Below are positions 1 to 64,000 of a stretch of 64,000 bases of DNA, piece after piece. The position numbers and the translations under genes were made by a program. Position 1 is the first letter of the stretch; the number at the start of each line of letters is the position of its first letter. Source of the stretch: Patescibacteria group bacterium (GTDB taxonomy: Bacteria; Patescibacteriota; Microgenomatia; UBA10105; UBA927); assembly GCA_018821245.1 (NCBI GenBank), contig JAHJMO010000002.1:9231-73230 (forward strand), in the 5' to 3' direction. Under the pieces are notes generated by a model, which worked only from the letters and a program-made list of their open reading frames with translations, did not search any database and was not told where the DNA came from.

Positions 1-610
1 TTCTCACCTTGCTTTGCACTATTGTATCAGAAATTCTGCCTATCGCATCCTCCAAAAACCCTTGCGTGACAAGCCTGCGGCCTTGTTCTTCACGTATTCC
101 CCTGGTCTTCAGATACCAAAGGGTTTGGGGGTCAACCGTGGATGTAGCGGCCGCGTGTGTACATCGGACATCGTTGGCAAGTATCTCCAATTCGGGCCGG
201 GTTTGGACACGGGAGCCATCCGACAGAAGTAAATTTTCGTTCCTCTGGCAGGCATCAGTCTGTTGCGCGCTTTTCGCTACACGAATCATCCCGTGATACT
301 GAAAACTTGCTCCCTCCCACAGTACACTCTTAACAAGAAGCCTGCTTGTAGCGCGGGGTGCCTCGTGAAGCTGTACTGTCTCCAGCGCGAAACGCTGCTC
401 CCCCCTGCCTACGACTATGGCGATAATATCTGCCTTTGCGCGTTCCCCCGCCAATCGTACGTTCAGGCGTATGGTGTCGGACCAGTCTCCCTCTACCAGA
501 AGAACAAGCGTCAGATCCGCGCCCCTGCCCACGACATACTCATCGGCGATGTGCCGGCCAACCTCTAAGAAAATTGTTTTTTTCTCACTTTTACCGATGT
601 GAAAACTCAT
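1..610 (-). CDS. sufD: Fe-S cluster assembly protein SufD (5' part; gene runs off the window start)
   Basis: Minus-strand frame is open from ATG at 608-610 down to position 1. It translates to MSFHIGKSEKK...GADLTLVLLVEGDWSDT...RNENLLLSDGSRVQTRPELEILANDVRCTHAAATSTVDPQTLWYLKTRGI, a SufB/SufD beta-helix paralog. It is absent from the ORF track only because it has no stop inside the window, and sits directly downstream of sufB. Confidence 0.7.
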   Translation of the reverse strand, partial: MSFHIGKSEKKTIFLEVGRHIADEYVVGRGADLTLVLLVEGDWSDTIRLNVRLAGERAKADIIAIVVGRGEQRFALETVQLHEAPRATSRLLVKSVLWEGASFQYHGMIRVAKSAQQTDACQRNENLLLSDGSRVQTRPELEILANDVRCTHAAATSTVDPQTLWYLKTRGIREEQGRRLVTQGFLEDAIGRISDTIVQSKVR

Positions 611-616
611 ACTGAT

Positions 617-2041
617 TTAACCAACGCTTCCCTCTATATAGAGCTGGATGAGTCGGTTCATTTCTACAGCGTACTCAAGAGGAAGCTCTTTGACGACTGG
701 CTCTATAAATCCGTTGACGATCATCGACTGGGCCTGGGCGCCGGAAATTCCGCGGCTTTTGAGATAAAAGAGCTGTTCCTCACCGATTTTGGAAACTGTC
801 GCCTCGTGCTCCACCCCGGCGTCATGTGCTTCTATACGCATAATGGGATACGTATCCGAACGGGACGAACGATCCATGATAAGCGCGTCACAAACAACAT
901 GACTTTTGGCGGCCGTTGCTCCCCTGGGAATTGCTACCAATCCACGATATGATGTTCTGCCTCCATTCCTGCTGACTGACTTGGAAATAATATGCGATGT
1001 CGTCTCCGGGGCTAAATGCACGGCTTTGGCGCCGGCATCCTGATGCTGACCCCGCCCTGCGTAAGCAAGGGAGAGTATGTCTCCCCGCGCCTTGCGGCCG
1101 ACGAGATAGACACTCGGGTACTTCATGGTAAACCGGCTTCCTAAATTGGCATCTACCCACTCCATGACGCCCTCTTCCTCCACGCGCGCCCGTTTGGTCA
1201 CGAGGTTATAGACGTTGGTACTCCAATTTTGAATCGTAGAGTACCGGACTCTCGCACCTTTTTTGACAATAATCTCCACCACTGCAGAATGAAGCGAACT
1301 TGTGGAATACATAGGGGCAGAACAGCCTTCAACGTAATGCACGAAGCTTCCCTCCTCTGCAATAATGAGCGTCCTTTCAAACTGCCCCATGCGCTCGCTG
1401 TTAATGCGGAAATAGGCCTGAAGCGGGAGTTCTATGCTCACACGAGGGGGAACATACACAAATGAGCCCCCTGACCATACGCTTGTATTGAGCGCGGCAA
1501 ATTTGTTGTCAGAAGGCGATACAACGGTGCCAAAATATTGCCTGATAATATCCGGATATTCTTTAAGCCCAGAGTCCATATCCAAAAAAATCACACCTTT
1601 TTTGGCAAGCATGGACTGAATACTTTTATATACTACCTCCGATTCATATTGAACGCTGACCCCCGACAGGAATTTTTTCTCTGCTTGGGGAATACCAATT
1701 TTGTCATACGTGTCTCTGATCTCATCCGGCAATTGAGACCAGGAATCCGCCTTATGATCGATCGGCTTGACGTAATAATAGATATCGTCAAAGCTCGCGT
1801 CGCCAAGCTCTAAAGCCCAGGGGGGCAGTGCGCGTTTACGGTATATTGCCAGACTTTGCAGGCGAAGATGCCGCATCCAGTCCGGCTCATTTTTGTGGCC
1901 GCTGATTTGCTTAACCACCTCTTCATCAAGCCCTTTTTTGGCTTTGAACACATATTTCTCCGGTTTGCGAAAACCGAGTGTATAATTATCAAATAATGCT
2001 TTTTTCATTATTAATATATTTACCGTATCCTTCTTTTTCAA
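617..2041 (-). CDS. sufB: Fe-S cluster assembly protein SufB
   Basis: 474 aa with SufB-family conservation throughout (…SRSDTYPIMRIEAHDAGVEHEATVSKIGEEQLFYLKSRGI…), adjacent to the sufC ATPase. Confidence 0.9.
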   Translation of the reverse strand: MKKKDTVNILIMKKALFDNYTLGFRKPEKYVFKAKKGLDEEVVKQISGHKNEPDWMRHLRLQSLAIYRKRALPPWALELGDASFDDIYYYVKPIDHKADSWSQLPDEIRDTYDKIGIPQAEKKFLSGVSVQYESEVVYKSIQSMLAKKGVIFLDMDSGLKEYPDIIRQYFGTVVSPSDNKFAALNTSVWSGGSFVYVPPRVSIELPLQAYFRINSERMGQFERTLIIAEEGSFVHYVEGCSAPMYSTSSLHSAVVEIIVKKGARVRYSTIQNWSTNVYNLVTKRARVEEEGVMEWVDANLGSRFTMKYPSVYLVGRKARGDILSLAYAGRGQHQDAGAKAVHLAPETTSHIISKSVSRNGGRTSYRGLVAIPRGATAAKSHVVCDALIMDRSSRSDTYPIMRIEAHDAGVEHEATVSKIGEEQLFYLKSRGISGAQAQSMIVNGFIEPVVKELPLEYAVEMNRLIQLYIEGSVG

Positions 2042-2840
2042 TTTGTTTGGCTAAATCTGCTTTGCCGCTTTCGACAATTCTGCCTCCTACCAACACATGC
2101 ACGAAGTCCGGCTTGATATACCGCAGGATCCTTTGGTAGTGGGTAATGATGATTATGCCGGAGCCGCCTTTCTGAAGCTTTAGGATGCCTGCAGCTGCTA
2201 CCTTCAGCGCGTCGACATCAAGTCCTGTATCTATCTCGTCAAAAATGGCAAATTTCGGCGAAAGGACGAGCGCCTGGAGCATCTCCGACTTCTTCTTCTC
2301 ACCGCCGGAAAATCCATCGTTGACGGCCCGCTCCAAAAATGACCGATCTATATGAAGGAAATCCGTGCGGGACTTAACTTTGTCCATAAACTCAGATACG
2401 GTAAGCCCTGCCGCCCGCCAGCGGCGCGCAAGAAGAGTGTTCTGGATAAAGGGTGAGCGGACTTTATCGACTCCTGCGGCCCGATGTGTTTCCTGATAGG
2501 AAGTCCGAAGCAGCGATAGTACCCCGACTCCGGCGATGGCAACCGGAGACTGAAATGCCAAAAATAACCCCAGTCCGGCGCGTTCATCTGTCGGCAAATC
2601 AACAATATTTCTTTTCCCGAGCCAAATTCCAGTCTTCCGTACGGTATACTGCGGACACCCCATAAGCGCCTGCGCAAATGTTGATTTTCCGCTGCCGTTG
2701 GGGCCCATGATCGCATGTACCTCGCCGCTTCGCACGGAAAGCGAGATGCCTTTGAGGATTTCTTTTTTCCCTGCAAAGACCCGCAGATTGGTAATCGTGA
2801 GTTTTTCGCCCTTACCGGATTTTTGACGCTTTATGCTCAT
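1989..2840 (-). CDS. sufC: Fe-S cluster assembly ATPase SufC
   Basis: ABC ATPase: Walker A GPNGSGKST, signature LSGGEKKK, Walker B AIFDEIDTGLD. The 3' end overlaps sufB by about 50 nt. Confidence 0.88.
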   Translation of the reverse strand: MSIKRQKSGKGEKLTITNLRVFAGKKEILKGISLSVRSGEVHAIMGPNGSGKSTFAQALMGCPQYTVRKTGIWLGKRNIVDLPTDERAGLGLFLAFQSPVAIAGVGVLSLLRTSYQETHRAAGVDKVRSPFIQNTLLARRWRAAGLTVSEFMDKVKSRTDFLHIDRSFLERAVNDGFSGGEKKKSEMLQALVLSPKFAIFDEIDTGLDVDALKVAAAGILKLQKGGSGIIIITHYQRILRYIKPDFVHVLVGGRIVESGKADLAKQIEKEGYGKYINNEKSII

Positions 2841-2849
2841 GCTTTCTCC

Positions 2850-3644
2850 TTATAACCTATCGGACACTGTGTCTTTTTTGCCCATATACACCTCGCAAAC
2901 CCCATGCATACGCAGGATAAAATACTCCTTCTGCGCCATCGGGTTGCCTTTCAGCGACAGGAGCGCATCAATTTCTTCCGTTGCCGCACCATAGGCGCCG
3001 ATGGCCTGCGCCTTCTTTTTGACAACCTTGTGGATATTAATTACGGTAGTAACGGATTTATCGGGTATTTCCGCCCAAAACCGGCCGGACGGATCAACGC
3101 GTATGACTTTCTGCTTCTTCAGATACGCTATGACAGAGGCCGGCAAACAGGCGTAATATAACTTCACATCCTGCGTGGTCTCCTTTCTGCTTTCGGCAAG
3201 GGTCTGCCTTTCCCAAAACCGTTTACCCCGCTGTCCCGGAACCTGCACGGTGGAAATGCTTTTGGCATATTTTTGAAAAACAAACGTCGCAGCCAATGAC
3301 GCTTTCTTGTGGTCCGGATGACGGGTAATACCACCCGGCTCAAGCGTAATGACCACGTCAGGACCATAATCCTTTACTATCGGGAACAATGTGCCCTCCA
3401 ACTCGCCCGGCGAAAGGAGCGCAAGGGCGCCGGCATCATAATCCAGAACGGTATACGTACCGATGTTCAGTATTTCTGCAGTTTTCCCGGGCGTGGGATC
3501 GGAAAATTCGCATTCGCCGGACTTCCCGCGTGAAGCACAAATCAGATGTATATCCCATCCTGCTTTGGAATATTTTGCTATCGTTCCTCCGGCAAACAAA
3601 GACTCGTCACCGGCGTGTGCAACAACGAAAAGCAGCTTCTTCAT
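2850..3644 (-). CDS. PIG-L/LmbE family N-acetylglucosaminyl deacetylase
   Basis: N-terminal VVAHAGDES (a variant of the AHPDDE motif), the HPDH motif and ~260 aa size are typical of the PIG-L family. Confidence 0.65.
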   Translation of the reverse strand: MKKLLFVVAHAGDESLFAGGTIAKYSKAGWDIHLICASRGKSGECEFSDPTPGKTAEILNIGTYTVLDYDAGALALLSPGELEGTLFPIVKDYGPDVVITLEPGGITRHPDHKKASLAATFVFQKYAKSISTVQVPGQRGKRFWERQTLAESRKETTQDVKLYYACLPASVIAYLKKQKVIRVDPSGRFWAEIPDKSVTTVINIHKVVKKKAQAIGAYGAATEEIDALLSLKGNPMAQKEYFILRMHGVCEVYMGKKDTVSDRL

Positions 3645-3704
3645 GCATGCTATGGTACTGCATTTTTCGAAAAAAGAGAAACCCTGCTTCCTTCTTGCCT
3701 CCCC

Positions 3705-5396
3705 CTAACCGGAAAGCATGGCCACAATCTCATTTTTAATGCTCTCCCGGCCCTCCCTATCCGTGGGTACAAACTGTAGAAGCATTTCCATTTTGCCCGT
3801 CAACTTCTTATACATACCCGGTCCATACGCGCTATCTATGAGGCCTTCCCATTGCTCTTCTTTTTGGGAAATGTACACGGCTCTCATCTCATGCATGGAT
3901 ACACGCTTCAGGATCTCCATGAGCACCAGGACTTCCTCGTCATACGCATACGAAAGCGGTGCCGAACCGGAAAACTGGCCAAGGTATGTGTGTGCAAAAA
4001 AATCCGTCATTGCTTCGTTATACACGTCCGGCAGAGTCGCATCTTTCTGATAAGAGTAATAATGCAGTAACTCGTGAACCGCAATGGTCAAATAGTGCAA
4101 CAGCTTCTTCTGATCGCCGGAGTATTCCATGATAATGCCGTCGGGCGGGTGGAAAACGCCTTCTTCATAAACCGGTGTTCTGGGGTTCTTCCTGAAATCT
4201 TCGTAGGCTTTCTGCCAGGATCCTAAAACCTCCTGATAACGGGACAAGGAAAGGCGGGTTTGATTGACATACTCCTGTATTTCAGTATTTGCCTGATCGT
4301 ATTTGGAAAGTTCACCCTCCCAACGCGAGCGTTCATCCGTACAATACTGATCGTCTTCTCCTTTTACACGCCGGCAGGAGTCATACCACCGGGAAAGACG
4401 CGACGCAGAGGAAGCTTTGCTTTCGTCGTTGGAACGGACGGCTTCTTCGTTTGTAATAATATTGTTCTGAAGGTCCGAAACAGCTTTTTTGGCCTTCGCT
4501 ATCCCGGCAAGTAAACGGTCTCCCTGTTCTTTTTCCTGATCAGTGCGTATCTTAAGATAGTCTTCCGGCAAAGCTACAGCGATGGAATAGTCCGACCCCT
4601 TGACGCTCACAACGTCAGGCAAGCCCCTTGCAACGACGTGGTACGCAAGGATGGGAACAACGCGCGAAACCATGTCAAATGAAACACGCTGGACGGCAAG
4701 AATATAATCCGAAGGAATGTAGACTATGTCAAACGGTAGCGCATCCTGCCACTTCTGTAGTTCCATGGAAGACTTGTCTATGATATCCCGCAATATATAA
4801 GCTTCATAAAACGTCTTCTTCTCAAAATTATCCAACGAAAACCGCGCGTACATGAGATCTTTGGCAAAATCGTCGGAAGCGTCTATGATCCTGGGTACCT
4901 CACTCTCCACCGACAACACATCTTCCACCTGGCTAACACCGATTATCATTCCATCTTCGGGTGAAGGATAACTAAAGCGCTCTTGTTCTGCGCGCATTGA
5001 TTGCCGCGCTTTACTCCTAAGGGCTTGCGTCACGCCAACATCTGCGATCACTATGACGAGAAAAATAGCCGGCGTAAATAACAGGAGACAAGCACTCCAC
5101 CGCAGGCGGCGCCGCGCCCGCATATACAACGATAGTGCAATCGAACAGATAACTCCGGCAATAATGCCAAAGATAACTGCGTAAGCGAGTGGCGCTATCG
5201 GGTGAGCTCCCAGTATTTCGCCGGGCAGACGTAAAAAAAGAGAGATGCGCTGGGGCTGGGCTATATACGAACGCGCCGTTGTGGCATAAGAATATTCTAT
5301 GCTCGGAAGAGCTACGGAAATAAATGCAAACAGGATCCCAAAAAGGATAGTACACCACCGAAAAATACGGTCGGCATGTCCAGTGTTTTGCTTCAT
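3705..5396 (-). CDS. membrane-anchored protein with central coiled coil and C-terminal HExxH (zincin-like) motif
   Basis: N-terminal TM helices, a long charged and coiled region, and C-terminal ...IAVHELLHYY...NEAMTDF (HExxH...E). The longer ORF to 5450 would overlap the divergent gene, so the internal ATG at 5394-5396 (MKQNTG...) is the preferred start. Confidence 0.5.
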   Translation of the reverse strand: MKQNTGHADRIFRWCTILFGILFAFISVALPSIEYSYATTARSYIAQPQRISLFLRLPGEILGAHPIAPLAYAVIFGIIAGVICSIALSLYMRARRRLRWSACLLLFTPAIFLVIVIADVGVTQALRSKARQSMRAEQERFSYPSPEDGMIIGVSQVEDVLSVESEVPRIIDASDDFAKDLMYARFSLDNFEKKTFYEAYILRDIIDKSSMELQKWQDALPFDIVYIPSDYILAVQRVSFDMVSRVVPILAYHVVARGLPDVVSVKGSDYSIAVALPEDYLKIRTDQEKEQGDRLLAGIAKAKKAVSDLQNNIITNEEAVRSNDESKASSASRLSRWYDSCRRVKGEDDQYCTDERSRWEGELSKYDQANTEIQEYVNQTRLSLSRYQEVLGSWQKAYEDFRKNPRTPVYEEGVFHPPDGIIMEYSGDQKKLLHYLTIAVHELLHYYSYQKDATLPDVYNEAMTDFFAHTYLGQFSGSAPLSYAYDEEVLVLMEILKRVSMHEMRAVYISQKEEQWEGLIDSAYGPGMYKKLTGKMEMLLQFVPTDREGRESIKNEIVAMLSG

Positions 5397-5434
5397 CTTC
5401 TCCAGTGTAACGCAAAACGTAGTACAATCACACC

Positions 5435-6310
5435 ATGGAAAGCGTCCCAATACTTTATCCCGATACCTGGACCGAGTATGAACTTATAGACACAGGCGAC
5501 GGAGAAAAGCTTGAACGGTTTAATACTGTTCTCACTATCCGTCCGGATCCGAGAATAATCTGGAAAAAAAGCGAGCCTGCTACCTGGAAAGACGCTCATG
5601 CACTTTACCGGCGACACGATGAAACCAAAGGATCATGGGAAAAAGAAGAGAATCTTCCTACCCCATGGCTCATCCATTACCGCAATCTCACCATGGTATT
5701 ACGTCCTTCTGCGTTTAAACACGTCGGAATTTTCCCTGAACAGGCGGTCAATTGGGACTGGTGTACGAAACAAACAGACAACAAACCACTCCGCATCCTT
5801 AACCTCTTTGCCTATACCGGAGGAGCCACCCTCGCGGCAGCTGCGGCGGGCGCTCATGTCACACACGTGGATAGTGTCAAAAGCACGATCGCGTGGGCCC
5901 GCGAAAATGCAAAACTTTCCGGCCTGGACACAAAACCTGTGCGATGGATAGAGGATGACGCCTATGCCTTTGTTCTGCGGGAGGGACGAAGAAAAGCTAT
6001 GTATGATGCACTCATCATGGATCCGCCGCGCTTCGGACGCGGACCAAAAGGACAGGTATGGAAGCTGGAAAACGATCTGCCAAAGATGCTTGCCGCATGC
6101 ACTAGTATTCTTTCCCCAAATCCTGCTTTTATTCTCATCAACGCGTACACTGCGGACCTTTCCTCTATCGCGCTGGGAGAGTTACTTGCCGATTTCACAG
6201 GCCGTTTCGACGGCCGCGTAGACGCGGGTGAACTGGCGCTTCGACAGTCGCGCGTGGAGAGGCTTCTCCCGAGCGGCATCTTTGCCAGATGGACGGGAAT
6301 TAGTTATTAG
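5435..6310 (+). CDS. class I SAM-dependent RNA methyltransferase (RlmI/RlmK-like)
   Basis: LNLFAYTGGATLAAAAAGA (SAM-binding motif I) and DPPRFGRG (motif IV). The domain order resembles the RlmI C-terminal catalytic module. Confidence 0.6.
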   Translation: MESVPILYPDTWTEYELIDTGDGEKLERFNTVLTIRPDPRIIWKKSEPATWKDAHALYRRHDETKGSWEKEENLPTPWLIHYRNLTMVLRPSAFKHVGIFPEQAVNWDWCTKQTDNKPLRILNLFAYTGGATLAAAAAGAHVTHVDSVKSTIAWARENAKLSGLDTKPVRWIEDDAYAFVLREGRRKAMYDALIMDPPRFGRGPKGQVWKLENDLPKMLAACTSILSPNPAFILINAYTADLSSIALGELLADFTGRFDGRVDAGELALRQSRVERLLPSGIFARWTGISY

Positions 6311-6345
6311 TTATTAGTTGTTGGTTATTAGTTGCTTGGTTATTG
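6301..6345. repeat. TTAGTTA/TTGGTTA-type tandem repeat at a convergent gene junction
   Basis: tagttattagttattagttgttggttattagttgcttggttattg. Its first 10 nt encode the last codons and the TAG stop of the upstream + gene. Confidence 0.7.
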
Positions 6346-6348
6346 CAA

Positions 6349-6717
6349 TTATTGTTTTGGTTTGGTTTGCCTCACGCGAATTTTATCCAGAGAATATTTG
6401 ATTGCGCTGTCCAGATTAATCTTCTTGATCCGGGCAAAACGGATGATTGCGACCAAAATGTCCCCCAACTCCTGCTCGTATTGCTCGTCTTTTTGGGCGG
6501 AAATGTTGGTGGGCTTGCGTCCGTGCTTAGCAAGGTATGCCCTCGCCATCTCGCCTACTTCCTCGACAATTGTCAGAATAAGCATGGAACCCCATTCCTG
6601 CGTACTACGGACTTTTTTGTCGATCTGGTCCAATTCATGAAAATACGCGCCAAACGGGGTTTTGAGAAATTTTTGGCCTTTGGGCTGATTTACTAGTTTA
6701 GACGGCGATTGGTCCAT
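6349..6717 (-). CDS. MazG-like nucleotide pyrophosphohydrolase
   Basis: C-terminal ~120 aa carry the MazG fold motifs (EEVGEMARAY ... EQELGDILVAI). The N-terminal extension of the 197-aa ORF (to 6942) is low-complexity and probably spurious. Confidence 0.55.
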   Translation of the reverse strand: MDQSPSKLVNQPKGQKFLKTPFGAYFHELDQIDKKVRSTQEWGSMLILTIVEEVGEMARAYLAKHGRKPTNISAQKDEQYEQELGDILVAIIRFARIKKINLDSAIKYSLDKIRVRQTKPKQ

Positions 6718-6975
6718 AAGATGATTATACCGCAACTTGCGGATGTCTGTTTGAAATTGCATTTGTAGCGGTATTGTGGTGTGATAAATATAGATCGGGG
6801 GTGAGGAAGTATGTGCATGGAAAAAAGCTGTAAAAAAATGAAAAAATATTTCAGCAAATATCCCATGTTTAACGGCGCCATCCATGTGATCGGCGGCATA
6901 GGGATAGGGACACTCATAACGTACCCGTTCGTAGGGCAGCACCCGGTGCGTTAGGGAGTAACGCTGGTTATTTTG

Positions 6976-7221
6976 TCAGCGCTTGGCCACCTGTGGGCAG
7001 CGACCAAATAAACTGCGAAGTTCGATTTTGGCCTTATTGAGGATTGTTTTGCGTGACGGCGGTAAATTTTTACCGGCGCGGTTTATATAGAAATTCAGCA
7101 TGCTCATGGCGGATTGAAAAGGAGAGGCTTTTCTCCGCAGTGAGTTATCAGCGGAATTTTTGAGAGAAGCAGCAATTTTCTTCGGATCATCCCAAGTAAA
7201 TACCCCATCCTCCAGATCCAA
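6976..7221 (-). CDS. DUF3175 family protein
   Basis: 81 aa; ...DDPKKIAASLKNSADNS.RRKASPFQSAMSMLNFYINRAGKNLPPSRKTILNKAKIELRSLFGR matches the conserved DUF3175 core as recalled. Confidence 0.55.
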   Translation of the reverse strand: MDLEDGVFTWDDPKKIAASLKNSADNSLRRKASPFQSAMSMLNFYINRAGKNLPPSRKTILNKAKIELRSLFGRCPQVAKR

Positions 7222-7310
7222 GGCAACACTGTGCTTCGTGACATAGTCAGACCAGTTTTTTGATATAAGTGGTTAGAGTATAGCTTAAATCTCAAAATTG
7301 GTGTTATGAT

Positions 7311-7808
7311 GTGGCTATGTTAACGCTGATTCTTCCGGGATATTCGCCGGCAAACAGGCAATGGGCTCTAAAAGTAAAAGAAAATTTGAAATTGCCCGGT
7401 GAAGTCATCGTGCATGAGTGGCAACATTGGAGAGACGGAAAGAGTTTCAATCTTAAATACGAAGTAGATCAAATACTGGCAATCATCGGCAAACAGCAAG
7501 TGAATTTTATCGCCAAATCAGTCGGAACGAGAGTGCTCATGGCGCTTTTGCCGAAAATCAATAAGCAGGTGCAAAAAGTAATCCTCTGCGGCATACCGAT
7601 CGATCCGTTAAGGTATGTAAAAGGTATTAAATTGATTGGCAGAGATCATCTGCTCGTTGTCCAAAATTCGCAAGATCCCCTGATGCCGTATAAATTAATT
7701 GAAACGTACATCCATTTAATCGATAAAAAAATAAAAGCGGTTGAAAAGGAAGCCAAAAACCACGACTACCCATATTTTGACGATTTCCAAAGATTCTTGA
7801 CTATCTGA
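7311..7808 (+). CDS. small alpha/beta-hydrolase-fold esterase (putative)
   Basis: Nucleophile elbow AKSVG with Asp (NSQDP) and His (NHDYP) downstream in S-D-H order; ~165 aa; AT-rich codon usage. Confidence 0.4.
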   Translation: MAMLTLILPGYSPANRQWALKVKENLKLPGEVIVHEWQHWRDGKSFNLKYEVDQILAIIGKQQVNFIAKSVGTRVLMALLPKINKQVQKVILCGIPIDPLRYVKGIKLIGRDHLLVVQNSQDPLMPYKLIETYIHLIDKKIKAVEKEAKNHDYPYFDDFQRFLTI

Positions 7809-7825
7809 ATATTCAACTCCTTCTG

Positions 7826-7866
7826 CTACAAAATTTTCACGCCATGGCATGACTTTTTTGTAGTAA
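7826..7866. repeat. palindromic hairpin element copy 1 (ctacaaaaTTTTCACGCCATGGCatgacttttttgtag)
   Basis: Inverted repeat ctacaaaa...ttttgtag around a conserved core TTCACGCCATGGC. A second copy lies at 8617-8660, and the two flank the PaaX-like gene. Confidence 0.7.
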
Positions 7867-7888
7867 CTATTCAGGACAACAATCTCAA

Positions 7889-8593
7889 TTAGGCTATACC
7901 AAAATAATCCCGATAAGGCGAATCATCTTCTAGAGTCGTTGCGACAATATACAATACCTCGTTGCCTACACCATAATATTCTTTCAGAAAAGTCACCTGT
8001 TTTTCACAAGGATATGGATATAACCAAACGCTTTCCTGCAGCTTACAAAATCCTAAGGCTCGCAACGCTTCGCGAAAAACATCGCGCAACCGTTTTTTTC
8101 TGTTTTCCACATCGTAGACAATCAGCCTCCAACGACCGTCCCATTGTCTAGGCTTTTCGATAGATAATTCATCGAGAGCATATTTTAAAATTCTGCGCTT
8201 ACCCGCTTCTGAGAGAACTACTACTTCCTCACCGTTTTGCCCCTTAATTTCAACATATTTTTGCTTATGAAATCGTTTAATCGCTGAACGTAAATACGAA
8301 GGATTATATTGCTTCCAAACTTCATATTTCTTTCGTCGTTCTTCGTCCAAAAAAGGCTTTGCCAATATTGCGGCGGATGGCGAAATAAACGACAATCCTA
8401 CTACACCAGCTAAACCGAGAAACGCAAGAATATGCTTAACTGGAGCGTAGCGGCGATGAATTTCTTCCTGATGAATCTGTTTTGCCAGAATCGTTGATAG
8501 CTCTGCAATTCTTTCATCAGAAGGAACTGTAAGCTGTGTATCTAATCGTAGTCGTTTCTTTTGCTTGATTGTTCTTATTGATACCATAAACAA
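7889..8593 (-). CDS. PaaX-family-like transcriptional regulator homolog with N-terminal TM segment
   Basis: ...VVVLSEAGKRRILKYALDELSIEKPRQWDGRWRLIVYDVENRKKRLRDVFREALRALGFCKLQESVWLYP aligns to the E. coli PaaX segment YSLSDKGLRLTRRAESKIYRAEQPAWDGKWLLLLSEGLDKS...GFGAL.PSLM. The region after the WDG motif also looks Cas2/VapD-like (YDV..R.K..R......G....Q.SV), an observation made from the sequence here. Confidence 0.5.
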   Translation of the reverse strand: MFMVSIRTIKQKKRLRLDTQLTVPSDERIAELSTILAKQIHQEEIHRRYAPVKHILAFLGLAGVVGLSFISPSAAILAKPFLDEERRKKYEVWKQYNPSYLRSAIKRFHKQKYVEIKGQNGEEVVVLSEAGKRRILKYALDELSIEKPRQWDGRWRLIVYDVENRKKRLRDVFREALRALGFCKLQESVWLYPYPCEKQVTFLKEYYGVGNEVLYIVATTLEDDSPYRDYFGIA

Positions 8594-8616
8594 ATTTATC
8601 TTTTAATTCACTTTCT

Positions 8617-8660
8617 TCATACTACAAAATATTCACGCCATGGCTTGGGTATTTTGTAGT
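8617..8660. repeat. palindromic hairpin element copy 2 (tactacaaaataTTCACGCCATGGCttgggtattttgtagta)
   Basis: Same core and inverted-repeat arms as copy 1. Confidence 0.7.
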
Positions 8661-8831
8661 ATACCCTATTTATTAAGCTGGTGACAAGTGACGGCAAGCG
8701 AATAAATGATGACAATAATAATCAAGTAAGTGAGACGAAAGAAAATTTGAGGTATAATATGATCTTAAGTAAGGTTACTTAATAAGTATAGGCAGTTTCT
8801 GATTTCGACTGTCATAAATTGGGATCTTGGC

Positions 8832-8904
8832 TGGGAGATCGTCCAATGGTAGGACAACAGACTCTGGATCTGTTTATCTAGGTTCGAATCCTAGTCTCCC
8901 AGCC
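8832..8904 (+). tRNA. tRNA-Gln (anticodon CTG)
   Basis: Hand-folded cloverleaf: acceptor UGGGAGA/UCUCCCA (U1-A72 and G73, typical of bacterial tRNA-Gln), D-arm GTCC-AATGGTA-GGAC, anticodon arm ACAGA-CTCTGGA-TCTGT (anticodon CUG), T-arm CTAGG-TTCGAAT-CCTAG. CCA is not encoded. Confidence 0.8.
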
Positions 8905-8931
8905 TAGATCCTAACGTGGGATGTACGCATA

Positions 8932-9291
8932 ATGTCCAAGAGGACACTTGTTGCGGAGAATGGCGTTTTAACGTTCTATGGAAAAACTAAATTTTCTTGG
9001 GGAGAATTACTTATTATTGGAGTGACAAAAAAATTCAGTATTGGCGTTGATACGATAGTTCCTCATAAGGAAACCGACAAAGAAGGTACGTATTTAAAAA
9101 AAGGTCGTGTGATGTATTTTGTAATCAAAGGAAGAGGACTATGTGGAGACAAACCAATTAAAAGTGGCGATATCCTGCAGATTAAAGAGGGGCAAAAGAT
9201 AAACATACAAAATAATTCTTCAAAAAAATTAATAATCATAACAATCTATATGCCTCCGTATAACGAAGATAATATTGGATATGAAACATAG
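8932..9291 (+). CDS. hypothetical small protein, possible cupin-like beta-barrel
   Basis: 119 aa, AT-rich, with a weak cupin-like G-x5-PHKE...E...G pattern. First gene downstream of tRNA-Gln in the low-GC island. Confidence 0.3.
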   Translation: MSKRTLVAENGVLTFYGKTKFSWGELLIIGVTKKFSIGVDTIVPHKETDKEGTYLKKGRVMYFVIKGRGLCGDKPIKSGDILQIKEGQKINIQNNSSKKLIIITIYMPPYNEDNIGYET

Positions 9292-9439
9292 CGCAAGACA
9301 GGCAACAAGAATTTACCATACACAACTGTATACTGATAAGAAATTATTTCGGAAAGGCGCGTCGTGGTTAGATAAGCCAGAAAAATAAATTCTTTCAGTT
9401 ATTAAGAATAATTTTCTTGGCAAAAAGAACATTAAAGTT

Positions 9440-9982
9440 TTGGATTTGGGTTCTGGGGTGGGAAGAAACGCAATTCCTATAGCTCAAATGATTGGGAAAT
9501 CAGGTGGAGAAATTATTTGCGTGGATTATCTTGATGTCGCAATTGATAAACTACATGAATATATAGAACTATACAATGTAAGTAAATATATAACAGGCAT
9601 TTTTTCTTCACTTGAAGATTTTGTTATAAACCCAGATGATTACGATTTCATCATCGCCCATAGTGTTTTAACTCACATGGAGAATAAAGAGAAAATGATT
9701 CAAACAATGAAAGATATGGCAAAGGTCACAAAGAAAAACGGTTTTGTGTATATGTATGTAATTACTAATCACAGAGAATTTGATAGAAAGACAGGAAAAG
9801 AACAGAAACTTGAAGATGAGGTAGAGATTGGCTTTGACGAAGCATGTTCATTTCTCAAGAATATTTATAGTGGATGGACAATACTGGCATTAAAGAAACA
9901 TCCGTATGAGGAAACGTTTAACAGACGAGGCAAAGAAATACGTTGGAATGTTGACTATTTGTTATTTATAGCAAAAAAATAA
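9440..9982 (+). CDS. class I SAM-dependent methyltransferase (N-terminally short or truncated)
   Basis: Starts at motif I (LDLGSGVGRN) with an acidic residue after beta2 (VDYLD). A TTG start and an in-frame stop at 9386 leave at most 17 aa upstream of motif I. Confidence 0.6.
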   Translation: MDLGSGVGRNAIPIAQMIGKSGGEIICVDYLDVAIDKLHEYIELYNVSKYITGIFSSLEDFVINPDDYDFIIAHSVLTHMENKEKMIQTMKDMAKVTKKNGFVYMYVITNHREFDRKTGKEQKLEDEVEIGFDEACSFLKNIYSGWTILALKKHPYEETFNRRGKEIRWNVDYLLFIAKK

Positions 9983-9993
9983 CAATAATAATC

Positions 9994-10014
9994 TCTAGAC
10001 CGGCCAGCTCAGCT
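9994..10014. repeat. post-stop inter-cassette motif copy 1 (tcTAGACCGGCCAGCTCAGCT)
   Basis: Shares the consensus AGACCGGCCNGCTCAGMTCAGG with copies after three other consecutive genes. Confidence 0.7.
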
Positions 10015-10018
10015 AAAT

Positions 10019-10516
10019 ATGTCAACAGAAATTCATCAAGATATAAACAAAGCAATACTTATTGTGCGTGATGCAGGGAGATGGCTAAAAGAGAGTGGAA
10101 AAAATCCTTCTAAATGGTGGTTATTAAAAAACCTCAATAAAAAATTTCTTTTAAAGTATGCAAAACCTGAAGAATTTTATGTAGCTTTAGTTGATAACAA
10201 ACCTGCAGCTGCAGCCGTACTTCAGTTTAGTCAAAAAGCTCAAGATTGGAAAAGTATTGATAAAGATAAACTCAAATCCGTTCTTTATATCCATTGGCTT
10301 TGTGTTCACAGAAAATTTGCAGGAAAAGGTTTTCCGAAAATAATGGTTGATTTTGCAGAAAAGTTAGCCAAAGAAAAAAACGTTAAACTTTTACGAGCCG
10401 ACACTAACGCAAAAGAGATGAAATTGAGAAAAATCTACGAGGATTTAGGGTTTAATTTTGTCGGCGTTGAGCAAGAAAATTATCGCCATACAGCCTTTTT
10501 TCAAAAAAAGATATAA
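10019..10516 (+). CDS. GNAT family N-acetyltransferase
   Basis: ...LYIHWLCVHRKFAGKGFPKIMVDFAEKLAKEKNVKLLRADTNAKE....IYEDLGF. GNAT motif A (R/Q-x-x-G-x-G/A) and the overall topology are present. Confidence 0.7.
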   Translation: MSTEIHQDINKAILIVRDAGRWLKESGKNPSKWWLLKNLNKKFLLKYAKPEEFYVALVDNKPAAAAVLQFSQKAQDWKSIDKDKLKSVLYIHWLCVHRKFAGKGFPKIMVDFAEKLAKEKNVKLLRADTNAKEMKLRKIYEDLGFNFVGVEQENYRHTAFFQKKI

Positions 10517-10521
10517 TTGCC

Positions 10522-10545
10522 CTGGATCGGTCAGCTCAGATCCTG
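10522..10545. repeat. post-stop inter-cassette motif copy 2 (ctGGATCGGTCAGCTCAGATCCtg)
   Basis: Same motif family; it has internal dyad GGATC...GATCC. Confidence 0.65.
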
Positions 10546-10601
10546 AAAAAAGACATCTTAGCTCTCAGCCAAAGGTAGATTTCAACAGCTTTGGAGGAAC
10601 C

Positions 10602-10639
10602 CATCCGTATGTGTCTAGCTAGCACACACCGGGTGTGTG
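10602..10639. repeat. 38-bp dispersed element copy 1 containing the perfect inverted repeat CACACACC-G-GGTGTGTG
   Basis: catccgtatgtgtctagctagcacacaccgggtgtgtg is identical to 11900-11937. It also contains the CTAGCTAG palindrome. Confidence 0.8.
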
Positions 10640-10650
10640 AATTATATATT

Positions 10651-11274
10651 ATGTTCAAAAATAAATTATTTTTGATTATTGAAACCGGTTATTTGTTTAT
10701 TTTCCCTTTGATTTTGCTGCGCTTTTATCCAACCTTCATTCACTACCGCATTTATGTATTGATGGGCAGTCTCATTTATATTTTTATTGTGGTTTATTCT
10801 CAGAAAATTACCAGTAAAAATCTCGGGCTTAATCCGAGCAGATTCTTTCCGGCAACCAAAGCGCTTTTTATACCTACTGTGCTTAGTATGTTACTGACTT
10901 TTGTTTTCTTTCAACTCGCAAGAAAGTGGTTAATAATTCCTGTGCTTGTTGAAGAAATTCGAACTCCTTCTATAGCCGTTTCTGTTTTAACTTATATTTT
11001 TGTTTCGGCTCCACTGCAAGAATTTGTGTATCGCGGCTACTTAGTTTCCAGACTGGAAATCGTTTCTCGTAATGCAACTTTTATAAAACTTTATAGCGCA
11101 ATAATCTTCATGGTAATTCACACGCCGTTTTACAATTGGTTTTTACCATTGGGTTCGCTAATTTTAGGCTTGCTCTGGACTGGTAATTTCCTTACATATA
11201 GAAACGTTTATGCCTTAATGCTGAGCCATACTCTAATCGGAGCCACGTATATTATTCTGATGGGTATGAGTTAA
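10651..11274 (+). CDS. CPBP family intramembrane metalloprotease (CAAX protease/Abi-like)
   Basis: Polytopic membrane protein with CPBP motifs QEFVYRG (motif 1), FMVIHTPF (FxxxH, motif 2) and SHTLIG (motif 3). The ATG at 10651 is preferred over the TTG at 10591. Confidence 0.65.
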   Translation: MFKNKLFLIIETGYLFIFPLILLRFYPTFIHYRIYVLMGSLIYIFIVVYSQKITSKNLGLNPSRFFPATKALFIPTVLSMLLTFVFFQLARKWLIIPVLVEEIRTPSIAVSVLTYIFVSAPLQEFVYRGYLVSRLEIVSRNATFIKLYSAIIFMVIHTPFYNWFLPLGSLILGLLWTGNFLTYRNVYALMLSHTLIGATYIILMGMS

Positions 11275-11283
11275 AAAAGGTCC

Positions 11284-11309
11284 CAGACCGGCCCGCTCAG
11301 CTCAGGCCC
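11284..11309. repeat. post-stop inter-cassette motif copy 3 (cAGACCGGCCCGCTCAGCTCAGGCCC)
   Basis: Same motif family, followed by a hairpin ctgacgggcag...ctgcccgtc. Confidence 0.7.
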
Positions 11310-11403
11310 TGACGGGCAGGGGTCTTTGGTATCCTGGTTCACTGCCCGTCGGCTTTACCGAAGGCAATGCAGGTAGGGAATCCAGGCTGGGCAGCAAATA
11401 ATT

Positions 11404-11817
11404 ATGAATACACAAAAAATAACAGCTAAGTTAAAATCATTTTATCCTGGCAGGAAAGTTATAGTTACTGATCCCCTGAATCCGACTGAAATTATTTGTG
11501 AAGTCGAACTAACAGAAGAACATCCGAAGTGGAGTGTTGCTGTTGCGGTCATCGATTCTACTCGTTTACATTACCATAAGCGGTTAACAGAGATATATCA
11601 TATTATGAGTGGTAAATTGAACATGTATCTTAATGGCCAACTGCACCAGCTACAACAAGGCGATATTATAAAAATTCCTCCAAACACACGTCACTATTCC
11701 ATTGGTAATGAAACTATCGTGTATGTCTATGCAACACCTGGTTGGGCGCCTGAGGATCATGTCTTGGTGATTGATAAAAAGGAAATATCCAGAAAGAAAT
11801 ACGACAAGAGGTTCTAG
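11404..11817 (+). CDS. cupin domain protein
   Basis: HYHKRLTEIYHIMSG ... GD.IKIPPNTRHY fits the two-motif cupin pattern; 137 aa. Confidence 0.6.
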   Translation: MNTQKITAKLKSFYPGRKVIVTDPLNPTEIICEVELTEEHPKWSVAVAVIDSTRLHYHKRLTEIYHIMSGKLNMYLNGQLHQLQQGDIIKIPPNTRHYSIGNETIVYVYATPGWAPEDHVLVIDKKEISRKKYDKRF

Positions 11818-11840
11818 ACCGGCCTGCTCAGATCAGGACC
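11813..11840. repeat. post-stop inter-cassette motif copy 4 (tcTAGACCGGCCTGCTCAGATCAGGACC)
   Basis: Here the TAG inside the motif is the stop codon of the cupin gene. Confidence 0.7.
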
Positions 11841-11899
11841 CAGGAAGAATTTTCCGGTTCACGGCCAAAGGCTGATTCTCGACAGTTGTGAAGAGCTTT

Positions 11900-11937
11900 C
11901 ATCCGTATGTGTCTAGCTAGCACACACCGGGTGTGTG
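11900..11937. repeat. 38-bp dispersed element copy 2 (inverted repeat CACACACC-G-GGTGTGTG)
   Basis: Identical over 38 bp to copy 1. Lies about 215 bp upstream of the hydrolase gene. Confidence 0.8.
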
Positions 11938-12153
11938 CAAACAAATTCTCTGCAGTATGAAGCGCAAAGGAGAACCGGTACAGAAGAGAGCGGAACTGAA
12001 GATGGGTAATCCCGATGACGGATAGGAATAGGTCTGGATGTTTGGTAAGATAGTCTAGGTTCATAGGGCAGGACACCTCCTGCCTCTAGTGTAGTATCAA
12101 AAGCTATTTCACTACAACTCTATTTACATACACTTTACTGGGATAGTTTATAC

Positions 12154-12879
12154 ATGAAACAGATTGAATTTTTGGTCAATAATCGAATACTTAAAGGAAC
12201 GCTCTTCTCCTCTCACAACATCAAAGCAAAAAATCCCGCAATTCTCTTTATTCATGGATGGACGAGTGAAAGAGCAAGAAGTTATCAATATGCAAATGCA
12301 CTTACAAAACTTGGCTACATTTCTTTTTTGTTTGATATGAGGGGGCACGGCGAAAGCGAGGGCGATATAAATAGCTATACACCGAAAGAATTCTTTGCTG
12401 ATGTTCTAGCGGCTTATGATTATTTAGCCAAGGTTGAAAATGTAGATAAGGAGAATATCAGTGTTGTGGGCAGCAGCTTTGGATCATATCTCGCAGCGCT
12501 CCTAACCACTAAAAGGAATGTTAAGCGTTTAGCTCTCAGGGTTCCAGCTGATTACCCAAACGAGAATTTTAATAAATCTAAAATACAATCCAGTGGAAGC
12601 AGTAATCCCAAACTGGTATTATGGCGTAAACAAATAAAGAAATCACCGGAAACATTTGCGCTTGAGGCGATTGCTAGTTTTGACGGAGAAATTCTGATAA
12701 TTGAATCGGGGAAAGACAACTCTGTTCCTCACCAAACAATCCAAAATTACATAAACGCAATAAATGACAAAAATAAATTAACTCATATCGTAATGAAAAA
12801 CGCACCGCACAGCATAAAAGAAGGTCCGTTCAGAGACGAGGTAGAAAAAATTTTGGTAGATTGGTTTAAAAAAGGATAG
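12154..12879 (+). CDS. alpha/beta hydrolase (dienelactone hydrolase / esterase-like)
   Basis: HGW oxyanion region, nucleophile elbow VGSSFGS, later Asp/His (ESGKDNSVPH), ~240 aa. Confidence 0.65.
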   Translation: MKQIEFLVNNRILKGTLFSSHNIKAKNPAILFIHGWTSERARSYQYANALTKLGYISFLFDMRGHGESEGDINSYTPKEFFADVLAAYDYLAKVENVDKENISVVGSSFGSYLAALLTTKRNVKRLALRVPADYPNENFNKSKIQSSGSSNPKLVLWRKQIKKSPETFALEAIASFDGEILIIESGKDNSVPHQTIQNYINAINDKNKLTHIVMKNAPHSIKEGPFRDEVEKILVDWFKKG

Positions 12880-12881
12880 CT

Positions 12882-12900
12882 GCACACGCCGGGTGTGTGC
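12882..12900. repeat. degenerate third copy of the inverted repeat (GCACACGCC-G-GGTGTGTGC)
   Basis: One mismatch relative to a perfect dyad. Located between the convergent hydrolase and 12912..13358 genes. Confidence 0.6.
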
Positions 12901-12911
12901 GTTGCATCGCA

Positions 12912-13358
12912 TTAATGGAAGTACTTCTTGATCTTCTCCAGATCTCCGTTGATAAAAATCGGCAGGAGGCCGTAGATTTCTTCTTTGTGAACTAATTCTT
13001 CTGAAATGGGCCGATAGATAAAAATCGGTTTTTTGAGAAAAAAAGCTAAACCCATTTCCATGAGAGTATTTCCTCCGATATATCCTTTCATCCCTTTTTT
13101 CTCCAGATTTACAACCAAAATTGCATCCGCTTGAGTAATCTTGCGGAAATGACCGCGAATGAGGTCTGCCTTTTTGGAATAATCTCCGGGATTACTCCAC
13201 CAGGTTTTGTAGTGAGACACCTGATAATCTCCTTTCTTGCGCATTATGTCTGCGGTTTGGGGAAGCAAAACTTTGAACCCTAACTTGCGCAATCGGTCTC
13301 CAATCTCGACAACCTCCTTAAAATGTACCGCGCTGGAACAAACGGCGATAGATTTCAT
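12912..13358 (-). CDS. nucleoside 2-deoxyribosyltransferase-like / flavodoxin-fold protein (putative)
   Basis: IAVCSS...GDRLRKLGFKVLLP...ADAILVVNLEKKGMKGYIGGNTLMEMGLAFFLKKPIFIY resembles PF05014-type proteins. Confidence 0.35.
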   Translation of the reverse strand: MKSIAVCSSAVHFKEVVEIGDRLRKLGFKVLLPQTADIMRKKGDYQVSHYKTWWSNPGDYSKKADLIRGHFRKITQADAILVVNLEKKGMKGYIGGNTLMEMGLAFFLKKPIFIYRPISEELVHKEEIYGLLPIFINGDLEKIKKYFH

Positions 13359-13388
13359 GGTATAACTATTTCATGGGGAGTCCAATCA

Positions 13389-13796
13389 TTAGAGGCTGTT
13401 AAGATCGGCATTTATATCTTTAAAATCCGCTTCGTCTGTCGTAAGTTGTGTGCCTTCGAGGTCCTTGGTGATATCAACAGTTGTATCCGTTTGCGTCAGA
13501 GTCGGTGTGGGCTGGACCGGTATCCCGCCAGTCCCGAAGCCTTCGTTTGGCTGGGAAACTTCTGTACGGATCTCGGGAGTGGTGCCCTCTGGGAGTTCCG
13601 TAGACGGCCGTTTCAGCATGAAAAAATAATACGCACCTGCACCAGCCAGGAGGACAACAATCAAAAATACGATCACCCAAAGCAACCCTGATGAATGTTT
13701 GACCCGGGGAGGAGGAACAACCATATCAGAAGCTTGCTGATCTTGCGATGCAACGGGTTGTTCTATTGGCGGTTGTTGGACAAGTTGATCTGCCAT
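13389..13796 (-). CDS. hypothetical single-pass membrane protein
   Basis: Central TM helix LLWVIVFLIVVLLAGAGAYYFF with a Pro/Gln-rich N-terminus; GC-rich codon usage like the host genome. Confidence 0.4.
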   Translation of the reverse strand: MADQLVQQPPIEQPVASQDQQASDMVVPPPRVKHSSGLLWVIVFLIVVLLAGAGAYYFFMLKRPSTELPEGTTPEIRTEVSQPNEGFGTGGIPVQPTPTLTQTDTTVDITKDLEGTQLTTDEADFKDINADLNSL

Positions 13797-13798
13797 AA

Positions 13799-14566
13799 TT
13801 ATTGCGACGCGGCAGCCGAGGCTGCTGACGTTACCGTAGAAACTTCATCTATTCCCTGTATGGATTTGAGCTGCCCAAACACCTTTTGGACTGCCGTCTG
13901 TGCCGTTTTAAGGCTTGCCCTCACAGCACCCAGATCTTCCTGAAGCTTCTTGACGGTCGCACCAACTTCTGTCTTTGCTGTCGTATCATCTGTTACCACA
14001 AGTTGATATCCTTTTGCTTTCTGCGCATCGACCATAGCCTGCGAGGAGGCTATTGCAATTCGAGCTTCTGTAATCGCTGTCTCTATGGAGGAAACATTTT
14101 TCCCCGCGGCTTTTGCTTTCTCGGTACGGGACTCTATTTTATCCAGAACGGTAGAAAGCCGCTCGAGAAATTTAGTAAAATGCTCCGTCCTGGCGGTATT
14201 GATCGCCGAAAGTCTCTCTTGAATCCGCACGGCAATCTGTTTCTTTTTCCCGTCCTTCATATCCTTAATCCTGGCCTGGATGGCGACCTTTTTCTCCGCA
14301 GCTTTATTTTGCATCTCCTGTTTCTTTACCTCCCTTACTTCTTTCAATTCCTGCCAGCGCTGTTTTACTTCTGCTTTTGTCTCTTCTCGATTCTGAAGAG
14401 CAGCTTCTTTGGTTGCCTGAATACTATTCCTGACCGCCTCGTCCGCTTGCGATCCAACTTTCTGGTTGCCCATGGCGTTAGGCGCCGAGAAAACGACCGG
14501 GGCAAAAACCAACAATGCTGAAACAAAAACTACGCCGATAATAACTTTTCTTATCATTAAAACCAT
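13799..14566 (-). CDS. secreted coiled-coil protein (hypothetical)
   Basis: Signal-peptide-like start MIRKVIIGVVFVSALLVFAPVVFSAPNA followed by Lys/Glu/Ala-rich coiled coil. Start candidates are at 14566 and 14557. Confidence 0.45.
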   Translation of the reverse strand: MVLMIRKVIIGVVFVSALLVFAPVVFSAPNAMGNQKVGSQADEAVRNSIQATKEAALQNREETKAEVKQRWQELKEVREVKKQEMQNKAAEKKVAIQARIKDMKDGKKKQIAVRIQERLSAINTARTEHFTKFLERLSTVLDKIESRTEKAKAAGKNVSSIETAITEARIAIASSQAMVDAQKAKGYQLVVTDDTTAKTEVGATVKKLQEDLGAVRASLKTAQTAVQKVFGQLKSIQGIDEVSTVTSAASAAASQ

Positions 14567-14626
14567 AATGGCATGCCGCAAACTTTCTGTCAATAACATA
14601 CCTCAGTATGTGATACAATCCATAGC

Positions 14627-15502
14627 ATGCAGGACATACAAAAAAAAGCGGGTGTTGCGGCGCTTATCGGCCGTCCGAATACAGGAAAATCAACGCTTCT
14701 TAATAACATCCTGAAACAGAAGGTGTCCATCACATCCCCCAAGCCGCAGACTACGCGGTTCTCGATACGTGCCGTCTATGAAGAAGAGCGCGGACAGATC
14801 GTATTTGTCGACACACCGGGAATTTTTGCAAAAGCAGTAGATCCGCTCGCCCGGCACATCAACCGACAAGCACATAACGCACTCTCTCAAGATTTAGACG
14901 TACTTCTTTACGTCATCGATCACACGCGTCGGCGCGACTTTGAAGAAAATAAGACCCTTGGACACGTACGGAAAATCAGCTCCCCGAAAATACTCGTCAT
15001 CAATAAAATCGATGTACGGAGCCCAAGCTACATCGTCGAATATAAATTCATGGAAGAAGAATTCGACCATGTCGTAGAAATTTCCGCTCTCACCGGAAAA
15101 AATATCCCCACGCTTCTGGATACAATATTTTCGTTCCTGCCCAAACAGGCACCAATCGTAGACACTTCTACCATGACCCAACCGGCGCTTAATCTCGACA
15201 GTAAAACATTTATCGCAGAGATTATCCGCGAAAAAGCGTTTCTTTTCCTTCGCAGAGAAGTCCCATATCGTTTAACGACTACGATTGATAAGCTCATCGA
15301 ACGCGATAATGGCACGCTTTATATCAAAGCACGGATCCTGACCAACGACGACCGTTATAAAGCAATGATCGTGGGGAAGAAAGGCGCGATGATAAAGGAA
15401 ATCAGCATGGCCGCACGCAAGGAACTGGAAACAGCAACCAACAAAAAGGTTTATCTGGAGCTAACCGTTGAGACTGATCCGCACTGGATAGAATACCTAT
15501 AA
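14627..15502 (+). CDS. era: GTPase Era
   Basis: G1 GRPNTGKST, G3 DTPG, G4 NKID and a C-terminal KH domain; 291 aa. Confidence 0.88.
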   Translation: MQDIQKKAGVAALIGRPNTGKSTLLNNILKQKVSITSPKPQTTRFSIRAVYEEERGQIVFVDTPGIFAKAVDPLARHINRQAHNALSQDLDVLLYVIDHTRRRDFEENKTLGHVRKISSPKILVINKIDVRSPSYIVEYKFMEEEFDHVVEISALTGKNIPTLLDTIFSFLPKQAPIVDTSTMTQPALNLDSKTFIAEIIREKAFLFLRREVPYRLTTTIDKLIERDNGTLYIKARILTNDDRYKAMIVGKKGAMIKEISMAARKELETATNKKVYLELTVETDPHWIEYL

Positions 15503-15526
15503 TGAAATCCTAAATACTATTAGGAT

Positions 15527-16936
15527 TTAGATTTTCGAATTTAACCGTTCTAGAATTTCTTCTTTCCCGAGAATTTCTAAAGACTCCAGAAGCGGCGGGC
15601 CGACGGTTTTACCTGTTACTGCAATACGAATTTCCATAAATAAATCTCTCGCTTTCAGCTTCGCGGTATCTGCCGCATCACGGATCGATTTCTCCATCGC
15701 ATCATGGTTCCACGCACATGATTCAAGTGCAACCCTCCCCACCTTTAAATGAGCATCCTTTAAAGGTCTCTCAAAAGCTTTCGGGCGTTCGAAGAAAAAC
15801 CCGGCAAGCGACATAAATTCCGCGAGAGTCTTCATACGCTCTTTCACCAGCGGAATAATTTTGTCTACCAATGCGTCATGTTCGCGTGTTAATATGCTAA
15901 GGTGCTGATATATTAATTCCTTTAGTTCTTTGTCGCTTTTGGCGCGGATATATTCGCCATTCATCCAGCGGAGCTTCTCAATATCAAATATCGGAGCGCT
16001 TTTTTGAACAGCTTCGATCGTAAACGACAGAACTGCTTCTTTAACACCAAAAAGGTCTGTTGGCTTTGCTTGTGAAGTGTCTTTCGGCATCGACCATCCT
16101 AACGTCATTAAGTAGTTGACCAAGGCCTCAGGCAATATACCCATCTCGATATACTCGGTAACGCTTGTCGCGCCATGACGCTTACTCAATTTTGTCCTAT
16201 CGGGAGCATACAGAAAAGAAAGATGCGCAAATTGAGGAATAGGATGTCCAAGTGCCTCAGTAAGTAAAAGCTGTCTCGGTGTAAGATTTAAAAAATCTTC
16301 CCCACGAATAACATGTGTGATTTTCATTTCAATATCGTCTACCGTTGCGGCAAAATTAAGGAGCGCGCTCCCGTCGCTTCTGGCGATTACAAAGTCTCCA
16401 AACAACGACGCATCCACATCTATATCCCCTCGAATCATGTCACGGAAGACTATGCGCTTCTGCGGCGTACGGAAACGGACAACAGGCTTTCTCCCTTCGT
16501 TTTGAAACGCCTCCTTTTGTTGCTTTGTCAGGTGACTGCATTTACCGCTATATTTGGTGGGGATCTTTTTCTCTTTTTGTTCTTTCCTTTCTTTTTCCAA
16601 CTCCTCCGGCGTACAAAAACAATAATATGCTTTATCCTGTTTGAGAAGCTGATCGATATATTGCCGATAGCGTCCAATCCGTTCGCTTTGGCGATATGGT
16701 CCGTATGGGCCGCCAATATCAGCGCCTTCATCCCACTTGATCCCTAAAAGTTTCAACCCGCGAAGAATACTATCCTCATATTCCTTTTTTGAACGAAGAG
16801 GATCGGTATCATCGATCCGCAAAATAAATACACCACTGGAGTGTTTTGCAAAAAGATAATTGAATAGTGCAGTATGTGCGGTCCCAACATGAAGATATCC
16901 AGTTGGCGACGGAGCGATGCGGGTGCGGACGTTCAT
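15527..16936 (-). CDS. gltX: glutamate--tRNA ligase
   Basis: Class I aaRS with HIGH-type motif HVGTAHTA and KLSKR (KMSKS). Start taken at the internal MNVRTRIAPSPTGYLHVG. Confidence 0.85.
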   Translation of the reverse strand: MNVRTRIAPSPTGYLHVGTAHTALFNYLFAKHSSGVFILRIDDTDPLRSKKEYEDSILRGLKLLGIKWDEGADIGGPYGPYRQSERIGRYRQYIDQLLKQDKAYYCFCTPEELEKERKEQKEKKIPTKYSGKCSHLTKQQKEAFQNEGRKPVVRFRTPQKRIVFRDMIRGDIDVDASLFGDFVIARSDGSALLNFAATVDDIEMKITHVIRGEDFLNLTPRQLLLTEALGHPIPQFAHLSFLYAPDRTKLSKRHGATSVTEYIEMGILPEALVNYLMTLGWSMPKDTSQAKPTDLFGVKEAVLSFTIEAVQKSAPIFDIEKLRWMNGEYIRAKSDKELKELIYQHLSILTREHDALVDKIIPLVKERMKTLAEFMSLAGFFFERPKAFERPLKDAHLKVGRVALESCAWNHDAMEKSIRDAADTAKLKARDLFMEIRIAVTGKTVGPPLLESLEILGKEEILERLNSKI

Positions 16937-16978
16937 AACATTGATTCTAGCATCTAACCACCGTATACTCAAAATAGA

Positions 16979-18034
16979 ATGGCATCATTAACTGAAACCG
17001 CTTACTACACCCGCCGAACGATCAATTGGATCATATTCGCGATGATTGCGTATATAGTTCTTAGGATGTTGTGGGGCGTCGCATCCTCGCTTTGGCTTGC
17101 GGTTTTCCCCCCAAAGCCGCCGCCTCCCACCCACTCATTCGGCAGGCTCCCCGCGCTTGTTTTCCCTTCTCCTCAAGCGTCGCCGTCGGGGCGTCTTACA
17201 TACCGCCTTGAAACAATAGAGGGCACTGTTCCTCCTGCTTCGGAGTCCGCAACGGTATATTTCATGCCGAAATCAGCGGCTAATCTCCTGGCTCTTACAA
17301 AAACCCAAGACTTTGCTCAACGACTCGGATTTTCCCCTACCCCAATACAGGAGACCAAAACGATCTATCGTTTCAACGACGCACAACTTCCGCTTAGAAA
17401 ACTCCGATATGACATAGTTTCGTCTAATTTCATCCAACGGTATTCATTTGAAGACGACACCGCTTTGTTTAACGAAAAAAATCTCCCCCTTCCGAAAACG
17501 GCAGAATCGGAAGCCAAAAGCATGTTGCAGACGTATGACCTGTATCCTCCCGATCTGGCCGGAGGAACGGTAAAGACAATATTTCTTAAGCTTTCCGGAA
17601 ATAGTCTCACTCCTACAAGCAGTCTTTCACAGGCAGATGCGATGCGCCTGGATTTTTTCCGAAAACCGATCGGAGATATGCCGCTCCTCACCCCGGACCC
17701 TGATCAGGCTTCTGTTTCGTTTGTTTTTTCCGGATCAAATGTTTCGGGGAAAAGGATACTTCAGTTTGCGTATACCTATTGGCCTATCGACTACCAAACG
17801 TCTTCTACCTATGCGCTCAAGCCAAGCGCAGAGGCGTGGCAGGAACTTGTGGACGGAGGGGGGTATATAGCCCGATATCCGAACAACGGAACCGATATCA
17901 CGGTGCGCACGGTGTATCTGGCTTATTATGACAGCTTTGAACCGCAGACATACCTGCAGCCGATTTTCGTTTTCGATGGCGATAACGGATATTTGGCTTA
18001 TGTGCAAGGAGTAGCAAGAGAGTGGATGGAGTAA
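16979..18034 (+). CDS. hypothetical membrane-anchored extracytoplasmic protein
   Basis: Single N-terminal TM helix and a Pro-rich linker. No recognisable family. Confidence 0.4.
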   Translation: MASLTETAYYTRRTINWIIFAMIAYIVLRMLWGVASSLWLAVFPPKPPPPTHSFGRLPALVFPSPQASPSGRLTYRLETIEGTVPPASESATVYFMPKSAANLLALTKTQDFAQRLGFSPTPIQETKTIYRFNDAQLPLRKLRYDIVSSNFIQRYSFEDDTALFNEKNLPLPKTAESEAKSMLQTYDLYPPDLAGGTVKTIFLKLSGNSLTPTSSLSQADAMRLDFFRKPIGDMPLLTPDPDQASVSFVFSGSNVSGKRILQFAYTYWPIDYQTSSTYALKPSAEAWQELVDGGGYIARYPNNGTDITVRTVYLAYYDSFEPQTYLQPIFVFDGDNGYLAYVQGVAREWME

Positions 18035-18040
18035 CAAAAC

Positions 18041-18072
18041 GTTATTAGTTACTTGGTTACTTAGTTACTTGG
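18041..18072. repeat. TTAGTTA-type tandem repeat (gttattagttacttggttacttagttacttgg) at a convergent junction
   Basis: Same family as 6301-6345. It includes the stop codon of the minus-strand gene at 18061-18063. Confidence 0.7.
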
Positions 18073-19026
18073 ATAAAACTCCTGCCATACATAATTCCCA
18101 AATACCCAATCAATAAGCCCCGATGTGTCACTAAACCGATCCTTGCTTTTCAATACCACGATGATAACGCGGTGGCCATTCTTCTCTATAAGCGTAATGA
18201 GATTTTCCCCTGCCTCTTCCGTCCATCCTGTCTTGATGCCTCCGACGCCGGGAATTTTTCCTAAGAGCTGATTGACATTTTTGAGGGAATGAAAATATGT
18301 GTGGGTGACGTCGGAAACGGTAATTTGGGGAATCGCAACCATCTTGGCGATGGTTTTATTACGAAGCGCTACCTGAGAAAGCCTCATGAGCGCCAAAGGC
18401 GTCGTTTTATGGCCCTCATCATCATATCCCACAGGATTTGTGAATGAACTATTGGACATGTGCAAATCCTGCGCTTTAACATTCATCGCCGCAACAAATG
18501 CCTCTGCTCCTCCGGGGTAATTATCCGCAAGGGCGTATGCTGCGTCATTGCCGGATTGAATAAGCGTTCCGTACAAAAGATTTTCGACAGAGATACGCTC
18601 TCCGGCCACCAAACCCATCGTTTGACCGGCATTAGCAACGTTTTTAACCGTCATGACGTCATCAAGTTGATACGCGTCAAGAGCTACTAGTGCGGTCAAA
18701 ATTTTTGTCGTCGAAGCAGGTGCCAGAGGCGCTTCTTCGTTTCTTTTGTACAGGAATACCGCCGAATCAACGTCAAAAACCACCACTCCCGCGGCGCTAA
18801 CTTCCTCCCCCGGATAGATCCCGGTGCGGTTCACCGGATACGGCGCCGGAGACGGCATGGGAACAGGGAGCGGACGGATGAGGGGTCGGCCGGGTGTGTA
18901 CGCGCTCGTGTATACGTTTTGCCCGGGATACCCTAGGAAAAAAACCACAAAAAATACCAGGAACACTATTCTATCCCATGATTTTTTCCACCATTTGTGC
19001 TTATAGATGATCTTCTTTTTGGACAT
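18061..19026 (-). CDS. D-alanyl-D-alanine carboxypeptidase (serine-type, PBP5/DacA-like)
   Basis: SxxK (ASTTK), SxN (SGND) and KTG (IKTGWT) motifs in the correct order, with an N-terminal membrane anchor. Confidence 0.8.
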   Translation of the reverse strand: MSKKKIIYKHKWWKKSWDRIVFLVFFVVFFLGYPGQNVYTSAYTPGRPLIRPLPVPMPSPAPYPVNRTGIYPGEEVSAAGVVVFDVDSAVFLYKRNEEAPLAPASTTKILTALVALDAYQLDDVMTVKNVANAGQTMGLVAGERISVENLLYGTLIQSGNDAAYALADNYPGGAEAFVAAMNVKAQDLHMSNSSFTNPVGYDDEGHKTTPLALMRLSQVALRNKTIAKMVAIPQITVSDVTHTYFHSLKNVNQLLGKIPGVGGIKTGWTEEAGENLITLIEKNGHRVIIVVLKSKDRFSDTSGLIDWVFGNYVWQEFYPSN

Positions 19027-20454
19027 TTATGAACCTTTGGAGAATTTGTCTGTTTTTGATTTGCGCTTGCCAACAACGACAATACCCAATTCACGAAGCT
19101 GATAGCCGGATGCGCTACTTGGGGCGTCCATGACGCTTGTGGTTCCTGATGCGGATGCAGGAAACGCCATAACCTCCCTAACGTTCGGCTCACCCAATAT
19201 GGCCATAAGGAGCCGGTCGATACCGGGAGCAATACCGCCGTGCGGCGGCACGCCGTAGGTAAACGCCGTCAACATGTGCTCAAATTGGACTTTTTGCTCA
19301 CCCGTAAATCCAATAAGGTCAAATACTTTCTCCTGAATCTCTGCCTGGTGAATACGGATGCTTCCGCCGCCAACCTCAAAACCGTTTAACACCATATCAT
19401 GCTGAAGCCCCCGCACTTTCGTGGGGTCAGTATCAAGAAACGGAATATCGTCAGGATGCGGGGCGGTAAACATGTGATGGGAAGGGGCAAACTTAGCCCT
19501 TCCTGAACCATGATAGAAGTCCTCCTCGGACTGCTCGGTAAACAACGGGTAATCGATAATCCAGGCAAAGGCAAGTTCGTCCGGATCCTTTTTATCCATT
19601 CGCAGATCGGGTTTGTCCGTCCCGTACTTCTCCCGTGCAACTTTGTGCGTGAGACGCGGCCACGGGCTTGCCGACAGATGCTTATCCGGAAACAACTCTT
19701 GAACCAGCTTCGTAAACAGTTCTTCCGCAAGCCTCAAAATATCTTCCTGAGTGACAAACGACATCTCCACATCTAACTGTGTGAATTCGCCGTAGGCACG
19801 GTCGCGCCGGGGATCTTCATCCCGGAAACAACGGGCAATTTGAAAATACCGCTCAAGCCCTGCAACCATAAGAAGCTGTTTATATTGCTGGGGAGACTGA
19901 GGCAAGGCATAAAACTTACCCTTCTGAAGCCTGGAGGGCACAATAAAATCCCGCGCGCCCTCGGGCGTGGTTTTGGTCAAGATGGGTGTTTCCACCTCAA
20001 CAAAATCGCGCGCAAGTAAATACTCCCTGATAAAGGCAACGGTGCGCGAGCGCATGCGTAAGTTTCTCGTGATCCGGGGACGGCGTATGTCTAAATATCG
20101 GTACTTTGCACGGATTTCTTCCTCTATCTCATAGCCATCAGTGTCTATGGGAAAAGGCAACGGCTGTGCGCGGCTGACAATCGTCAGCTTTTTGACTTCT
20201 ACCTCAATCATTCCTGTGGGTATCTTCGGGTTGACGAGATTCTCCGGCCTCTTTTTGACCAACCCCACTACTTCGACAACCGACTCGGCAGGAGCATCTC
20301 CCAGACCTTTCGTTGCTACCATTTGTACGATACCCGACCGATCACGCAGATCCAAAAACATGATTTTGCCGTGATCGCGGCGGCTTTGAATCCAACCCTG
20401 CAAAATAACCTCTCTGCCGATTTGCTGTATTGTTTCCGAAACTAATGTACGCAT
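19027..20454 (-). CDS. aspS: aspartate--tRNA ligase (class IIb, lacks the GAD insertion; possibly non-discriminating)
   Basis: OB-fold N-terminus, the QSPQ motif (ALPQSPQQYKQLLMV), and class II motifs 2 (FRDED..R) and 3 (GGIAPGIDRLLM); 475 aa. Confidence 0.75.
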   Translation of the reverse strand: MRTLVSETIQQIGREVILQGWIQSRRDHGKIMFLDLRDRSGIVQMVATKGLGDAPAESVVEVVGLVKKRPENLVNPKIPTGMIEVEVKKLTIVSRAQPLPFPIDTDGYEIEEEIRAKYRYLDIRRPRITRNLRMRSRTVAFIREYLLARDFVEVETPILTKTTPEGARDFIVPSRLQKGKFYALPQSPQQYKQLLMVAGLERYFQIARCFRDEDPRRDRAYGEFTQLDVEMSFVTQEDILRLAEELFTKLVQELFPDKHLSASPWPRLTHKVAREKYGTDKPDLRMDKKDPDELAFAWIIDYPLFTEQSEEDFYHGSGRAKFAPSHHMFTAPHPDDIPFLDTDPTKVRGLQHDMVLNGFEVGGGSIRIHQAEIQEKVFDLIGFTGEQKVQFEHMLTAFTYGVPPHGGIAPGIDRLLMAILGEPNVREVMAFPASASGTTSVMDAPSSASGYQLRELGIVVVGKRKSKTDKFSKGS

Positions 20455-20493
20455 AGCTTAATTTTAGTGATCAAACCCGATATTAACAAGCAC

Positions 20494-22179
20494 CTATAAC
20501 CGGATGTCCTTGATCTTGAGCTGCAGGCTGCTGTTCCCGTTCCAATGGTTCATGTCGACGGAATATGCAATATCAACCAAATCTTCCCGTCTCAATTGAC
20601 CATAAAGATGACCAAAGTTAAAGGCTATCGCATCAACAGGCAAATTGTTATATTGTTGAATTGTTACATTGTTAGAAGACAAACGCAGTTTAAGGTGTTT
20701 GCCGTCTTTCCCCACCAACCGTGCGTCTCTCACTAACACGTTTCGCGTGGCAAATACCGGCTCCGGATTACCGAACCCGAACGGTTGAAGTTCCTGAATG
20801 CCCTGCCAGAGTTTTTCGGAAAGCACAGCGAAAGGAATTTCTGCGTCTATTGGAAGAACACGTGTGAGCAACTCTGTGTTAAGCTTGCGATCCACAATAA
20901 TCTCCAGCCGTTTTTGAAGCTTTTTCAACAATTTGGTTTCTACGGTAAATCCGGCCGCCATAGGATGCCCTCCGGCATCAACCAAGAGGTCGCTGCAGCT
21001 TCTGATGGCCTCGATGATATTAAAACCGCGGATGGAACGCGCGGAAGCTTTTGAATAAATCCCGCTTTTGGCTACCACAATAGAGGGGCGATAGAACTCT
21101 TCAACCAACTTTCCTGCAACTAAACCAATAACACCCTGGTTATAAGATTCATCGGCAATAAAGATAAGCTTCTTTCTTAAGGCCTGGCCTTTACCTTGAA
21201 AGGCCAGGCATTTAAAGGCATTACGTGTCATCTCTTCGGTCATTTTCTGGCGTTCCTTATTGGTAAATCCTAACTTTTGCGCCAGAATCTTTGCTTTATC
21301 CCTTCGGCGCGTACACAAAAGCCTCAGGGAGTCAAGAGCGTGTTCTATCCTTCCCATGGCGTTAATCCGCGGAGCCAAAACATGGGAAATGCTGTATGTC
21401 CCCAACGTTCCCTTTTCCAATCCCGCATCCTCCATAAGTGCTTCAAGACCAACCCTCTTGGTTTTATTGAGCGCTTCCAGACCGTATTTGGCAATCGACC
21501 GGTTCACTCCAATGATAGGCACCATGTCGGCAATCGTTCCGATAGCTACCAATGCAAGCAGTTCTCCCGCCTCAACACCTGGGGTTGAACGGAGAGGAGT
21601 GGAGCGGAGGAGTTCGCGCGCTACAAACCACGCCACACCGGCACCGGAAAACTCCGTGGTGTGGACTATTATGCATTTGGGAAGCTTTTTGGGCTTGACA
21701 TGGTGATCCGTGATAATAACGTCCATACCCAAACTTTGAGCATAAGCAACTTTCTCTCCTGCTGTTATGCCGTGATCGACGGTAATGATAAGCGTCGGAT
21801 CATAGCGCTGGCGCACCGCGTCAATGCCTTTGACGGACAATCCGTAGCCTTCTTCTTCTCTGTGTGGAATATAGGGCATGACTCGGGCCCCGATGCCATA
21901 CAGCGTCTCCCACAGCACAGCTCCTGCGGTGATGCCGTCTGCATCATAGTCGGCATATACTACGATGGATTCTTTGTCTTTGATCGCTTTGCGAATTCTC
22001 GCGATGGCTTTTTTTAATACCTGCGAATCAATGCCTACGTCTTTTGCTATGAATTCTAATGGATTCTCCGGATGAAGAAAATTTTCAATATCTTTCTTCG
22101 TTGTAAGTCCGCGATTTGAAAGAAGCGCTTGAAGTATGTCCTCCTTTTTTTCACTTAGAATTTTCCACTTCTTCTCCAT
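20494..22179 (-). CDS. recJ: single-stranded-DNA-specific exonuclease RecJ
   Basis: DHH motifs (YADYDADGITAGA, IITDHH) and the DHHA1 region; 561 aa. Confidence 0.85.
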   Translation of the reverse strand: MEKKWKILSEKKEDILQALLSNRGLTTKKDIENFLHPENPLEFIAKDVGIDSQVLKKAIARIRKAIKDKESIVVYADYDADGITAGAVLWETLYGIGARVMPYIPHREEEGYGLSVKGIDAVRQRYDPTLIITVDHGITAGEKVAYAQSLGMDVIITDHHVKPKKLPKCIIVHTTEFSGAGVAWFVARELLRSTPLRSTPGVEAGELLALVAIGTIADMVPIIGVNRSIAKYGLEALNKTKRVGLEALMEDAGLEKGTLGTYSISHVLAPRINAMGRIEHALDSLRLLCTRRRDKAKILAQKLGFTNKERQKMTEEMTRNAFKCLAFQGKGQALRKKLIFIADESYNQGVIGLVAGKLVEEFYRPSIVVAKSGIYSKASARSIRGFNIIEAIRSCSDLLVDAGGHPMAAGFTVETKLLKKLQKRLEIIVDRKLNTELLTRVLPIDAEIPFAVLSEKLWQGIQELQPFGFGNPEPVFATRNVLVRDARLVGKDGKHLKLRLSSNNVTIQQYNNLPVDAIAFNFGHLYGQLRREDLVDIAYSVDMNHWNGNSSLQLKIKDIRL

Positions 22180-22197
22180 ACACGCTATAATACCAGT

Positions 22198-23550
22198 ATG
22201 ATCTCTTTACCTCAATCCGCACAACTGGTTATAAACGCTCTGAAAAAAGCCGGTTATCAGGCGTATGCAGTCGGCGGGTCCGTACGCGATATACTCATGA
22301 ACCGCCCAACGAAAAGCTGGGACTTCACAACCAACGCGACGCCTGAAGAAATTCTTGCCGTCTTTCCCGACAGCTTTTATGACAACCAGTTCGGGACGGT
22401 CGGGGTGAAAATAAAAGCAACAGGAGACGAAACTAAAGATATTTATGAGATTACTACGTTCAGGAGTGAAAAGGGATACAGCGACCGGCGCCACCCCGAT
22501 ACCGTCACATGGGGAAAAACACTTGAGGAAGATCTGTCGCGCCGGGATTTCACCATCAACGCAATTGCCACCGACGGCAAAAAAATAGTAGATCCGTACG
22601 AAGGACAAAAAGATCTGGACTTGAAATTAATCCGTGCAGTCGGCAACCCGCAATTAAGATTCCAGGAAGACGCTTTACGGCTTATAAGGGCTGTGAGAAT
22701 TGCCACAGAATTGGGGTTCATGATAGAACCGGAAACTTTTTTGTCAATTAAAAAATATGCCGGTTTAATCAAAGAAATATCTGCAGAAAGAATAAAAGAT
22801 GAGCTTTTGAAATTATTATCCGCTGTTTTTGCTGCCGATGGAATCCTGCTTCTCAAAAACACGGGGTTACTTAATGTTCTATTGCCGGAACTGGATGCCT
22901 GTTTCGGCACAGAACAAAAAAGCCCACAACGTCATCATATTTTTGACGTTGGTACGCATCTGGTAGAATCACTTAGGCATTGCAAGTCGCAAGACCTAAT
23001 TGTCCGTTTGGCCACTCTTCTTCATGACGTCGGCAAACCACCTACGTTCCACCGGGATAATACCGGTTTAATCACTTTTTACAATCACGAAGTTGTCAGC
23101 ACTAAACTGGTCCGAAAAATCGTCGAGCGCTTACGATTGTCCAATAAACAATCCGAAAAAATAATTATTCTTGTCCGCTGGCACCAATTCTCTGTTGACG
23201 AAAGACAAACCGATTCGGCTCTAAGAAGATTCATAAGACGTGTTGGCAAAGAAAATCTGGACGACATGTTAGCGCTTAGAATCGGAGACCGGCTCGGAGG
23301 AGGAGCCCGAGAGACATCGTGGAGGCTGGAGCTGTATAAAAAACGCCTGGTTGACGTACAAAAACAGCCGTTTACTGTGGCTGATCTCAAAATTGACGGA
23401 TTTGATGTCATGAAGGAATTTGTATGCAAACCCGGACCGCTTGTGGGAAAAGTTCTCAACCAATTATTTTCGGAGGTTGAATCAGGAACGCTCAACAATG
23501 ACCGGAAAACGCTTCTTACAACAATAAAGAAGCTAAAAAAACAACAATAA
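22198..23550 (+). CDS. cca: CCA-adding tRNA nucleotidyltransferase with HD domain
   Basis: Pol-beta NT motif GGSVRD...DFT, RRDFTINA, and a C-terminal HD (LHDVGK). Confidence 0.8.
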   Translation: MISLPQSAQLVINALKKAGYQAYAVGGSVRDILMNRPTKSWDFTTNATPEEILAVFPDSFYDNQFGTVGVKIKATGDETKDIYEITTFRSEKGYSDRRHPDTVTWGKTLEEDLSRRDFTINAIATDGKKIVDPYEGQKDLDLKLIRAVGNPQLRFQEDALRLIRAVRIATELGFMIEPETFLSIKKYAGLIKEISAERIKDELLKLLSAVFAADGILLLKNTGLLNVLLPELDACFGTEQKSPQRHHIFDVGTHLVESLRHCKSQDLIVRLATLLHDVGKPPTFHRDNTGLITFYNHEVVSTKLVRKIVERLRLSNKQSEKIIILVRWHQFSVDERQTDSALRRFIRRVGKENLDDMLALRIGDRLGGGARETSWRLELYKKRLVDVQKQPFTVADLKIDGFDVMKEFVCKPGPLVGKVLNQLFSEVESGTLNNDRKTLLTTIKKLKKQQ

Positions 23551-24429
23551 TTATCTCTTCCTTCTTTTCTCCCACCGGTCAAGAAAAAGAAGCACAGGGG
23601 TGGCTATAAACGGCGAGGAATACGTTCCGGAGACCGTCCCGATAAGAAGCGCAACGACAAACCATTTGATCGTCACGCCCCCCATCAGAACAAGAGCCAA
23701 CAACATAAACACAATTGTCAGTGAGTTGACGAGCGATCGGTTCATGGTCTCAGTGAGGGCCCGATCGGTGACTTCTTCGAGCGACAAGCCGCGCGAGCGC
23801 TTCATGTATTCCCTGATCCGATCAAAGACCACAATAGTGTCATGCACTGAAAAACTCATGGTCGTCAGAACCGCAGTCACAAAAAGCGTATCCACTTCTA
23901 CGTGCCAAAGCCTCCCGAACAGGGAAAAAGTTCCGACAACGACCAAAAGATCATGCAAAAGCGCGACCACTGCCGCCAAGCCGAATTTGACATTTTTGAA
24001 TGCATAAGCAACGTAGGCAAGGATGGCTCCGATTGCCAACATGGCCGCCATGATGGCCTTTGTCAATAACTCCCGTCCGAGTGTCGGACCCACGGTTTCT
24101 GTCCTAAGAACTTGAGACGGAGATGCCGCACCGGATGCGATGTGGCTCTCCAAAAGAGCAAGGCGATCATCGGTCTCCGGCTTCATGCGTAGTAAATATG
24201 AATTGGCGCCGGATCGCTGAACGCTTGATAGCTCTATGCCGACATCATCCGCCGAGCTTGTAAAAACCACAGGGTCAACCTTTTTGTCAAAAGCTACCTC
24301 AAGAAGCGTCCCTCCGGTAAAGTCTATCGCAGGCACAAGCCCGAAACGGATTAAGGAGTAGCTTCCCGGTATCAGAACAATTCCGGATATAATAACGTAT
24401 AACCAGATATATTTACTGAATCTAATCAT
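23551..24429 (-). CDS. secF: protein translocase subunit SecF
   Basis: SecF topology and the motif GLVPAIDFTGGTLLEV; overlaps secD by 8 nt. Confidence 0.85.
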   Translation of the reverse strand: MIRFSKYIWLYVIISGIVLIPGSYSLIRFGLVPAIDFTGGTLLEVAFDKKVDPVVFTSSADDVGIELSSVQRSGANSYLLRMKPETDDRLALLESHIASGAASPSQVLRTETVGPTLGRELLTKAIMAAMLAIGAILAYVAYAFKNVKFGLAAVVALLHDLLVVVGTFSLFGRLWHVEVDTLFVTAVLTTMSFSVHDTIVVFDRIREYMKRSRGLSLEEVTDRALTETMNRSLVNSLTIVFMLLALVLMGGVTIKWFVVALLIGTVSGTYSSPFIATPVLLFLDRWEKRRKR

Positions 24430-25798
24430 TTTTATATTGCTTTTCTCTATACAACACCCGTATAAACGTCCGAGTCGCCACGATTCCGGTAAACAAACTC
24501 ATCAAGACTCCTACAAGAAGTGTCGCCGCAAATCCACGGACAAGACCTGAACTGGGAAGAAACTGCCAGTTGCCGGGATTAAAAAGTATAAGAGCTGTTA
24601 TGATGGTAGTAAAATTTGCGTCCCTAATGCTGTCCCACGCCTTTCCAAATCCTAACTCCATGGCGATATACCAAGGCTTCCCTTCCCTGACCTCCTCTTT
24701 GTACCTTTCGAAAATGAGAATATTGCTGTCCACAGCCATTCCGATTGAAAGGATAAACCCCGCTATCCCCGGGAGCGTGAGGGTGATGTCAAACAACCTG
24801 AAAACCGCAAAAGACAACAGTCCATAGAGAATCAACGCGAAGTTTGCCAGAATTCCGAGCCGGCCGTATTGTGCGATCATAAATACGGCAACAGCGGCAA
24901 GCCCGACGACACCGGCACGTATGCTTTTCACGACGGAATCAGCGCCAAGCGTGGCTTCTACTGTCCTTTTTTCAACAACCTTGACAGGAACCGGCAATAC
25001 ACCGGCATTAAGCTGCAACGAAAGAGTCTTGGCCGCATCACGCGTAAAACTACCCGTAATGACTGCTCTGCCATCGGAAATTTCGGTATTGACGCGGGGC
25101 CACGTAAGCGGAAAATCATCCAAAAATATCGCCAGCTGTTTACCAACAAGCCTCCTGGTCACTTCGGCAAACTTTTTTCCTCCGTCATTGGTAAACTCCA
25201 AAGCTACTTCGGGCTCCCCTGTCTGGGAACTAAAGGAAAGCCCAGCACGCTGAAGATCTTTGCCGGTTATACCTACGGATGCGGTATTGGTGAGCGTCGG
25301 CAGGAGAAACGCGGCCCCGGTTGCGGCGGCGGGGTCGGTAAATTCACGAAACTCCAGTCTCGCAGTCGTACCGATGGTTGACACAGCCTGTTCTACGTCA
25401 GTCACGCCGGGCATCTCAACGATGACCCGATAGGTGCCGCTGCCGACTGCTGTCTGCGTGACCGGCTCCGAAACTCCAAAAAAATTAATCCGGCGTTCTA
25501 TAACCTGACGCGCAGACTCCAGGGCATCAATACGATCATTTGCAGCAATGCCCTGCATGTCTGCCTCAAGCACGAGATGGGTGCCGCCGGAAAGGTCCAG
25601 ACCCAAACGGGTTTTGAGTTCTTTGTCGATACGGATTCCGAAAAGATTGAATTGAAGCTTGGGAGGGTTAATCACCCGGTCGACCGATATGCCCTTCCAT
25701 TGAAATTTGACACGATAGTTCTCGGGCAGGTCAATGATTGCCAACAAAATAGCCAAGATAATCAACAAAAAAAATACTCTGCGCGGATTTCTGAACAT
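24422..25798 (-). CDS. secD: protein translocase subunit SecD
   Basis: LGLDLSGGTHLVLEAD, a periplasmic domain and six C-terminal TM helices. Confidence 0.85.
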   Translation of the reverse strand: MFRNPRRVFFLLIILAILLAIIDLPENYRVKFQWKGISVDRVINPPKLQFNLFGIRIDKELKTRLGLDLSGGTHLVLEADMQGIAANDRIDALESARQVIERRINFFGVSEPVTQTAVGSGTYRVIVEMPGVTDVEQAVSTIGTTARLEFREFTDPAAATGAAFLLPTLTNTASVGITGKDLQRAGLSFSSQTGEPEVALEFTNDGGKKFAEVTRRLVGKQLAIFLDDFPLTWPRVNTEISDGRAVITGSFTRDAAKTLSLQLNAGVLPVPVKVVEKRTVEATLGADSVVKSIRAGVVGLAAVAVFMIAQYGRLGILANFALILYGLLSFAVFRLFDITLTLPGIAGFILSIGMAVDSNILIFERYKEEVREGKPWYIAMELGFGKAWDSIRDANFTTIITALILFNPGNWQFLPSSGLVRGFAATLLVGVLMSLFTGIVATRTFIRVLYREKQYKND

Positions 25799-25813
25799 AC
25801 AAATGTAGTGGTG

Positions 25814-26395
25814 TCAACCCACCAGCTCTTCCTCGTCCCCCACAAGCATGACCCGCGATCCCTGTAGGATCGAAAGGATAAACGGATCCCTACGGCGTTT
25901 GCGAAACTCAAACTCTTCTTCTGTCATCACTGTATAGTTAAGCTCCCGTTCCTGACGTACTTCCTCGGTTTTCACTAGCTGTGCCAATTCGGGCAAAACC
26001 ACAATACCTATGATCAACAGGTCTATATCGTTGTTGGAATGACGCGGCAGGTGACGCACAAAACGGCCGGACAGCATAGCATACTTAATCTTTCCAACTT
26101 TCGCTTTATGTTTAATGAGGGCTCCTCCCAGACCGGTCGTCTTGGCGATAAGCTCCATGAGCTCAAAATGCAGAGGGTAGTCCTTGCGGAAATGGTAGAA
26201 AAGACGGTTTGCCCGCGGTTCTTTAGAAACCATCCCCGCTTTCTCCATGTGTGCCAATTCCCGACGTACGGCATTGATCTCCTCGCCGAGTTTGCGCACT
26301 ATGTCGCGCACATGAAAAATAGTTCCGGGAGATGAGAGTAATAACGCCAACATCTTCACCCGGACCCTGGAGATAATTAACGGTTCAAGCAACAT
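25814..26395 (-). CDS. winged-helix DNA-binding protein (putative transcriptional regulator)
   Basis: ArsR/MarR-like wHTH pattern (IVRKLGEEINAVRRELAHMEKAGMV); the C-terminal half is of unclear function. Confidence 0.4.
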   Translation of the reverse strand: MLLEPLIISRVRVKMLALLLSSPGTIFHVRDIVRKLGEEINAVRRELAHMEKAGMVSKEPRANRLFYHFRKDYPLHFELMELIAKTTGLGGALIKHKAKVGKIKYAMLSGRFVRHLPRHSNNDIDLLIIGIVVLPELAQLVKTEEVRQERELNYTVMTEEEFEFRKRRRDPFILSILQGSRVMLVGDEEELVG

Positions 26396-26419
26396 AATCC
26401 TCCTTCACCGGGGCAGGAA

Positions 26420-27598
26420 TCAAAATTTCACTGTCGTACCAACAGGCAATATTTCTATCCAGATTGTTCCGCGATTCAGACTCATTTCTTTGCCGCCCGC
26501 ATACAATATCGTTCTGGAAGAACGGTCCGGCTTCTTCCATGTGACCTCTGTCGCCTTGCCGTCTTCAAATAACAAGCCTTCACCGCTGCCAACATTGGCG
26601 TAGAGAAGATGCGCGTGATCATCGACGGGCCCGGTTTCTTTCGCAAACTGTATGATAATCGTTTTTGCTGTCAATTGCTTCTTTGTTTCCAAATCCATGT
26701 GCGGCGCGCCTCCGTTGAACCGCTTGTAGGAGTTGGTGGCCGGATCATACTCCCAACGCACTCCATACTCTGCTTCGTATCCCTTCCAGGCTACAAAGCT
26801 TGCGGAAAATGAAGCACCTCTTTCACTCTCCTTGGCGTCGTCTTTGAACTTCCAGCTGTCAAAGTTTTTGTCCCATGCAACACCCTTTGCGTCCACGTTC
26901 GTCCACCCGCGGCTTGCGGCCAGAGTATAGAGCTTGTCCGTCACACAAACCATGGTATGTTCGGTCGCAACCGCATGATCCAGGCGATCATAGTTGCGGT
27001 AACAGGTCGGAAAAGAAATACCGAATTGATCCATATCCTTAATCTTCCACTGTGTTATCTGACAAAGCGCTTTTGCCCGTTCGTCGACTGTCTCATCATG
27101 GCACAATCCCGCGCCTCCAACGTGGTTATACAAAGCGTCATACTCTAAAACCCAAGGCAAAAAGTATGTACGGGCACTGCGAACCGGTGCCACATTTACA
27201 GACTTTGCCGATATACCGCAGTAGAAAATGCTCATCAATCTGGTAATCCCCCCTTCCGCCACAGCTTCATACACTATGTCAGCCGACGAAAGACCCGACT
27301 GGGGACGGGACTGCGCATGGTTTTCTATCATGATCGCCAAAGGTCTTCGCTTCTCCCATACTTCGCGTTCCTGTTTGGTATACAATTTTCCATTTAGAGG
27401 GCATGATTCTGTCCTGGGGATACTCGGGTCTATATCAAAAGACTCGTCAGGTGTACCGGTTTGCGTCGTAAGAGAAGGGTCGTCGCGTATAATACCGGCT
27501 GCATAAACGTAGCTGAAAATTCCGAAAAACAATCCGGTTGAGATAAGATAGAGCGCTAACCCTATAATAGCTGTCGTGATAAACTGCTGTTTGTTCAT
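26420..27598 (-). CDS. DUF3048 domain protein (YerB-like)
   Basis: N-terminal TM helix, then RPLAIMIENH.QSRPQSGLSSADIVYEAVAEGGITRLMSIF, the DUF3048 signature. Confidence 0.6.
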   Translation of the reverse strand: MNKQQFITTAIIGLALYLISTGLFFGIFSYVYAAGIIRDDPSLTTQTGTPDESFDIDPSIPRTESCPLNGKLYTKQEREVWEKRRPLAIMIENHAQSRPQSGLSSADIVYEAVAEGGITRLMSIFYCGISAKSVNVAPVRSARTYFLPWVLEYDALYNHVGGAGLCHDETVDERAKALCQITQWKIKDMDQFGISFPTCYRNYDRLDHAVATEHTMVCVTDKLYTLAASRGWTNVDAKGVAWDKNFDSWKFKDDAKESERGASFSASFVAWKGYEAEYGVRWEYDPATNSYKRFNGGAPHMDLETKKQLTAKTIIIQFAKETGPVDDHAHLLYANVGSGEGLLFEDGKATEVTWKKPDRSSRTILYAGGKEMSLNRGTIWIEILPVGTTVKF

Positions 27599-28074
27599 GC
27601 TGTATGAAAAGAGCGGGCTTTTTTGATAGCCGCCTCCTCCTCCTTCGAAAGCTCAAAATCTTTACCTTTTCCCGCCCGCACTTCTTTGACGTACCAACGA
27701 TTTGCTGTGCGGCTGTACAACGACGTCATGACGATTCCGTTATTTTGGTTGTCCAATAGCGCAAGAGTAAGACTCTGTGCTCCACCCGTGTCGGCAAACG
27801 GATTAAATCTGACAATACCGATACGAGCTATATGCAGCTGGGCATCGGCCTCAAGAACTTCGATACGCTTTTGTATTTCAGCTACTTGATGTTTGAGCTC
27901 TTTCTGGTGGGATAAAATAGATTCCAATATCTCCGTAAGCCCACTTTTAGAAATACCACCGCTTAAGCGGTTGTAATGACGAACCGTCCGAACATGTATG
28001 AAAGTGAGCACTGCCAACCACGCAAAAATTACTACACAAAATATGATTACGGTCAAATTTTCGTTGAACACCAT
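27595..28074 (-). CDS. DUF4446 family protein
   Basis: N-terminal TM helix, a coiled segment, then RFNPFADTGGAQSLTLALLD, characteristic of DUF4446. Confidence 0.5.
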   Translation of the reverse strand: MVFNENLTVIIFCVVIFAWLAVLTFIHVRTVRHYNRLSGGISKSGLTEILESILSHQKELKHQVAEIQKRIEVLEADAQLHIARIGIVRFNPFADTGGAQSLTLALLDNQNNGIVMTSLYSRTANRWYVKEVRAGKGKDFELSKEEEAAIKKARSFHTA

Positions 28075-28245
28075 TGGTATTCAATATCTTACGATTTGAG
28101 GCCGTCACTTGTCAATCCACCAATAGAGTCTGTTTCCACAAAAACAGCTTAGCAATATGGAAGTTGACAAGGCTAGATAAGCTGTGCTACGCTCGTGCCC
28201 ACAAGCCTGAAATGAAGCTGACCTTCTTTTCCGGCGAGAAACATC

Positions 28246-28536
28246 ATGCCGAGAAAAACGAGAAGACAAAAACTCTCTGCCGAACATCACAGAAGCAGCG
28301 CGCCTCAACCCCAATCACCACAGGCGACAAGTACCCATATCGATTCCAATTCTTCAAATAATCTTCACGCTGTTTCTTACCGATTCAACGCGTCTACGCT
28401 TCCGAAAACAGAATCCCAGAGGGCAACGACGCCCGTAAGCGGATTTGACGCTATCAAGCGTGACCTTGTCAAAACGCTGATTATTTCTGTTCTTATGATT
28501 GTAAGCGAGTTTATGGTGTCTCGTATCGTTGTCTAG
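28246..28536 (+). CDS. hypothetical small protein with C-terminal TM helix
   Basis: 96 aa with a basic/Ser-rich N-terminus and C-terminal hydrophobic helix LVKTLIISVLMIVSEFMV. A promoter-like TTGACA-N18-TACGCT lies at 28164-28193. Weak support. Confidence 0.25.
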   Translation: MPRKTRRQKLSAEHHRSSAPQPQSPQATSTHIDSNSSNNLHAVSYRFNASTLPKTESQRATTPVSGFDAIKRDLVKTLIISVLMIVSEFMVSRIVV

Positions 28537-28588
28537 CATCAGGGATGGCATGATAATGTGTACTCCGGAAGGGAGGTGAAATAATAAT

Positions 28589-28729
28589 ATGGCAAATATG
28601 TATTGCGTAAAATGTCGAGCGAAGAGAGAGGATCCGAATGCCGTAAAAGTGACCATGAAAAACGGCAAGCCAGCAATGAAAGGCAAATGCCCAACATGCG
28701 GCACGGGTATGTACAAGATTGGCGGCTAA
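28589..28729 (+). CDS. DUF5679-like small zinc-ribbon protein
   Basis: 46 aa MANMYCVKCRAKREDPNAVKVTMKNGKPAMKGKCPTCGTGMYKIGG, two CxxC pairs, and a perfect SD GGGAGGTG 8 nt upstream. Not in the ORF track because it is under 60 aa. Confidence 0.6.
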   Translation: MANMYCVKCRAKREDPNAVKVTMKNGKPAMKGKCPTCGTGMYKIGG

Positions 28730-28753
28730 TTTTTTTGCAAAGAAATTGGGAGA

Positions 28754-28784
28754 AACCCCGCCGTACTTTCGGCGGGGTTATTGT
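28754..28784 (+). terminator. stem-loop terminator after the small zinc-ribbon gene
   Basis: aaccccgccg-tacttt-cggcggggtt followed by ttattg; the T-tract is weak. Confidence 0.4.
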
Positions 28785-28796
28785 GGTATACTACAC

Positions 28797-29334
28797 ACCG
28801 CACATTGGAATCCGAGCTCTCGCCCCGCCGAAGTGTGCCATGAGCCGTGTACGAATAGTACTGAAAAGGCGAATGGCAAGCGGAGTGCGGGGAGGAAAGT
28901 CCGGACAGCAGAATGCAGGGGACGGAGCGAAAGCTCCGACCCCGATTTTATATCGGGGCTGGTGTTCCGACGCCGAAAGGCAGTTGGGAACGAATCCTGA
29001 AATGAAGCGCAAGCTTCACGCCTCGGTGAAAACGAGGTGTGACAGGATGAGAGAGTCACAGAGACGATCATTAACCTGTAGCCCGACGGCTATGGTTGAT
29101 GGGTGAAACGCGTCCCGCCATGCCTTACCATTCGCCTTAGTAGATTTCTACTGCGGCTCATGGAACGGCTATTGGCGGGCAAGGGCAATCCCACCCGCTG
29201 CAACCGACGAAGTTACCGCCATAAGCATGCATTCGCGATCCTCCAATATTGGCAGGAGCGGTACCAAGAGTGCGGGCACTAGAGAAATGAGAGTTTAGAA
29301 ACAGAATCCGGCTTACGAGATTCCGATGTGCACA
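28797..29334 (+). ncRNA. rnpB: RNase P RNA (bacterial type)
   Basis: Conserved P4 strands GAGGAAAGTCCGGAC (about 28889-28904) and ACAGAATCCGGCTTA (29301-29315). P1 pairing is 5' gcacattggaatc (28798-28812) with 3' gattccgatgtgcac (29319-29333). No coding potential. Followed by a terminator. Confidence 0.65.
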
Positions 29335-29367
29335 AAAAAGCCTCTTGTACTTCAAGAGGTTTTTTGT
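29334..29367. terminator. bidirectional rho-independent terminator (aaaaaa-gcctcttg-tactt-caagaggt-tttttt)
   Basis: GC-rich 8-bp stem flanked by an A-tract and a T-tract, between the convergent rnpB and the AI-2E transporter gene. Confidence 0.7.
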
Positions 29368-29377
29368 GGAAGAATAA

Positions 29378-30355
29378 CTATTTTCTTTTCATGTTCTCTG
29401 CTAAAAACGCTCCGATTGATTCCTGTAGGACCAGTAGGACCGGGACGGCGAGGATTGCACCGGACAGCCCTGCAAGCCTGGCGCCAATCATAAGAGACAG
29501 GATCGTCACCAAGGGTGAAAGACCCACGCTTTTTTTCATCACCAAGGGCACAATCAAATTATTTTCAAGCTGCTGAACGATAATGTAGAGCGCCACAACA
29601 GACAGTGCAAGGAGCGGCGACGTTGCCAACGTGATAAGTACAGCCGGTATTGCCGAAACAACCGGTCCGATAACAGGAACGATTTCCAGGAGTCCCGCAA
29701 TAATGGCCAAAGGGAGTGCGAATTCTACCCGGAGGATCGCAAGCCCGACATATACCAATGCTCCAACAATAAACATAAGAAACACTTGCCCCCTTACCCA
29801 CGCGCCAAGCCTTTTTTCGATAATCCCTACTACGGCAATGACCCGACCGGCTGCCTCCGCTCCCATAAACTTTGACAGAAATTCATCTGTATGGGTTCTG
29901 GCAAGAAGAAAATAGAATGTAAAAACAAGAATGGATAATGTCGTCACGATATTTGAGAACACGCCCACTGTTATTCGTATGACGTTCTCTCCAATAGGAG
30001 AAAGCTGTTGAGCAAGCACGCGCTCGTCTATGTGCCAATACGGTAATACCCGTTCTACAACCCCCGGAAGAACCTGAATAAACTTATTGGACTGAGTAAT
30101 AAACGTAGGAACAGTCTGCGCAATACCGGCGCTGAACACACCCAACACAATGCCGTAGATGAAAAGGACCGCCAGAATACGCGGGATCTTTACCCGCTCC
30201 AAAGAGTCAACGAGCGGACGCAGTGCACTCATGAGAATAAAAGAAACAAAAACAAGGAAGAGAATGTCGCGAATCTGTACCAAAAACCACAATCCCACAA
30301 GAAGAAGGACTGTAAAAATAATAGTACGGTGAGATATTTCTATTTTAGAAACCAT
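29378..30355 (-). CDS. AI-2E family transporter (PerM/YhhT-like)
   Basis: 8-TM topology and AI-2E conserved regions (…IIAGLLEIVPVIGPVVSAIPAVLI…). Confidence 0.75.
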   Translation of the reverse strand: MVSKIEISHRTIIFTVLLLVGLWFLVQIRDILFLVFVSFILMSALRPLVDSLERVKIPRILAVLFIYGIVLGVFSAGIAQTVPTFITQSNKFIQVLPGVVERVLPYWHIDERVLAQQLSPIGENVIRITVGVFSNIVTTLSILVFTFYFLLARTHTDEFLSKFMGAEAAGRVIAVVGIIEKRLGAWVRGQVFLMFIVGALVYVGLAILRVEFALPLAIIAGLLEIVPVIGPVVSAIPAVLITLATSPLLALSVVALYIIVQQLENNLIVPLVMKKSVGLSPLVTILSLMIGARLAGLSGAILAVPVLLVLQESIGAFLAENMKRK

Positions 30356-30358
30356 AGG

Positions 30359-31381
30359 TTATCCATGAGTATACCATGCATCAACAAGCTTTTCTACTTT
30401 TACTCTGTAAGACTTATTGCAAATATCATACCATTGTGCCGAAAAGTTTTTCTTAAACCATGTAACCTGCCTTCGTGCATACGCATGTTCATCGCTCTTC
30501 CACTGATTCACGGCGCCTATGAACATCTGTGGTTTGTCCTTATCCGGCGCTTCGATATAACTCTTCCACTGCCTATATCCTAAAGCGGCAAATGATGGCA
30601 GGTCCCAGGTATATCCTTTACGCAACAAGTCTTCTATTTCCGCTATCATCCCCTGTTCAATGCGCCTGTCCACCCGGGCATCGACCCGGCGGTATAATAC
30701 CGACAAAGCAGTGGACAATACAATAGCACAAACATCATGCTTTGTTTGAAAAAATTCTCTTTCACACGCGGGTTTATTTGTTTTGTGAGAGTTGACTATC
30801 TCGATTTTGCGAATCAACCGTCTGGGGTTTTGCCTGTCTGATGCGTTTAACCTGTCCCAAATCATGGGCGCGATACTGCATAATTCTGCCTGAAGATAGT
30901 CAAGAGACTTGTCTTGTAAGTGTCTGCGCAGCGTGACATCCGGCGGAATATGAATAGTCTCCAAGTGATCAGTAAGCGATTTTACGTACAAACCCGTCCC
31001 TCCAACCACAATCGGCAGCTTTCCCCTGCTCCATATATTATCTATAACGGCTGTGGCCAACGCCTGATAGTGCGCGACACTAAATGCCTCATCAGGCCGA
31101 ACCACGTCATACATCCAAATCGGAATATTATTTAATAAGTAAGGAAATACTGTGTATATATTATTTTTGTATTTAACTGTGAACTGTAAAATTTCAAATA
31201 TGAACTTTTTACCTGGCAGATCCTTTCCTGTCCCTATGTCCATACCCCTATACCCTTGCCGGGAGTCGGCGCTCACCAACTCACCGTCATATTTTTGAGC
31301 CAACTTCAATGACAACGCCGTCTTCCCTGTCGCCGTCGGCCCGCAGATGATCAATAATTTATTCTGTGGCTTCATATTCAC
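30359..31381 (-). CDS. miaA: tRNA dimethylallyltransferase MiaA (with insertions)
   Basis: P-loop GPTATGKT, IVVGGTGLY, adjacent to miaB; 340 aa. Confidence 0.8.
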   Translation of the reverse strand: MNMKPQNKLLIICGPTATGKTALSLKLAQKYDGELVSADSRQGYRGMDIGTGKDLPGKKFIFEILQFTVKYKNNIYTVFPYLLNNIPIWMYDVVRPDEAFSVAHYQALATAVIDNIWSRGKLPIVVGGTGLYVKSLTDHLETIHIPPDVTLRRHLQDKSLDYLQAELCSIAPMIWDRLNASDRQNPRRLIRKIEIVNSHKTNKPACEREFFQTKHDVCAIVLSTALSVLYRRVDARVDRRIEQGMIAEIEDLLRKGYTWDLPSFAALGYRQWKSYIEAPDKDKPQMFIGAVNQWKSDEHAYARRQVTWFKKNFSAQWYDICNKSYRVKVEKLVDAWYTHG

Positions 31382-31415
31382 ATGTTAACACGTTAATATA
31401 TATTGCTCTTGAAAC

Positions 31416-32531
31416 TTATTGTTTTTTCACTAAATTCGGTTTATTAATCAAGTCTTCCAAAAACTTCCAACGGCGTTTTTTTTTGGAATGAGGAACGTCA
31501 TCTTTGTAAATTTTGTGGGCGGTTGTCAACGGCCGGTCGGAGTAAACAGAAATGTATGCTTTGTAAAATCCGGCTTTTTTGCAGAGGTCAACGGTATTTT
31601 GAAACTGCTCTTCGGTTTCTCCGGGAAATCCGACAATAATATCTGTGCTTAATTGTATAGTATTAATTTTTGATTTTAACTTAGCGATGAGTTTTATGTA
31701 CTCGTCGCGGGTGTACCACCGGTTCATCTTTCGAAGGATTTTGTTATCGCCTGATTGTACCGGCAAATGGATCTGGCGGGAGACGTTCGGATTTTTTGCA
31801 ATTACATCTATCAAATCATCGGAAAAATCCCAAGGATTACTTGAAATAAAATCAATTAGTTTAATTCCTTTTATTCTACAAATTTCTTCCAAAAGCTGCG
31901 GGAACAACGTCGGGATTCTCAATCTCCCTAAGTGTTTAACATAAACCGGCTTTACTCCTGTATTTACAATATCTGCACCATAAGAATTGACGTTCTGGCC
32001 AACCAGAGTGATATGCGTATAGCCGCTTTTGGCCAACTCCATACATTCGGCAATAATCTCTTCAAACGGCCGGCTGACTTCCCGTCCGCGTGTAAACGGT
32101 ACGACACAGTACGTACAGAAATTATTACAGCCGTTGCTGATCGGCACTAACGCGTGTTTAGCGTCGCCCCGAAGGGGCGCGTGGTCAAAACCAACCTCCT
32201 CAATCGGCAAAAATTCATCAACTTCCGGTAGTTTCTTTTTGAAAAGTGCTAACATTTTCCCCGTTTTTTCGCGCACTGCCATCCCAACCATACAGCCGGT
32301 GACCACAATCTTAAATTTAAAATTTTCAGTTTTTAATTTTGATAAATTTTTTACTAATCCATACACTCTGTTTTCCGCAGACTCGCGGATCATGCAGGTA
32401 TTAATGACAACTACGTCAGCATCTTTAATCAATTTGGCTTTTTTATACCCCCTTCCCTCATAACCGGCCGCGATCCGCTCGCTGTCAGCAACGTTTTGGG
32501 CGCAGCCGAAGGTAACGATGTGATATTTCAT
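31416..32531 (-). CDS. miaB: MiaB-family radical-SAM methylthiotransferase (short form, no obvious TRAM domain)
   Basis: N-terminal MTTase domain (IVTFGCAQN), radical SAM CNNFCTYCVVP; 371 aa. Confidence 0.75.
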   Translation of the reverse strand: MKYHIVTFGCAQNVADSERIAAGYEGRGYKKAKLIKDADVVVINTCMIRESAENRVYGLVKNLSKLKTENFKFKIVVTGCMVGMAVREKTGKMLALFKKKLPEVDEFLPIEEVGFDHAPLRGDAKHALVPISNGCNNFCTYCVVPFTRGREVSRPFEEIIAECMELAKSGYTHITLVGQNVNSYGADIVNTGVKPVYVKHLGRLRIPTLFPQLLEEICRIKGIKLIDFISSNPWDFSDDLIDVIAKNPNVSRQIHLPVQSGDNKILRKMNRWYTRDEYIKLIAKLKSKINTIQLSTDIIVGFPGETEEQFQNTVDLCKKAGFYKAYISVYSDRPLTTAHKIYKDDVPHSKKKRRWKFLEDLINKPNLVKKQ

Positions 32532-32674
32532 AGCCTATATCCTAAACAGATGACTCTATTACATTGATTACCAGCGGAGTCCGCAGAAGCGAACATTCGG
32601 CTGCGTGGACGTAGACCACGAGTCGAATTTGAGCGAAGGCGGGCGCAGCCGAAGGTAACGATGTGATATTTCAT
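32528..32674 (-). CDS. upstream ORF whose first 11 codons duplicate the miaB start (48 aa) and whose TGA overlaps the miaB ATG
   Basis: Plus-strand 32641-32675 (gggcgcagccgaaggtaacgatgtgatatttcat) repeats 32497-32531. Minus-strand translation is MKYHIVTFGCARLRSNSTRGLRPRSRMFASADSAGNQCNRVICLGYRL* and ends in ATGA with the miaB start. TACAAT lies 8 nt upstream of its ATG. Could equally be a non-translated duplication relic. Confidence 0.3.
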   Translation of the reverse strand: MKYHIVTFGCARLRSNSTRGLRPRSRMFASADSAGNQCNRVICLGYRL

Positions 32675-32704
32675 CGAGATGTATTGTACCAAAATACGAG
32701 GAGA

Positions 32705-33496
32705 TTATTCTTTCCCGACAATTACCTGGACGTCGTAGGCGGAATCCGAAGACAAAGTGGCGGCAGGCGTGCCGATAACATAGTCTTCCTGCAAGTCCTT
32801 CTCAAGAAGCGATAAATATGCCCGGCTCTCTGCTTTCGCGATGATTTCTGTCTCCTGATAATCATAATTTTCTGCGTTACTCACGTCTTCCACGGTATAC
32901 CCCTTCTCTTCCAAAAACGTCTTCATCGTGCCGGCTGCTCCGGCAATACCTGAGCCATTGAGCACTTGAACCTTAAGATCGGCACGCTGAAGTTCGCCAG
33001 GCGTGGGTGTTGCGACGGGTGCTGGAGTCGGGGTCGGTGTAGATTGGACAGTAATCTTCGGCAACGATATCGAACCCCTGGCAACGGCGACTAACCCAAA
33101 ACCAACGACAGCCGCCACTCCCAAGACAATAGCCGCCCACAACCAAATAGGGACAACGGCAGAATTTTTGTGCATGGAAATGTCAGCGGTTTCCGCAGTG
33201 TTTTTGGAAGTAAATAATTCTTCAACGACTTCTTTCCGCTTCTCATCGGAGGCTTCCTGATTTTTCTCTTCCACTTCATCCGTTCCCTGCTTCTCTTCAT
33301 CCTCTGTCTCCCGCGTGGGTGGTGCTTCATCAGGCAACGCTTCCGCAGGTTTACTGTCAACGACGTCCTTCGGTGGATCTTCGGAAACCTCGGGAACCAG
33401 GGTAATCTCCTCCTCGATCACTTCCACAATGTGCCGTACCGGAGGTGTATCTGTGGATTTAGCTGCTTTTTTCTTCGCTGATCGAACCCCTGGCAT
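32705..33496 (-). CDS. LytR_C (LytR/CpsA/Psr C-terminal) domain protein, membrane-anchored
   Basis: Acidic N-terminus, a TM helix, a Pro/Thr linker, then LKVQVLNGSGIAGAAG...GY.V..V.NA typical of LytR_C. Confidence 0.5.
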   Translation of the reverse strand: MPGVRSAKKKAAKSTDTPPVRHIVEVIEEEITLVPEVSEDPPKDVVDSKPAEALPDEAPPTRETEDEEKQGTDEVEEKNQEASDEKRKEVVEELFTSKNTAETADISMHKNSAVVPIWLWAAIVLGVAAVVGFGLVAVARGSISLPKITVQSTPTPTPAPVATPTPGELQRADLKVQVLNGSGIAGAAGTMKTFLEEKGYTVEDVSNAENYDYQETEIIAKAESRAYLSLLEKDLQEDYVIGTPAATLSSDSAYDVQVIVGKE

Positions 33497-33541
33497 ACTA
33501 TATACAGTATACAGAAAACCATGTGCTAATCAAGTGCTTTA

Positions 33542-34330
33542 TCAACTGCTGGCACTTGCGTAGTAGCGAAGGGCAAATCGCCAAATTCGACGAGATAAAT
33601 AGAAAAAAAATGTCGATAAGACAAGCAGCCTAATGATTTCTACCCAAGTAAATTTCCCCATGAGAATATGTGCAGGAGTATTAATAATAAGTGTAATCGG
33701 CAACAATATGAAAAACAATACATTTATTAGCTGCTGGGCTACTTCCCGAGGGAACCGGGCAAAGCTTTCGAAAGAATACAAGAGCAGTACTAAATTTGAC
33801 AAACTGCTATCCCATATAAGCACACTTAATGTGGAATACCATAATGAATATAATAAAACCAAAGAGAAAAACGCGATCGTGATTACGCTGAGCATTTGCA
33901 CAAACGTGACAGCAATTCCTAATATATTAATAAACCATAGGGTATAACAACCAGCCATGAGAATTCTTAAAATGATAGTAAAATCGACCAACCAAAAACT
34001 CAAGGCAAACTGTGAATCTATTGGTTTGGTCAGAATCAAATCCAAATCACCAAGGTGAATCACTCTGGAGAACCTGCGCATGTTGACTGAAATCAGCATG
34101 TGGAATACACCGATGATCATCCCGTAAAGCCCATTGAATAATAATATTTCCTGCCTGCTCCAACCGTATGCTGTGTTGATATTGTTGGTAAGAAGATAAA
34201 TAGAATATAGAGATATAAATCCCCACCCCACACTTGCTATTATGCTGTTGACAAAATTAGCACGATAAGCAGTTACATTGGCAAAATTTAATCCCAATAA
34301 TTTTTTGTAAATCCGTAAGTAACGAAACAT
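33542..34330 (-). CDS. ABC-2 family transporter permease
   Basis: 6-TM hydrophobic protein immediately downstream of a second permease and an ABC ATPase. Confidence 0.6.
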   Translation of the reverse strand: MFRYLRIYKKLLGLNFANVTAYRANFVNSIIASVGWGFISLYSIYLLTNNINTAYGWSRQEILLFNGLYGMIIGVFHMLISVNMRRFSRVIHLGDLDLILTKPIDSQFALSFWLVDFTIILRILMAGCYTLWFINILGIAVTFVQMLSVITIAFFSLVLLYSLWYSTLSVLIWDSSLSNLVLLLYSFESFARFPREVAQQLINVLFFILLPITLIINTPAHILMGKFTWVEIIRLLVLSTFFFYLSRRIWRFALRYYASASS

Positions 34331-34331
34331 A

Positions 34332-35135
34332 TTATTGGCCTACGGCGGTAAAACGTCTTAAACCGGAGCGCCATACCAGCCGATAAAGCCACAAAAAAAA
34401 CAAAATCCATAATATTTGAGCACCGATAACCTTCCAAAGTCCCAATACGCTCATATTTCCCTGGAAAGCTATTACCGGATAATAAATCATGTGGGCAATC
34501 GGACCAGCAAGAGCTACCTCACGCAAGCCGCCCGGAAGCAGGCTCAAAGGAAGTATATAACCTGCAAAAATTAAAGAGATCATCGTTTCCAGGTTATTTA
34601 CCCCTCTAAAATCAGTTACCCAAAAGGCCGATAATCCCACAATCATCTTATAGGTAAAAGATAATAAATATCCAAAAAGTATTATGAGGGCAATATACGG
34701 ATACTGCGCCGGCTTTGCTAAAGGAAATTTATAGAACGCGATGGCCGTGCATAAAATTATAACTCCGAATGTTCCTTGTATAATCCGCCACGGAAGCTCC
34801 TGACAGAATTTAATCCAGTAATACGAAAACGGCTTGGTCAAATATCGCGAAAGCCATCCTAACTGAATGTCTTCAAAAGCAACTTCCTCCTCAATGTGTA
34901 CATGCAGCAAACATCCAGCTATTATCATAAGAAGGTAATATGAGACTGCGCCCGGCAAATTCCAAACAGAATTATTATCAAGAATTGCTCCTCTCCAAAA
35001 CAACAGATACATCGCTGATTCAGATAAAGTAACCAAAAACCAAACGAGGGACCGCCATTTATATTCTAAAGCATGCTGACTGTATAGGAGGAATATCCGT
35101 AATATTCTACGCATATTTATTTTTTGCAAACACAT
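34332..35135 (-). CDS. ABC-2 family transporter permease
   Basis: Polytopic membrane protein in the operon with the ATPase at 35107-36087. Confidence 0.6.
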   Translation of the reverse strand: MCLQKINMRRILRIFLLYSQHALEYKWRSLVWFLVTLSESAMYLLFWRGAILDNNSVWNLPGAVSYYLLMIIAGCLLHVHIEEEVAFEDIQLGWLSRYLTKPFSYYWIKFCQELPWRIIQGTFGVIILCTAIAFYKFPLAKPAQYPYIALIILFGYLLSFTYKMIVGLSAFWVTDFRGVNNLETMISLIFAGYILPLSLLPGGLREVALAGPIAHMIYYPVIAFQGNMSVLGLWKVIGAQILWILFFLWLYRLVWRSGLRRFTAVGQ

Positions 35136-36087
35136 CGCGGATTACTTCTTCGATATCCGGTTCTTCAATATTAAGATCGTCAACCGGAAACTTCTGGAGA
35201 AGTTGTGCCGCTGCCACGTTGGAGGCATTTCTGGCAACACGTATGACTGCTTTGGGAAAATTGTATTCTACCAATTCTCCTATTTCCTGAAATGCAACCG
35301 GCGTAACATACGTGTCTAACACAATGGACAGTACTTTATATTTGGCAAATTTTGCCACCAGCTTTTCCAGCTTACCGTCGTACACAATGCTCCCATGATC
35401 GATGATGACCACCCGTTTGGCCAGCTGCCGTACGTCTTCCATATAATGAGACGTAAGTAGAATTGTGGAATTGTGAAAGGTATTATAGTTTTGTATGAAA
35501 TCACGCATCTTTTTCTGCATCACTACGTCCAAACCGATCGTGGGTTCATCTAAAAACAAAACCTTGGGGCTGTGGAGGAGAGCGGCGATAATCTCCATCT
35601 TCATGCGCTCCCCCAAAGACAGCTTACGCACCTGTACCTTAAGAAGGTCAGAAACGTCCAAAAGCTCCACAAGTTCTTTGAGTGTTTTGTGATACTCCGT
35701 ATCGGGGATTTCGTAGATTTCTTTGTTCAAAAGAAACGTTTCAACAGCCGGTAAATCCCACCAAAGCTGATTTTTCTGTCCCATAACCAGGGCAATCTGT
35801 TTAAGGAATGCGTTTTTGCGGTCAAACGGGGTATATCCCAACACGGACACCTTGCCGCTTGTAGGGTAAAGAAGCCCCGACAGACACTTGAGAGTCGTGG
35901 TTTTCCCCGCGCCGTTGGGACCGATGAACCCCACGAGCTCGCCTTGGCCCACCTCAAACGAAATGTCGTCGACTGCATGAACCGTATCGAATGTGCGAGT
36001 AAAAAGCGACCGTATGGAACCCATAAATCCAGGCTCTTTGCGGTGAACCCGATAATATTTTTTGAGATGGGAAACAGAGATAACCAT
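35107..36087 (-). CDS. ABC transporter ATP-binding protein
   Basis: Walker A GPNGAGKTT, signature LSLGERMK, Walker B LFLDEPTIGLD. Start set at MVISVSHLKKYY (36085-36087) because the longer ORF would run into hup. Confidence 0.8.
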   Translation of the reverse strand: MVISVSHLKKYYRVHRKEPGFMGSIRSLFTRTFDTVHAVDDISFEVGQGELVGFIGPNGAGKTTTLKCLSGLLYPTSGKVSVLGYTPFDRKNAFLKQIALVMGQKNQLWWDLPAVETFLLNKEIYEIPDTEYHKTLKELVELLDVSDLLKVQVRKLSLGERMKMEIIAALLHSPKVLFLDEPTIGLDVVMQKKMRDFIQNYNTFHNSTILLTSHYMEDVRQLAKRVVIIDHGSIVYDGKLEKLVAKFAKYKVLSIVLDTYVTPVAFQEIGELVEYNFPKAVIRVARNASNVAAAQLLQKFPVDDLNIEEPDIEEVIRDVFAKNKYA

Positions 36088-36175
36088 GAATAATCTACTA
36101 AGCTCCAGTATACCAAAAGAGACATCCCCCGGAATGAGGGAGTCTCTTAAAGTATAGTCGATAAACGATATTGTA

Positions 36176-36448
36176 TTACCGTACGACTTTCTTAAGTGCT
36201 TTTCCTGCCGTAAAACCCGGAGTCTTGCGCGCAGAAATGTTGATGGGAGCACCTGTTTGCGGATTGCGACCTGTCCGAGCCTTACGGGATCGAACCATGA
36301 ATGTCCCAAATCCTGTGACCACCACTTTGTCGCCTTTTTTAAGCGCATCAGTAATAGAGCCAAACACTGCGGCGACTGATTCTCGCGCAGCTTTTGCAGT
36401 CAAACTGGCCTTTTTGGCAACAACTTCGACTAAATCTGCTTTTGTCAT
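36176..36448 (-). CDS. hup: DNA-binding protein HU
   Basis: MTKADLVEVVAKKASLTAKAARESVAAVF...GFGTF.VR.R.AR.GRNPQTG..I.I. ~90 aa. Confidence 0.88.
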   Translation of the reverse strand: MTKADLVEVVAKKASLTAKAARESVAAVFGSITDALKKGDKVVVTGFGTFMVRSRKARTGRNPQTGAPINISARKTPGFTAGKALKKVVR

Positions 36449-36622
36449 GAATATATTCACCTCCCTCCGGGCAGAGCATTAGAACAAGAAAAAAAATATT
36501 GGGGATTGCTGTTACAATCTCTATAACGCAATGTAAATAATTCGGGGCATCCTGTCAAGGTATCAAATAAACTATCGCACTATAACAATCCGGATATTAG
36601 TATATATCCTAAATGGAGCGCC

Positions 36623-38185
36623 CTACTTCGCTACTTCTACGGCTCGAAGCTCCCTGACTACCGTGATCTTCACCTGCCCGGGATACGTAACTTTCTTTTC
36701 AATTTCTTCTTTCATCGTTTGAGCCATAACGGTTGCCTCTGAGTCACTTACTTTACCCGGATCGACGATAACACGAAGTTCTCTACCGGCTTGAAACGCA
36801 AAGGCTTCTTCTACACCAGACTGAGATTTAGCAATTGCTTCTAAATCCGACAAACGCTTCACGTACTCTTCATAATTTTCATACCTTGCCCCCGGGCGGC
36901 TGCCGGAAATTGCATCTGCAATGTAGACAAGTACCGACTCTATTGAACTAAAGGGTATATCCTCATGGTGCTGCGCTACACAATCAATCACTTTTTGCGG
37001 CATGCCGTATTTCTTCAGAGCATTAACTCCCAACTCTATGTGATTTCCCTCCTCTCCGACAATGACCTTCCCGACGTCATGAAGCAAACAGCCTAATCGT
37101 ACTACGTTGACATCGGCGCCGACTTCACCAGCGAGAGCTATTCCTATCTTCGTTTCTTCAAGCGTGTGGGCGATCATATTTTGCCCATAGGAAAATCGGT
37201 ATTTAAAGCGCCCTAAAAGTGCAACAAGCGGCGGAGGGAGATTGTATACGGAGACGGCATGACAAAGCTTCTGTCCTTCTTCAAACATGATCCTGTCAAT
37301 TTCCTTTTTCACCTGTGCTATGATATCTTCTATCCTCCCCGGCTGTACTCGTCCGTCACGCAATAACCGTTCCAGGGTGACACGGGCAATTTCACGGCGT
37401 ACAGGATCAAAACAGGAAAGACGGATAACTCCCTCTTCGTCTAAATCAACATCTACCCCGGTTGCTGTCTCAAAAGCGCGGATGTTGCGGCCTTCTTTAC
37501 CAATAATACGGCCCTTCACATCCTCATCTTTTATCTTTATCACAGAAACCGTATACTCCGCGACATAATCGGTGGCTCCATGACGCATAGCGTCAACCAA
37601 AATCTCCTGGGCTTTCTTCTCCGCTTCCTCATGTGCCTGGGCAGTCGCACGCTCTATCTCCCTGGCGATTTCTCCTGTGAGTTTTTCGTGGAGTTGCCCT
37701 AAAAGCATTGCCTTTGCTTCATCGCTGGTAAGCTTTGCCGTACGCTCAAGATTTTTCAGCTGTTCTTTTTGTATAGCTTCCAGCTTCTCAAGGATTTTCT
37801 GTTTCTCTACTTCCTGCTGTCGCAAATGTTCTTCTCGTGATTCAAGCATGCCGACTCTGCGGTCTATAAGCTCCGTCTTCTTTCGCATGTCACCTTCTGC
37901 TTCACGAAGGATCCGAAGCGCCTCGTCTTTGGCCTCTAAAATCAATTCCTTCGCTTTCGTCTCTAGAGAACGCAACTCTCCGGAAACTTCCTCCGGTGGA
38001 AAAGCTACAGACGGTTCCGCTTTGGCGACCGGATGCCCGGGAGTTTTGACCGTCTTTTGGGAAGTTACTTTCTTCGCTTGTTCCCGATGATCAACGGGAG
38101 AAAGATAGCTGTCCTGTGCCTTTGGTCCTGCGGCCGACCGCTTTATTTTCACTAAACCGGAAAGGGTTTTGAGAACGTCAAACAT
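36623..38185 (-). CDS. rny: ribonuclease Y
   Basis: N-terminal anchor plus coiled coil, a KH domain (GKEGRNIRAFE), and HD domain LLHDVGK; 520 aa. Confidence 0.88.
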   Translation of the reverse strand: MFDVLKTLSGLVKIKRSAAGPKAQDSYLSPVDHREQAKKVTSQKTVKTPGHPVAKAEPSVAFPPEEVSGELRSLETKAKELILEAKDEALRILREAEGDMRKKTELIDRRVGMLESREEHLRQQEVEKQKILEKLEAIQKEQLKNLERTAKLTSDEAKAMLLGQLHEKLTGEIAREIERATAQAHEEAEKKAQEILVDAMRHGATDYVAEYTVSVIKIKDEDVKGRIIGKEGRNIRAFETATGVDVDLDEEGVIRLSCFDPVRREIARVTLERLLRDGRVQPGRIEDIIAQVKKEIDRIMFEEGQKLCHAVSVYNLPPPLVALLGRFKYRFSYGQNMIAHTLEETKIGIALAGEVGADVNVVRLGCLLHDVGKVIVGEEGNHIELGVNALKKYGMPQKVIDCVAQHHEDIPFSSIESVLVYIADAISGSRPGARYENYEEYVKRLSDLEAIAKSQSGVEEAFAFQAGRELRVIVDPGKVSDSEATVMAQTMKEEIEKKVTYPGQVKITVVRELRAVEVAK

Positions 38186-38371
38186 ATGCGTTCAATTCTG
38201 GGGACGACAAGTAGAAAAACAGGCAAAATTCCCTTGCTTTACAAAAAAGCAGGCTTGTGTGTAGGAGGATAAAAAAACATACGTGCTGTCATATAATCCT
38301 ACGCCAATGCTTTACAAAAATATTGTATACAAGGGTGCTCTTTTTTTTCTTTTGTGCGCCCTCTGATTGCT

Positions 38372-38869
38372 TCATATATTGTAGTCTTTTTCAATAATTT
38401 CGTCAACGACACCATCAATAATATCAAAAGAGAAGCCTCGACGCGCCAAATAGTCGCGCAGTTTGTTTTTTTGAGACATTTTCGGCATATGCCGATATGC
38501 GGATATTCTCTTGTCCGCAAGCCGCCGGGCCGCCTGTCGTTCATCCCCGACACTTCCCTCAAGTAACGAAGTGATAAGATTCCGACTGATACCTTTCTCC
38601 TGAAGCTCGTGCTGGATACTGTAGCTTCCTTTTGGCTTAGCTCCATACCTTTGCTTTATCCACCACTCGGCAAACTCGCCATCGTTGATATATCCCAGCT
38701 CCTCAAGACGAACAATAACAGTTTCAAGAAGGTTTTCGTCCTCTACGCGACATTTTTGAAGTTTTTTGCGCAATTTATCTTCTAACTCTTTCTTACTCCT
38801 GGGACGCAACGAAAGCAAACGAAATGCTGTATCAAGAAGAATCTGATATGTTTCCCGATCTTCCGGCAT
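38372..38869 (-). CDS. recX: recombination regulator RecX
   Basis: Three-helical-repeat RecX pattern, immediately downstream of recA. Confidence 0.75.
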   Translation of the reverse strand: MPEDRETYQILLDTAFRLLSLRPRSKKELEDKLRKKLQKCRVEDENLLETVIVRLEELGYINDGEFAEWWIKQRYGAKPKGSYSIQHELQEKGISRNLITSLLEGSVGDERQAARRLADKRISAYRHMPKMSQKNKLRDYLARRGFSFDIIDGVVDEIIEKDYNI

Positions 38870-38887
38870 GGTTGAATGAGGATATTG

Positions 38888-39925
38888 CTACTCTCGGTTA
38901 GAGGCGCCCTTCGTCAGCTTTGCTTGCGCCTGGCCGGAGCGTACGGCTTTCCAGATGGACTCCTTAATTTCTTTTTCCAATTTCGCGTTCTCCCGAAGAT
39001 ACATCTTTGCCGCCTCCCGACCCTGCCCGAGCATTTGTTGCCCGTATTTCAAGAAAGCACCGGATTTCGTCAATAACCCAAACTCAAGCCCCACATCTAT
39101 AAGCCCGCCCTCTTTCGAAATCCCATCGTGCATAACATCAAATTCTGCAATACGAAACGGAGGGGCGACTTTGTTTTTCACCACCCTGATCCTGTGGCGG
39201 CTTCCTATGAAGCGATCTCCGTCTTTGAGCGTCTCGATTTTCCGGGAATCCATGCGGATACTTGCGTAAAACTTAAGCGCCAGGCCTCCCGGCGTAGTCT
39301 CGGGATTGCCGAACATGACGCCGATTTTCTGACGCAATTGGTTAGTGAACATAACAACTGTCTTTGATTTAGAAATGACTGCGGTAAGTTTGCGCAAGGC
39401 CTGCGACATAAGCCGCGCCTGAACACCGATGATACTATCCCCCATCTCTCCCTCTATTTCTGCCCGCGGTACCAAGGCGGCAACGGAGTCGATGACGATG
39501 ACATCCACTCCTCCGCTTCTGATCAATGTTTCAGCAATCTCCAATGCCTGCTCTCCTGTATCCGGCTGAGAAATGAGAAGATCATCGAGCTTGACTCCTA
39601 ACACCTGCGCCCATGAAGGATCAAGAGCATGCTCCGCATCAATGAAGGCGGCTATCCCTCCAGTCTTTTGTGCTTCCGCAATAACGGAGAGACATACCGT
39701 CGTTTTCCCCGACGCTTCGGGGCCGTAAATTTCCACGACCCTCCCGCACGGAATTCCTCCAACTCCCAACGCCAAATCCAAGGGGAGAATCCCTGAAGAT
39801 ATCACATCGATGGATGTTTTGCCGGAGATTTTTTCTCCAAGCTTCATGATCGCCCCTTTTCCATACTGCTTCTCGATTTGCTCCATCGCAATTCTGATGG
39901 CTGATAATTTTGCGTCTTGCGACAT
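38888..39925 (-). CDS. recA: recombinase RecA
   Basis: GPEASGKTT Walker A, L1/L2 loops, ~345 aa from [31 protein letters not shown]. The ORF-track extension to 40222 runs across tRNA-Pro and is an artefact. Confidence 0.92.
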
Positions 39926-40006
39926 ATGGGTCTCCTTTCGATGGGCATTAAAATTCATCCCATTCTTACACAAAAAATGGTAGAATACAAGGGAGAAGCT
40001 TAGTTG

Positions 40007-40083
40007 CGGGGTGTGGCGCAATTGGCTAGCGCATTCGCATGGGGTGCGAAAGGTTGCTCGTTCAAGTCGAGTCACCCCGACCA
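40007..40083 (+). tRNA. tRNA-Pro (anticodon GGG), CCA encoded
   Basis: Hand-folded cloverleaf: acceptor CGGGGTG/CACCCCG, D-arm GCGC-AATTGGCTA-GCGC, anticodon arm TTCGC-ATGGGGT-GCGAA, T-arm GCTCG-TTCAAGT-CGAGT, discriminator A plus CCA. Confidence 0.8.
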
Positions 40084-40135
40084 ACTTTCCAGTGTAAAGG
40101 CTTAAAGGTTGCTCGTTTCCCGCAAAGCGGGACAA
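40066..40135. repeat. direct repeat DR1: tRNA-Pro 3' end plus ~50 nt of downstream sequence
   Basis: gtcgagtcaccccgacca-actttccagtgtaaaggcttaaaggttgctcgtttcccgcaaagc is repeated at 40204-40273 at roughly 85-90% identity. Confidence 0.75.
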
Positions 40136-40203
40136 GTTTACCCCGTATAGGCGCTCTTCCGAGGCCCCGCTAAGCGGGGCGAGGAAGTAAGGTTTATACT
40201 GGG

Positions 40204-40273
40204 GTCGAGTCACCCCGACCAAGTTTCCGGTGTAAAGGTTTAGAGGTTGCTCGTTTCCCGCTAAGCAAGATCC
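40204..40273. repeat. direct repeat DR2 (second copy of the tRNA-Pro 3'-end segment)
   Basis: gtcgagtcaccccgacca-agtttccggtgtaaaggtttagaggttgctcgtttcccgctaagc. Confidence 0.75.
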
Positions 40274-40570
40274 ACGATACCGAGGTGCAAAACTAGTCCA
40301 TTCCTTTCACCCTCAAATTATGTACTTTTACACCTGCGGCCGCATGTCTGATTTTACATATTGCACATTAAAGACTTGCCCTATTGCCTTATATCGGGCC
40401 TATATCGACCATATCTGCACAATTCATCCGATCCGCATAATTCCCGAGGCGCAAAGCTAACCCATACCTAAAATATCATTCGCATAATATGCACGCTTAA
40501 CAAAAATTGTGGGAAGGAAGATGTTAGAAGCTAGTTAATCCGGGAGTGATTAGTTTGGGTCGAGAAATAA

Positions 40571-41239
40571 TTAATATTTGCAGGTGGCGGCGCGGGTGAA
40601 GCCGGCGGCAAGAGCTTCTTTTTCCGTACAAAACCATTGTTCGCCTATGTCCTCTTCCACAATGGTAAACGCATACTGAGCGCAGCCCGAAATATAATAA
40701 AGGTGCGTATCTGTGGATTTATCGATATTGCCTTTGATCAAACACTTCGGATTTTTGCTGTTGGTCGTTGACTGGCAGGCACCGTAAATACCACGCTTCT
40801 CCTGACGGGCCAGATCACTTGCTGCTTTTACTTCTTCCGTTACGGCAGAATTGTCATGATGATACCGGACCCAGCCGGAAGCTAACATTTCTTTGTTGAT
40901 AAGCGTACTTCCAACATACACCAGCGCCATGCCCCTGCCGTACGTATCCGGTATGGTTTCTTCGATGCGGACGGATTTCCCCATCACAAGATTTTCTAAC
41001 TCCCTGGTAGCCTGATCATACCCACACAAACCCTTTTCCGGCGCATCCACGTACCGCAGGCGCACACGGGACTTGCCTTCAAGAACGACTGTGTCGCCGT
41101 CTATCACACCGATAACAACTACTCCAGAGTTTGAAGAAAGTCGTGCTTGATATAACAAAACGAAATTCAAAATAATCGAGGGGATAAGAAAAAGAATGGG
41201 AAGATATTTGGATATGTGCAACTTCCTGAAGCTTGCCAT
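40571..41239 (-). CDS. thermonuclease (SNase-like) with membrane anchor and Cys-rich C-terminal domain
   Basis: GVIDGDTVVL....VRLRYVDAPE matches the staphylococcal nuclease active-site region. N-terminal TM helix; six Cys in the C-terminal 80 aa. Confidence 0.65.
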   Translation of the reverse strand: MASFRKLHISKYLPILFLIPSIILNFVLLYQARLSSNSGVVVIGVIDGDTVVLEGKSRVRLRYVDAPEKGLCGYDQATRELENLVMGKSVRIEETIPDTYGRGMALVYVGSTLINKEMLASGWVRYHHDNSAVTEEVKAASDLARQEKRGIYGACQSTTNSKNPKCLIKGNIDKSTDTHLYYISGCAQYAFTIVEEDIGEQWFCTEKEALAAGFTRAATCKY

Positions 41240-41265
41240 ATCTCCATTATAGAGGATTTTTGAAA

Positions 41266-41739
41266 TTACCGTTTCGGACTTTGTTTGCGCGCTCTTGCTT
41301 TCCCGGCGAAACCGGCTTTGCGGCGCTCTTTGATACGCGAGTCACGGGTCAGAAATCCGCGCTTTTTCAATATTGGACGGAATCTTTCTTTGTCTACCTT
41401 TTCCAAAGCCCGCGATATTCCCAATACGACAGCGCCAAGCTGTCCCACAAGACCGCCGCCATTTGTTTTTATGCTTACCGTAAATCGACCAAGCGTATTG
41501 GTGGTTCTGAATGGCTCCTGGTATATCTTCTTATATACCTCACCGGGAAAATATTGCGCCATATCCTTCCCATTGGCAACCATATCGCCTTTCGACAGCG
41601 TTGCTTCACCGATTGTTGCCGGTTTATCCGAAACAACATACAGCCTGACCCTCGCGCTTGACTCCTTGCGCCTGCCAACAGCCTCGTAATACGAAACTGG
41701 TGCTTTTGTTGTTTTTTTTATAGATTTTTTTTCAATCAT
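41266..41739 (-). CDS. rpsI: 30S ribosomal protein S9 (with N-terminal extension)
   Basis: C-terminal ...RKAGFAGKARARKQSPKR and the GGG.G.Q.GA motif. Confidence 0.88.
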   Translation of the reverse strand: MIEKKSIKKTTKAPVSYYEAVGRRKESSARVRLYVVSDKPATIGEATLSKGDMVANGKDMAQYFPGEVYKKIYQEPFRTTNTLGRFTVSIKTNGGGLVGQLGAVVLGISRALEKVDKERFRPILKKRGFLTRDSRIKERRKAGFAGKARARKQSPKR

Positions 41740-42158
41740 ACGTTAAATTTATTTTTATAAGGATGTTCTGCTTCGGGATAAACATACAACCTGGTAATAA
41801 ATCTGTCCCTCAATTTATTTTTCGGAAGCATACCGTACACTGAGTGTCTCACTACTTCTTCCGGCTTCTCCTGACGCATCTGCCAAAGCGCTTTCTGTTT
41901 GAGCCCTCCCGGGTGTCCTGAATAAACCCCATACATCTTCTGTTTTTCTTTTTTTCCGGTTGTTACTATGTGGCGCGCATTTATCACAACGACATGATCG
42001 CCGCAATCCAAATGCCGGACAAAATACGGCTTGGCTTTACCTGTTAGTTTATGCGCAATTTCCGTCGCTGCCCTCCCTAATATTTTGCCGTCTACATTTA
42101 CAATGTGCCATATACGCACTATCTGTGATTGTTTCGTGGATTTTGTCTGATCTTCCAT
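41736..42158 (-). CDS. rplM: 50S ribosomal protein L13
   Basis: WHIVNVDGKILGRAATEIAHKLTGK...YSGHPGG. Confidence 0.9.
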   Translation of the reverse strand: MEDQTKSTKQSQIVRIWHIVNVDGKILGRAATEIAHKLTGKAKPYFVRHLDCGDHVVVINARHIVTTGKKEKQKMYGVYSGHPGGLKQKALWQMRQEKPEEVVRHSVYGMLPKNKLRDRFITRLYVYPEAEHPYKNKFNV

Positions 42159-42161
42159 ATA

Positions 42162-42584
42162 TTATTTTTTCTTCACTGATATTTTGGGCTGCTTCTCTTC
42201 CTGCTTTTGCGTGACGGGAGGAGGTGGTGCCTCATCAACAAAGGAAAAGAGAACCGTCTCCGCCGCGTCTCCTTTGCGCCGGCCTAATTTTATTATTCTC
42301 GTGTATCCGCTTGTCCGGGAGACAAAGCGTGTTTTGGACAACAGCATAAGCTGTTTTATGCTTTGTGTGTCGGACAAAACCCGTTTTATCTTTTGTCTTC
42401 CGCCGGACGCACTACCTTTGGCTTGAGTGATGAGGTGCTCAATCATTGGTTGCACTGCTTTGGCTTTGGCTAACGTTGTCTTGACAAATCCATGACGCAT
42501 GAGGTCTTTTACAAGACCCATGAATAATCTGCGTCTTTCGTTTTTCGTCCGTGATAATTTTCTACCGAATACGTTGTGCCTCAT
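42162..42584 (-). CDS. rplQ: 50S ribosomal protein L17
   Basis: MRHNVFGRKLSRT..ERR.L.....L..HG.I.TT..KAK. Confidence 0.9.
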   Translation of the reverse strand: MRHNVFGRKLSRTKNERRRLFMGLVKDLMRHGFVKTTLAKAKAVQPMIEHLITQAKGSASGGRQKIKRVLSDTQSIKQLMLLSKTRFVSRTSGYTRIIKLGRRKGDAAETVLFSFVDEAPPPPVTQKQEEKQPKISVKKK

Positions 42585-43501
42585 ACCGTCAGAGCTACTC
42601 CCTTTTCCCTCAATTTTTCTTCCGCTACTGCCAGCGACTTCGTCCCGAGATTCTTAATTTTCATAAGTCCCGTGCGCGGCGTCCCCAAGAGTTGCCCGAT
42701 AGTCTCTATCCCACCCTTTGCCAATGCGTTCACAATTCGGGTGGGAATATCCAGCTCCTCTATCCGCATTTTCAAGACTTCGTCAGAAATGGCCGGCGCT
42801 TCCGCAATTCCCTCATCAACGCTTTTTGCCTTGGGTTCAACAATCTGCAAAAAGTACGATATTAAAATCTTTGCGCTTCGCTTCAACGCCTCCAAAGGTG
42901 CAATCGTCGCATCTGTCCATATCTCAAGTACCAATCGATCCAGGTTTGTCATACGGCCAACACGGGTAGATTCAATACGATAATTTACGCGCACAACCGG
43001 TGAAAAAAGCGCATCCATCGGAATTCTCCCGACTTCTCCAAACTTCTTTTCATCAGCCTGTACGTACCCGTATCCCTTATCTACTGTACATGTCATTTCT
43101 ATCGCTGACTTTTTATCAGCCAATGTACCTAACACGAGATCAGGATTTGTAATCGTAACTCCAGCCGACACCTGTATATCCCCGGCGACAATTTGACATG
43201 GTCCTTTTTGGGATAGAGTTAACGTCGCGCTCTCAACATCTTCAAGGATAAGCCTCACTTTCTTGAGATTCATAATGAACTCTACAATATCCTCTTTCAA
43301 ACCCGCTATTGTGGAAAATTGATGCTGTACTCCTTCTATTTTTACAGAAGTAAGCGCTGCACCCGGAAGAGAAGACAACAGCACGCGGCGCAAGCTGTTG
43401 CCGAGGGTATGCCCATATCCCTGCTCCAACGGCTCTATGACAAACATACCGTATCCTGGTTTTTCTACTTCGGTTTTTATTTGAAAATTTGGATCAATCA
43501 T
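42581..43501 (-). CDS. rpoA: DNA-directed RNA polymerase subunit alpha
   Basis: N-terminal dimerisation domain (GYG.T.GN.LRR.LLSS) and C-terminal domain; 306 aa. Confidence 0.92.
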   Translation of the reverse strand: MIDPNFQIKTEVEKPGYGMFVIEPLEQGYGHTLGNSLRRVLLSSLPGAALTSVKIEGVQHQFSTIAGLKEDIVEFIMNLKKVRLILEDVESATLTLSQKGPCQIVAGDIQVSAGVTITNPDLVLGTLADKKSAIEMTCTVDKGYGYVQADEKKFGEVGRIPMDALFSPVVRVNYRIESTRVGRMTNLDRLVLEIWTDATIAPLEALKRSAKILISYFLQIVEPKAKSVDEGIAEAPAISDEVLKMRIEELDIPTRIVNALAKGGIETIGQLLGTPRTGLMKIKNLGTKSLAVAEEKLREKGVALTV

Positions 43502-43516
43502 ACTGCCTCCTTTTCT

Positions 43517-44140
43517 CTAACGAGAATAATATTCTACGATAAGCTGTTCATGTATGTCTTCCTGTATGTCCGAGCGCTGAGGCAAACGCACTACTCGGCC
43601 TGCAGGGCCCTTGCGCTCTATCCATTCCGGTACCGAAGGCTTGTCCTCTTGTAACAACTTTTTCACTGCCGGTATTTCCATTCCTTTTGACTTCAGCGTG
43701 ATGACGCAACCAGCATCAACCAGAAGTGACGGTATAGTTATTTTTTTGCCGTCAGCCATAACGTGACCGTGAGACACTAATTGACGGGCGCTTGCTCGTG
43801 TCGGAGCAAGTTCCATGCGATAGACGGTGTTATCGATTCTGCGTTCAAGAAATTGCAGGAGCATGTCTCCGGTATTCCCTTTCCATTTTTTTGCGTGTAC
43901 TACATATTTACGGAATTGGCGCTCCAAAACTCCATAAATCCTTTTCACTTTTTGCTTCTCCCTAAGCTGCTCTCCAAATCCTGATACCTTCCTGCGCCTG
44001 CCTTTGGGCCCATGCATCCCGGGCGGCACATTCAGTCTTCGCAGAAGACTGGCATGCGCTCGCGATCCAACGGTTTTTAAGCCGAGATCGATACCCTCTC
44101 TTCTGGCGATTCTATTTTTTGGTCCTGTATAACGAGCCAT
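43517..44140 (-). CDS. rpsD: 30S ribosomal protein S4
   Basis: MARYTGPKNRIARREG... and the S4 domain; start at the internal ATG. Confidence 0.9.
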   Translation of the reverse strand: MARYTGPKNRIARREGIDLGLKTVGSRAHASLLRRLNVPPGMHGPKGRRRKVSGFGEQLREKQKVKRIYGVLERQFRKYVVHAKKWKGNTGDMLLQFLERRIDNTVYRMELAPTRASARQLVSHGHVMADGKKITIPSLLVDAGCVITLKSKGMEIPAVKKLLQEDKPSVPEWIERKGPAGRVVRLPQRSDIQEDIHEQLIVEYYSR

Positions 44141-44141
44141 A

Positions 44142-44513
44142 TTAAACCCTTCTTTTTTTCTTGGGACGGACTCCATTGTGCGGAATCGGCGTCACGTCTG
44201 CAATAAGAGTAATACCAAGGCCGACGGATTTTAATGCACGCAAAGCCGCGTCTCTTCCTGCTCCGGGTCCTTTTATGTATACTTCAACCTGTCTCATGCC
44301 GGCAGCTTGCGCTTTGCGTGCTACAGTTTCTGCCGCGGTTGTTGCGGCATATGGAGTGGATTTTCTGGCACCTTTAAACCCGACAAGGCCGCAGGACGCC
44401 CAATAAAGAGTATTCCCCTCCTCGTCCGTAATGGTTACCAGCGTGTTATTGAAGGTGGCGGTAATATACACCCTTCCTTTTTCTACAAACCGTTTTATTT
44501 TTTTTGCAGCCAT
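44142..44513 (-). CDS. rpsK: 30S ribosomal protein S11
   Basis: ...[34 protein letters not shown]. Confidence 0.9.
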
Positions 44514-44534
44514 ATGATAGTCAATATATATTTT

Positions 44535-44951
44535 TTACTCTTTTGCGGTCGATGTTTCTTTTGTCTGCTGCTTGGCTCTGTCTTCCTTCTTCAGCGCTCC
44601 TACTGTCAGACGCTTACCTCTCCTTGTACGGGCATTGGATCTTGTGCGTTGGCCCCTGACAGGCAGCTTCCGAAGGTGACGAAGCCCCCGATACGAACGA
44701 ATCTCCGTTAATCTTTTGATATTTTCTGTTACTTGACGCCTGAGATCTCCTTCTGTCACAAATTTCTTCTCAATAACTTTTGAGACTTTATTTACTTCTT
44801 CATCGGTAAGAGTGTTTACCCGTCTCCCGCCGTCTATACCTGCCTCTTTTAGTATGAACGGCACGCTTGACCTTCCTATGCCATAAACGTAGGTAAGAGC
44901 TATATCTAACCGCTTCTCGCTTGGTATGTCTACTCCGACGATACGAACCAT
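44535..44951 (-). CDS. rpsM: 30S ribosomal protein S13
   Basis: [23 protein letters not shown]. Confidence 0.9.
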
Positions 44952-44954
44952 ATG

Positions 44955-44970
44955 ATTAGTTATTAGTTAT
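44955..44970. repeat. ATTAGTT heptamer x2.3 between rpmJ stop and rpsM start
   Basis: attagttattagttat spans nearly the entire rpmJ-rpsM spacer and includes the rpmJ stop. Same family as 6301-6345 and 18041-18072. Confidence 0.6.
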
Positions 44971-45080
44971 CCTTGTCTTTGTTTGTGTTTCGGATTCTCA
45001 CAAACAACGCACACCCGTCCGCGCCTGCGGACTATTTTACATTTTTTGCATATTTGCTTAACACTTGCCCGCACTTTCAT
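44967..45080 (-). CDS. rpmJ: 50S ribosomal protein L36
   Basis: Hand translation [37 protein letters not shown] (37 aa, C-x2-C...C-x2-H-like zinc ribbon). Not in the ORF track because it is under 60 aa. Confidence 0.85.
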
Positions 45081-45084
45081 ATAT

Positions 45085-45303
45085 CTATTTCACCCTATAC
45101 GTGATCCTTCCTTTTGTAGCATCATACGGCGACATTTCTAATTGCACCTGGTCTCCCGGCATAATACGGATAAAATGCAAACGCATTTTTCCGGATAAAT
45201 GACACAAAACTATCCTCCCGTTTGAAAGCTTCACCCGAAATAATGTATTAGGCAGACATTCAACTACCTGACCTTCAACTTCTATGTTTCCCTGGTGCGT
45301 CAT
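45085..45303 (-). CDS. infA: translation initiation factor IF-1
   Basis: 72 aa S1-like OB fold ...[27 protein letters not shown]. Confidence 0.9.
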
Positions 45304-45425
45304 ACTATCGTTAACAAATCATCAGCTTTCAGGCAAGCCATACCACGAAAAAACAACGGGGCACATCCTTGATCGCCGATTGGCGAATCGGGACCCCCGG
45401 TGTTACGTTTGCCTATTGTAGCGTA

Positions 45426-46214
45426 TTACGATCGTTTGGTCAATATAATCGAGTTTCTACCGTTTACTGCTATTGTATGCTCAAAAACCGCTGACGGTGA
45501 TCTATCCTTTGTCGTAATTGACCACCCATCTTTGTTCTCATATATTACAGATGGTTTCCCCAGAGCGTAGATGACTTCTATGGCCAATGTCATTCCTTCC
45601 AAAAGAACCGGCGTTGACTCAATTGGACCTTTCATAACCCCGGGTATCTGCGGATCTTCATGAAGGACTCTGCCGATGCCGTGTCCAACGAGCGTCCTGA
45701 CGACGCTATACCCTGATGATTCGATAGTCGATTGAATAGCACTTGAAATATGCCCAACTCTGCTTCCGGCTCTGGCTGAACTGATTGCTTTAGCAAGCGC
45801 CTCTTCACCGACCTGCAGGAATCGTACTTTTTCGTCTCTTTCCCGATTCCCGATTCCCGATTCCCGATTCCCGATTATCTTTGTCCACGCAGTATCTGTG
45901 TGGAACCCCCCATACAGCATCCCGATGTCTATCGTCAGAATATCTCCGTCTTTGGGGACGTACTCACTCGGCACGCCGTGCACTACTACATCATTGACGC
46001 ATAAACAGGTCGCCCAACGATATCCTGAAACAGTCTGAAATGAAGGAGTCCCGCCGGATTCTTTGATCAACTTCTGTGCCTCTTGTTCAATATGATTAAG
46101 CGTAACACCCACGGACGCAATGTCCGATAGATGGGTAAGAATAGAGCCGAGTTTGCGGCCGCCCTCTGCCATCACGGCGATTTCGCTCTCAGTCTTTATT
46201 TGAATCATAAACAC
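45426..46214 (-). CDS. map: type I methionine aminopeptidase (with short insertion encoded by a heptanucleotide repeat)
   Basis: Pita-bread metal ligands (D..D...H..E..E pattern; FHTDTAW, HGIG), 262 aa. Confidence 0.88.
   Translation of the reverse strand: MFMIQIKTESEIAVMAEGGRKLGSILTHLSDIASVGVTLNHIEQEAQKLIKESGGTPSFQTVSGYRWATCLCVNDVVVHGVPSEYVPKDGDILTIDIGMLYGGFHTDTAWTKIIGNRESGIGNRERDEKVRFLQVGEEALAKAISSARAGSRVGHISSAIQSTIESSGYSVVRTLVGHGIGRVLHEDPQIPGVMKGPIESTPVLLEGMTLAIEVIYALGKPSVIYENKDGWSITTKDRSPSAVFEHTIAVNGRNSIILTKRS
45840..45874. repeat. (TTCCCGA)x5 heptanucleotide tandem repeat inside the map coding sequence
   Basis: ttcccgattcccgattcccgattcccgattcccga encodes GNRESGIGNRE on the minus strand. 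Confidence 0.8.
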
Positions 46215-46758
46215 GTGTCAAAACTCTTTCCAGATTTTTGTACAAGCTATCCAGGCCTGATTCATTAACGACAATGTAATCTGCCATTGCGATAGGACCC
46301 CCTTTGTTCAAATTCTCTATCTCTGCGAAATCCCGACTTGACGATTCCTGCCGGGTTAATGTCCTTATCGGGCGCTCGGATAATCGTTTATACCGCAAAA
46401 GGGGGTTGGCATAAATACAAAGCAGTTTCAAAAAAGGAAATTTATGCTTGAGATATATATACTCTTCCCAGCTATATAATCCGTCAAGAACTATCAGGGA
46501 ATGCTGTTTTGCTTCTTTATGAATACGGGGTTCGATCTTTATCGCCATGGCTGCCATTTCAAGATCTTTCCGTAACTTTTCTCTGTACCATCGTTCGTTT
46601 GTTTCGTTTCGTTGTAGCCCGTGCTCTTTCAATCCAATGTCTACCTGATCTCCAAATCGTAATACCTGTATCTTCTTGTCTCTAAAAAATCCTGCTGCCA
46701 TGCTTTTCCCTGCTCCGGGCATACCGACAATAGCGATAATAGTGAGCTTGGGTTTCAT
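46189..46758 (-). CDS. P-loop nucleotide/nucleoside kinase (COG1936-like; dephospho-CoA kinase or CMP-kinase-related)
   Basis: Walker A GMPGAGKS near the N-terminus, ~190 aa with a small lid-like region, no other domains. Sits between adk and map. Confidence 0.5.
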   Translation of the reverse strand: MKPKLTIIAIVGMPGAGKSMAAGFFRDKKIQVLRFGDQVDIGLKEHGLQRNETNERWYREKLRKDLEMAAMAIKIEPRIHKEAKQHSLIVLDGLYSWEEYIYLKHKFPFLKLLCIYANPLLRYKRLSERPIRTLTRQESSSRDFAEIENLNKGGPIAMADYIVVNESGLDSLYKNLERVLTRVYDSNKD

Positions 46759-47333
46759 GCTGGTATATGCGACATGATGTCCTGATGCACGACATCTATC
46801 GGCCGTTCGCCGTTGATCTCTATAAGAACACCTTTCGCTCGATAGTATTCAAGCACTTCCTGCTCACCCCCCTGGTAAATGGAAAGCCGCTGGCTGATGC
46901 GATCCGGTGAATCATGAAGTACGTCACTTCCGGAGTGCAGTGGACGGGCGCGCGCAATCAGACGCTTCATCGATTCTTCCTCGCTTATCTTCAGATAGAT
47001 CACCGCGTCTACTTTATACCCGTATTTGTCCAACTTATCACCCAAAAATTTGGCCTGCTCAACCTTTCGGGGGAATCCGTCCATAATCCAATCGTTTTGC
47101 GCATCATCTTCTTTAAGTCTCCACTTCCAAAGAACAAACATTTCGCTATCGGCAACATATTTCCCCTCCGATAATGCCTGCCTGCACACTTCTCCGATGA
47201 TGCCTTTATCGTTGGCTGCAGCTGTCCTGACTAAATCCCCCGATGTAAGAATTGGCGTGCGCAGCTTATCACTTAATAATTTTGCCTGCGTGCCTTTACC
47301 AGAACCTTCCGGACCATAAAAAACAATGTGCAT
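46755..47333 (-). CDS. adk: adenylate kinase (short form)
   Basis: GPEGSGKGTQA P-loop and an NMP-binding region; 192 aa. Confidence 0.88.
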   Translation of the reverse strand: MHIVFYGPEGSGKGTQAKLLSDKLRTPILTSGDLVRTAAANDKGIIGEVCRQALSEGKYVADSEMFVLWKWRLKEDDAQNDWIMDGFPRKVEQAKFLGDKLDKYGYKVDAVIYLKISEEESMKRLIARARPLHSGSDVLHDSPDRISQRLSIYQGGEQEVLEYYRAKGVLIEINGERPIDVVHQDIMSHIPA

Positions 47334-47391
47334 ATGAAAAACTTAACACATTTGTCTAATCGGACACATGGGTCAAATTAGTCAAATGTGC

Positions 47392-48684
47392 TTACTCCTT
47401 TAAAAATCCTTCGTAATTCCTCATCACCAATTGAGCTTCTAAGGCTTTTACCGTCTCTAACACCACCGACACTACTATAAGCATGCCCGTCCCGCCAATA
47501 AGAAATGTGGAGATTCCGGTAATACCTCTGCCCACTGAAGGAAATATGGCAATAAAGCCCAAAAATAGCGCTCCAGCAAGCGTAATGCGCGTCAGAATAT
47601 AATTAAGATATGAAGCAGTAGGAGTCCCGGGTCGGATACCGGGAATAAATCCGCCGTACTTTTGAATTTCACCGGCGATCTTTGTAGGGTTAAACGTTAC
47701 TGCTGTATAAAAATATGTAAAGCCCAACACTAAAAGAAAATACATACCATTGTAAAAAATGCCGTCTGGGTTAAAAGCAGAAGTCAACAGTCGTCCGACA
47801 GTCATCGCTATCGAAGAAGTCTGAAGCTGTTGTAAAAATCCACCGATCAATGAAGGAAGCAATACTAAAGAAACTGCAAAGATAATAGGAATTACTCCGG
47901 CTTGGTTTATGCGAAGCGGCAGATAGGAAACGTTCCCTCCGAGCATTTTGTTCCCCCTGATGCGACGCGCGTAATGCACAGGGATCCGACGCACAGCTTC
48001 GTTCACGTACACGGTAGCGCAAATCACCGTAATTGCCATAATGACAAAAAGTATAAGATTGGTCACGCCCTCCGGCTCAAGAACACTTGCAGTACGCCCC
48101 AACACCACAGGAAGCCTTCCTACGATACCAACAAATATGAGAAGTGATATTCCGTTTCCTATACCGTACTCCGTCACGAGTTCACCGAACCACATCACCA
48201 AAAGCGTTCCCGCTGTCATCGTGATAATCATCGAAACAATGATCAAGGGATCCATTGCCGTAACAATTCCCTGATTCTTCAGAAGCGCGATCATGCCGAT
48301 AGATTGAACTGCCGCCAGCGGTACGGTAAGCAACCGTGAATACTGATTGATTTTTTCTCTACCGTACTCACCTTCTTTAGAAAGTTCTTCGAGTTTGGGA
48401 AAAACAATAGTCAAAAGCTGAAAAATGATTGTTGCGTTGATATAAGGGTTAAGCCCTAAGGCCATAATCGAAAAATTCACCAGCGTTCCTCCGGAAAATA
48501 TATCCAAAAGCCCTAAAAACTGGTTTTGAGCAAACAATAAGGCCATTTTCGCCCTATCGACGCCGGGGAGAGGAATATGCGCAAAAATTCGAAACACGAC
48601 AAATATAAGAACTGTCACTATGATCTTCTTTCGGAGCTCCGGACTTTTCCAGCTGTTAACGATAGGCGATAACAATCGATTCAT
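47392..48684 (-). CDS. secY: preprotein translocase subunit SecY
   Basis: 10-TM SecY pattern; 430 aa; canonical position after rplO. Confidence 0.92.
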
Positions 48685-49142
48685 GAATTATGCACGACTC
48701 CCTTTATGCCATCTACTATAACAGTCCCACCTGCTTTTTCAATAGCGATTTTTGCAGCTTTTGAACAATGAATGTGTACGACTAACGCTGTCTCAAGCAT
48801 TGCGCTGCCGAGTATTTTTACATTCGTGGTGTTTGGGTTGATAAGCTTATGTTCTTTGAGTTTTGCTATCGTAACATCCGTACCTTTCGGAAAAACATGT
48901 AATGCGGCAACCGATAAAGGGTACGGCTTGACACCTCTGGCTTTATTACGGCCTTTCCCCCGTAAGAACGGAAGCCGTTTAATGAGAGGTAATTGACCGC
49001 CTTCAAAACCCGCAGCAATGGTACCGCGCGCTTTTTGTCCTTTGGTACCGCGACCTGCAGTCTTTGCCTTCCCTGAGCCATATCCGCGGCCAAGGCGCTT
49101 TTTGGAATACGTTACTGTTTTTGGTAATTGCGTAAGATTCAT
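48681..49142 (-). CDS. rplO: 50S ribosomal protein L15
   Basis: Gly/Lys/Arg-rich N-terminus ([22 protein letters not shown]). Confidence 0.9.
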
Positions 49143-49606
49143 ACTCTTGATACTTTAAAGCTTTTCAACGCTTCCATGGTTGCATATACGTTTGAAGCCT
49201 GGTTTTTGCTTCCTAATATTTTTGAGACGATGTCACGAATTCCTGCGGCTTCAACTACTGCCCGAACCGCTCCTCCTGCGATAACGCCGGTGCCGGGTGG
49301 TGCCGGCTTTAAAAGCACTTTTGCCGCGCCCCGCTTGACCCGTACTTCATGGGGAATCGTCGTATTCCTCAATGGGACCACGATGAAATGCTTTTTGGCG
49401 TATGCAACCGCCTTGCGTACGGCAGAAGAGACATCCGGCGCCCCACCGAGACCAACGCCGACTCTCCCCTTTTTGTCTCCGACAACGGCAAGCACGGAAA
49501 ATCCTATCTTATTTCCGCCTTTTGTTTTTTTCGATACGCGGTTGACTTGAACGATCTTTTCTTCAAATTCACTTGGCGGAAACTGCCCTCTTCTGGAAGC
49601 TAACAT
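49139..49606 (-). CDS. rpsE: 30S ribosomal protein S5
   Basis: ...[37 protein letters not shown].. Directly abuts rplO (4-nt overlap), so no rpmD lies between them. Confidence 0.9.
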
Positions 49607-49929
49607 TGTATCCCTCCTTTACGTACCGCATCAACGAATTCTTTCACCGCGCCATGATAGCGGTATCCTCCGCGGTCAAACACAACGCGTGATATTTTTT
49701 TGATTTTAAGATTCTCCCCTACCTTCTGTCCAAGCGTCTTTGCAAGTTCCATATTCTTCCCATTTATATAAAATGAGGCCATAGTCGTCCCTTTGTCATC
49801 ATCGATAAGCTGCACATAAAGCTTTTTGCCGGAACGAAAAATAGACATCCTCGGCCGTTGTTTCGTACCGTGAACTTTCATTTTTATACGCAACTTTCTT
49901 TTTGCCCGTAACTCCCGTTTTGATCTCAT
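49600..49929 (-). CDS. rplR: 50S ribosomal protein L18
   Basis: ...[23 protein letters not shown]. Confidence 0.88.
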
Positions 49930-49956
49930 ACGATATGCCTCCAGAAAAGGTATTCT

Positions 49957-50523
49957 TTAGGCGGCTCCTCCCGCACCGACTGCTTTCGCCGCTTTTCCTG
50001 CTTTTTTGCGAATATGCTCTCCTTCATACTTAATGCCTTTTCCTTTATAAGGCTCGGGTTTTTTGTATGCTCTGATCGTTGCCGCTACTTGCCCTACTAT
50101 ATGTTTATCTGCTCCGTTGATCATAATTTTCCCTTCTGTCACTGTAAACGTTATGCCGGCAGTGGGAATAATAACGATCGGATGAGAAAACCCCACAGTC
50201 AACGTCAGATTATTGCCGGAAAGGCTCGCGCGATATCCCACGCCGGACAGTTCAAGCGTCTTAGACCAGCCTTTTGTAATTCCGACAATATCATTGGCAA
50301 TGACAGCCCTAATCATGCCGTGCAATGCCCGCTGTTTTTTGTTCTTTTTGTTTTCCGTTTCTTTTATGACAGTAAGGGTATCTCCATCCAGTCGTATACT
50401 AATCCCGGGCGGAACAGTCCGGGACAATTCGCCTTTCGGCCCTTTTACCACGACGCGACGTTCTTGTATGTCCACTGTTACTCCTTCCGGAACTGTAATT
50501 GGTGTATCTCCTATGCGTGACAT
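49957..50523 (-). CDS. rplF: 50S ribosomal protein L6
   Basis: MSRIGDTPITVPEGVTVDIQ...; two L6 repeats; start at the internal ATG. Confidence 0.88.
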   Translation of the reverse strand: MSRIGDTPITVPEGVTVDIQERRVVVKGPKGELSRTVPPGISIRLDGDTLTVIKETENKKNKKQRALHGMIRAVIANDIVGITKGWSKTLELSGVGYRASLSGNNLTLTVGFSHPIVIIPTAGITFTVTEGKIMINGADKHIVGQVAATIRAYKKPEPYKGKGIKYEGEHIRKKAGKAAKAVGAGGAA

Positions 50524-50534
50524 ATGATTCTTAC

Positions 50535-50927
50535 CTACCAAACGGTACAAAGTAATTCTCCGCCGATTCCGCGCTTCCATGCTTCTTTGCCTGTCATGAT
50601 CCCTTGTGGAGTAGATACAATCGATATTCCGGTTCCACCCATAACCGTAGGGATCTTATACTTAGTCACGTAGCAACGAAGACCGGGTTTACTGACGCGC
50701 TTAACGTTTGTCAGCACGGGCACCTTGCCCTCATACGATAATTTCAGGCGCAATAATTCCTTCGGTTTGCTACCGATTTTTTCCACAGAATCCAAATACT
50801 GTTCCTGCTGGAAAATTCTGGCAACAGCCGCTTTCATATTGGAGTGCGGAAGCTCCACTATCTCCTTACCCGCGCAAGCGGCATTTTTGATCTGTATTAT
50901 CATGTCACCGATTGAATCATGCATCAT
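50535..50927 (-). CDS. rpsH: 30S ribosomal protein S8
   Basis: DSIGDMIIQIKNA....E...PHS..K; 130 aa. Confidence 0.9.
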   Translation of the reverse strand: MMHDSIGDMIIQIKNAACAGKEIVELPHSNMKAAVARIFQQEQYLDSVEKIGSKPKELLRLKLSYEGKVPVLTNVKRVSKPGLRCYVTKYKIPTVMGGTGISIVSTPQGIMTGKEAWKRGIGGELLCTVW

Positions 50928-50930
50928 AGG

Positions 50931-51116
50931 TTACCATGACGCTTTCACAACACCAGGAAGTTCTCCTTTGTGTGCAAGCTGTCGAAAACAAATACGGCAC
51001 AAGCTAAATTTCCGCATATATCCGCGTGACCGACCGCATAACGCGCACCGGTTGCGATGACGAACCGCGAATTTCTGCTTTTTATGAAACTTAACAATGT
51101 CTGATGTTTTTGCCAT
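50931..51116 (-). CDS. rpsZ: 30S ribosomal protein S14 type Z (zinc-binding)
   Basis: 61 aa; C-x2-C...C-x2-C ([20 protein letters not shown]). Confidence 0.9.
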
Positions 51117-51118
51117 AG

Positions 51119-51682
51119 TTATTTCTTCGCACCGGCGGGCTGACCTTTCTCAAAAGGTATACCCAGCATCTGTAACAGCGTTTTTGCCTGACTGTCGGTA
51201 TGCGCTGACGTAACGAATGTCACTTCAAATCCCCGGAGTTTATCTATTAATCGGTATTCAAGCTCCGGAAATATAGTTTGCTCAGTGATCCCTAGTGTAT
51301 AATTTCCTTTCCCGTCAAAACTTTTGTCCGATACGCCCCGAAAGTCGCGCACACGCGGAAGAGCTATTGTAACTAATTTTGTAAGAAAATCAAACATTCT
51401 TCTGCCGCGCAATGTAGCCTTCAGCCCGATAGCGTCTCCTGCCCTCAATTTAAATGTAGATATCGCGCGTTTTGCACGGGTGATCGCGGGCCTCTGACCG
51501 GCTATAACCGCTAATTGATCTTGCATTTTTTCCAAAACTTTTTTGTCGGCAAGGGCTTCTCCCATACTGCAATGTATGACGATTTTTAACAATTTAGGTA
51601 CCATCAATACATTAGCAACGTTCATTTCACGCATCATCTGCGGTACGATTTCTTTACGGTATTTTTCTACTATATCTTCCAT
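51119..51682 (-). CDS. rplE: 50S ribosomal protein L5
   Basis: L5 conserved blocks; 187 aa. Confidence 0.9.
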
Positions 51683-51684
51683 AT

Positions 51685-51990
51685 TTATATTTTTTGATCA
51701 CACTTTCGACAGATACGCACTTTCTCGTTTTTAGCCTTCAGAAATCCTACCCGGGTCGCTACGTGGCAGGACGGGCATAGTAACGCAACTTTGGCTGCCG
51801 AAATGGGCTTAGTAACATCGATAATCCCGCCCTGGTTACTCTCGTCTTTCCTTTTGACATGCCGTTTATAGACATTTACTCCGTTTATGAGCAAGGTATT
51901 ATCTTTGGGAAAAATTTTCTCTATTTTCCCCTTTTTCCCTTTATCTTTACCGATGCTCACGATAACAGTGTCTCCTTTTTTGAGTTTCAT
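51685..51990 (-). CDS. rplX: 50S ribosomal protein L24 with C-terminal C4 zinc-ribbon extension
   Basis: KOW domain MKLKKGDTVIVSIGKDKGKKG, then a C-terminal CPSC...CRKC. Confidence 0.85.
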   Translation of the reverse strand: MKLKKGDTVIVSIGKDKGKKGKIEKIFPKDNTLLINGVNVYKRHVKRKDESNQGGIIDVTKPISAAKVALLCPSCHVATRVGFLKAKNEKVRICRKCDQKI

Positions 51991-52010
51991 ACTATGTTGA
52001 CCATTTTCGG

Positions 52011-52385
52011 TTAATACACTTCCTCCGCAAGGCTGGTAATTTTGTCAAATCCGCGTTCTTTAAGTTCGCGGGCAATGGGACCAAATATCCGTGTGCCCCT
52101 CGGATTCTTGTCTTTCTGGTTGTCTATAACCACTCCGGCATTATCATCGAATCGAATATAGGATCCGTCCCCACGACGGTGCTCTTTGCGTGTGCGTACG
52201 ATAACCACCGGAACAAGCTCGTCATCTTTCACAATGCCACGCGGGTCAGCCTGTTGTACGACGCACTGTACGATATCACCGACGTAAGCAAATCGCCTTT
52301 TTGAGGCGCCGTAGATGTGGATAACCTTCATCTTCTGTACGCCTGAATTATCTGCTGCTATCAATCGTGTTTGTCGTTGTATCAT
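52011..52385 (-). CDS. rplN: 50S ribosomal protein L14
   Basis: MIQRQTRLIAADNSG; 124 aa. Confidence 0.92.
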   Translation of the reverse strand: MIQRQTRLIAADNSGVQKMKVIHIYGASKRRFAYVGDIVQCVVQQADPRGIVKDDELVPVVIVRTRKEHRRGDGSYIRFDDNAGVVIDNQKDKNPRGTRIFGPIARELKERGFDKITSLAEEVY

Positions 52386-52399
52386 ACGAACTTCCTATA

Positions 52400-52642
52400 T
52401 TAGCTTTTTGTCAGTATTAAAAAATGTTTTGTTTTGCTTATCGGTCTTGTTTCTATTATCTTCACTTGATCACCGACGTGTAATTCGATCTTTTCATAGT
52501 GCACAGGAAACCGTTTTGTAATGCGCATTGATTTTTTATATAAAGGGTGTCGGATCGTATGGGCAACCGCCACAATAACAGTATTCTGAGTCTTAACCGA
52601 CACGACCTTCCCCTCATACGTCTTCCTGTTTATACGTTTCAT
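52400..52642 (-). CDS. rpsQ: 30S ribosomal protein S17
   Basis: ...GKVVSVKTQNTVIVAVAHTIRHPLYKK... Start at internal MKRINRK gives an ATGA overlap with rpmC. Confidence 0.85.
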   Translation of the reverse strand: MKRINRKTYEGKVVSVKTQNTVIVAVAHTIRHPLYKKSMRITKRFPVHYEKIELHVGDQVKIIETRPISKTKHFLILTKS

Positions 52643-52872
52643 AATTCTATTCCTTTTGTCCCTTTCTTCCTGGCTTCGAGTTGTTTGTTGCACGCTATAC
52701 TTTTTGCCACTGCTATCTCCTGCCGCATAAACTTAAACGCACGGACATTTTTGACGGGCTTAGTGTGACCTGCAATTTGCGATGTTGCGATTTTTTCTTC
52801 TAATCCTGTAATATGCGTCTGCAATTGATTTGCCTGCATCGCACGGAACGCTTCTTTTGATTTTTTCTTCAT
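52639..52872 (-). CDS. rpmC: 50S ribosomal protein L29
   Basis: 77 aa helical protein at the canonical position. Confidence 0.8.
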   Translation of the reverse strand: MKKKSKEAFRAMQANQLQTHITGLEEKIATSQIAGHTKPVKNVRAFKFMRQEIAVAKSIACNKQLEARKKGTKGIEL

Positions 52873-52877
52873 ATATG

Positions 52878-53285
52878 TTAGTCCCTTATGACAAACTTTG
52901 TACGGACGGACAGCTTTGCCGCTGCCAACCGTAAAGCTTCTTTTGCCTGATCGGGGCTTACGCCTGACATCTCGAATAATACACGCCCCGGCTTAACGAC
53001 AGCAACATATTCGTATACGTCTCCCTTTCCGCTTCCCATGCGCGTTTCCGGAGGCTTTTTTGTGATAGGTTTGTCCGGAAAAATTCGGATCCAAACTCTT
53101 CCACCCCTCCTGATCGAGTGAGTGAGAGCTCGTCTGGCTGCTTCTATCTGACGACTTGTAACCCATCCCGCAGAAAATGCCTTAAGCCCATATTCACCAA
53201 AGTCCACTCGTGTCCCACGACTCGCTTTACCGCGTCGTTTACCGCGAAATACTTTGCGATATTTAGCTCGTTTTGGTGCCAACAT
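52878..53285 (-). CDS. rplP: 50S ribosomal protein L16
   Basis: [13 protein letters not shown]; 135 aa. Confidence 0.92.
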
Positions 53286-53318
53286 AAAATAAATAAGTAG
53301 CTAAGCTACTAATCATCT

Positions 53319-53999
53319 TCATTGTTTTCTACAAATCCAAACTTTTACCCCAATGTATCCTGATTTCGTCAGCGCAGGCACTTCTGCATAATCGATGCGT
53401 TCCCGAATGGTAGAAAGCGGGACTGAACCTGCTTTGTATTTTTCTTTCCGGGAAATCTCCGCACCAGCTATACGCCCGGCAAGCATAATACGTATTCCTT
53501 TTGCGCCTGACGCCATAACACGATCCAGTGTTTGATTGCATACCCGCTTATGGTGGATACGACGCGCCAATTGATCTGTGATATTCACCGCTACCAAATA
53601 TGCATTCAGATTCGGATCTTTTACCGGTTCTACGGATAATTCTACTTTTGTTTTGTTCAAAGGAGGCATATTCGATGATATCTGACTACCCGATCCTTTG
53701 GGTGGCTGAGCTTGAATAAATTTTTCAATAAACTTTTTTACCTCTTCAAGGCCGGATCCTCCACGTCCTATTACAACTCCCGGTCGGGATACGTGCAATA
53801 TAATCTTTACTTTATTGATAGATCGCTCTATCTCTACTTGTGCCAATCCTGCTGTTTTTAGTCTGATAAACAGCTCCCGACGCAGTCGCACGTCCTCCAG
53901 AAGAAGCTCACCATATCGTCTGCCATGGGCAAACCAGCGGGATCCCCAGGTAAATACCGGGCCTAATCGAAATCCGTGCGGATGTATTTTTTGTCCCAT
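53319..53999 (-). CDS. rpsC: 30S ribosomal protein S3
   Basis: MGQKIHPHGFRLG plus a KH domain; start at the internal ATG. Confidence 0.9.
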   Translation of the reverse strand: MGQKIHPHGFRLGPVFTWGSRWFAHGRRYGELLLEDVRLRRELFIRLKTAGLAQVEIERSINKVKIILHVSRPGVVIGRGGSGLEEVKKFIEKFIQAQPPKGSGSQISSNMPPLNKTKVELSVEPVKDPNLNAYLVAVNITDQLARRIHHKRVCNQTLDRVMASGAKGIRIMLAGRIAGAEISRKEKYKAGSVPLSTIRERIDYAEVPALTKSGYIGVKVWICRKQ

Positions 54000-54022
54000 A
54001 TACATCAATTAAATCTACTAAT

Positions 54023-54358
54023 CTACTGCTGTTCATCGGTCAATATCACTTTCACGTGGGTCATGCGCTTTTTGTACGCATGCGCCATTCCCCTGGACAC
54101 AGCATGCCACCGTTTCATTACCGGCCCCCCCATGACATCAATTTTTTTGAAAAACAGCGGGCCTGTGTTTTTTTGTTTTTGCTTGGCATTGGCGATAGCT
54201 GAAGCGATCACCTTTAACAATGGTTGTGCTGCGCTTTTCGGAAGTGCCCCTAGAGCCGTGATTGCATCTTGCGGCATCAAAGATCGGATGCTATCGGCTA
54301 CAAGCCTCATTTTTCTTGTACTTATCCTCAAATATTTCGCTGTTGCGGTATATTCCAT
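54023..54358 (-). CDS. rplV: 50S ribosomal protein L22
   Basis: ...AKYLRISTRKMRLVADSIR; 111 aa. Confidence 0.9.
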   Translation of the reverse strand: MEYTATAKYLRISTRKMRLVADSIRSLMPQDAITALGALPKSAAQPLLKVIASAIANAKQKQKNTGPLFFKKIDVMGGPVMKRWHAVSRGMAHAYKKRMTHVKVILTDEQQ

Positions 54359-54363
54359 ACTAT

Positions 54364-54648
54364 TTATGTTTTCTCTAATATTCGTTTTGTCACTTGCCCA
54401 TGACCGCGAAACGTGCGTGTTGGAGAAAATTCTCCAAGACGATGCCCCACCATGGATTCCGTCACAAAAATTTCCTGAAATATCCTTCCGTTATGTACAG
54501 CAAAACGATGACCGACAAACTCCGGTGGGATCGTGCAATTTCTCGCCCATGTTTTTATCGGTGATCGATCCCCTCCTGACTTCTGTTTATATACCTTTAT
54601 CGATAATTTTTTGTCTATATACGGTCCCTTTGAGCTACTTCTGGACAT
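54364..54648 (-). CDS. rpsS: 30S ribosomal protein S19
   Basis: MSRSSSKGPYIDKKL...GHRFAVHNGR. Confidence 0.92.
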   Translation of the reverse strand: MSRSSSKGPYIDKKLSIKVYKQKSGGDRSPIKTWARNCTIPPEFVGHRFAVHNGRIFQEIFVTESMVGHRLGEFSPTRTFRGHGQVTKRILEKT

Positions 54649-54649
54649 G

Positions 54650-55405
54650 TTATTTTCCCCTTTCTACGATGATTGCATTGCTGTACTTTTTTCGCTTTCT
54701 CGTCTTTTTTCCGAGCGTCGGTTTGCCCCATGGGCTCTTCGGGGAAGGCATTCCTATACCGCTTCTCCCCTCTCCGCCTCCGTGAGGATGCGAACCCGGA
54801 TGCTGTGCCACTCCTCTTACTGTAGGTCTTTTTCCTAGATTCCTGTTTCGCCCGGCTTTACCAATAACCCTATTCTTCCAGTCCGCATTCCCTATTTGCC
54901 CCACCGTTGCTCTACAATTTTCATGAAATACCCGAATTTCGCCGGACGGAAGCTTTAATTGCACACTACTGCCGTCCTTAGATAAAACAGTTGCGGCACT
55001 ACCTGCGCTTCGCATCATCTGTGCTCCAGATCCGGGACGTATCTCAAGATTGTGAACAACAGTCCCTGCAGGAATATAACGGAGCTTGAGACAATTACCC
55101 ATCTGAACAGAAGCTTCTTTGCCTGAAACAATAGTTGTTCCTATTTTGAGCCCCAAAGGTGCAATAATATACCGCTTGTCACCGTCAGTATAATGCAAGA
55201 GTGCAATTTGAGCGGATCGGTTCGGATCGTACTCTATGCTAACTACGTGAGCTTTAACATTTTCTTTATCTCTCTTCCAGTCTATGATCCGATAGAATCG
55301 CTTGTGTCTCCCTCCTTGATGCCGTACTGCAACATGACCCTGATTGTCCCGTCCGGACTGCTTAGGCAAAATTGTATATAATCGTTTTGTTATCTTGGGT
55401 TGCAT
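54650..55405 (-). CDS. rplB: 50S ribosomal protein L2
   Basis: ...GRDNQGHVAVRHQGGRHKR.YR.ID.KR... and GGGEGRSG. The longer 55453 start would overlap rplW, so 55405 (MQPKITK) is preferred. Confidence 0.88.
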   Translation of the reverse strand: MQPKITKRLYTILPKQSGRDNQGHVAVRHQGGRHKRFYRIIDWKRDKENVKAHVVSIEYDPNRSAQIALLHYTDGDKRYIIAPLGLKIGTTIVSGKEASVQMGNCLKLRYIPAGTVVHNLEIRPGSGAQMMRSAGSAATVLSKDGSSVQLKLPSGEIRVFHENCRATVGQIGNADWKNRVIGKAGRNRNLGKRPTVRGVAQHPGSHPHGGGEGRSGIGMPSPKSPWGKPTLGKKTRKRKKYSNAIIVERGK

Positions 55406-55409
55406 ATTT

Positions 55410-55721
55410 TTACGCTTTCTTTGCTTGTTGAGTAGGCGCCGCTTCAAAGGCATCTATCGTTTGACCTGCCACAACTTCTACTAACGCTTTCTTACTCTTT
55501 GGGGCACGAATCACCATTCCTTTTTTTCCTACACGACGGGTTTTCCCATGCATTACAATCGTACGCACCTCTTTCACTTTTACCTTATAAACAGAAGCTA
55601 CGTCTTTGGCGATCTGTTGTTTATTTGCCCAAGTATGCACGGCAAATGTATACCACCTGTTTGATGCCAACCGCAATGTTTTTTCTGTCCGTAAAGGTTT
55701 GATAATACTCATTTGTTTCAT
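55410..55721 (-). CDS. rplW: 50S ribosomal protein L23
   Basis: ...IIKPLRTEK...FAVHTWANKQQIAKDV...KVKEVRT; 103 aa. Confidence 0.88.
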   Translation of the reverse strand: MKQMSIIKPLRTEKTLRLASNRWYTFAVHTWANKQQIAKDVASVYKVKVKEVRTIVMHGKTRRVGKKGMVIRAPKSKKALVEVVAGQTIDAFEAAPTQQAKKA

Positions 55722-55751
55722 ATGCAGTGCTTATACATCTATCCTGTCGCC

Positions 55752-56483
55752 TTACTTTTGGAGCCCTCGGCGATCAGTTCCCGGGGGATTCCCGACAAAC
55801 GTTTCTTGCAAAAGCGAAAGCGACTCCTTCATGAATAGTAGTTTTTTATGTGATAATACTGTGTATGCATGCAATTGAGATGCAGGCATATACTCAACGC
55901 CGGGGATATTGCGCACCGCACGAACGACCAATTCTGCCTCTTTTGGCGTAACCAATAATGCGGATGAGGGTACCTTCAACAAAAACAGCATGCGAGCTAT
56001 AGTTTTTGTTTTCAATGGTTGCGCTCCTAGCCCCTCCACAATAATGATATTGTTCTCTTGATATTGTTTCGTAAGAGCACTGGCAAGGGCGGCCCTGCGG
56101 AGTTTTTTGGATAAACCAAGCGTATAACGACGTGGTTTGGGTCCGAAAACAATACCGCCGCCAACAAATATCGGCGCACGGATTGATCCATGTCGGGCTC
56201 GTCCTGTACCTTTTTGGCGATAAATTTTGCTGGTAGAACCTTCTACCTCTCCTCGTGTTTTGGTAGAAGCCGTACCCCGCCTTTGATTAGCCAAGTAAAC
56301 CCGCACAGCTTGCGCAAGAAGTACCTCGACGACAGGTGCAGCAAAAAGATGTTTGGGCAAACGAACGGTTCCCTGCTTCTTCCCCTCGATATCAACCACC
56401 CCACAAGATAACAGACTCGTCGCTGCGGACTTTGATACCGCTTTTTCTGACTTTTTCTGATCAGCTCGTTTTGTATTCGGCAT
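55752..56483 (-). CDS. rplD: 50S ribosomal protein L4
   Basis: ...[20 protein letters not shown].. typical of L4; 243 aa. Confidence 0.9.
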
Positions 56484-56486
56484 ATC

Positions 56487-57122
56487 TTATTTGATTTCCT
56501 TACTAATCAACAGTAAACAGCCTTTCGGTCCGGGAACTAATCCTTCCACTACCATGGTGTGATTTGAGGCGTCTACGCGAACGATTTTTAATCCACGCAC
56601 AGTCACACGATCTCCTCCCATGCGTCCGGCCATACGCTTACCGCGATATACCCTTCCCGGTGTAGTTGTTTGCCCGATAGACCCCGGCGCACGTTCACGA
56701 TCGGACTGTCCATGCGTTCTCGGCCCGCCGGCAAATCCATGACGCTTAACAACCCCGGCGAATCCTTTGCCCTTGGAAGTACCTACGACGCGCACAGAGT
56801 CCCCGGCAGAAAAAATATCTTCCGCTTGCACAATACTGCCCACCTTGCACGCTTCGTCCTTTGCATCCTGCCCGTATACCCTGACAGTACGCAAAAAGCG
56901 GGGCTTTGTTTCCAACCCCGCTTTTTTATATTGACCAGTGTCCGGCTTATTCATGTGCTTGACGGTACCGAATGCAAGCCGAAGGCTCTGATAATTCTCT
57001 CTATTGCTTACGTCAGTAATCAAGCAAGGACCAGCCTGAATATAGGTCACCGGGATTCTGCGACCATCACTCGTAAACTCTTGAGATTGTTTTATTTTAG
57101 TTCCTACTATCGTATTGATCAT
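56487..57122 (-). CDS. rplC: 50S ribosomal protein L3
   Basis: MINTIVGTKIKQSQEFTSDGRRIPVT...GKGFAGVVKRHGF.GGP.THGQS. Start at the internal ATG; the upstream ORF extension is non-conserved. Confidence 0.88.
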   Translation of the reverse strand: MINTIVGTKIKQSQEFTSDGRRIPVTYIQAGPCLITDVSNRENYQSLRLAFGTVKHMNKPDTGQYKKAGLETKPRFLRTVRVYGQDAKDEACKVGSIVQAEDIFSAGDSVRVVGTSKGKGFAGVVKRHGFAGGPRTHGQSDRERAPGSIGQTTTPGRVYRGKRMAGRMGGDRVTVRGLKIVRVDASNHTMVVEGLVPGPKGCLLLISKEIK

Positions 57123-57274
57123 ATGGTTAAAAACAAAAAGCGACCTCGGTTGAGGTCGTTTGCAACTCATCCGAGACTTTTGGTTTACTACATTGTAATC
57201 ATGATATGAGCTCTCGATTGCTCCATACCTACCATAAGTATACCAAAGTATCCCCCTAAATTCAAAAATGTCCA

Positions 57275-57312
57275 ATCTTATCGTCTTATAGTCTTATGGT
57301 CTTATAGTCTCT
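57275..57312. repeat. (TCTTAT-NN)x4 tandem repeat in the rpsJ-rplC spacer
   Basis: tcttatcgtcttatagtcttatggtcttatagtctctt; period 8; lies in an unusually long (~195 bp) spacer inside the S10 operon. Confidence 0.7.
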
Positions 57313-57317
57313 TCGCC

Positions 57318-57626
57318 TCACATCTTCAGTTCTATATCAACGCCTGCCGGTAAATCCAAATGCATAAGTTGATCGATAGTTTTGTCTGTCGGTTCAATGA
57401 TGTCAACTAATCGCTTATGTGTCTTGATCATAAAATCTTCCCTGCTGTTTCGGTCAATAAAAGTGCTTCGTGCGACGTTAAAATGTTCTTTTCCCGTAGG
57501 AAGCGGCACCGGCCCTACGACTCGCGCACCGGTGCGTACTGCAGTATCCAATATTTTTTGACAGCAATCATCGATGATTCTACTGTCGTAAGCTTTTAAA
57601 CGTACACGTATTCGTCCTTTTGGCAT
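57318..57626 (-). CDS. rpsJ: 30S ribosomal protein S10
   Basis: ...IRVRLKAYD...LD......GPVPLPT; 102 aa. Confidence 0.92.
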   Translation of the reverse strand: MPKGRIRVRLKAYDSRIIDDCCQKILDTAVRTGARVVGPVPLPTGKEHFNVARSTFIDRNSREDFMIKTHKRLVDIIEPTDKTIDQLMHLDLPAGVDIELKM

Positions 57627-57670
57627 GCATTTTTACGATATCACTCTAGAGAGCCTTACTGTCAGGTCAC

Positions 57671-58858
57671 TTAAGCGATAATCTTGATAATAACTCCTGC
57701 TCCTACCGTGTGTCCACCTTCCCGAACAGCGAACCTCAAGCCCTCCTCAAGGGCTACCGGCACAATAAGCTTCACGGTCATCTTGGTGCTGTCTCCCGGC
57801 ATAACCATCTCAACACCGGCAGGGAGCGCTACTTCGCCGGTTACGTCTGTCGTCCCGATATAAAACTGCGGGCGGTATCCGGTGAAGAATGGTGTATGGC
57901 GACCACCTTCTTCTTTGGCCAATATATACACCTCTGCTTCAAACTCTGTATGAGGTTTGACGCTTCCCGTGGCTGCCAAAACCTGACCGCGTTCCACTTG
58001 ATTCTTTTCTATTCCTCGCAGAAGTACCCCGATATTATCCCCCGCCAAGCCTTCATCAAGAATTTTGCGGAACATCTCAACGCCGGTGACCACCGTCGAC
58101 TGTGTGGGTTTAATACCGACAATCTCAATCGTTTCATTGACCTTTACCTTACCGCGCGATACACGGCCGGTGACTACCGTTCCACGCCCCTTGATAGAAA
58201 AGACATCTTCTATGGGCATAAGGAATGGCTTATCCAAATCTCTTTTTGGTTCGGGTATATAGTCATCCACTGCTTTCATAAGCTCGTTAATGCTCTTTTC
58301 TGCTTCTGCTTCTCCCTGTAGCGCTTTTAAGGCTGAACCGCGTATGACCGGCACCTTATCTCCCGGAAAATTGTATTTGGTCAGAAGTTCACGCACTTCC
58401 ATTTCTACCAAATCCAGAAGCTCCTTATCCTGCACCATGTCAACTTTGTTCATAAAGACGACAATTGCCGGAACGTTGACCTGTTTGGCAAGAAGGATGT
58501 GCTCGCGGGTTTGCGGCATCGGTCCGTCCGGAGCCGATACGACAAGAATGGCCCCGTCCATCTGCGCAGCACCCGTAATCATGTTCTTGATGTAATCTGC
58601 GTGACCCGGAGCGTCTATGTGAGCATAATGCCTTTTCGCTGTTTCGTACTCCGAGTGGTGGATGTTGATGGTAACGCCCCTCGCTTTTTCCTCCGGCGCA
58701 TTATCTATCTCCTCATATTTCAAAGCTTTTGCCATGCCGGCTTTCGCAAGAACATGAGTAATTGCTGATGTAAGAGTGGTTTTGCCATGATCGACATGAC
58801 CGATGGTACCGATGTTTAAATGCGGTTTAGTCCGCGCAAACTTTTGCTGATCAGCCAT
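57671..58858 (-). CDS. tuf: elongation factor Tu
   Basis: [22 protein letters not shown]; 395 aa. Confidence 0.95.
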
Positions 58859-58931
58859 AAGCCCTCCTTAATTAACAAACAATAACAATACCCTCAACGT
58901 TTTCTCGTTGCTTGAAGCATTCTACCATACG

Positions 58932-61037
58932 CTATGAGGTTTTTGCAATGATCTTTTCCTGAATGTTCTTCGGCACTTCCTCGTAATGGCTGGGTTCCAT
59001 ATAATACGTAGCCCTTCCTTTTGACATACTTCGGAGTGTCGTCGCATAACCGGCAAGCTCGGCAAGCGGAACAAAAGCGATAATAATTGTTACCATCCCA
59101 CGTTTTTGCGTTCCTTGGATCTGCGCGCGTTTGGCTCCAAGATCGCCTATAATATCTCCCATAAATTCATCGGGGGTCGTCACTTCTACCTTCATGATAG
59201 GCTCCAAAAGCGTAGGCTGAGATTGTTTCACAGCATGCTGAAGAGCCATGCTTCCGGCAATCTTGAATGCAATCTCCGAACTATCTACGTCATGGTACGA
59301 GCCGTCATAGAGAGTAACCGTCAGGTCCACCATGGGATAGCCTGCTAAAACACCATTTTCCGAAGCTTCCTTCACTCCTTTTGCGATAGCAGGAATGAAC
59401 TCTTTGGGTATTGCTCCGCCTTTTATCGCGTCCACAAATTCATACCCCTCACCACGGCCTTTAGGTTCAACCCGCAGGAAACAGTGTCCGTATTGGCCCC
59501 GACCTCCGGACTGGCGTATATATTTCCCTTCTCCTTCTGCCGATTGTCGAATGGTTTCTTTGTACGCAACTTGAGGAGCGCCAACGTTGGCCCCGACTTT
59601 AAACTCACGTTTCATCCGATCTACTATAATCTCCAGATGAAGCTCTCCCATACCCCAAATTATGGTTTGATTGGTTTCTAAATTGCTTTTGATTTTGAAT
59701 GTCGGGTCTTCCTCGGAAAGCCTTTGGAGTGCATACCCCATCTTTTCCTGATCGTTTTTGGTCTTGGGCTCTATAGCCAGAGATATGACCGGATCCGGAA
59801 ACGTAATTTTTTCCAGAACGATCGGCTTGTCATGGTCGCATAGAGTATCACCGGTTGGGGTATCTTTGAGACCTACAACTGCTACAATCTCCCCTGCGTA
59901 CGCTTCTTTAATTTCTTCTCTTTGGTTAGCATGCATAAGAAGGAGTCTCCCGACACGCTCCTGAATCCCTTTCGTCGGATTGAACGTATAAGAACCCGAA
60001 GCGAGCTTCCCCGAATATAAACGTACGTATGTCAGCTTCCCTACATGAGGATCGATTTGAATCTTAAACGCCAAACCGGAAAATGCTTCATTGTTGACAC
60101 GCCTGCGTGTTTCTTTCGTCCCTGTCTTTGGATTTATACCTTCAACAGGCTTTAAGTCCAGAGGAGACGGAAGATAGTCAACTACGGCATCCAATAAAAG
60201 CTGTACCCCTTTGTTTCGTAAGCTTGATCCTGCATAGATCGGGACCAGCTGGTACGAAATGACTGCTTTCCGAAGCGCAATTTTGAGTTCTTCTATCGCG
60301 GGTTCCGTGCCGTTTAAGTATTTTCCCAAAAGAACGTCGTCTGTTTCCGAAATACGTTCAACAAGGAGGTGGCGTTGCTTTTCTACATCTTCTTTGAGAT
60401 TGTCGGGTGCAGTATCGGTGACATCAAACTTTGCCCCCATCTCATCACTGCCCCATATACACACTTTGCGCGTCAGAAGATCGATAACGCCTTTAAATTC
60501 ATGCTCCCTGCCGATAGGAACAACCATCGGCGCAGTATGCGCACCGAGACGCTCTTCTATAGATTTAATTGTCGCATAGAAATCGGCACCGATTTTATCC
60601 ATCTTATTGATAAAACACAGGCGGGGAACGTTGTACTTGTCCGCCTGATGCCACACGGTCTCCGACTGACTCTGCACGCCCTCCTCCGCATCAAGAACCG
60701 TAATGCCGCCGTCAAGGACCCGAAGAGACCGTTCTACTTCTGCTGTAAAATCCACATGACCGGGAGTGTCGATGATATTGAAGCGATATCCGTTCCAGAA
60801 TGTTGTTGTTGCCGCTGACACTATCGTGATGCCCCTCTCCTTCTCCTGCTCCATCCAATCCATTTGGGTAGTGCCCTCGTCGATGTTGCCGATTTTGTAC
60901 GTCCTTCCTGTATAGTAAAGGATGCGCTCGGTCGTTGTGGTTTTTCCGGCGTCGATATGGGCAATGATGCCGATGTTACGCACCTTTTCCAGGGGTACGT
61001 CACGGTCCAATGTCAATTTGGTTTGTGGTGATGCCAT
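58932..61037 (-). CDS. fusA: elongation factor G
   Basis: [25 protein letters not shown], domains III-V; 701 aa. Confidence 0.95.
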
Positions 61038-61341
61038 AAAATATTAAAAACTGTCCCACCAAGCCGGCGGAACAGCCATGCTTCTTTCCTCCTCATTGTA
61101 CTAAAAAGGCAACGCGTTGTCTAGAATTCGCCCTTCAGTGAGGTTGTACGCTGGAGAGTCAATCCAGTATTCTAAAATCATCCCCCTCTAAAGACACTTC
61201 GGTTGACTCAGTGTAAACAGGCAGGCAACAAACGGGCAAAGTAGTTATTTATGAAATCAAAATTACCAAAACCGTGCCTAAAAGAGAACCGTCCCCTCGT
61301 ATAGTAAATAAATGGACAGCAAGGGATAAGATAACCCGTTA

Positions 61342-61536
61342 TTATTTCAATGTTGCAGAAACTTTATTCGGGGCAATCATATTTGCAGTTATTTCTGCAG
61401 CGTTTCGGGGAACATTAGCATAATCTAATAAAGATTCTGCTTTTTGCCATAATTTATATTCATAATCAACCACTGCTAAATCTAAAGGGCAACCAAGCAG
61501 TACCGGAGTGGATGGATCAGGTGGTTTAAGAGACAT
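61342..61536 (-). CDS. small hypothetical ORF in low-GC insert (possibly a gene fragment)
   Basis: 64 aa, AT-rich, no recognisable family. Confidence 0.2.
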   Translation of the reverse strand: MSLKPPDPSTPVLLGCPLDLAVVDYEYKLWQKAESLLDYANVPRNAAEITANMIAPNKVSATLK

Positions 61537-61668
61537 CGTAGTAACGTCAACTGTTCCTAATTTATAGCAATTTACTTCTGATTGGCCTTCCGTTGGGTTC
61601 CCAAATCCGAATAATGTTCCGGCGTGAGGTGGTACTTGCGCAATAACAACAGGATAAGTAGCAAAATT

Positions 61669-61887
61669 TTAATTGATTAGTGCTAGTAGGCGTTGTTCAT
61701 AACCGTCAATTTTACCTTTAGGTTGATGTCCCCACTCATAAATATCCGGATTCGGCCTACCTTTAATATTACCAAAATATATAATGACGACTTGTTTATC
61801 TCCCGGAATTACTCTAATTTCACGGATAGAACCGTTAAAAGGTAAGGATTCCACAATCGATTTAGATGTTTTGTCTTCTGATGACAT
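61669..61887 (-). CDS. small hypothetical ORF in low-GC insert (possibly a gene fragment)
   Basis: 72 aa, AT-rich, no recognisable family. Confidence 0.2.
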   Translation of the reverse strand: MSSEDKTSKSIVESLPFNGSIREIRVIPGDKQVVIIYFGNIKGRPNPDIYEWGHQPKGKIDGYEQRLLALIN

Positions 61888-61899
61888 ATTTTATAAATA

Positions 61900-62190
61900 T
61901 CAATTTTTATTATAATAACAATAATTGATACGAAAGGCAACACAGCGCACAGCGCACAGGTCTTTTTTTATCACGTTCAAAAACAAAAAATATTTCTGTA
62001 TTTTTACTAAGCGGCCGCGTGTGTAATTTACAGATATAAAAATCTTTAGAATATGATATTCAGTTATGAGATTTCTCATTCCCGCTTCTAGAAGTTTCAT
62101 GCCGGTTGTCGTTGGAAGTAAATTAAAATCGCCACAGAGAATTTTTGCTTCATCTCTTTTAGACAGAAAATCTTTAAAATGAATCTCCAA
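61900..62190 (-). pseudogene. C-terminal fragment of an endonuclease/exonuclease/phosphatase (EEP) family gene
   Basis: ORF begins ...EAKILCGDFNLLP, the EEP catalytic GDFN motif that normally lies in the C-terminal third. No upstream N-terminal domain is present. Confidence 0.4.
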
Positions 62191-62270
62191 GGGCTGAAAG
62201 CCCTCGGATAGTCGTTTAAGACATTATATACATCTAGTTAAATATCCCTACACCCTCCGGGTGGAATTGA

Positions 62271-62888
62271 TTACACCAGACTTTTCCAAAGAATACGCGC
62301 GGCCCACGTGCGGTACGGGGACCACTTTATGCTCATGCGGGAGAGCTTTTGTGGGGAGGGTTCATGGCGCAAACCATAAAACTTTTTCACTGCTTTCCGA
62401 AGCCCTAGATCGCCGCAGGAAAATACATCCTCCCTGCCTAATGTAAACATGAGAAACATTTCCGCAGTCCAAGGGCCGATCCCTTTTATCTTTGTAAGCT
62501 CCTTGATGACTTCTTGGTCCGTTAATTGGGCTAATTGGTGTAATTGGATGGACTTGGTGACCACTTTTTGGGCAAGGTCTTTGATAAACCGTGTTTTTGA
62601 CCACGACATGCCGGTTCCACGAAGCGCTTCATCAGAAAGACGGAGAGTATCGTGAGGCGTGACTCTTTTAGGAAGGAATAATTGCCGGAATCGTGCAAAT
62701 ATTATGTCTGCCACTCTTCCTGAAAGCTGTTGGCCGATGATTTCTGTACATAAACCGACGAAATACCGATGGGGCAAGCGAGGTTTAATGTCTTCTACGA
62801 GTACGTTCTTTGCCAGGGAATACATGACGGGATCAGCAGATTGAAAATGGTCAACAGCTTCCTGCTTCATGGAAGATTGCATTACCAC
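62271..62888 (-). CDS. DNA-3-methyladenine glycosylase II (AlkA-like, HhH-GPD superfamily)
   Basis: LTKIKGIGPWTAEMFLMFTLGREDVFSCGDLGLRKA is the HhH-GPD motif with catalytic Asp. Lies immediately downstream of rpsG, inside the str operon. Confidence 0.75.
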   Translation of the reverse strand: MVMQSSMKQEAVDHFQSADPVMYSLAKNVLVEDIKPRLPHRYFVGLCTEIIGQQLSGRVADIIFARFRQLFLPKRVTPHDTLRLSDEALRGTGMSWSKTRFIKDLAQKVVTKSIQLHQLAQLTDQEVIKELTKIKGIGPWTAEMFLMFTLGREDVFSCGDLGLRKAVKKFYGLRHEPSPQKLSRMSIKWSPYRTWAARILWKSLV

Positions 62889-63355
62889 TTAAAGTGCGCA
62901 AACGCTCTGTTCGCTTCAGCCATGCGGTGCATGGTGTCTCGTTTTTTAATCGCTTCTCCCTGATTATGAGAAGCATCGATAAGCTCTGCAGCAAGCTTAT
63001 CTGAAAATGTTTTGTATTCTTTATTGGAGCGCTTTTTGGCAAAAGCGATAATCCACCGGAGCGCCAAGGCTAAGCGTCTGTCTCCCCGTACTTCCGAAGG
63101 GACCTGATACGAAGCTCCCCCAACGCGCCGGGCGTGAACTTCTGTCTTGGGGCCAACGTTAGCAACCGCGGTTTCAAATATTTTAACCGGATCTTCACCT
63201 TTCTCTTTGATAAGATCAAATGCACTGTAGACAATCTTTTCGGCTATAGCTTTTTTGCCGCTCTGCATTACCCGGTTAACAAATCTGGTAATAAGCCTAC
63301 TCCCATACAATGGATCCGTCGGTAATAATCTTTTTGTTGAACGTTTGCCTCTCAT
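62882..63355 (-). CDS. rpsG: 30S ribosomal protein S7
   Basis: MRGKRSTKRLLPTDPLYGS.LI..F.N..M..GKK..A; 157 aa. Confidence 0.92.
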   Translation of the reverse strand: MRGKRSTKRLLPTDPLYGSRLITRFVNRVMQSGKKAIAEKIVYSAFDLIKEKGEDPVKIFETAVANVGPKTEVHARRVGGASYQVPSEVRGDRRLALALRWIIAFAKKRSNKEYKTFSDKLAAELIDASHNQGEAIKKRDTMHRMAEANRAFAHFKW

Positions 63356-63369
63356 AGTCTCAATAAAAG

Positions 63370-63807
63370 CTAGCTGGCCGCTGCGACAGCGGGAGCTTGT
63401 GCACCTGCTTTCGTACCGTAGCGGCTTCGGCCCTTTTTCCTGTTTACAACACCGGAAGCATCGTATTTACCACGGACGATATGATACTTAACGCCGGGAA
63501 GATCCGGCACTCTCCCTCCGCGTACCAAAACAATGGCGTGCTCCGTGAGCTCATGACCGATACCGGGAATGTATGCGGTAATCTCCTGCCGGTTGGAAAG
63601 CCTGACGCGGGCAACTTTACGAAGTGCTGAATTGGGTTTTTTCGGGGTCATCGTTTTCACGAGTGTCACGACCCCGCGTTTAAACGGCGCATGGAGCTGT
63701 TTGGTAACATGATCCTTCGCGTTAAAAAATTTACGAAGCGCGGTCGCCTTGACCTTTTTACTTTTGCGCTTGCGTCCGTATTTGATGAGTTGATTGATCG
63801 TAGGCAT
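63370..63807 (-). CDS. rpsL: 30S ribosomal protein S12 (with ~20-aa C-terminal extension)
   Basis: [10 protein letters not shown].....K..ALR....PQKRGV...[19 protein letters not shown]. Confidence 0.92.
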
Positions 63808-63824
63808 AACAAGTGTATTGCTTA

Positions 63825-64000
<176 letters not shown>

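Follow-up and report, generated by a model that had tools for sequence, protein, structure and literature searches.

Whether the partial copy of a tRNA-Pro gene that lies just downstream of the intact gene is the trace of a former mobile element was the question raised by this locus. It lies near recA in a stretch of 64,000 nucleotides (the window) from a Gottesmanbacteria-like CPR/Patescibacteria MAG. The locus was analysed for the structure of the repeat, for its counterparts in related genomes and for sequences of an element that could have produced it.

The tRNA-Pro gene and the direct repeat

The features of the locus are listed in Table 1. The T arm of the tRNA-Pro reads GCTCG-TTCAAGT-CGAGT. 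ARAGORN reported this tRNA alone in 39990-40300, also with a relaxed threshold, and neither a second tRNA nor a tmRNA. The Rfam tRNA covariance model did not report it, even at E <= 10 on a 91-nt stretch, and was likewise silent on the tRNA-Pro genes of the related loci L087, L091, L112 and L117; in the same search the tRNA-Pro of L092 was matched at 61 bits. The TGgTAGAAT block sits in a conserved stretch upstream of the gene and, to judge from its letters, is presumed to be the tRNA-Pro promoter; a consensus promoter scan made no call there. The block, CATCCCATTCTTACACAAAAAATGGTAGAATACAAG, is also found upstream of the tRNA in L107, L110, L112, L126 and L127. On the other side, 487 nt of non-coding DNA separate the tRNA gene from the convergent SNase gene, and a promoter and terminator scan called an intrinsic terminator nowhere in 40084-40570. 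The first-pass annotation had described AT-rich non-coding DNA followed by a secreted nuclease gene. The DNA is only mildly AT-rich, with about 42% GC in 40267-40570 versus about 47% nearby, and the nuclease, identified as such by its Pfam domain, was found to be membrane-anchored.

Table 1. Positions of the features at the tRNA-Pro locus of the window
Feature	Position	Strand	Remarks
recA	38888-39925	-	Divergent from tRNA-Pro; conserved near border of the locus
TGgTAGAAT block, putative promoter	39978-39986	+	Extended -10-like; read from the sequence
tRNA-Pro(GGG)	40007-40083	+	77 nt, encoded CCA; canonical cloverleaf (ARAGORN)
Repeat copy 1	40066-40128	+	Last 18 nt of tRNA, 20-nt linker, 14-nt T-arm piece, then TCCCGCAAAGC
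Second copy of T-arm 14-mer, AAAGGTTGCTCGTT	40104-40117	+	Followed by TCCCGC instead of CAAGT
Hairpin H1, TCCCGC-AAA-GCGGGA	40118-40132	+	Placed where the T loop would continue
Spacer between repeat copies, 75 nt	40129-40203	+	All that could remain of an inserted element
Long hairpin H2, ACCCCGTATAGGC...GGTTTATACTGGGGT	40140-40205	+	Inner tip GCCCCGC-TAA-GCGGGGC
Repeat copy 2	40204-40266	+	Displaced tRNA 3' end and same trailer; 58/63 identical to copy 1
Third copy of T-arm 14-mer, AGAGGTTGCTCGTT	40242-40255	+	Again followed by TCCCGC
Imperfect 42-nt palindrome	40319-40360	.	Centred on GCGGCCGC; inverted-repeat search
SNase (thermonuclease) gene	40571-41239	-	Pfam SNase domain, N-terminal hydrophobic anchor

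A repeat search returned one direct repeat of 63 nt at a spacing of 138 nt. This agreed with the earlier statement that the last 18 nt of the tRNA recur 138 bp further on, and exactly two copies of the 18-mer GTCGAGTCACCCCGACCA were present in the 64 kb, whereas at least two matches were contained in none of 100 shuffles. The repetition past the tRNA, put at about 50 nt by the first-pass annotation, extends over 45 nt, and the identity is 92% rather than the 85-90% that had been given. The repeat begins 2 nt before the end of the T loop and continues through CCA, so that the block consists of 18 nt of tRNA 3' end and 45 nt of trailer. The linker reads ASTTTCCRGTGTAAAGG, and TCCCGCWAAGC stands behind the 14-mer. 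All five mismatches between the copies fall in the 45-nt trailer. The left junction of copy 2 is GGTTTATACTGGGGTCGAGTCACC, and about 40 bp around the CCA end are kept in this copy with 2 changes only; it could still act as a spare (secondary) attachment site. The likeness between the copies ends abruptly at 63 nt, and the next 75 nt of each are unrelated. TRF found no tandem array in 40000-40300, the copies being alike over 63 nt of the 138-nt period. The spacer between the copies contained no ORF and resembled none of the fetched loci.

The 14-mer is a copy of the tRNA variable loop, the 5' strand of the T stem and the first TT of the T loop. Its three copies start at 40049 within the tRNA, at 40104 and at 40242. 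A separate third T-arm fragment between the repeats, as annotated before, does not exist; the pieces at 40104 and 40242 are parts of the 63-nt copies themselves. Behind hairpin H1 stands CAAGT-TT-ACCCCG, which is the 3' end of the tRNA with a deletion, and the 120 nt from the end of the tRNA to copy 2 fold into GC-rich hairpins. The fold of 40104-40221 reached -58.4 kcal/mol (z = -4.8; none of 200 shuffles was as stable), with the T-stem strands forming a closing helix around two GC hairpins. Copy 2 folded no better than shuffles (z = +0.55). Within the 64 kb the hairpin motif CCCGCWAAGCGGG and the repeat were confined to the tRNA-Pro locus, and Rfam 15 gave no relevant match at the repeats at E <= 10. 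A description of the region as four degenerate tandem units was not relied on, as the consensus had been derived from the window itself. Hairpins of the IS200/IS605 type or the integron attC type were dropped as candidates for want of dispersed copies, conserved core sites or a cognate gene.

The window is 99.99% identical to contig JAHJUP010000033.1 of assembly GCA_018829345.1. Over 40000-40344 there was no difference between the NCBI MAG, the ENA assembly and two Logan assemblies, and single Logan contigs spanned both copies of the repeat. Its identity in independent assemblies means that the repeat is real, not an assembly artefact, and fixed in the species. The Logan contigs end at the 42-nt palindrome (SRR10598174 at 40344 and SRR6514730 at 40319, with an overlap of 26 nt), which suggests that in these metagenomes the bases at 40318 and 40345 vary or the flanks differ. 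No viral contig matched a 19-mer taken from the palindrome (40326-40344).

Other repeats were seen elsewhere in the window. Two palindromic direct repeats of 40 nt, 88% identical (CTACAAAA...TTTTGTAG; 7826-7865 and 8622-8661), lie just upstream of a tRNA-Gln gene (8832-8904) and flank an ORF of 234 amino acids on the minus strand (7889-8593) with a PaaX central Cas2-like domain. A membrane-protein ORF and a small ORF lie between the two exact copies of a 38-nt direct repeat (10602-10639 and 11900-11937), which are 1298 nt apart; a weaker pair is located at 9974 and 11793. The start of a 371-aa ORF (31416-32531; MKYHIVTFGCA...) is present as an exact 34-nt copy (32498-32531 and 32641-32674) placed 143 nt upstream of the gene.

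Insertions at the same tRNA-Pro gene in related genomes

Related loci were retrieved via homologues of the nuclease and of recA and by one metagenome scan for the 18-mer. A scan of genome contigs with recA was uninformative as this gene is too conserved; the best match was a Daviesbacteria locus at 69%. The tRNA-Pro sequences of L107, L110, L117 and L127 were 100% identical to that of the window. L107 represents an empty site, in which the tRNA is followed by CCA-AAAAT and then by the ATG of a small membrane-protein gene. In L127 the site is occupied by an insert of 7.4 kb that lies between the tRNA and an ortholog of the same membrane-protein gene (86% amino acid identity). Its left junction reads tRNA...CACCCCGAC/AGAAATAG and its right junction ...GATATAA/CCCGAC/CAAAAAAATATG, CCCGAC being present at both. 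A large serine recombinase gene in the insert is intact and encodes Resolvase, Recombinase and Zn-ribbon domains. The exact tRNA-Pro of the window has thus been shown to be the attachment site of a serine-recombinase element in this relative. L128 has the same arrangement as L127, and the recA genes of both are 84% identical to that of the window. An element of the same kind, 9.9 kb in size, was present in L087.

The elements of L127 and L087 share some further traits (positions 6067-7923 and 476-575 in L127 and 9326-11181 and 1-131 in L087). The recombinase gene is flanked by inverted repeats of 106-118 nt that include the last bases of the tRNA and are 100% and 96% identical. Between the members of a second inverted-repeat pair (100 and 104 nt; 100% and 99% identical) lies a cargo of 5.6-9 kb. 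The internal site of these elements may be read as an inverted attP, and in both the recombinase reading frame continues without a stop, in antisense direction, across the conserved arm and the tRNA.

The interval between the nuclease gene, which in most relatives closes the variable region on its far side, and the tRNA varied in every relative. L087, L090, L091, L124 and L125 carried 1-10 kb of different genes. The interval was 318 bp in L092 and 1.2 kb with a hydrolase gene in L091; it reached 5.3 kb in L090 (a methylase, an S24 repressor-like gene and Thoeris ThsB) and more than 5 kb in L125 (CBASS SMODS and a BamHI-like restriction-modification pair). The 5.3-kb insert of L090 is flanked by tRNA-end fragments, and the distal fragment and its 34-nt flank match the region flanking the L091 tRNA at 85% identity. 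The latter is 99% identical to L090 in the nuclease region and lacks the L090 insert. The 3' side of tRNA-Pro is therefore a hotspot of site-specific insertion and rearrangement in this lineage. The comparison of related genomes that the first-pass annotation had proposed bore out the hotspot, with insertions at this tRNA in L127, L087, L090, L125 and others.

Some details of gene order were noted beside these results. L124, the closest nuclease relative (78% amino acid identity), has a gene for a 223-aa Y1_Tnp (IS200-like) protein at 4098-4769 directly after the nuclease gene, with a hairpin TTCCACCT...AGGTGGAA after its stop codon. The order in L112 and L117 is tRNA-Pro, pseudo-copy and recX, with no recA between them. 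In L130 only 18 nt separate recX from the nuclease gene, and the two genes diverge.

Partial copies of tRNA-Pro beside the intact gene and inserted DNA were present in L110, L112, L117 and L129. In L112 the tRNA is followed by GGTTGGTAGTT/TCCCGC, a hairpin of 43 nt and GGGA/CAAGTCTGCCCACCCCGAC; the T-stem strands of this pseudo-copy close a helix around the GC hairpin (z = -3.8). L117 has a degenerate version of the same pseudo-copy that has lost the hairpin, and L129 has the L112-like architecture with a third T-stem allele. L110 (10024-10386, in tRNA orientation) carries, behind the conserved promoter block, a 5' pseudo-half that is broken by the palindrome CCCCGAGCACTCGGGG and followed by an 84-aa GIY-YIG nuclease ORF (Pfam E = 7e-19) running into the intact tRNA-Pro. 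A palindrome that opens with (T)CCCGC interrupts all 3' pseudo-copies, always at one position of the T loop. The junction of 5' T-stem, TT and (T)CCCGC recurs in the window, L112, L117 and L129 with three T-stem alleles, each of them complementary. The tRNA-Pro genes that are identical over positions 1-48 carry two internally complementary T-stem alleles, GCTCG/CGAGT in the window, L107, L110, L117 and L127 and GGCAG/CTGCC in L087 and L091. L112 has GCTCG/CGAGT in the gene and GGCAG/CTGCC in the adjacent pseudo-copy, as would be expected if the T arm of an incoming element takes the place of the resident one and displaces it. The partial tRNA-Pro copies at this locus are interpreted as footprints of insertions.

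Origin of the repeat in the window

A repeat that runs from inside the T loop through the tRNA 3' end occupies the classic position for an att repeat of an element targeted to a tRNA gene. As the window repeat starts in the T loop and contains the tRNA 3' end, it is read as an att scar, which fits the pattern of the locus. It is somewhat more probably than otherwise a decayed or tandem scar from site-specific recombination at the 3' end of tRNA-Pro(GGG), and the duplication in the window would then go back to a recombinase. An element integrating into the tRNA gene would carry a 3' part of the tRNA of its own; the gene would stay intact, and the displaced host copy would be pushed downstream as a direct repeat. 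The interior of the element would have been lost later, either once or by collapse of a tandem or nested array. The residue would be the tRNA, the 20-nt linker, a T-arm fragment and GC hairpins, followed by the second tRNA 3' end with linker and T-arm fragment. Nothing mobile remains at the window locus.

The first-pass annotation had taken the copies for an attL/attR-like scar of an excised or decayed element. The hotspot at the tRNA upholds one part of that view, and a remnant is the explanation to which the balance inclines. The attL/attR pair is not upheld, there being no element DNA but only 75-120 nt of hairpins between the copies and 45 nt shared beyond the tRNA. Since P' and B' should differ, copies that share these 45 nt are not a simple attL/attR pair. 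The shared stretch requires either an attP that matches attB over 63 nt or successive tandem or nested events. With successive events, an earlier scar of tRNA, linker, T-arm fragment and hairpin would itself have been duplicated. The serine-recombinase elements of the relatives have only about 6 nt in common with the tRNA and therefore cannot have made a repeat of 63 nt.

The responsible element was searched for in several ways. Neither a recombinase nor an element gene nor a recognisable arm sequence was found in or near the window repeats. tblastn of the relatives' serine recombinase and Y1 transposase against the window returned only the antisense-tRNA artefact, and blastn of the window intergenic region against all fetched loci returned nothing, including the P and P' arm sequences of L127 and L087. 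Scans of viral contigs gave no match for the 18-mer, for the linker with the T-arm piece or for the L127/L087 P-arm junction, and a 14-mer junction scan gave chance matches only. blastn against phage and plasmid collections yielded no match and no attP-like partner. The integrase or attP carrying the repeat that the first-pass annotation had suggested looking for was thus not found in the window, the relatives, the 30 metagenome loci or the viral, phage and plasmid collections; these collections are poor in CPR sequences, and the lack of an attP partner in them is weak evidence. Two traits of a tRNA-targeted att site were accordingly seen, a repeat of the 3' part and empty and occupied alleles in related genomes (L107 and L127; L090 and L091 also differ), and two were missing, integrase-bearing DNA between the repeats and a matching attP. 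Insertion polymorphism at the window's own repeats, which had also been anticipated, was not observed; all same-species assemblies were identical, and none of the 30 metagenome loci with the 18-mer had two copies.

The same observations were weighed for a local duplication independent of any recombinase, in which slippage or template switching between the trailer hairpins would have produced a second copy of the 63 nt, 138 nt downstream. The repeat starts within one hairpin loop (the T loop) and ends within another (that of H1), the region is exceptionally structured, and the repeats show neither an element remnant or recombinase nor polymorphism within the species. A tandem copy would, however, match over the whole 138-nt period and not over 63 nt without a TRF array, and partial tRNA-Pro copies with inserted DNA throughout the lineage make an origin from mobile elements simpler. 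A local duplication of this kind is therefore considered less likely than the scar, though still a credible alternative. Chance similarity or mis-assembly of repeated reads is practically negligible in view of the 58 identical positions out of 63, the 18-mer that was never doubled in shuffles, the identical sequence in four independent assemblies and the single Logan contigs that cover both copies.

The structure of the trailer could also point to a functional RNA, a T-arm mimic around GC hairpins that serves as a processing, termination or decoy element, the duplication being part of the evolution of that RNA. The window fold and the L112 pseudo-copy are both closed by a T-stem helix, and the (T)CCCGC junction is kept in four genomes with three T-stem alleles that are still complementary. 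Matching T-stem alleles are, however, equally expected from plain copies of tRNA genes, and the two changes in the linker-D2 hairpin are not compensatory. The L117 copy is without a hairpin, the third T-arm copy of the window is degenerate, and repeat copy 2 folds like shuffles. With neither an Rfam family nor a called terminator, a functional RNA appears improbable. To much the same degree it is doubtful that an undescribed CPR element or recombination mechanism acts on the T loop of tRNA-Pro. Its signature would be a pseudo T arm in which a GC-rich palindrome that opens with (T)CCCGC interrupts the T loop, after TT and before CAA(G/A)T. Such a split arm occurs twice in the window and in L112, L117 and L129, and a comparable GC palindrome is present in the 5' pseudo-copy of L110. 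In one form of this proposal the attP would mimic the T arm and recombine as a folded structure, and the 63-nt repeat would represent two successive footprints of the process.

If the att scar is the correct explanation, an element carrying TATACTGGG-GTCGAGTCACCCCGACCA-ACTTTCC is to be expected, with a candidate att junction at TATACTGGG/GTCGAG. The attP of the responsible element would be expected to carry GGTTTATACTGGGGTCGAGTCACC, the linker and GCTCGTTTCCCGC.

Comparison with known systems

The mobile elements of CPR/Patescibacteria are poorly charted. In Gottesmanbacteria the tRNA-Pro(GGG) gene by recA is a landing pad for serine-recombinase elements, islands with defence genes and a GIY-YIG cassette, and it thereby offers a concrete attB for finding mobile elements of CPR and for comparing strains. 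Read as an integration scar at a tRNA hotspot, the feature is of a familiar kind, from a lineage that has been little studied. As the window holds the scar only, it adds an example and not a new principle.

Short palindromic insertions of the REP/MITE type resemble the window in their GC-rich palindromes with the ends (T)CCCGC...GCGGG(A), which occur at one defined position in several genomes. They differ in that the window has no other copies in 64 kb and no target-site duplication and that the interiors vary widely; a Y1 transposase gene is present in the relative L124 but not in the window. The free-standing GIY-YIG homing-endonuclease cassette of L110 likewise combines a partial tRNA-Pro beside the intact gene with a pseudo-copy broken by a GC palindrome. 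There, however, the 5' half is duplicated and an ORF is present, whereas the window has a duplicated 3' end and no ORF.

Serine recombinases need only a 2-nt crossover. Large-serine-recombinase elements with attB x attP recombination of the phiC31/Bxb1 type, as in L127 and L087, use the same tRNA-Pro 3' end as attB in a relative, and the window keeps two near-identical candidate attB sequences. The L127 junctions share CCCGAC only, and the window has no serine recombinase gene and no P or P' arms.

Scars and island arrays at tRNA genes, left by tyrosine-integrase islands, prophages and ICEs, are known for instance from the Klebsiella Asn tDNA hotspots with direct repeats (PMC4891358) and from tandem SGI1 arrays (PMC2297512). 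Unlike such scars, the window has no integrase or element DNA, a spacing of only 75 nt, 45 nt shared past the tRNA and no known partner attP. It resembles them in a repeat that starts in the T loop and includes the 3' end while the gene stays intact, and in that the same tRNA holds different islands in relatives, some of them with defence genes.

Follow-up and report, generated by a model that had tools for sequence, protein, structure and literature searches.

In the clade of an uncultured Gottesmanbacteria-type bacterium (Microgenomates/CPR), the classical str operon appears to have long been divided into two transcription units with a gene-turnover site between them, at which the genome examined here retains AT-rich remnants of acquired genes; we assign this reading a probability of roughly three in four. 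The first unit would comprise rpoB-rpoC-rpsL-rpsG and a native DNA glycosylase gene, probably ending at a hairpin at 62186-62208, and the second would extend from fusA through tuf and S10 onward, with a conserved promoter of its own (61095-61123) and a short leader whose hairpin and U-tract may exert attenuator-like control or stabilize the 5' end. The interval between rpsG and fusA would be a long-lived site of gene turnover, at which relatives hold from 1 to >10 kb of differing cargo; in the present genome the cargo would have been lost nearly entirely, leaving the glycosylase and what is left of two acquired genes, ~0.85 kb of AT-rich sequence. All coordinates refer to the window, by which we mean the whole stretch of DNA that was analysed (64,000 nucleotides).

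Gene order between rpsG and fusA in the window and its relatives

The order rpsL-rpsG-fusA-tuf is often regarded as near-universal. In the window these genes lie on the minus strand. We identified rpsL (S12; 63370-63807, 145 aa), which follows rpoC, and tuf (EF-Tu; 57671-58858, 395 aa) by ORF and gene calls, the rpsL calls being Pfam-annotated and made on L001 and L002, two metagenome contigs of identical sequence. The rpsG gene (S7; 62882-63355, 157 aa; PF00177, E = 1.6e-57) ends in the stop codon TAA at 62882-62884, and fusA (58932-61037, 701 aa), which carries the Pfam domains of EF-G, opens the downstream unit fusA-tuf-rpsJ-rplC-rplD and beyond. The upstream unit has the order rpoB-rpoC-rpsL-rpsG-glycosylase. 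From the rpsG stop to the fusA ATG we measured 1,844 nt, in agreement with the distance of ~1.85 kb given in the initial annotation. This gap contains an intact HhH-GPD glycosylase gene, the remnant of an endonuclease/exonuclease/phosphatase (EEP) family gene and small ORFs (in the ORF listing, an HhH-GPD ORF at 62271-62888 followed by ORFs of 96, 72 and 64 aa), all of them on the minus strand and hence co-oriented with the operon, as had also been claimed. The locus is present with 99.96-100% identity in three independent assemblies, which excludes mis-assembly.

To place the gap in context we compared the 72 loci that yielded both genes. The gap is at most 200 nt in 52 of them (median over all 72 loci, 92 nt), and the same holds for 44 of the 54 loci in which EF-G is less than 65% identical. 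In contrast, at all 11 sampled loci with an EF-G identity of 70% or more, rpsG and fusA lie between 952 nt and >10 kb apart, which speaks against the recent split initially proposed. Among loci with EF-G identity of 70-79% the gap spans 952-3,539 nt; it measures 7,116 nt in L087, 6,107 nt in L089 and 7,987 nt in L092, and exceeds 10 kb in L090 and L085. The gap in the window is thereby among the smallest found in close relatives. The cargo of the relatives includes genes for DsbD/thioredoxin, VKOR, DsbA, SDR, Crp, LigT, GSDH, PD-(D/E)XK and EamA proteins, as well as DUF2130, PGA_cap, AbiE, radical SAM and glyoxalase proteins, with both strands represented. A search of the window's gap for relics of this cargo gave only matches at chance level, and none is recognizable in the non-coding spacer at 61124-61341.

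The glycosylase gene also has a history at this position. Linkage of rpsL, rpsG and the glycosylase gene was found in L004, L005, L006, L010, L048, L053, L084 and L085, and in L007 a glycosylase gene lies 3.1 kb before fusA. The arrangement rpoB-rpoC-rpsL-rpsG-glycosylase is common to at least nine related Gottesmanbacteria-type genomes with RpoC ~77% identical; conservation of the glycosylase at this position across the lineage had been named beforehand as the observation that would count against a recent insertion. Gaps in all close relatives, taken together with S7-glycosylase linkage in relatives, indicate that the split is old. No glycosylase gene lies in the gap of L089 and L092, the closest relatives by EF-G, or of L093 and L095, and in L016, L019 and L054, which are labelled Gottesmanbacteria, it lies away from rpsG; the linkage is thus a trait of a sub-clade, subject to loss or gain, and is not universal. 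Simple vertical descent is a poor fit to L006 and L053, as their RpoC proteins are close (86%) and their glycosylases distant (50%). Distances for RpoC and for the glycosylase show a modest correlation (Mantel r = 0.40, p = 0.024), whereas the corresponding test with S12 and S7 (Mantel r = -0.09) is uninformative because these small ribosomal proteins vary too little.

The glycosylase gene adjoining rpsG

The gene next to rpsG (62271-62882, minus strand) encodes an intact, compact HhH-GPD protein of the 3-methyladenine DNA glycosylase type, 203 aa in length, which matches PF00730 with 52.8 bits against a gathering score of 26.2 (E = 5.9e-14). It retains 42 of 42 invariant family columns, among them those of GIGPWTAEMF and the GDLGL aspartate, and so has the helix-hairpin-helix (HhH) motif, the Gly/Pro-rich loop and the conserved catalytic Asp. 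The segment KGIGPWTAEMF...GDLGL is invariant among 34 homologues and aligns with GIGRWTAEMF...GDLAL of 2yg8. The closest solved structures are 2yg8 (3e-31), 2h56, 3s6i, 4b21 and 4hsb, with E-values ranging from 3e-31 to 3e-22; together with 2yg9, we take these to represent AlkA2 of Deinococcus radiodurans, a glycosylase of Bacillus halodurans, and Mag1 and Mag2 of Schizosaccharomyces pombe. Homology to these solved enzymes suggests 3-methyladenine glycosylase activity. The protein resembles compact glycosylases of the AlkA/Mag type in having a single HhH-GPD domain of ~200 aa, the motif GIGxWTAEMF and an Asp ~20 residues downstream; unlike them, its gene is joined to the 3' end of rpsG through a TAATG overlap, which is an unusual position. 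It is not the orthologue of E. coli AlkA: its score with the equivalog model NF007641 (PRK10308) is 35.8 bits, where 229 would be required, the match covers residues 75-199 only, and the N-terminal AlkA domain is absent.

The initial annotation correctly described this gene as abutting rpsG, but its overlap of 7 nt would require a GTG start at 62888. Both the gene calls from three assemblies and the alignment of homologues favour the ATG at 62882 over this start and over the ATG at 62870, so that the overlap with the rpsG stop is most likely 1 nt (TAATG). The junction reads TAATG in L084 as well, and TAAATG in L006. With a start at or beside the rpsG stop, the glycosylase gene probably shares a transcript with S7 and is probably coupled to it in translation.

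The GC content of the glycosylase gene (0.471, z = +0.3) is the same as that of rpsG and fusA and close to the window mean of 0.458, and its closest homologues, at 60-67% identity, belong to Gottesmanbacteria and Roizmanbacteria. By both measures the gene is native, contrary to its initial designation as foreign low-GC DNA.

Decayed AT-rich genes in the middle of the gap

The AT-rich part of the gap is limited to 61342-62190, with a GC content of 0.351 and a GC3 of 0.25 (z = -2.3 relative to 73 ORFs in the window); a GC content this low occurs in only 2.2% of segments of the same size. The proposal that the insert is AT-richer than its flanks thus applies to this segment and fails for the glycosylase. 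Two decayed genes occupy it, one with a GC content of 0.333 (the EEP remnant) and the other with a GC content of 0.375 and a GC3 of 0.23.

The first, at 61915-62180 on the minus strand, is a pseudogene, the 3' remnant of an EEP-family gene, which has lost approximately two thirds at its 5' end and carries a frameshift or indel after ...NLITEYH. The 96-aa ORF falls below the gathering score of PF03372 (13.5 against 24.5 bits, E = 0.062), so that Pfam alone gives weak grounds for the EEP fragment noted initially; its identity to the homologue P0122, which passes the threshold at 32.5 bits, confirms it (86% of amino acids over 42 residues). In DNA, the remnant is 82% identical to the intact EEP gene (P0122, in L169) over 124 bp (62054-62177), and its tail can still be aligned. 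Like EEP proteins, the remnant holds the segment ...ILCGDFNLLP...; unlike them, it retains no more than the gene's 3' third and is frameshifted, a pseudogene rather than a functional member. The catalytic core is therefore incomplete, with the N-terminal two thirds gone and SYQ, in another frame of the tail, where P0122 has the catalytic SDH.

The second, at 61342-61887 on the minus strand, had been read as two small AT-rich ORFs. These are indeed AT-rich; the 72-aa and 64-aa ORFs are nevertheless the halves of one pseudogene or interrupted gene of ~181 codons, in which an in-frame stop (TAA, 61669-61671) separates them. The homologue P0123 (194 aa) aligns with 49% identity over 181 positions, or 93% of the joined translation, across both halves, and has a Lys opposite the TAA. 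Apart from this one stop the frame is intact and free of frameshifts. The second gene belongs to a rare uncharacterized family, of which a set of 1.84 billion proteins contains about 14 small members. Searches of Pfam, PHROG and NCBIfam gave no match to this family, and Foldseek found nothing similar in PDB or BFVD to a confident AlphaFold model (pLDDT 85). Matches to giant proteins, namely HYR-repeat surface proteins, are probably spurious. The neighbourhood of a further homologue, P0124, offered no functional clue and no EEP neighbour.

We consider both AT-rich pseudogenes to be specific to this genome and plausibly foreign. Searches for homologues of both in the relatives' loci, in 170 fetched loci and in phage and plasmid collections returned none. 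An origin as the last of the clade's own cargo, with the low GC content arising from AT-biased mutation after inactivation, would accord with the AT-ward drift of pseudogenes, with the use of the gap as a cargo site in all relatives and with searches of the region for mobile-element hallmarks, which found no integrase or transposase ORFs, no tRNA, no phage or plasmid match, and, around the insert, only short flanking repeats at chance level. This origin is rather unlikely, as neither gene has a homologue in the locus of any relative and the intact homologues elsewhere are AT-rich already: the EEP gene in L169 has a GC content of 0.35 against 0.47 for the remainder of its contig, and the intact homologue in L170 has 0.36. 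Moreover, a frame of ~181 codons with one stop and no frameshift argues for recent inactivation, leaving too little time for a large compositional drift. The low GC content of the remnants could still stem in part from AT-biased decay.

The initial proposal of foreign, decaying DNA inside the str operon therefore survives in part: the split and the deviant, decaying genes at 61342-62190 stand, and the inclusion of the glycosylase and the recency of the break do not. In its strongest form it makes the whole 1.85 kb, glycosylase included, a single recent insertion of foreign low-GC DNA, now partly decayed, into an rpsG-fusA junction that had until then been intact. The gap is real, its middle is AT-rich, its genes there are broken, and rpsG and fusA are tightly spaced in most of the distant bacteria sampled, all of which would fit; yet we regard this as highly improbable, given the native composition and Gottesmanbacteria/Roizmanbacteria affinities of the glycosylase, its place after rpsG in the nine or more related genomes, the gaps in all close relatives, which are mostly larger, and the conservation of the fusA promoter and leader described below.

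Expression signals and significance of the split

A predicted promoter for fusA lies at 61095-61123 on the minus strand (TAGACA-17-TACAAT, 10 of 12 consensus matches). An exact TAGACA-N16-18-TAnAAT site occurs once in the 64 kb of the window (0.09 expected). We found the motif 83-103 nt before the fusA ATG in L007, L048, L087, L090 and L092, and near-variants in L089 and L091, so that it is conserved in seven relatives altogether; the form TAGACA-N17/18-TAnAAT with a hairpin/U-tract leader recurs in relatives that differ in the genes upstream. The putative promoter thus has the -35 and -10 hexamers, the 16-18 nt spacing and the conservation at a homologous position that characterize sigma-70-type promoters. 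The initial annotation had held that fusA would need a new promoter within the insert or read-through; there is a candidate promoter in the gap, but it is not new, the same site being kept in relatives.

The fusA leader (61039-61077, minus strand) contains a G+C-rich hairpin of 12-13 bp and then a U-tract with its end 2 nt from the AUG. Read from 61077 to 61039, the hairpin has 13 pairs followed by TTTTTAATATTT, which is the sequence pattern of an intrinsic terminator or attenuator, and its folding energy is -19.5 kcal/mol (z = -3.2). A hairpin with a U-run occupies the leader position in nine of nine close relatives, with differing stem sequences; under a strict detector it is found in five of seven close loci, compared with 2% of random windows. 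Across relatives the stems cannot be aligned at the sequence level, which is the usual case with terminators. The gene that precedes the leader in L087 runs on the other strand, which indicates that the hairpin is not merely the terminator of an upstream gene. The element looks like an attenuator or a 5' stabilizer. Placed downstream of the fusA promoter, a hairpin and U-tract would also cut short transcription from that very promoter. An 11-codon uORF (61079-61044), preceded by GGAGG, overlaps the hairpin in the window; as a conserved leader peptide it was rejected, since in relatives its ATG is missing, lies in another frame or is fused in-frame to fusA. Rfam searches of the gap and leader gave nothing credible at gathering score or at E-values up to 10. 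Like known terminator-like elements before fusA, the leader places a U-tract hairpin immediately upstream of the gene and could set fusA-tuf apart from rpsL-rpsG; unlike them, it lies downstream of a dedicated promoter, and it has no shared sequence and no Rfam match.

A second terminator-like hairpin lies at 62186-62208 on the minus strand, 60 nt past the glycosylase stop, with 10 pairs (six of them G-C) and a weak T-run; it overlaps the TTG taken as the nominal start of the 96-aa ORF. The rpoBC-rpsLG-glycosylase transcription unit probably ends here. Matches resembling promoters and terminators are overall no commoner in the region than in shuffled sequence, and this, with the weak U-tract of the hairpin after the glycosylase and the shared orientation of all features, would suit a single functional unit in which transcription from rpoBC/rpsL reads through to fusA and the TAGACA...TACAAT site and hairpins are unused. 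We judge such read-through improbable, as the gap in relatives contains opposite-strand genes and up to >10 kb of DNA, so that read-through cannot be the ancestral mode of fusA expression, and as the exact promoter motif, unique in the window, recurs at the homologous position in five relatives and as near-variants in two more.

The proposed division into two transcription units parted by a cargo site has a parallel in Proteobacteria, in which multigene insertions separate operons of the translation machinery (Brandis, Cao and Hughes 2019, PMC6735719). In both cases conserved ribosomal and transcription clusters are parted by cargo and each part keeps its own expression signals; there, the insertions lie between operons, whereas here the break lies inside the str operon (rpsG/fusA) of a CPR clade, at a site with continued turnover of cargo.

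A more specific proposal, which we put forward tentatively and consider unlikely, is that a Gottesmanbacteria sub-clade maintains the turnover site between an S7-coupled glycosylase and a fusA promoter with an autoregulatory attenuator leader of the fusA-tuf-S10 super-operon. If true, coupling of the glycosylase to S7 would tie alkylation repair to ribosome synthesis, and the leader would be an undescribed clade-specific attenuator with, for example, a ribosomal protein or the status of translation as its signal.

Beyond these points the locus is a case of ordinary operon splitting and pseudogene decay with some regulatory interest. Its significance is that the order rpsL-rpsG-fusA-tuf, often regarded as near-universal, is stably broken across a whole group of CPR bacteria, which gain and lose accessory genes at the break. 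For CPR annotation, and for marker-gene and synteny-based binning, a gap between rpsG and fusA is to be expected and is no sign of mis-assembly. The S7-linked glycosylase, together with the promoter and leader conserved before fusA, offers testable cases of translation-machinery expression in uncultured organisms.

The rpsG-fusA junction is split across a clade

In the window, rpsL (63370-63807) and rpsG (62882-63355; S7 confirmed by Pfam) lie on the minus strand upstream of fusA (58932-61037; EF-G confirmed by Pfam) and tuf (57671-58858), and 1,844 nt separate the rpsG stop from the fusA start. This gap holds an ORF with an HhH-GPD domain (62271-62888 from its first possible start) and, between it and fusA, ORFs of 96, 72 and 64 aa, all on the minus strand; tRNA and Rfam searches found neither a tRNA nor an Rfam family in the rpsG-fusA region. 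The locus sequence was found in three independent metagenome assemblies at 99.96-100% identity. Thus, neither the arrangement nor its lesions are assembly artefacts, and the split of the str operon described in the initial annotation is real.

We scanned metagenome contigs independently with EF-G, which samples the junction irrespective of the glycosylase, and fetched upstream flanks of up to 10 kb (<4 kb for two short contigs). In each of the 11 loci whose EF-G shares at least 70% identity with that of the window, the gap measures 952-7,987 nt or the fetched flank lacks rpsG, whereas the gap is at most 200 nt in eight of 11 loci at 65-70% identity and in 44 of 54 below 65% (median 92 nt over 72 measurable loci). 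The split is therefore a clade trait, and the gap of the window is among the smallest within its clade. Gaps of 2.6-7 kb were also seen in more distant, Microgenomates-like loci (L097, L099, L107, L110 and L113; EF-G 63-71% identical), and the junction may have split on more than one occasion in the CPR.

The accessory genes in the gap differ across relatives with partial overlap: a PD-(D/E)XK nuclease, DUF2130 and PGA_cap are common to fetched loci L089 and L092, LigT to L087 and L089, and GSDH to L087 and L007, with AbiE, radical SAM, EamA, glyoxalase and PNPOx seen elsewhere. In the gap of L092, a close relative, 2472-4001 encodes a toxin-antitoxin pair resembling AbiEi/AbiEii together with part of an EamA transporter; defence or toxin-antitoxin modules therefore land at this site too. 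The break is stable in a CPR group and serves as a site of cargo turnover. The insertions in PMC6735719 lie between operons, whereas here the break is inside the str operon.

A glycosylase gene adjoining rpsG

The HhH-GPD match scores 52.8 bits against a Pfam cut-off of 26.2, and the nearest homologues (60-67% identity, ~200 aa, all PF00730) come from Candidatus Gottesmanbacteria, then from Roizmanbacteria and other Microgenomates. The protein keeps all 42 columns that are invariant across 34 aligned sequences, among them KGIGPWTAEMF and the GDLGL Asp, and the closest solved structures (2yg8, 3e-31; 2h56; chains 3s6i, 4b21 and 4hsb) are compact AlkA/Mag-type 3-methyladenine glycosylases. An E. 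coli-type AlkA was rejected (NCBIfam equivalog, 35.8 bits versus 229). The GC of the gene (0.471; GC3 0.49) is not distinguishable from that of rpsG (0.460) or fusA (0.478), and the glycosylase is native and intact.

Scanning the glycosylase alignment against one genome per GTDB species yielded 80 loci. By tblastn with the window proteins, the order S12-S7-glycosylase was found in L004, L005, L006, L010, L048 and L053, and in L007 the glycosylase lies 3.1 kb before fusA. Gene tables of three homologous loci give rpoB-rpoC-rpsL-rpsG-glycosylase, then a stretch of 6.5 to >10 kb with genes in both orientations (including DsbD/thioredoxin, VKOR, DsbA, SDR, a Crp-type regulator, LigT and GSDH), then fusA-tuf-rpsJ. 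Such conservation in relatives is what the initial annotation itself had said would refute its proposal, and a recent foreign insertion of the alkA-like gene is accordingly not supported. More distant CPR groups and three Gottesmanbacteria-labelled loci (L016, L019 and L054) have the glycosylase away from rpsG, and it is absent from the gap in the closest EF-G relatives, L089 and L092; the linkage is therefore frequent, not universal. RpoC and glycosylase distances correlated modestly over nine genomes (Mantel r = 0.40, P = 0.024), with L006/L053 as one discordant pair, and S12+S7 distances carried no information on co-divergence with the glycosylase. Many species-representative MAGs holding Microgenomates-type genes (L007, L009, L010, L012, L018 and others) are titled 'uncultured Gammaproteobacteria' or 'uncultured Candidatus Saccharibacteria', which looks taxonomically wrong; L007 is 81% identical to the window in EF-G and 90% in EF-Tu.

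The sequence spanning the rpsG stop is AAGTGGTAATGCAA. Gene callers on the three assemblies start the glycosylase at an ATG overlapping the rpsG TAA by one base; the 7-nt overlap given earlier requires a less likely GTG start. The same TAATG is found in L084, and L006 has TAAATG. Stop/start overlaps of the TAATG type are the classical arrangement for translational coupling, and we infer that this repair glycosylase is probably coupled to rpsG.

A decaying AT-rich segment

Mean GC is 0.458 for the window and 0.457 (sd 0.047) for its 73 larger ORFs. Within the gap only 61342-62190 deviates (GC 0.351, GC3 0.25, z = -2.3); the low-GC segment, initially drawn as 1.85 kb, is therefore ~0.85 kb without the glycosylase. 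GC this low occurs in just 2.2% of equal-sized windows, all others falling in a separate block near 8.4-10.3 kb. This block (8450-12900; GC 0.32-0.38), which alone matches 61342-62190 in AT content across the window, lies directly downstream of tRNA-Gln(CTG) (8832-8904), has six plus-strand ORFs (8932-9291, 9440-9982, 10019-10516, 10591-11274, 11404-11817 and 12154-12879) and looks like a tRNA-adjacent island.

The 96-aa ORF gives a weak Pfam hint of the endonuclease/exonuclease/phosphatase (EEP) family (E 0.062). It is 86% identical over 42 residues to P0122, a database EEP protein that passes Pfam, and 62054-62177 is 82% identical in DNA to the P0122 gene, which upholds the EEP fragment of the initial annotation. 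The remaining 3' end can still be aligned past a frameshift or indel, and SYQ now stands in place of the catalytic SDH; the 5' two thirds are missing, and the remnant, 80 nt from the glycosylase stop, is a dead gene. A terminator-like hairpin with a weak U-tract follows the glycosylase (62208-62186, minus), overlaps the nominal start of this ORF and fits an end of the upstream transcription unit.

Neither the 72-aa nor the 64-aa ORF has a Pfam match. They share one frame, and joined they are 49% identical over 181 positions to the database protein P0123 (194 aa), which aligns through with a Lys opposite the TAA at 61669-61671. Rather than two separate small ORFs, they are one gene (61342-61887) with a single nonsense mutation; the one nonsense codon, without frameshift, suggests recent inactivation. 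The family is rare (23 matches in 1.84 billion representatives, ~14 of them credible small proteins; giant matches were discounted as HYR-repeat proteins). Its members (P0123-P0126, P0129, P0131, P0139-P0145 and the interrupted gene; 160-200 aa) share Gly, Ile-x-Gly-Arg, Trp, Pro-His, Glu-x-Asn, Cys, Glu and Trp, each invariant or nearly so. No model exists in Pfam, PHROG or NCBIfam; the AlphaFold model is confident (pLDDT 85, pTM 0.81), matches nothing in PDB or BFVD by Foldseek, and may represent an uncharacterised enzyme fold.

Neither gene has a homologue among the 170 fetched loci; intact homologues elsewhere are also AT-rich (0.35-0.36), and no mobile-element hallmarks were found at the segment. 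The best reading of the sequence is that 61342-62190 was acquired horizontally from a donor of lower GC and then decayed. Decaying foreign DNA, as initially proposed, is thus retained for the ~0.85 kb that is AT-rich, with broken genes and no homologue in those loci, and is abandoned for the rest.

Promoter and leader of fusA

A promoter scan identified TAGACA-17-TACAAT at 61123-61095 (minus). The exact motif TAGACA-N16-18-TAnAAT has one site in the 64-kb window versus 0.09 expected, and among the fetched loci recurs at the homologous position, 83-103 nt upstream of the fusA ATG, in L007, L048, L087, L090 and L092; L089 and L091 have the variants TGGACA and TAGACG. This indicates that fusA has its own promoter, one of the two options in the initial annotation, but an old and conserved promoter and not a new one within an insert.

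A terminator scan found a 13-pair hairpin followed by TTTTTAATATTT (61077-61039, minus); this element stops two bases short of the fusA ATG. In each of the nine close relatives examined, a G+C-rich hairpin precedes a run of five to seven U directly ahead of the AUG, and the stems are unrelated in sequence. A strict detector found hairpin and U-tract in five of seven loci whose EF-G reaches 79% identity or more, in four of 54 more distant loci and in 2% of random windows. In L087 the upstream gene has the opposite orientation, so the hairpin is part of the fusA leader rather than the terminator of a preceding gene; the leader may act as an attenuator or a 5' stabiliser. Shine-Dalgarno use is patchy in this genome, so its absence at fusA is not special. 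An 11-codon uORF, MAVPPAWWDSF* (61044-61079, minus), with GGAGG upstream at good spacing, lies exactly over the hairpin in the frame of fusA and ends 6 nt before its ATG. A conserved uORF was rejected, as its ATG is in frame without a stop in L087 and L092, out of frame in L007 and missing in L089, L090 and L091.

The interest of the locus is at the level of the clade, in the operon break, the glycosylase apparently coupled to rpsG, and a conserved fusA promoter with a terminator-like leader, none of them far from known phenomena.
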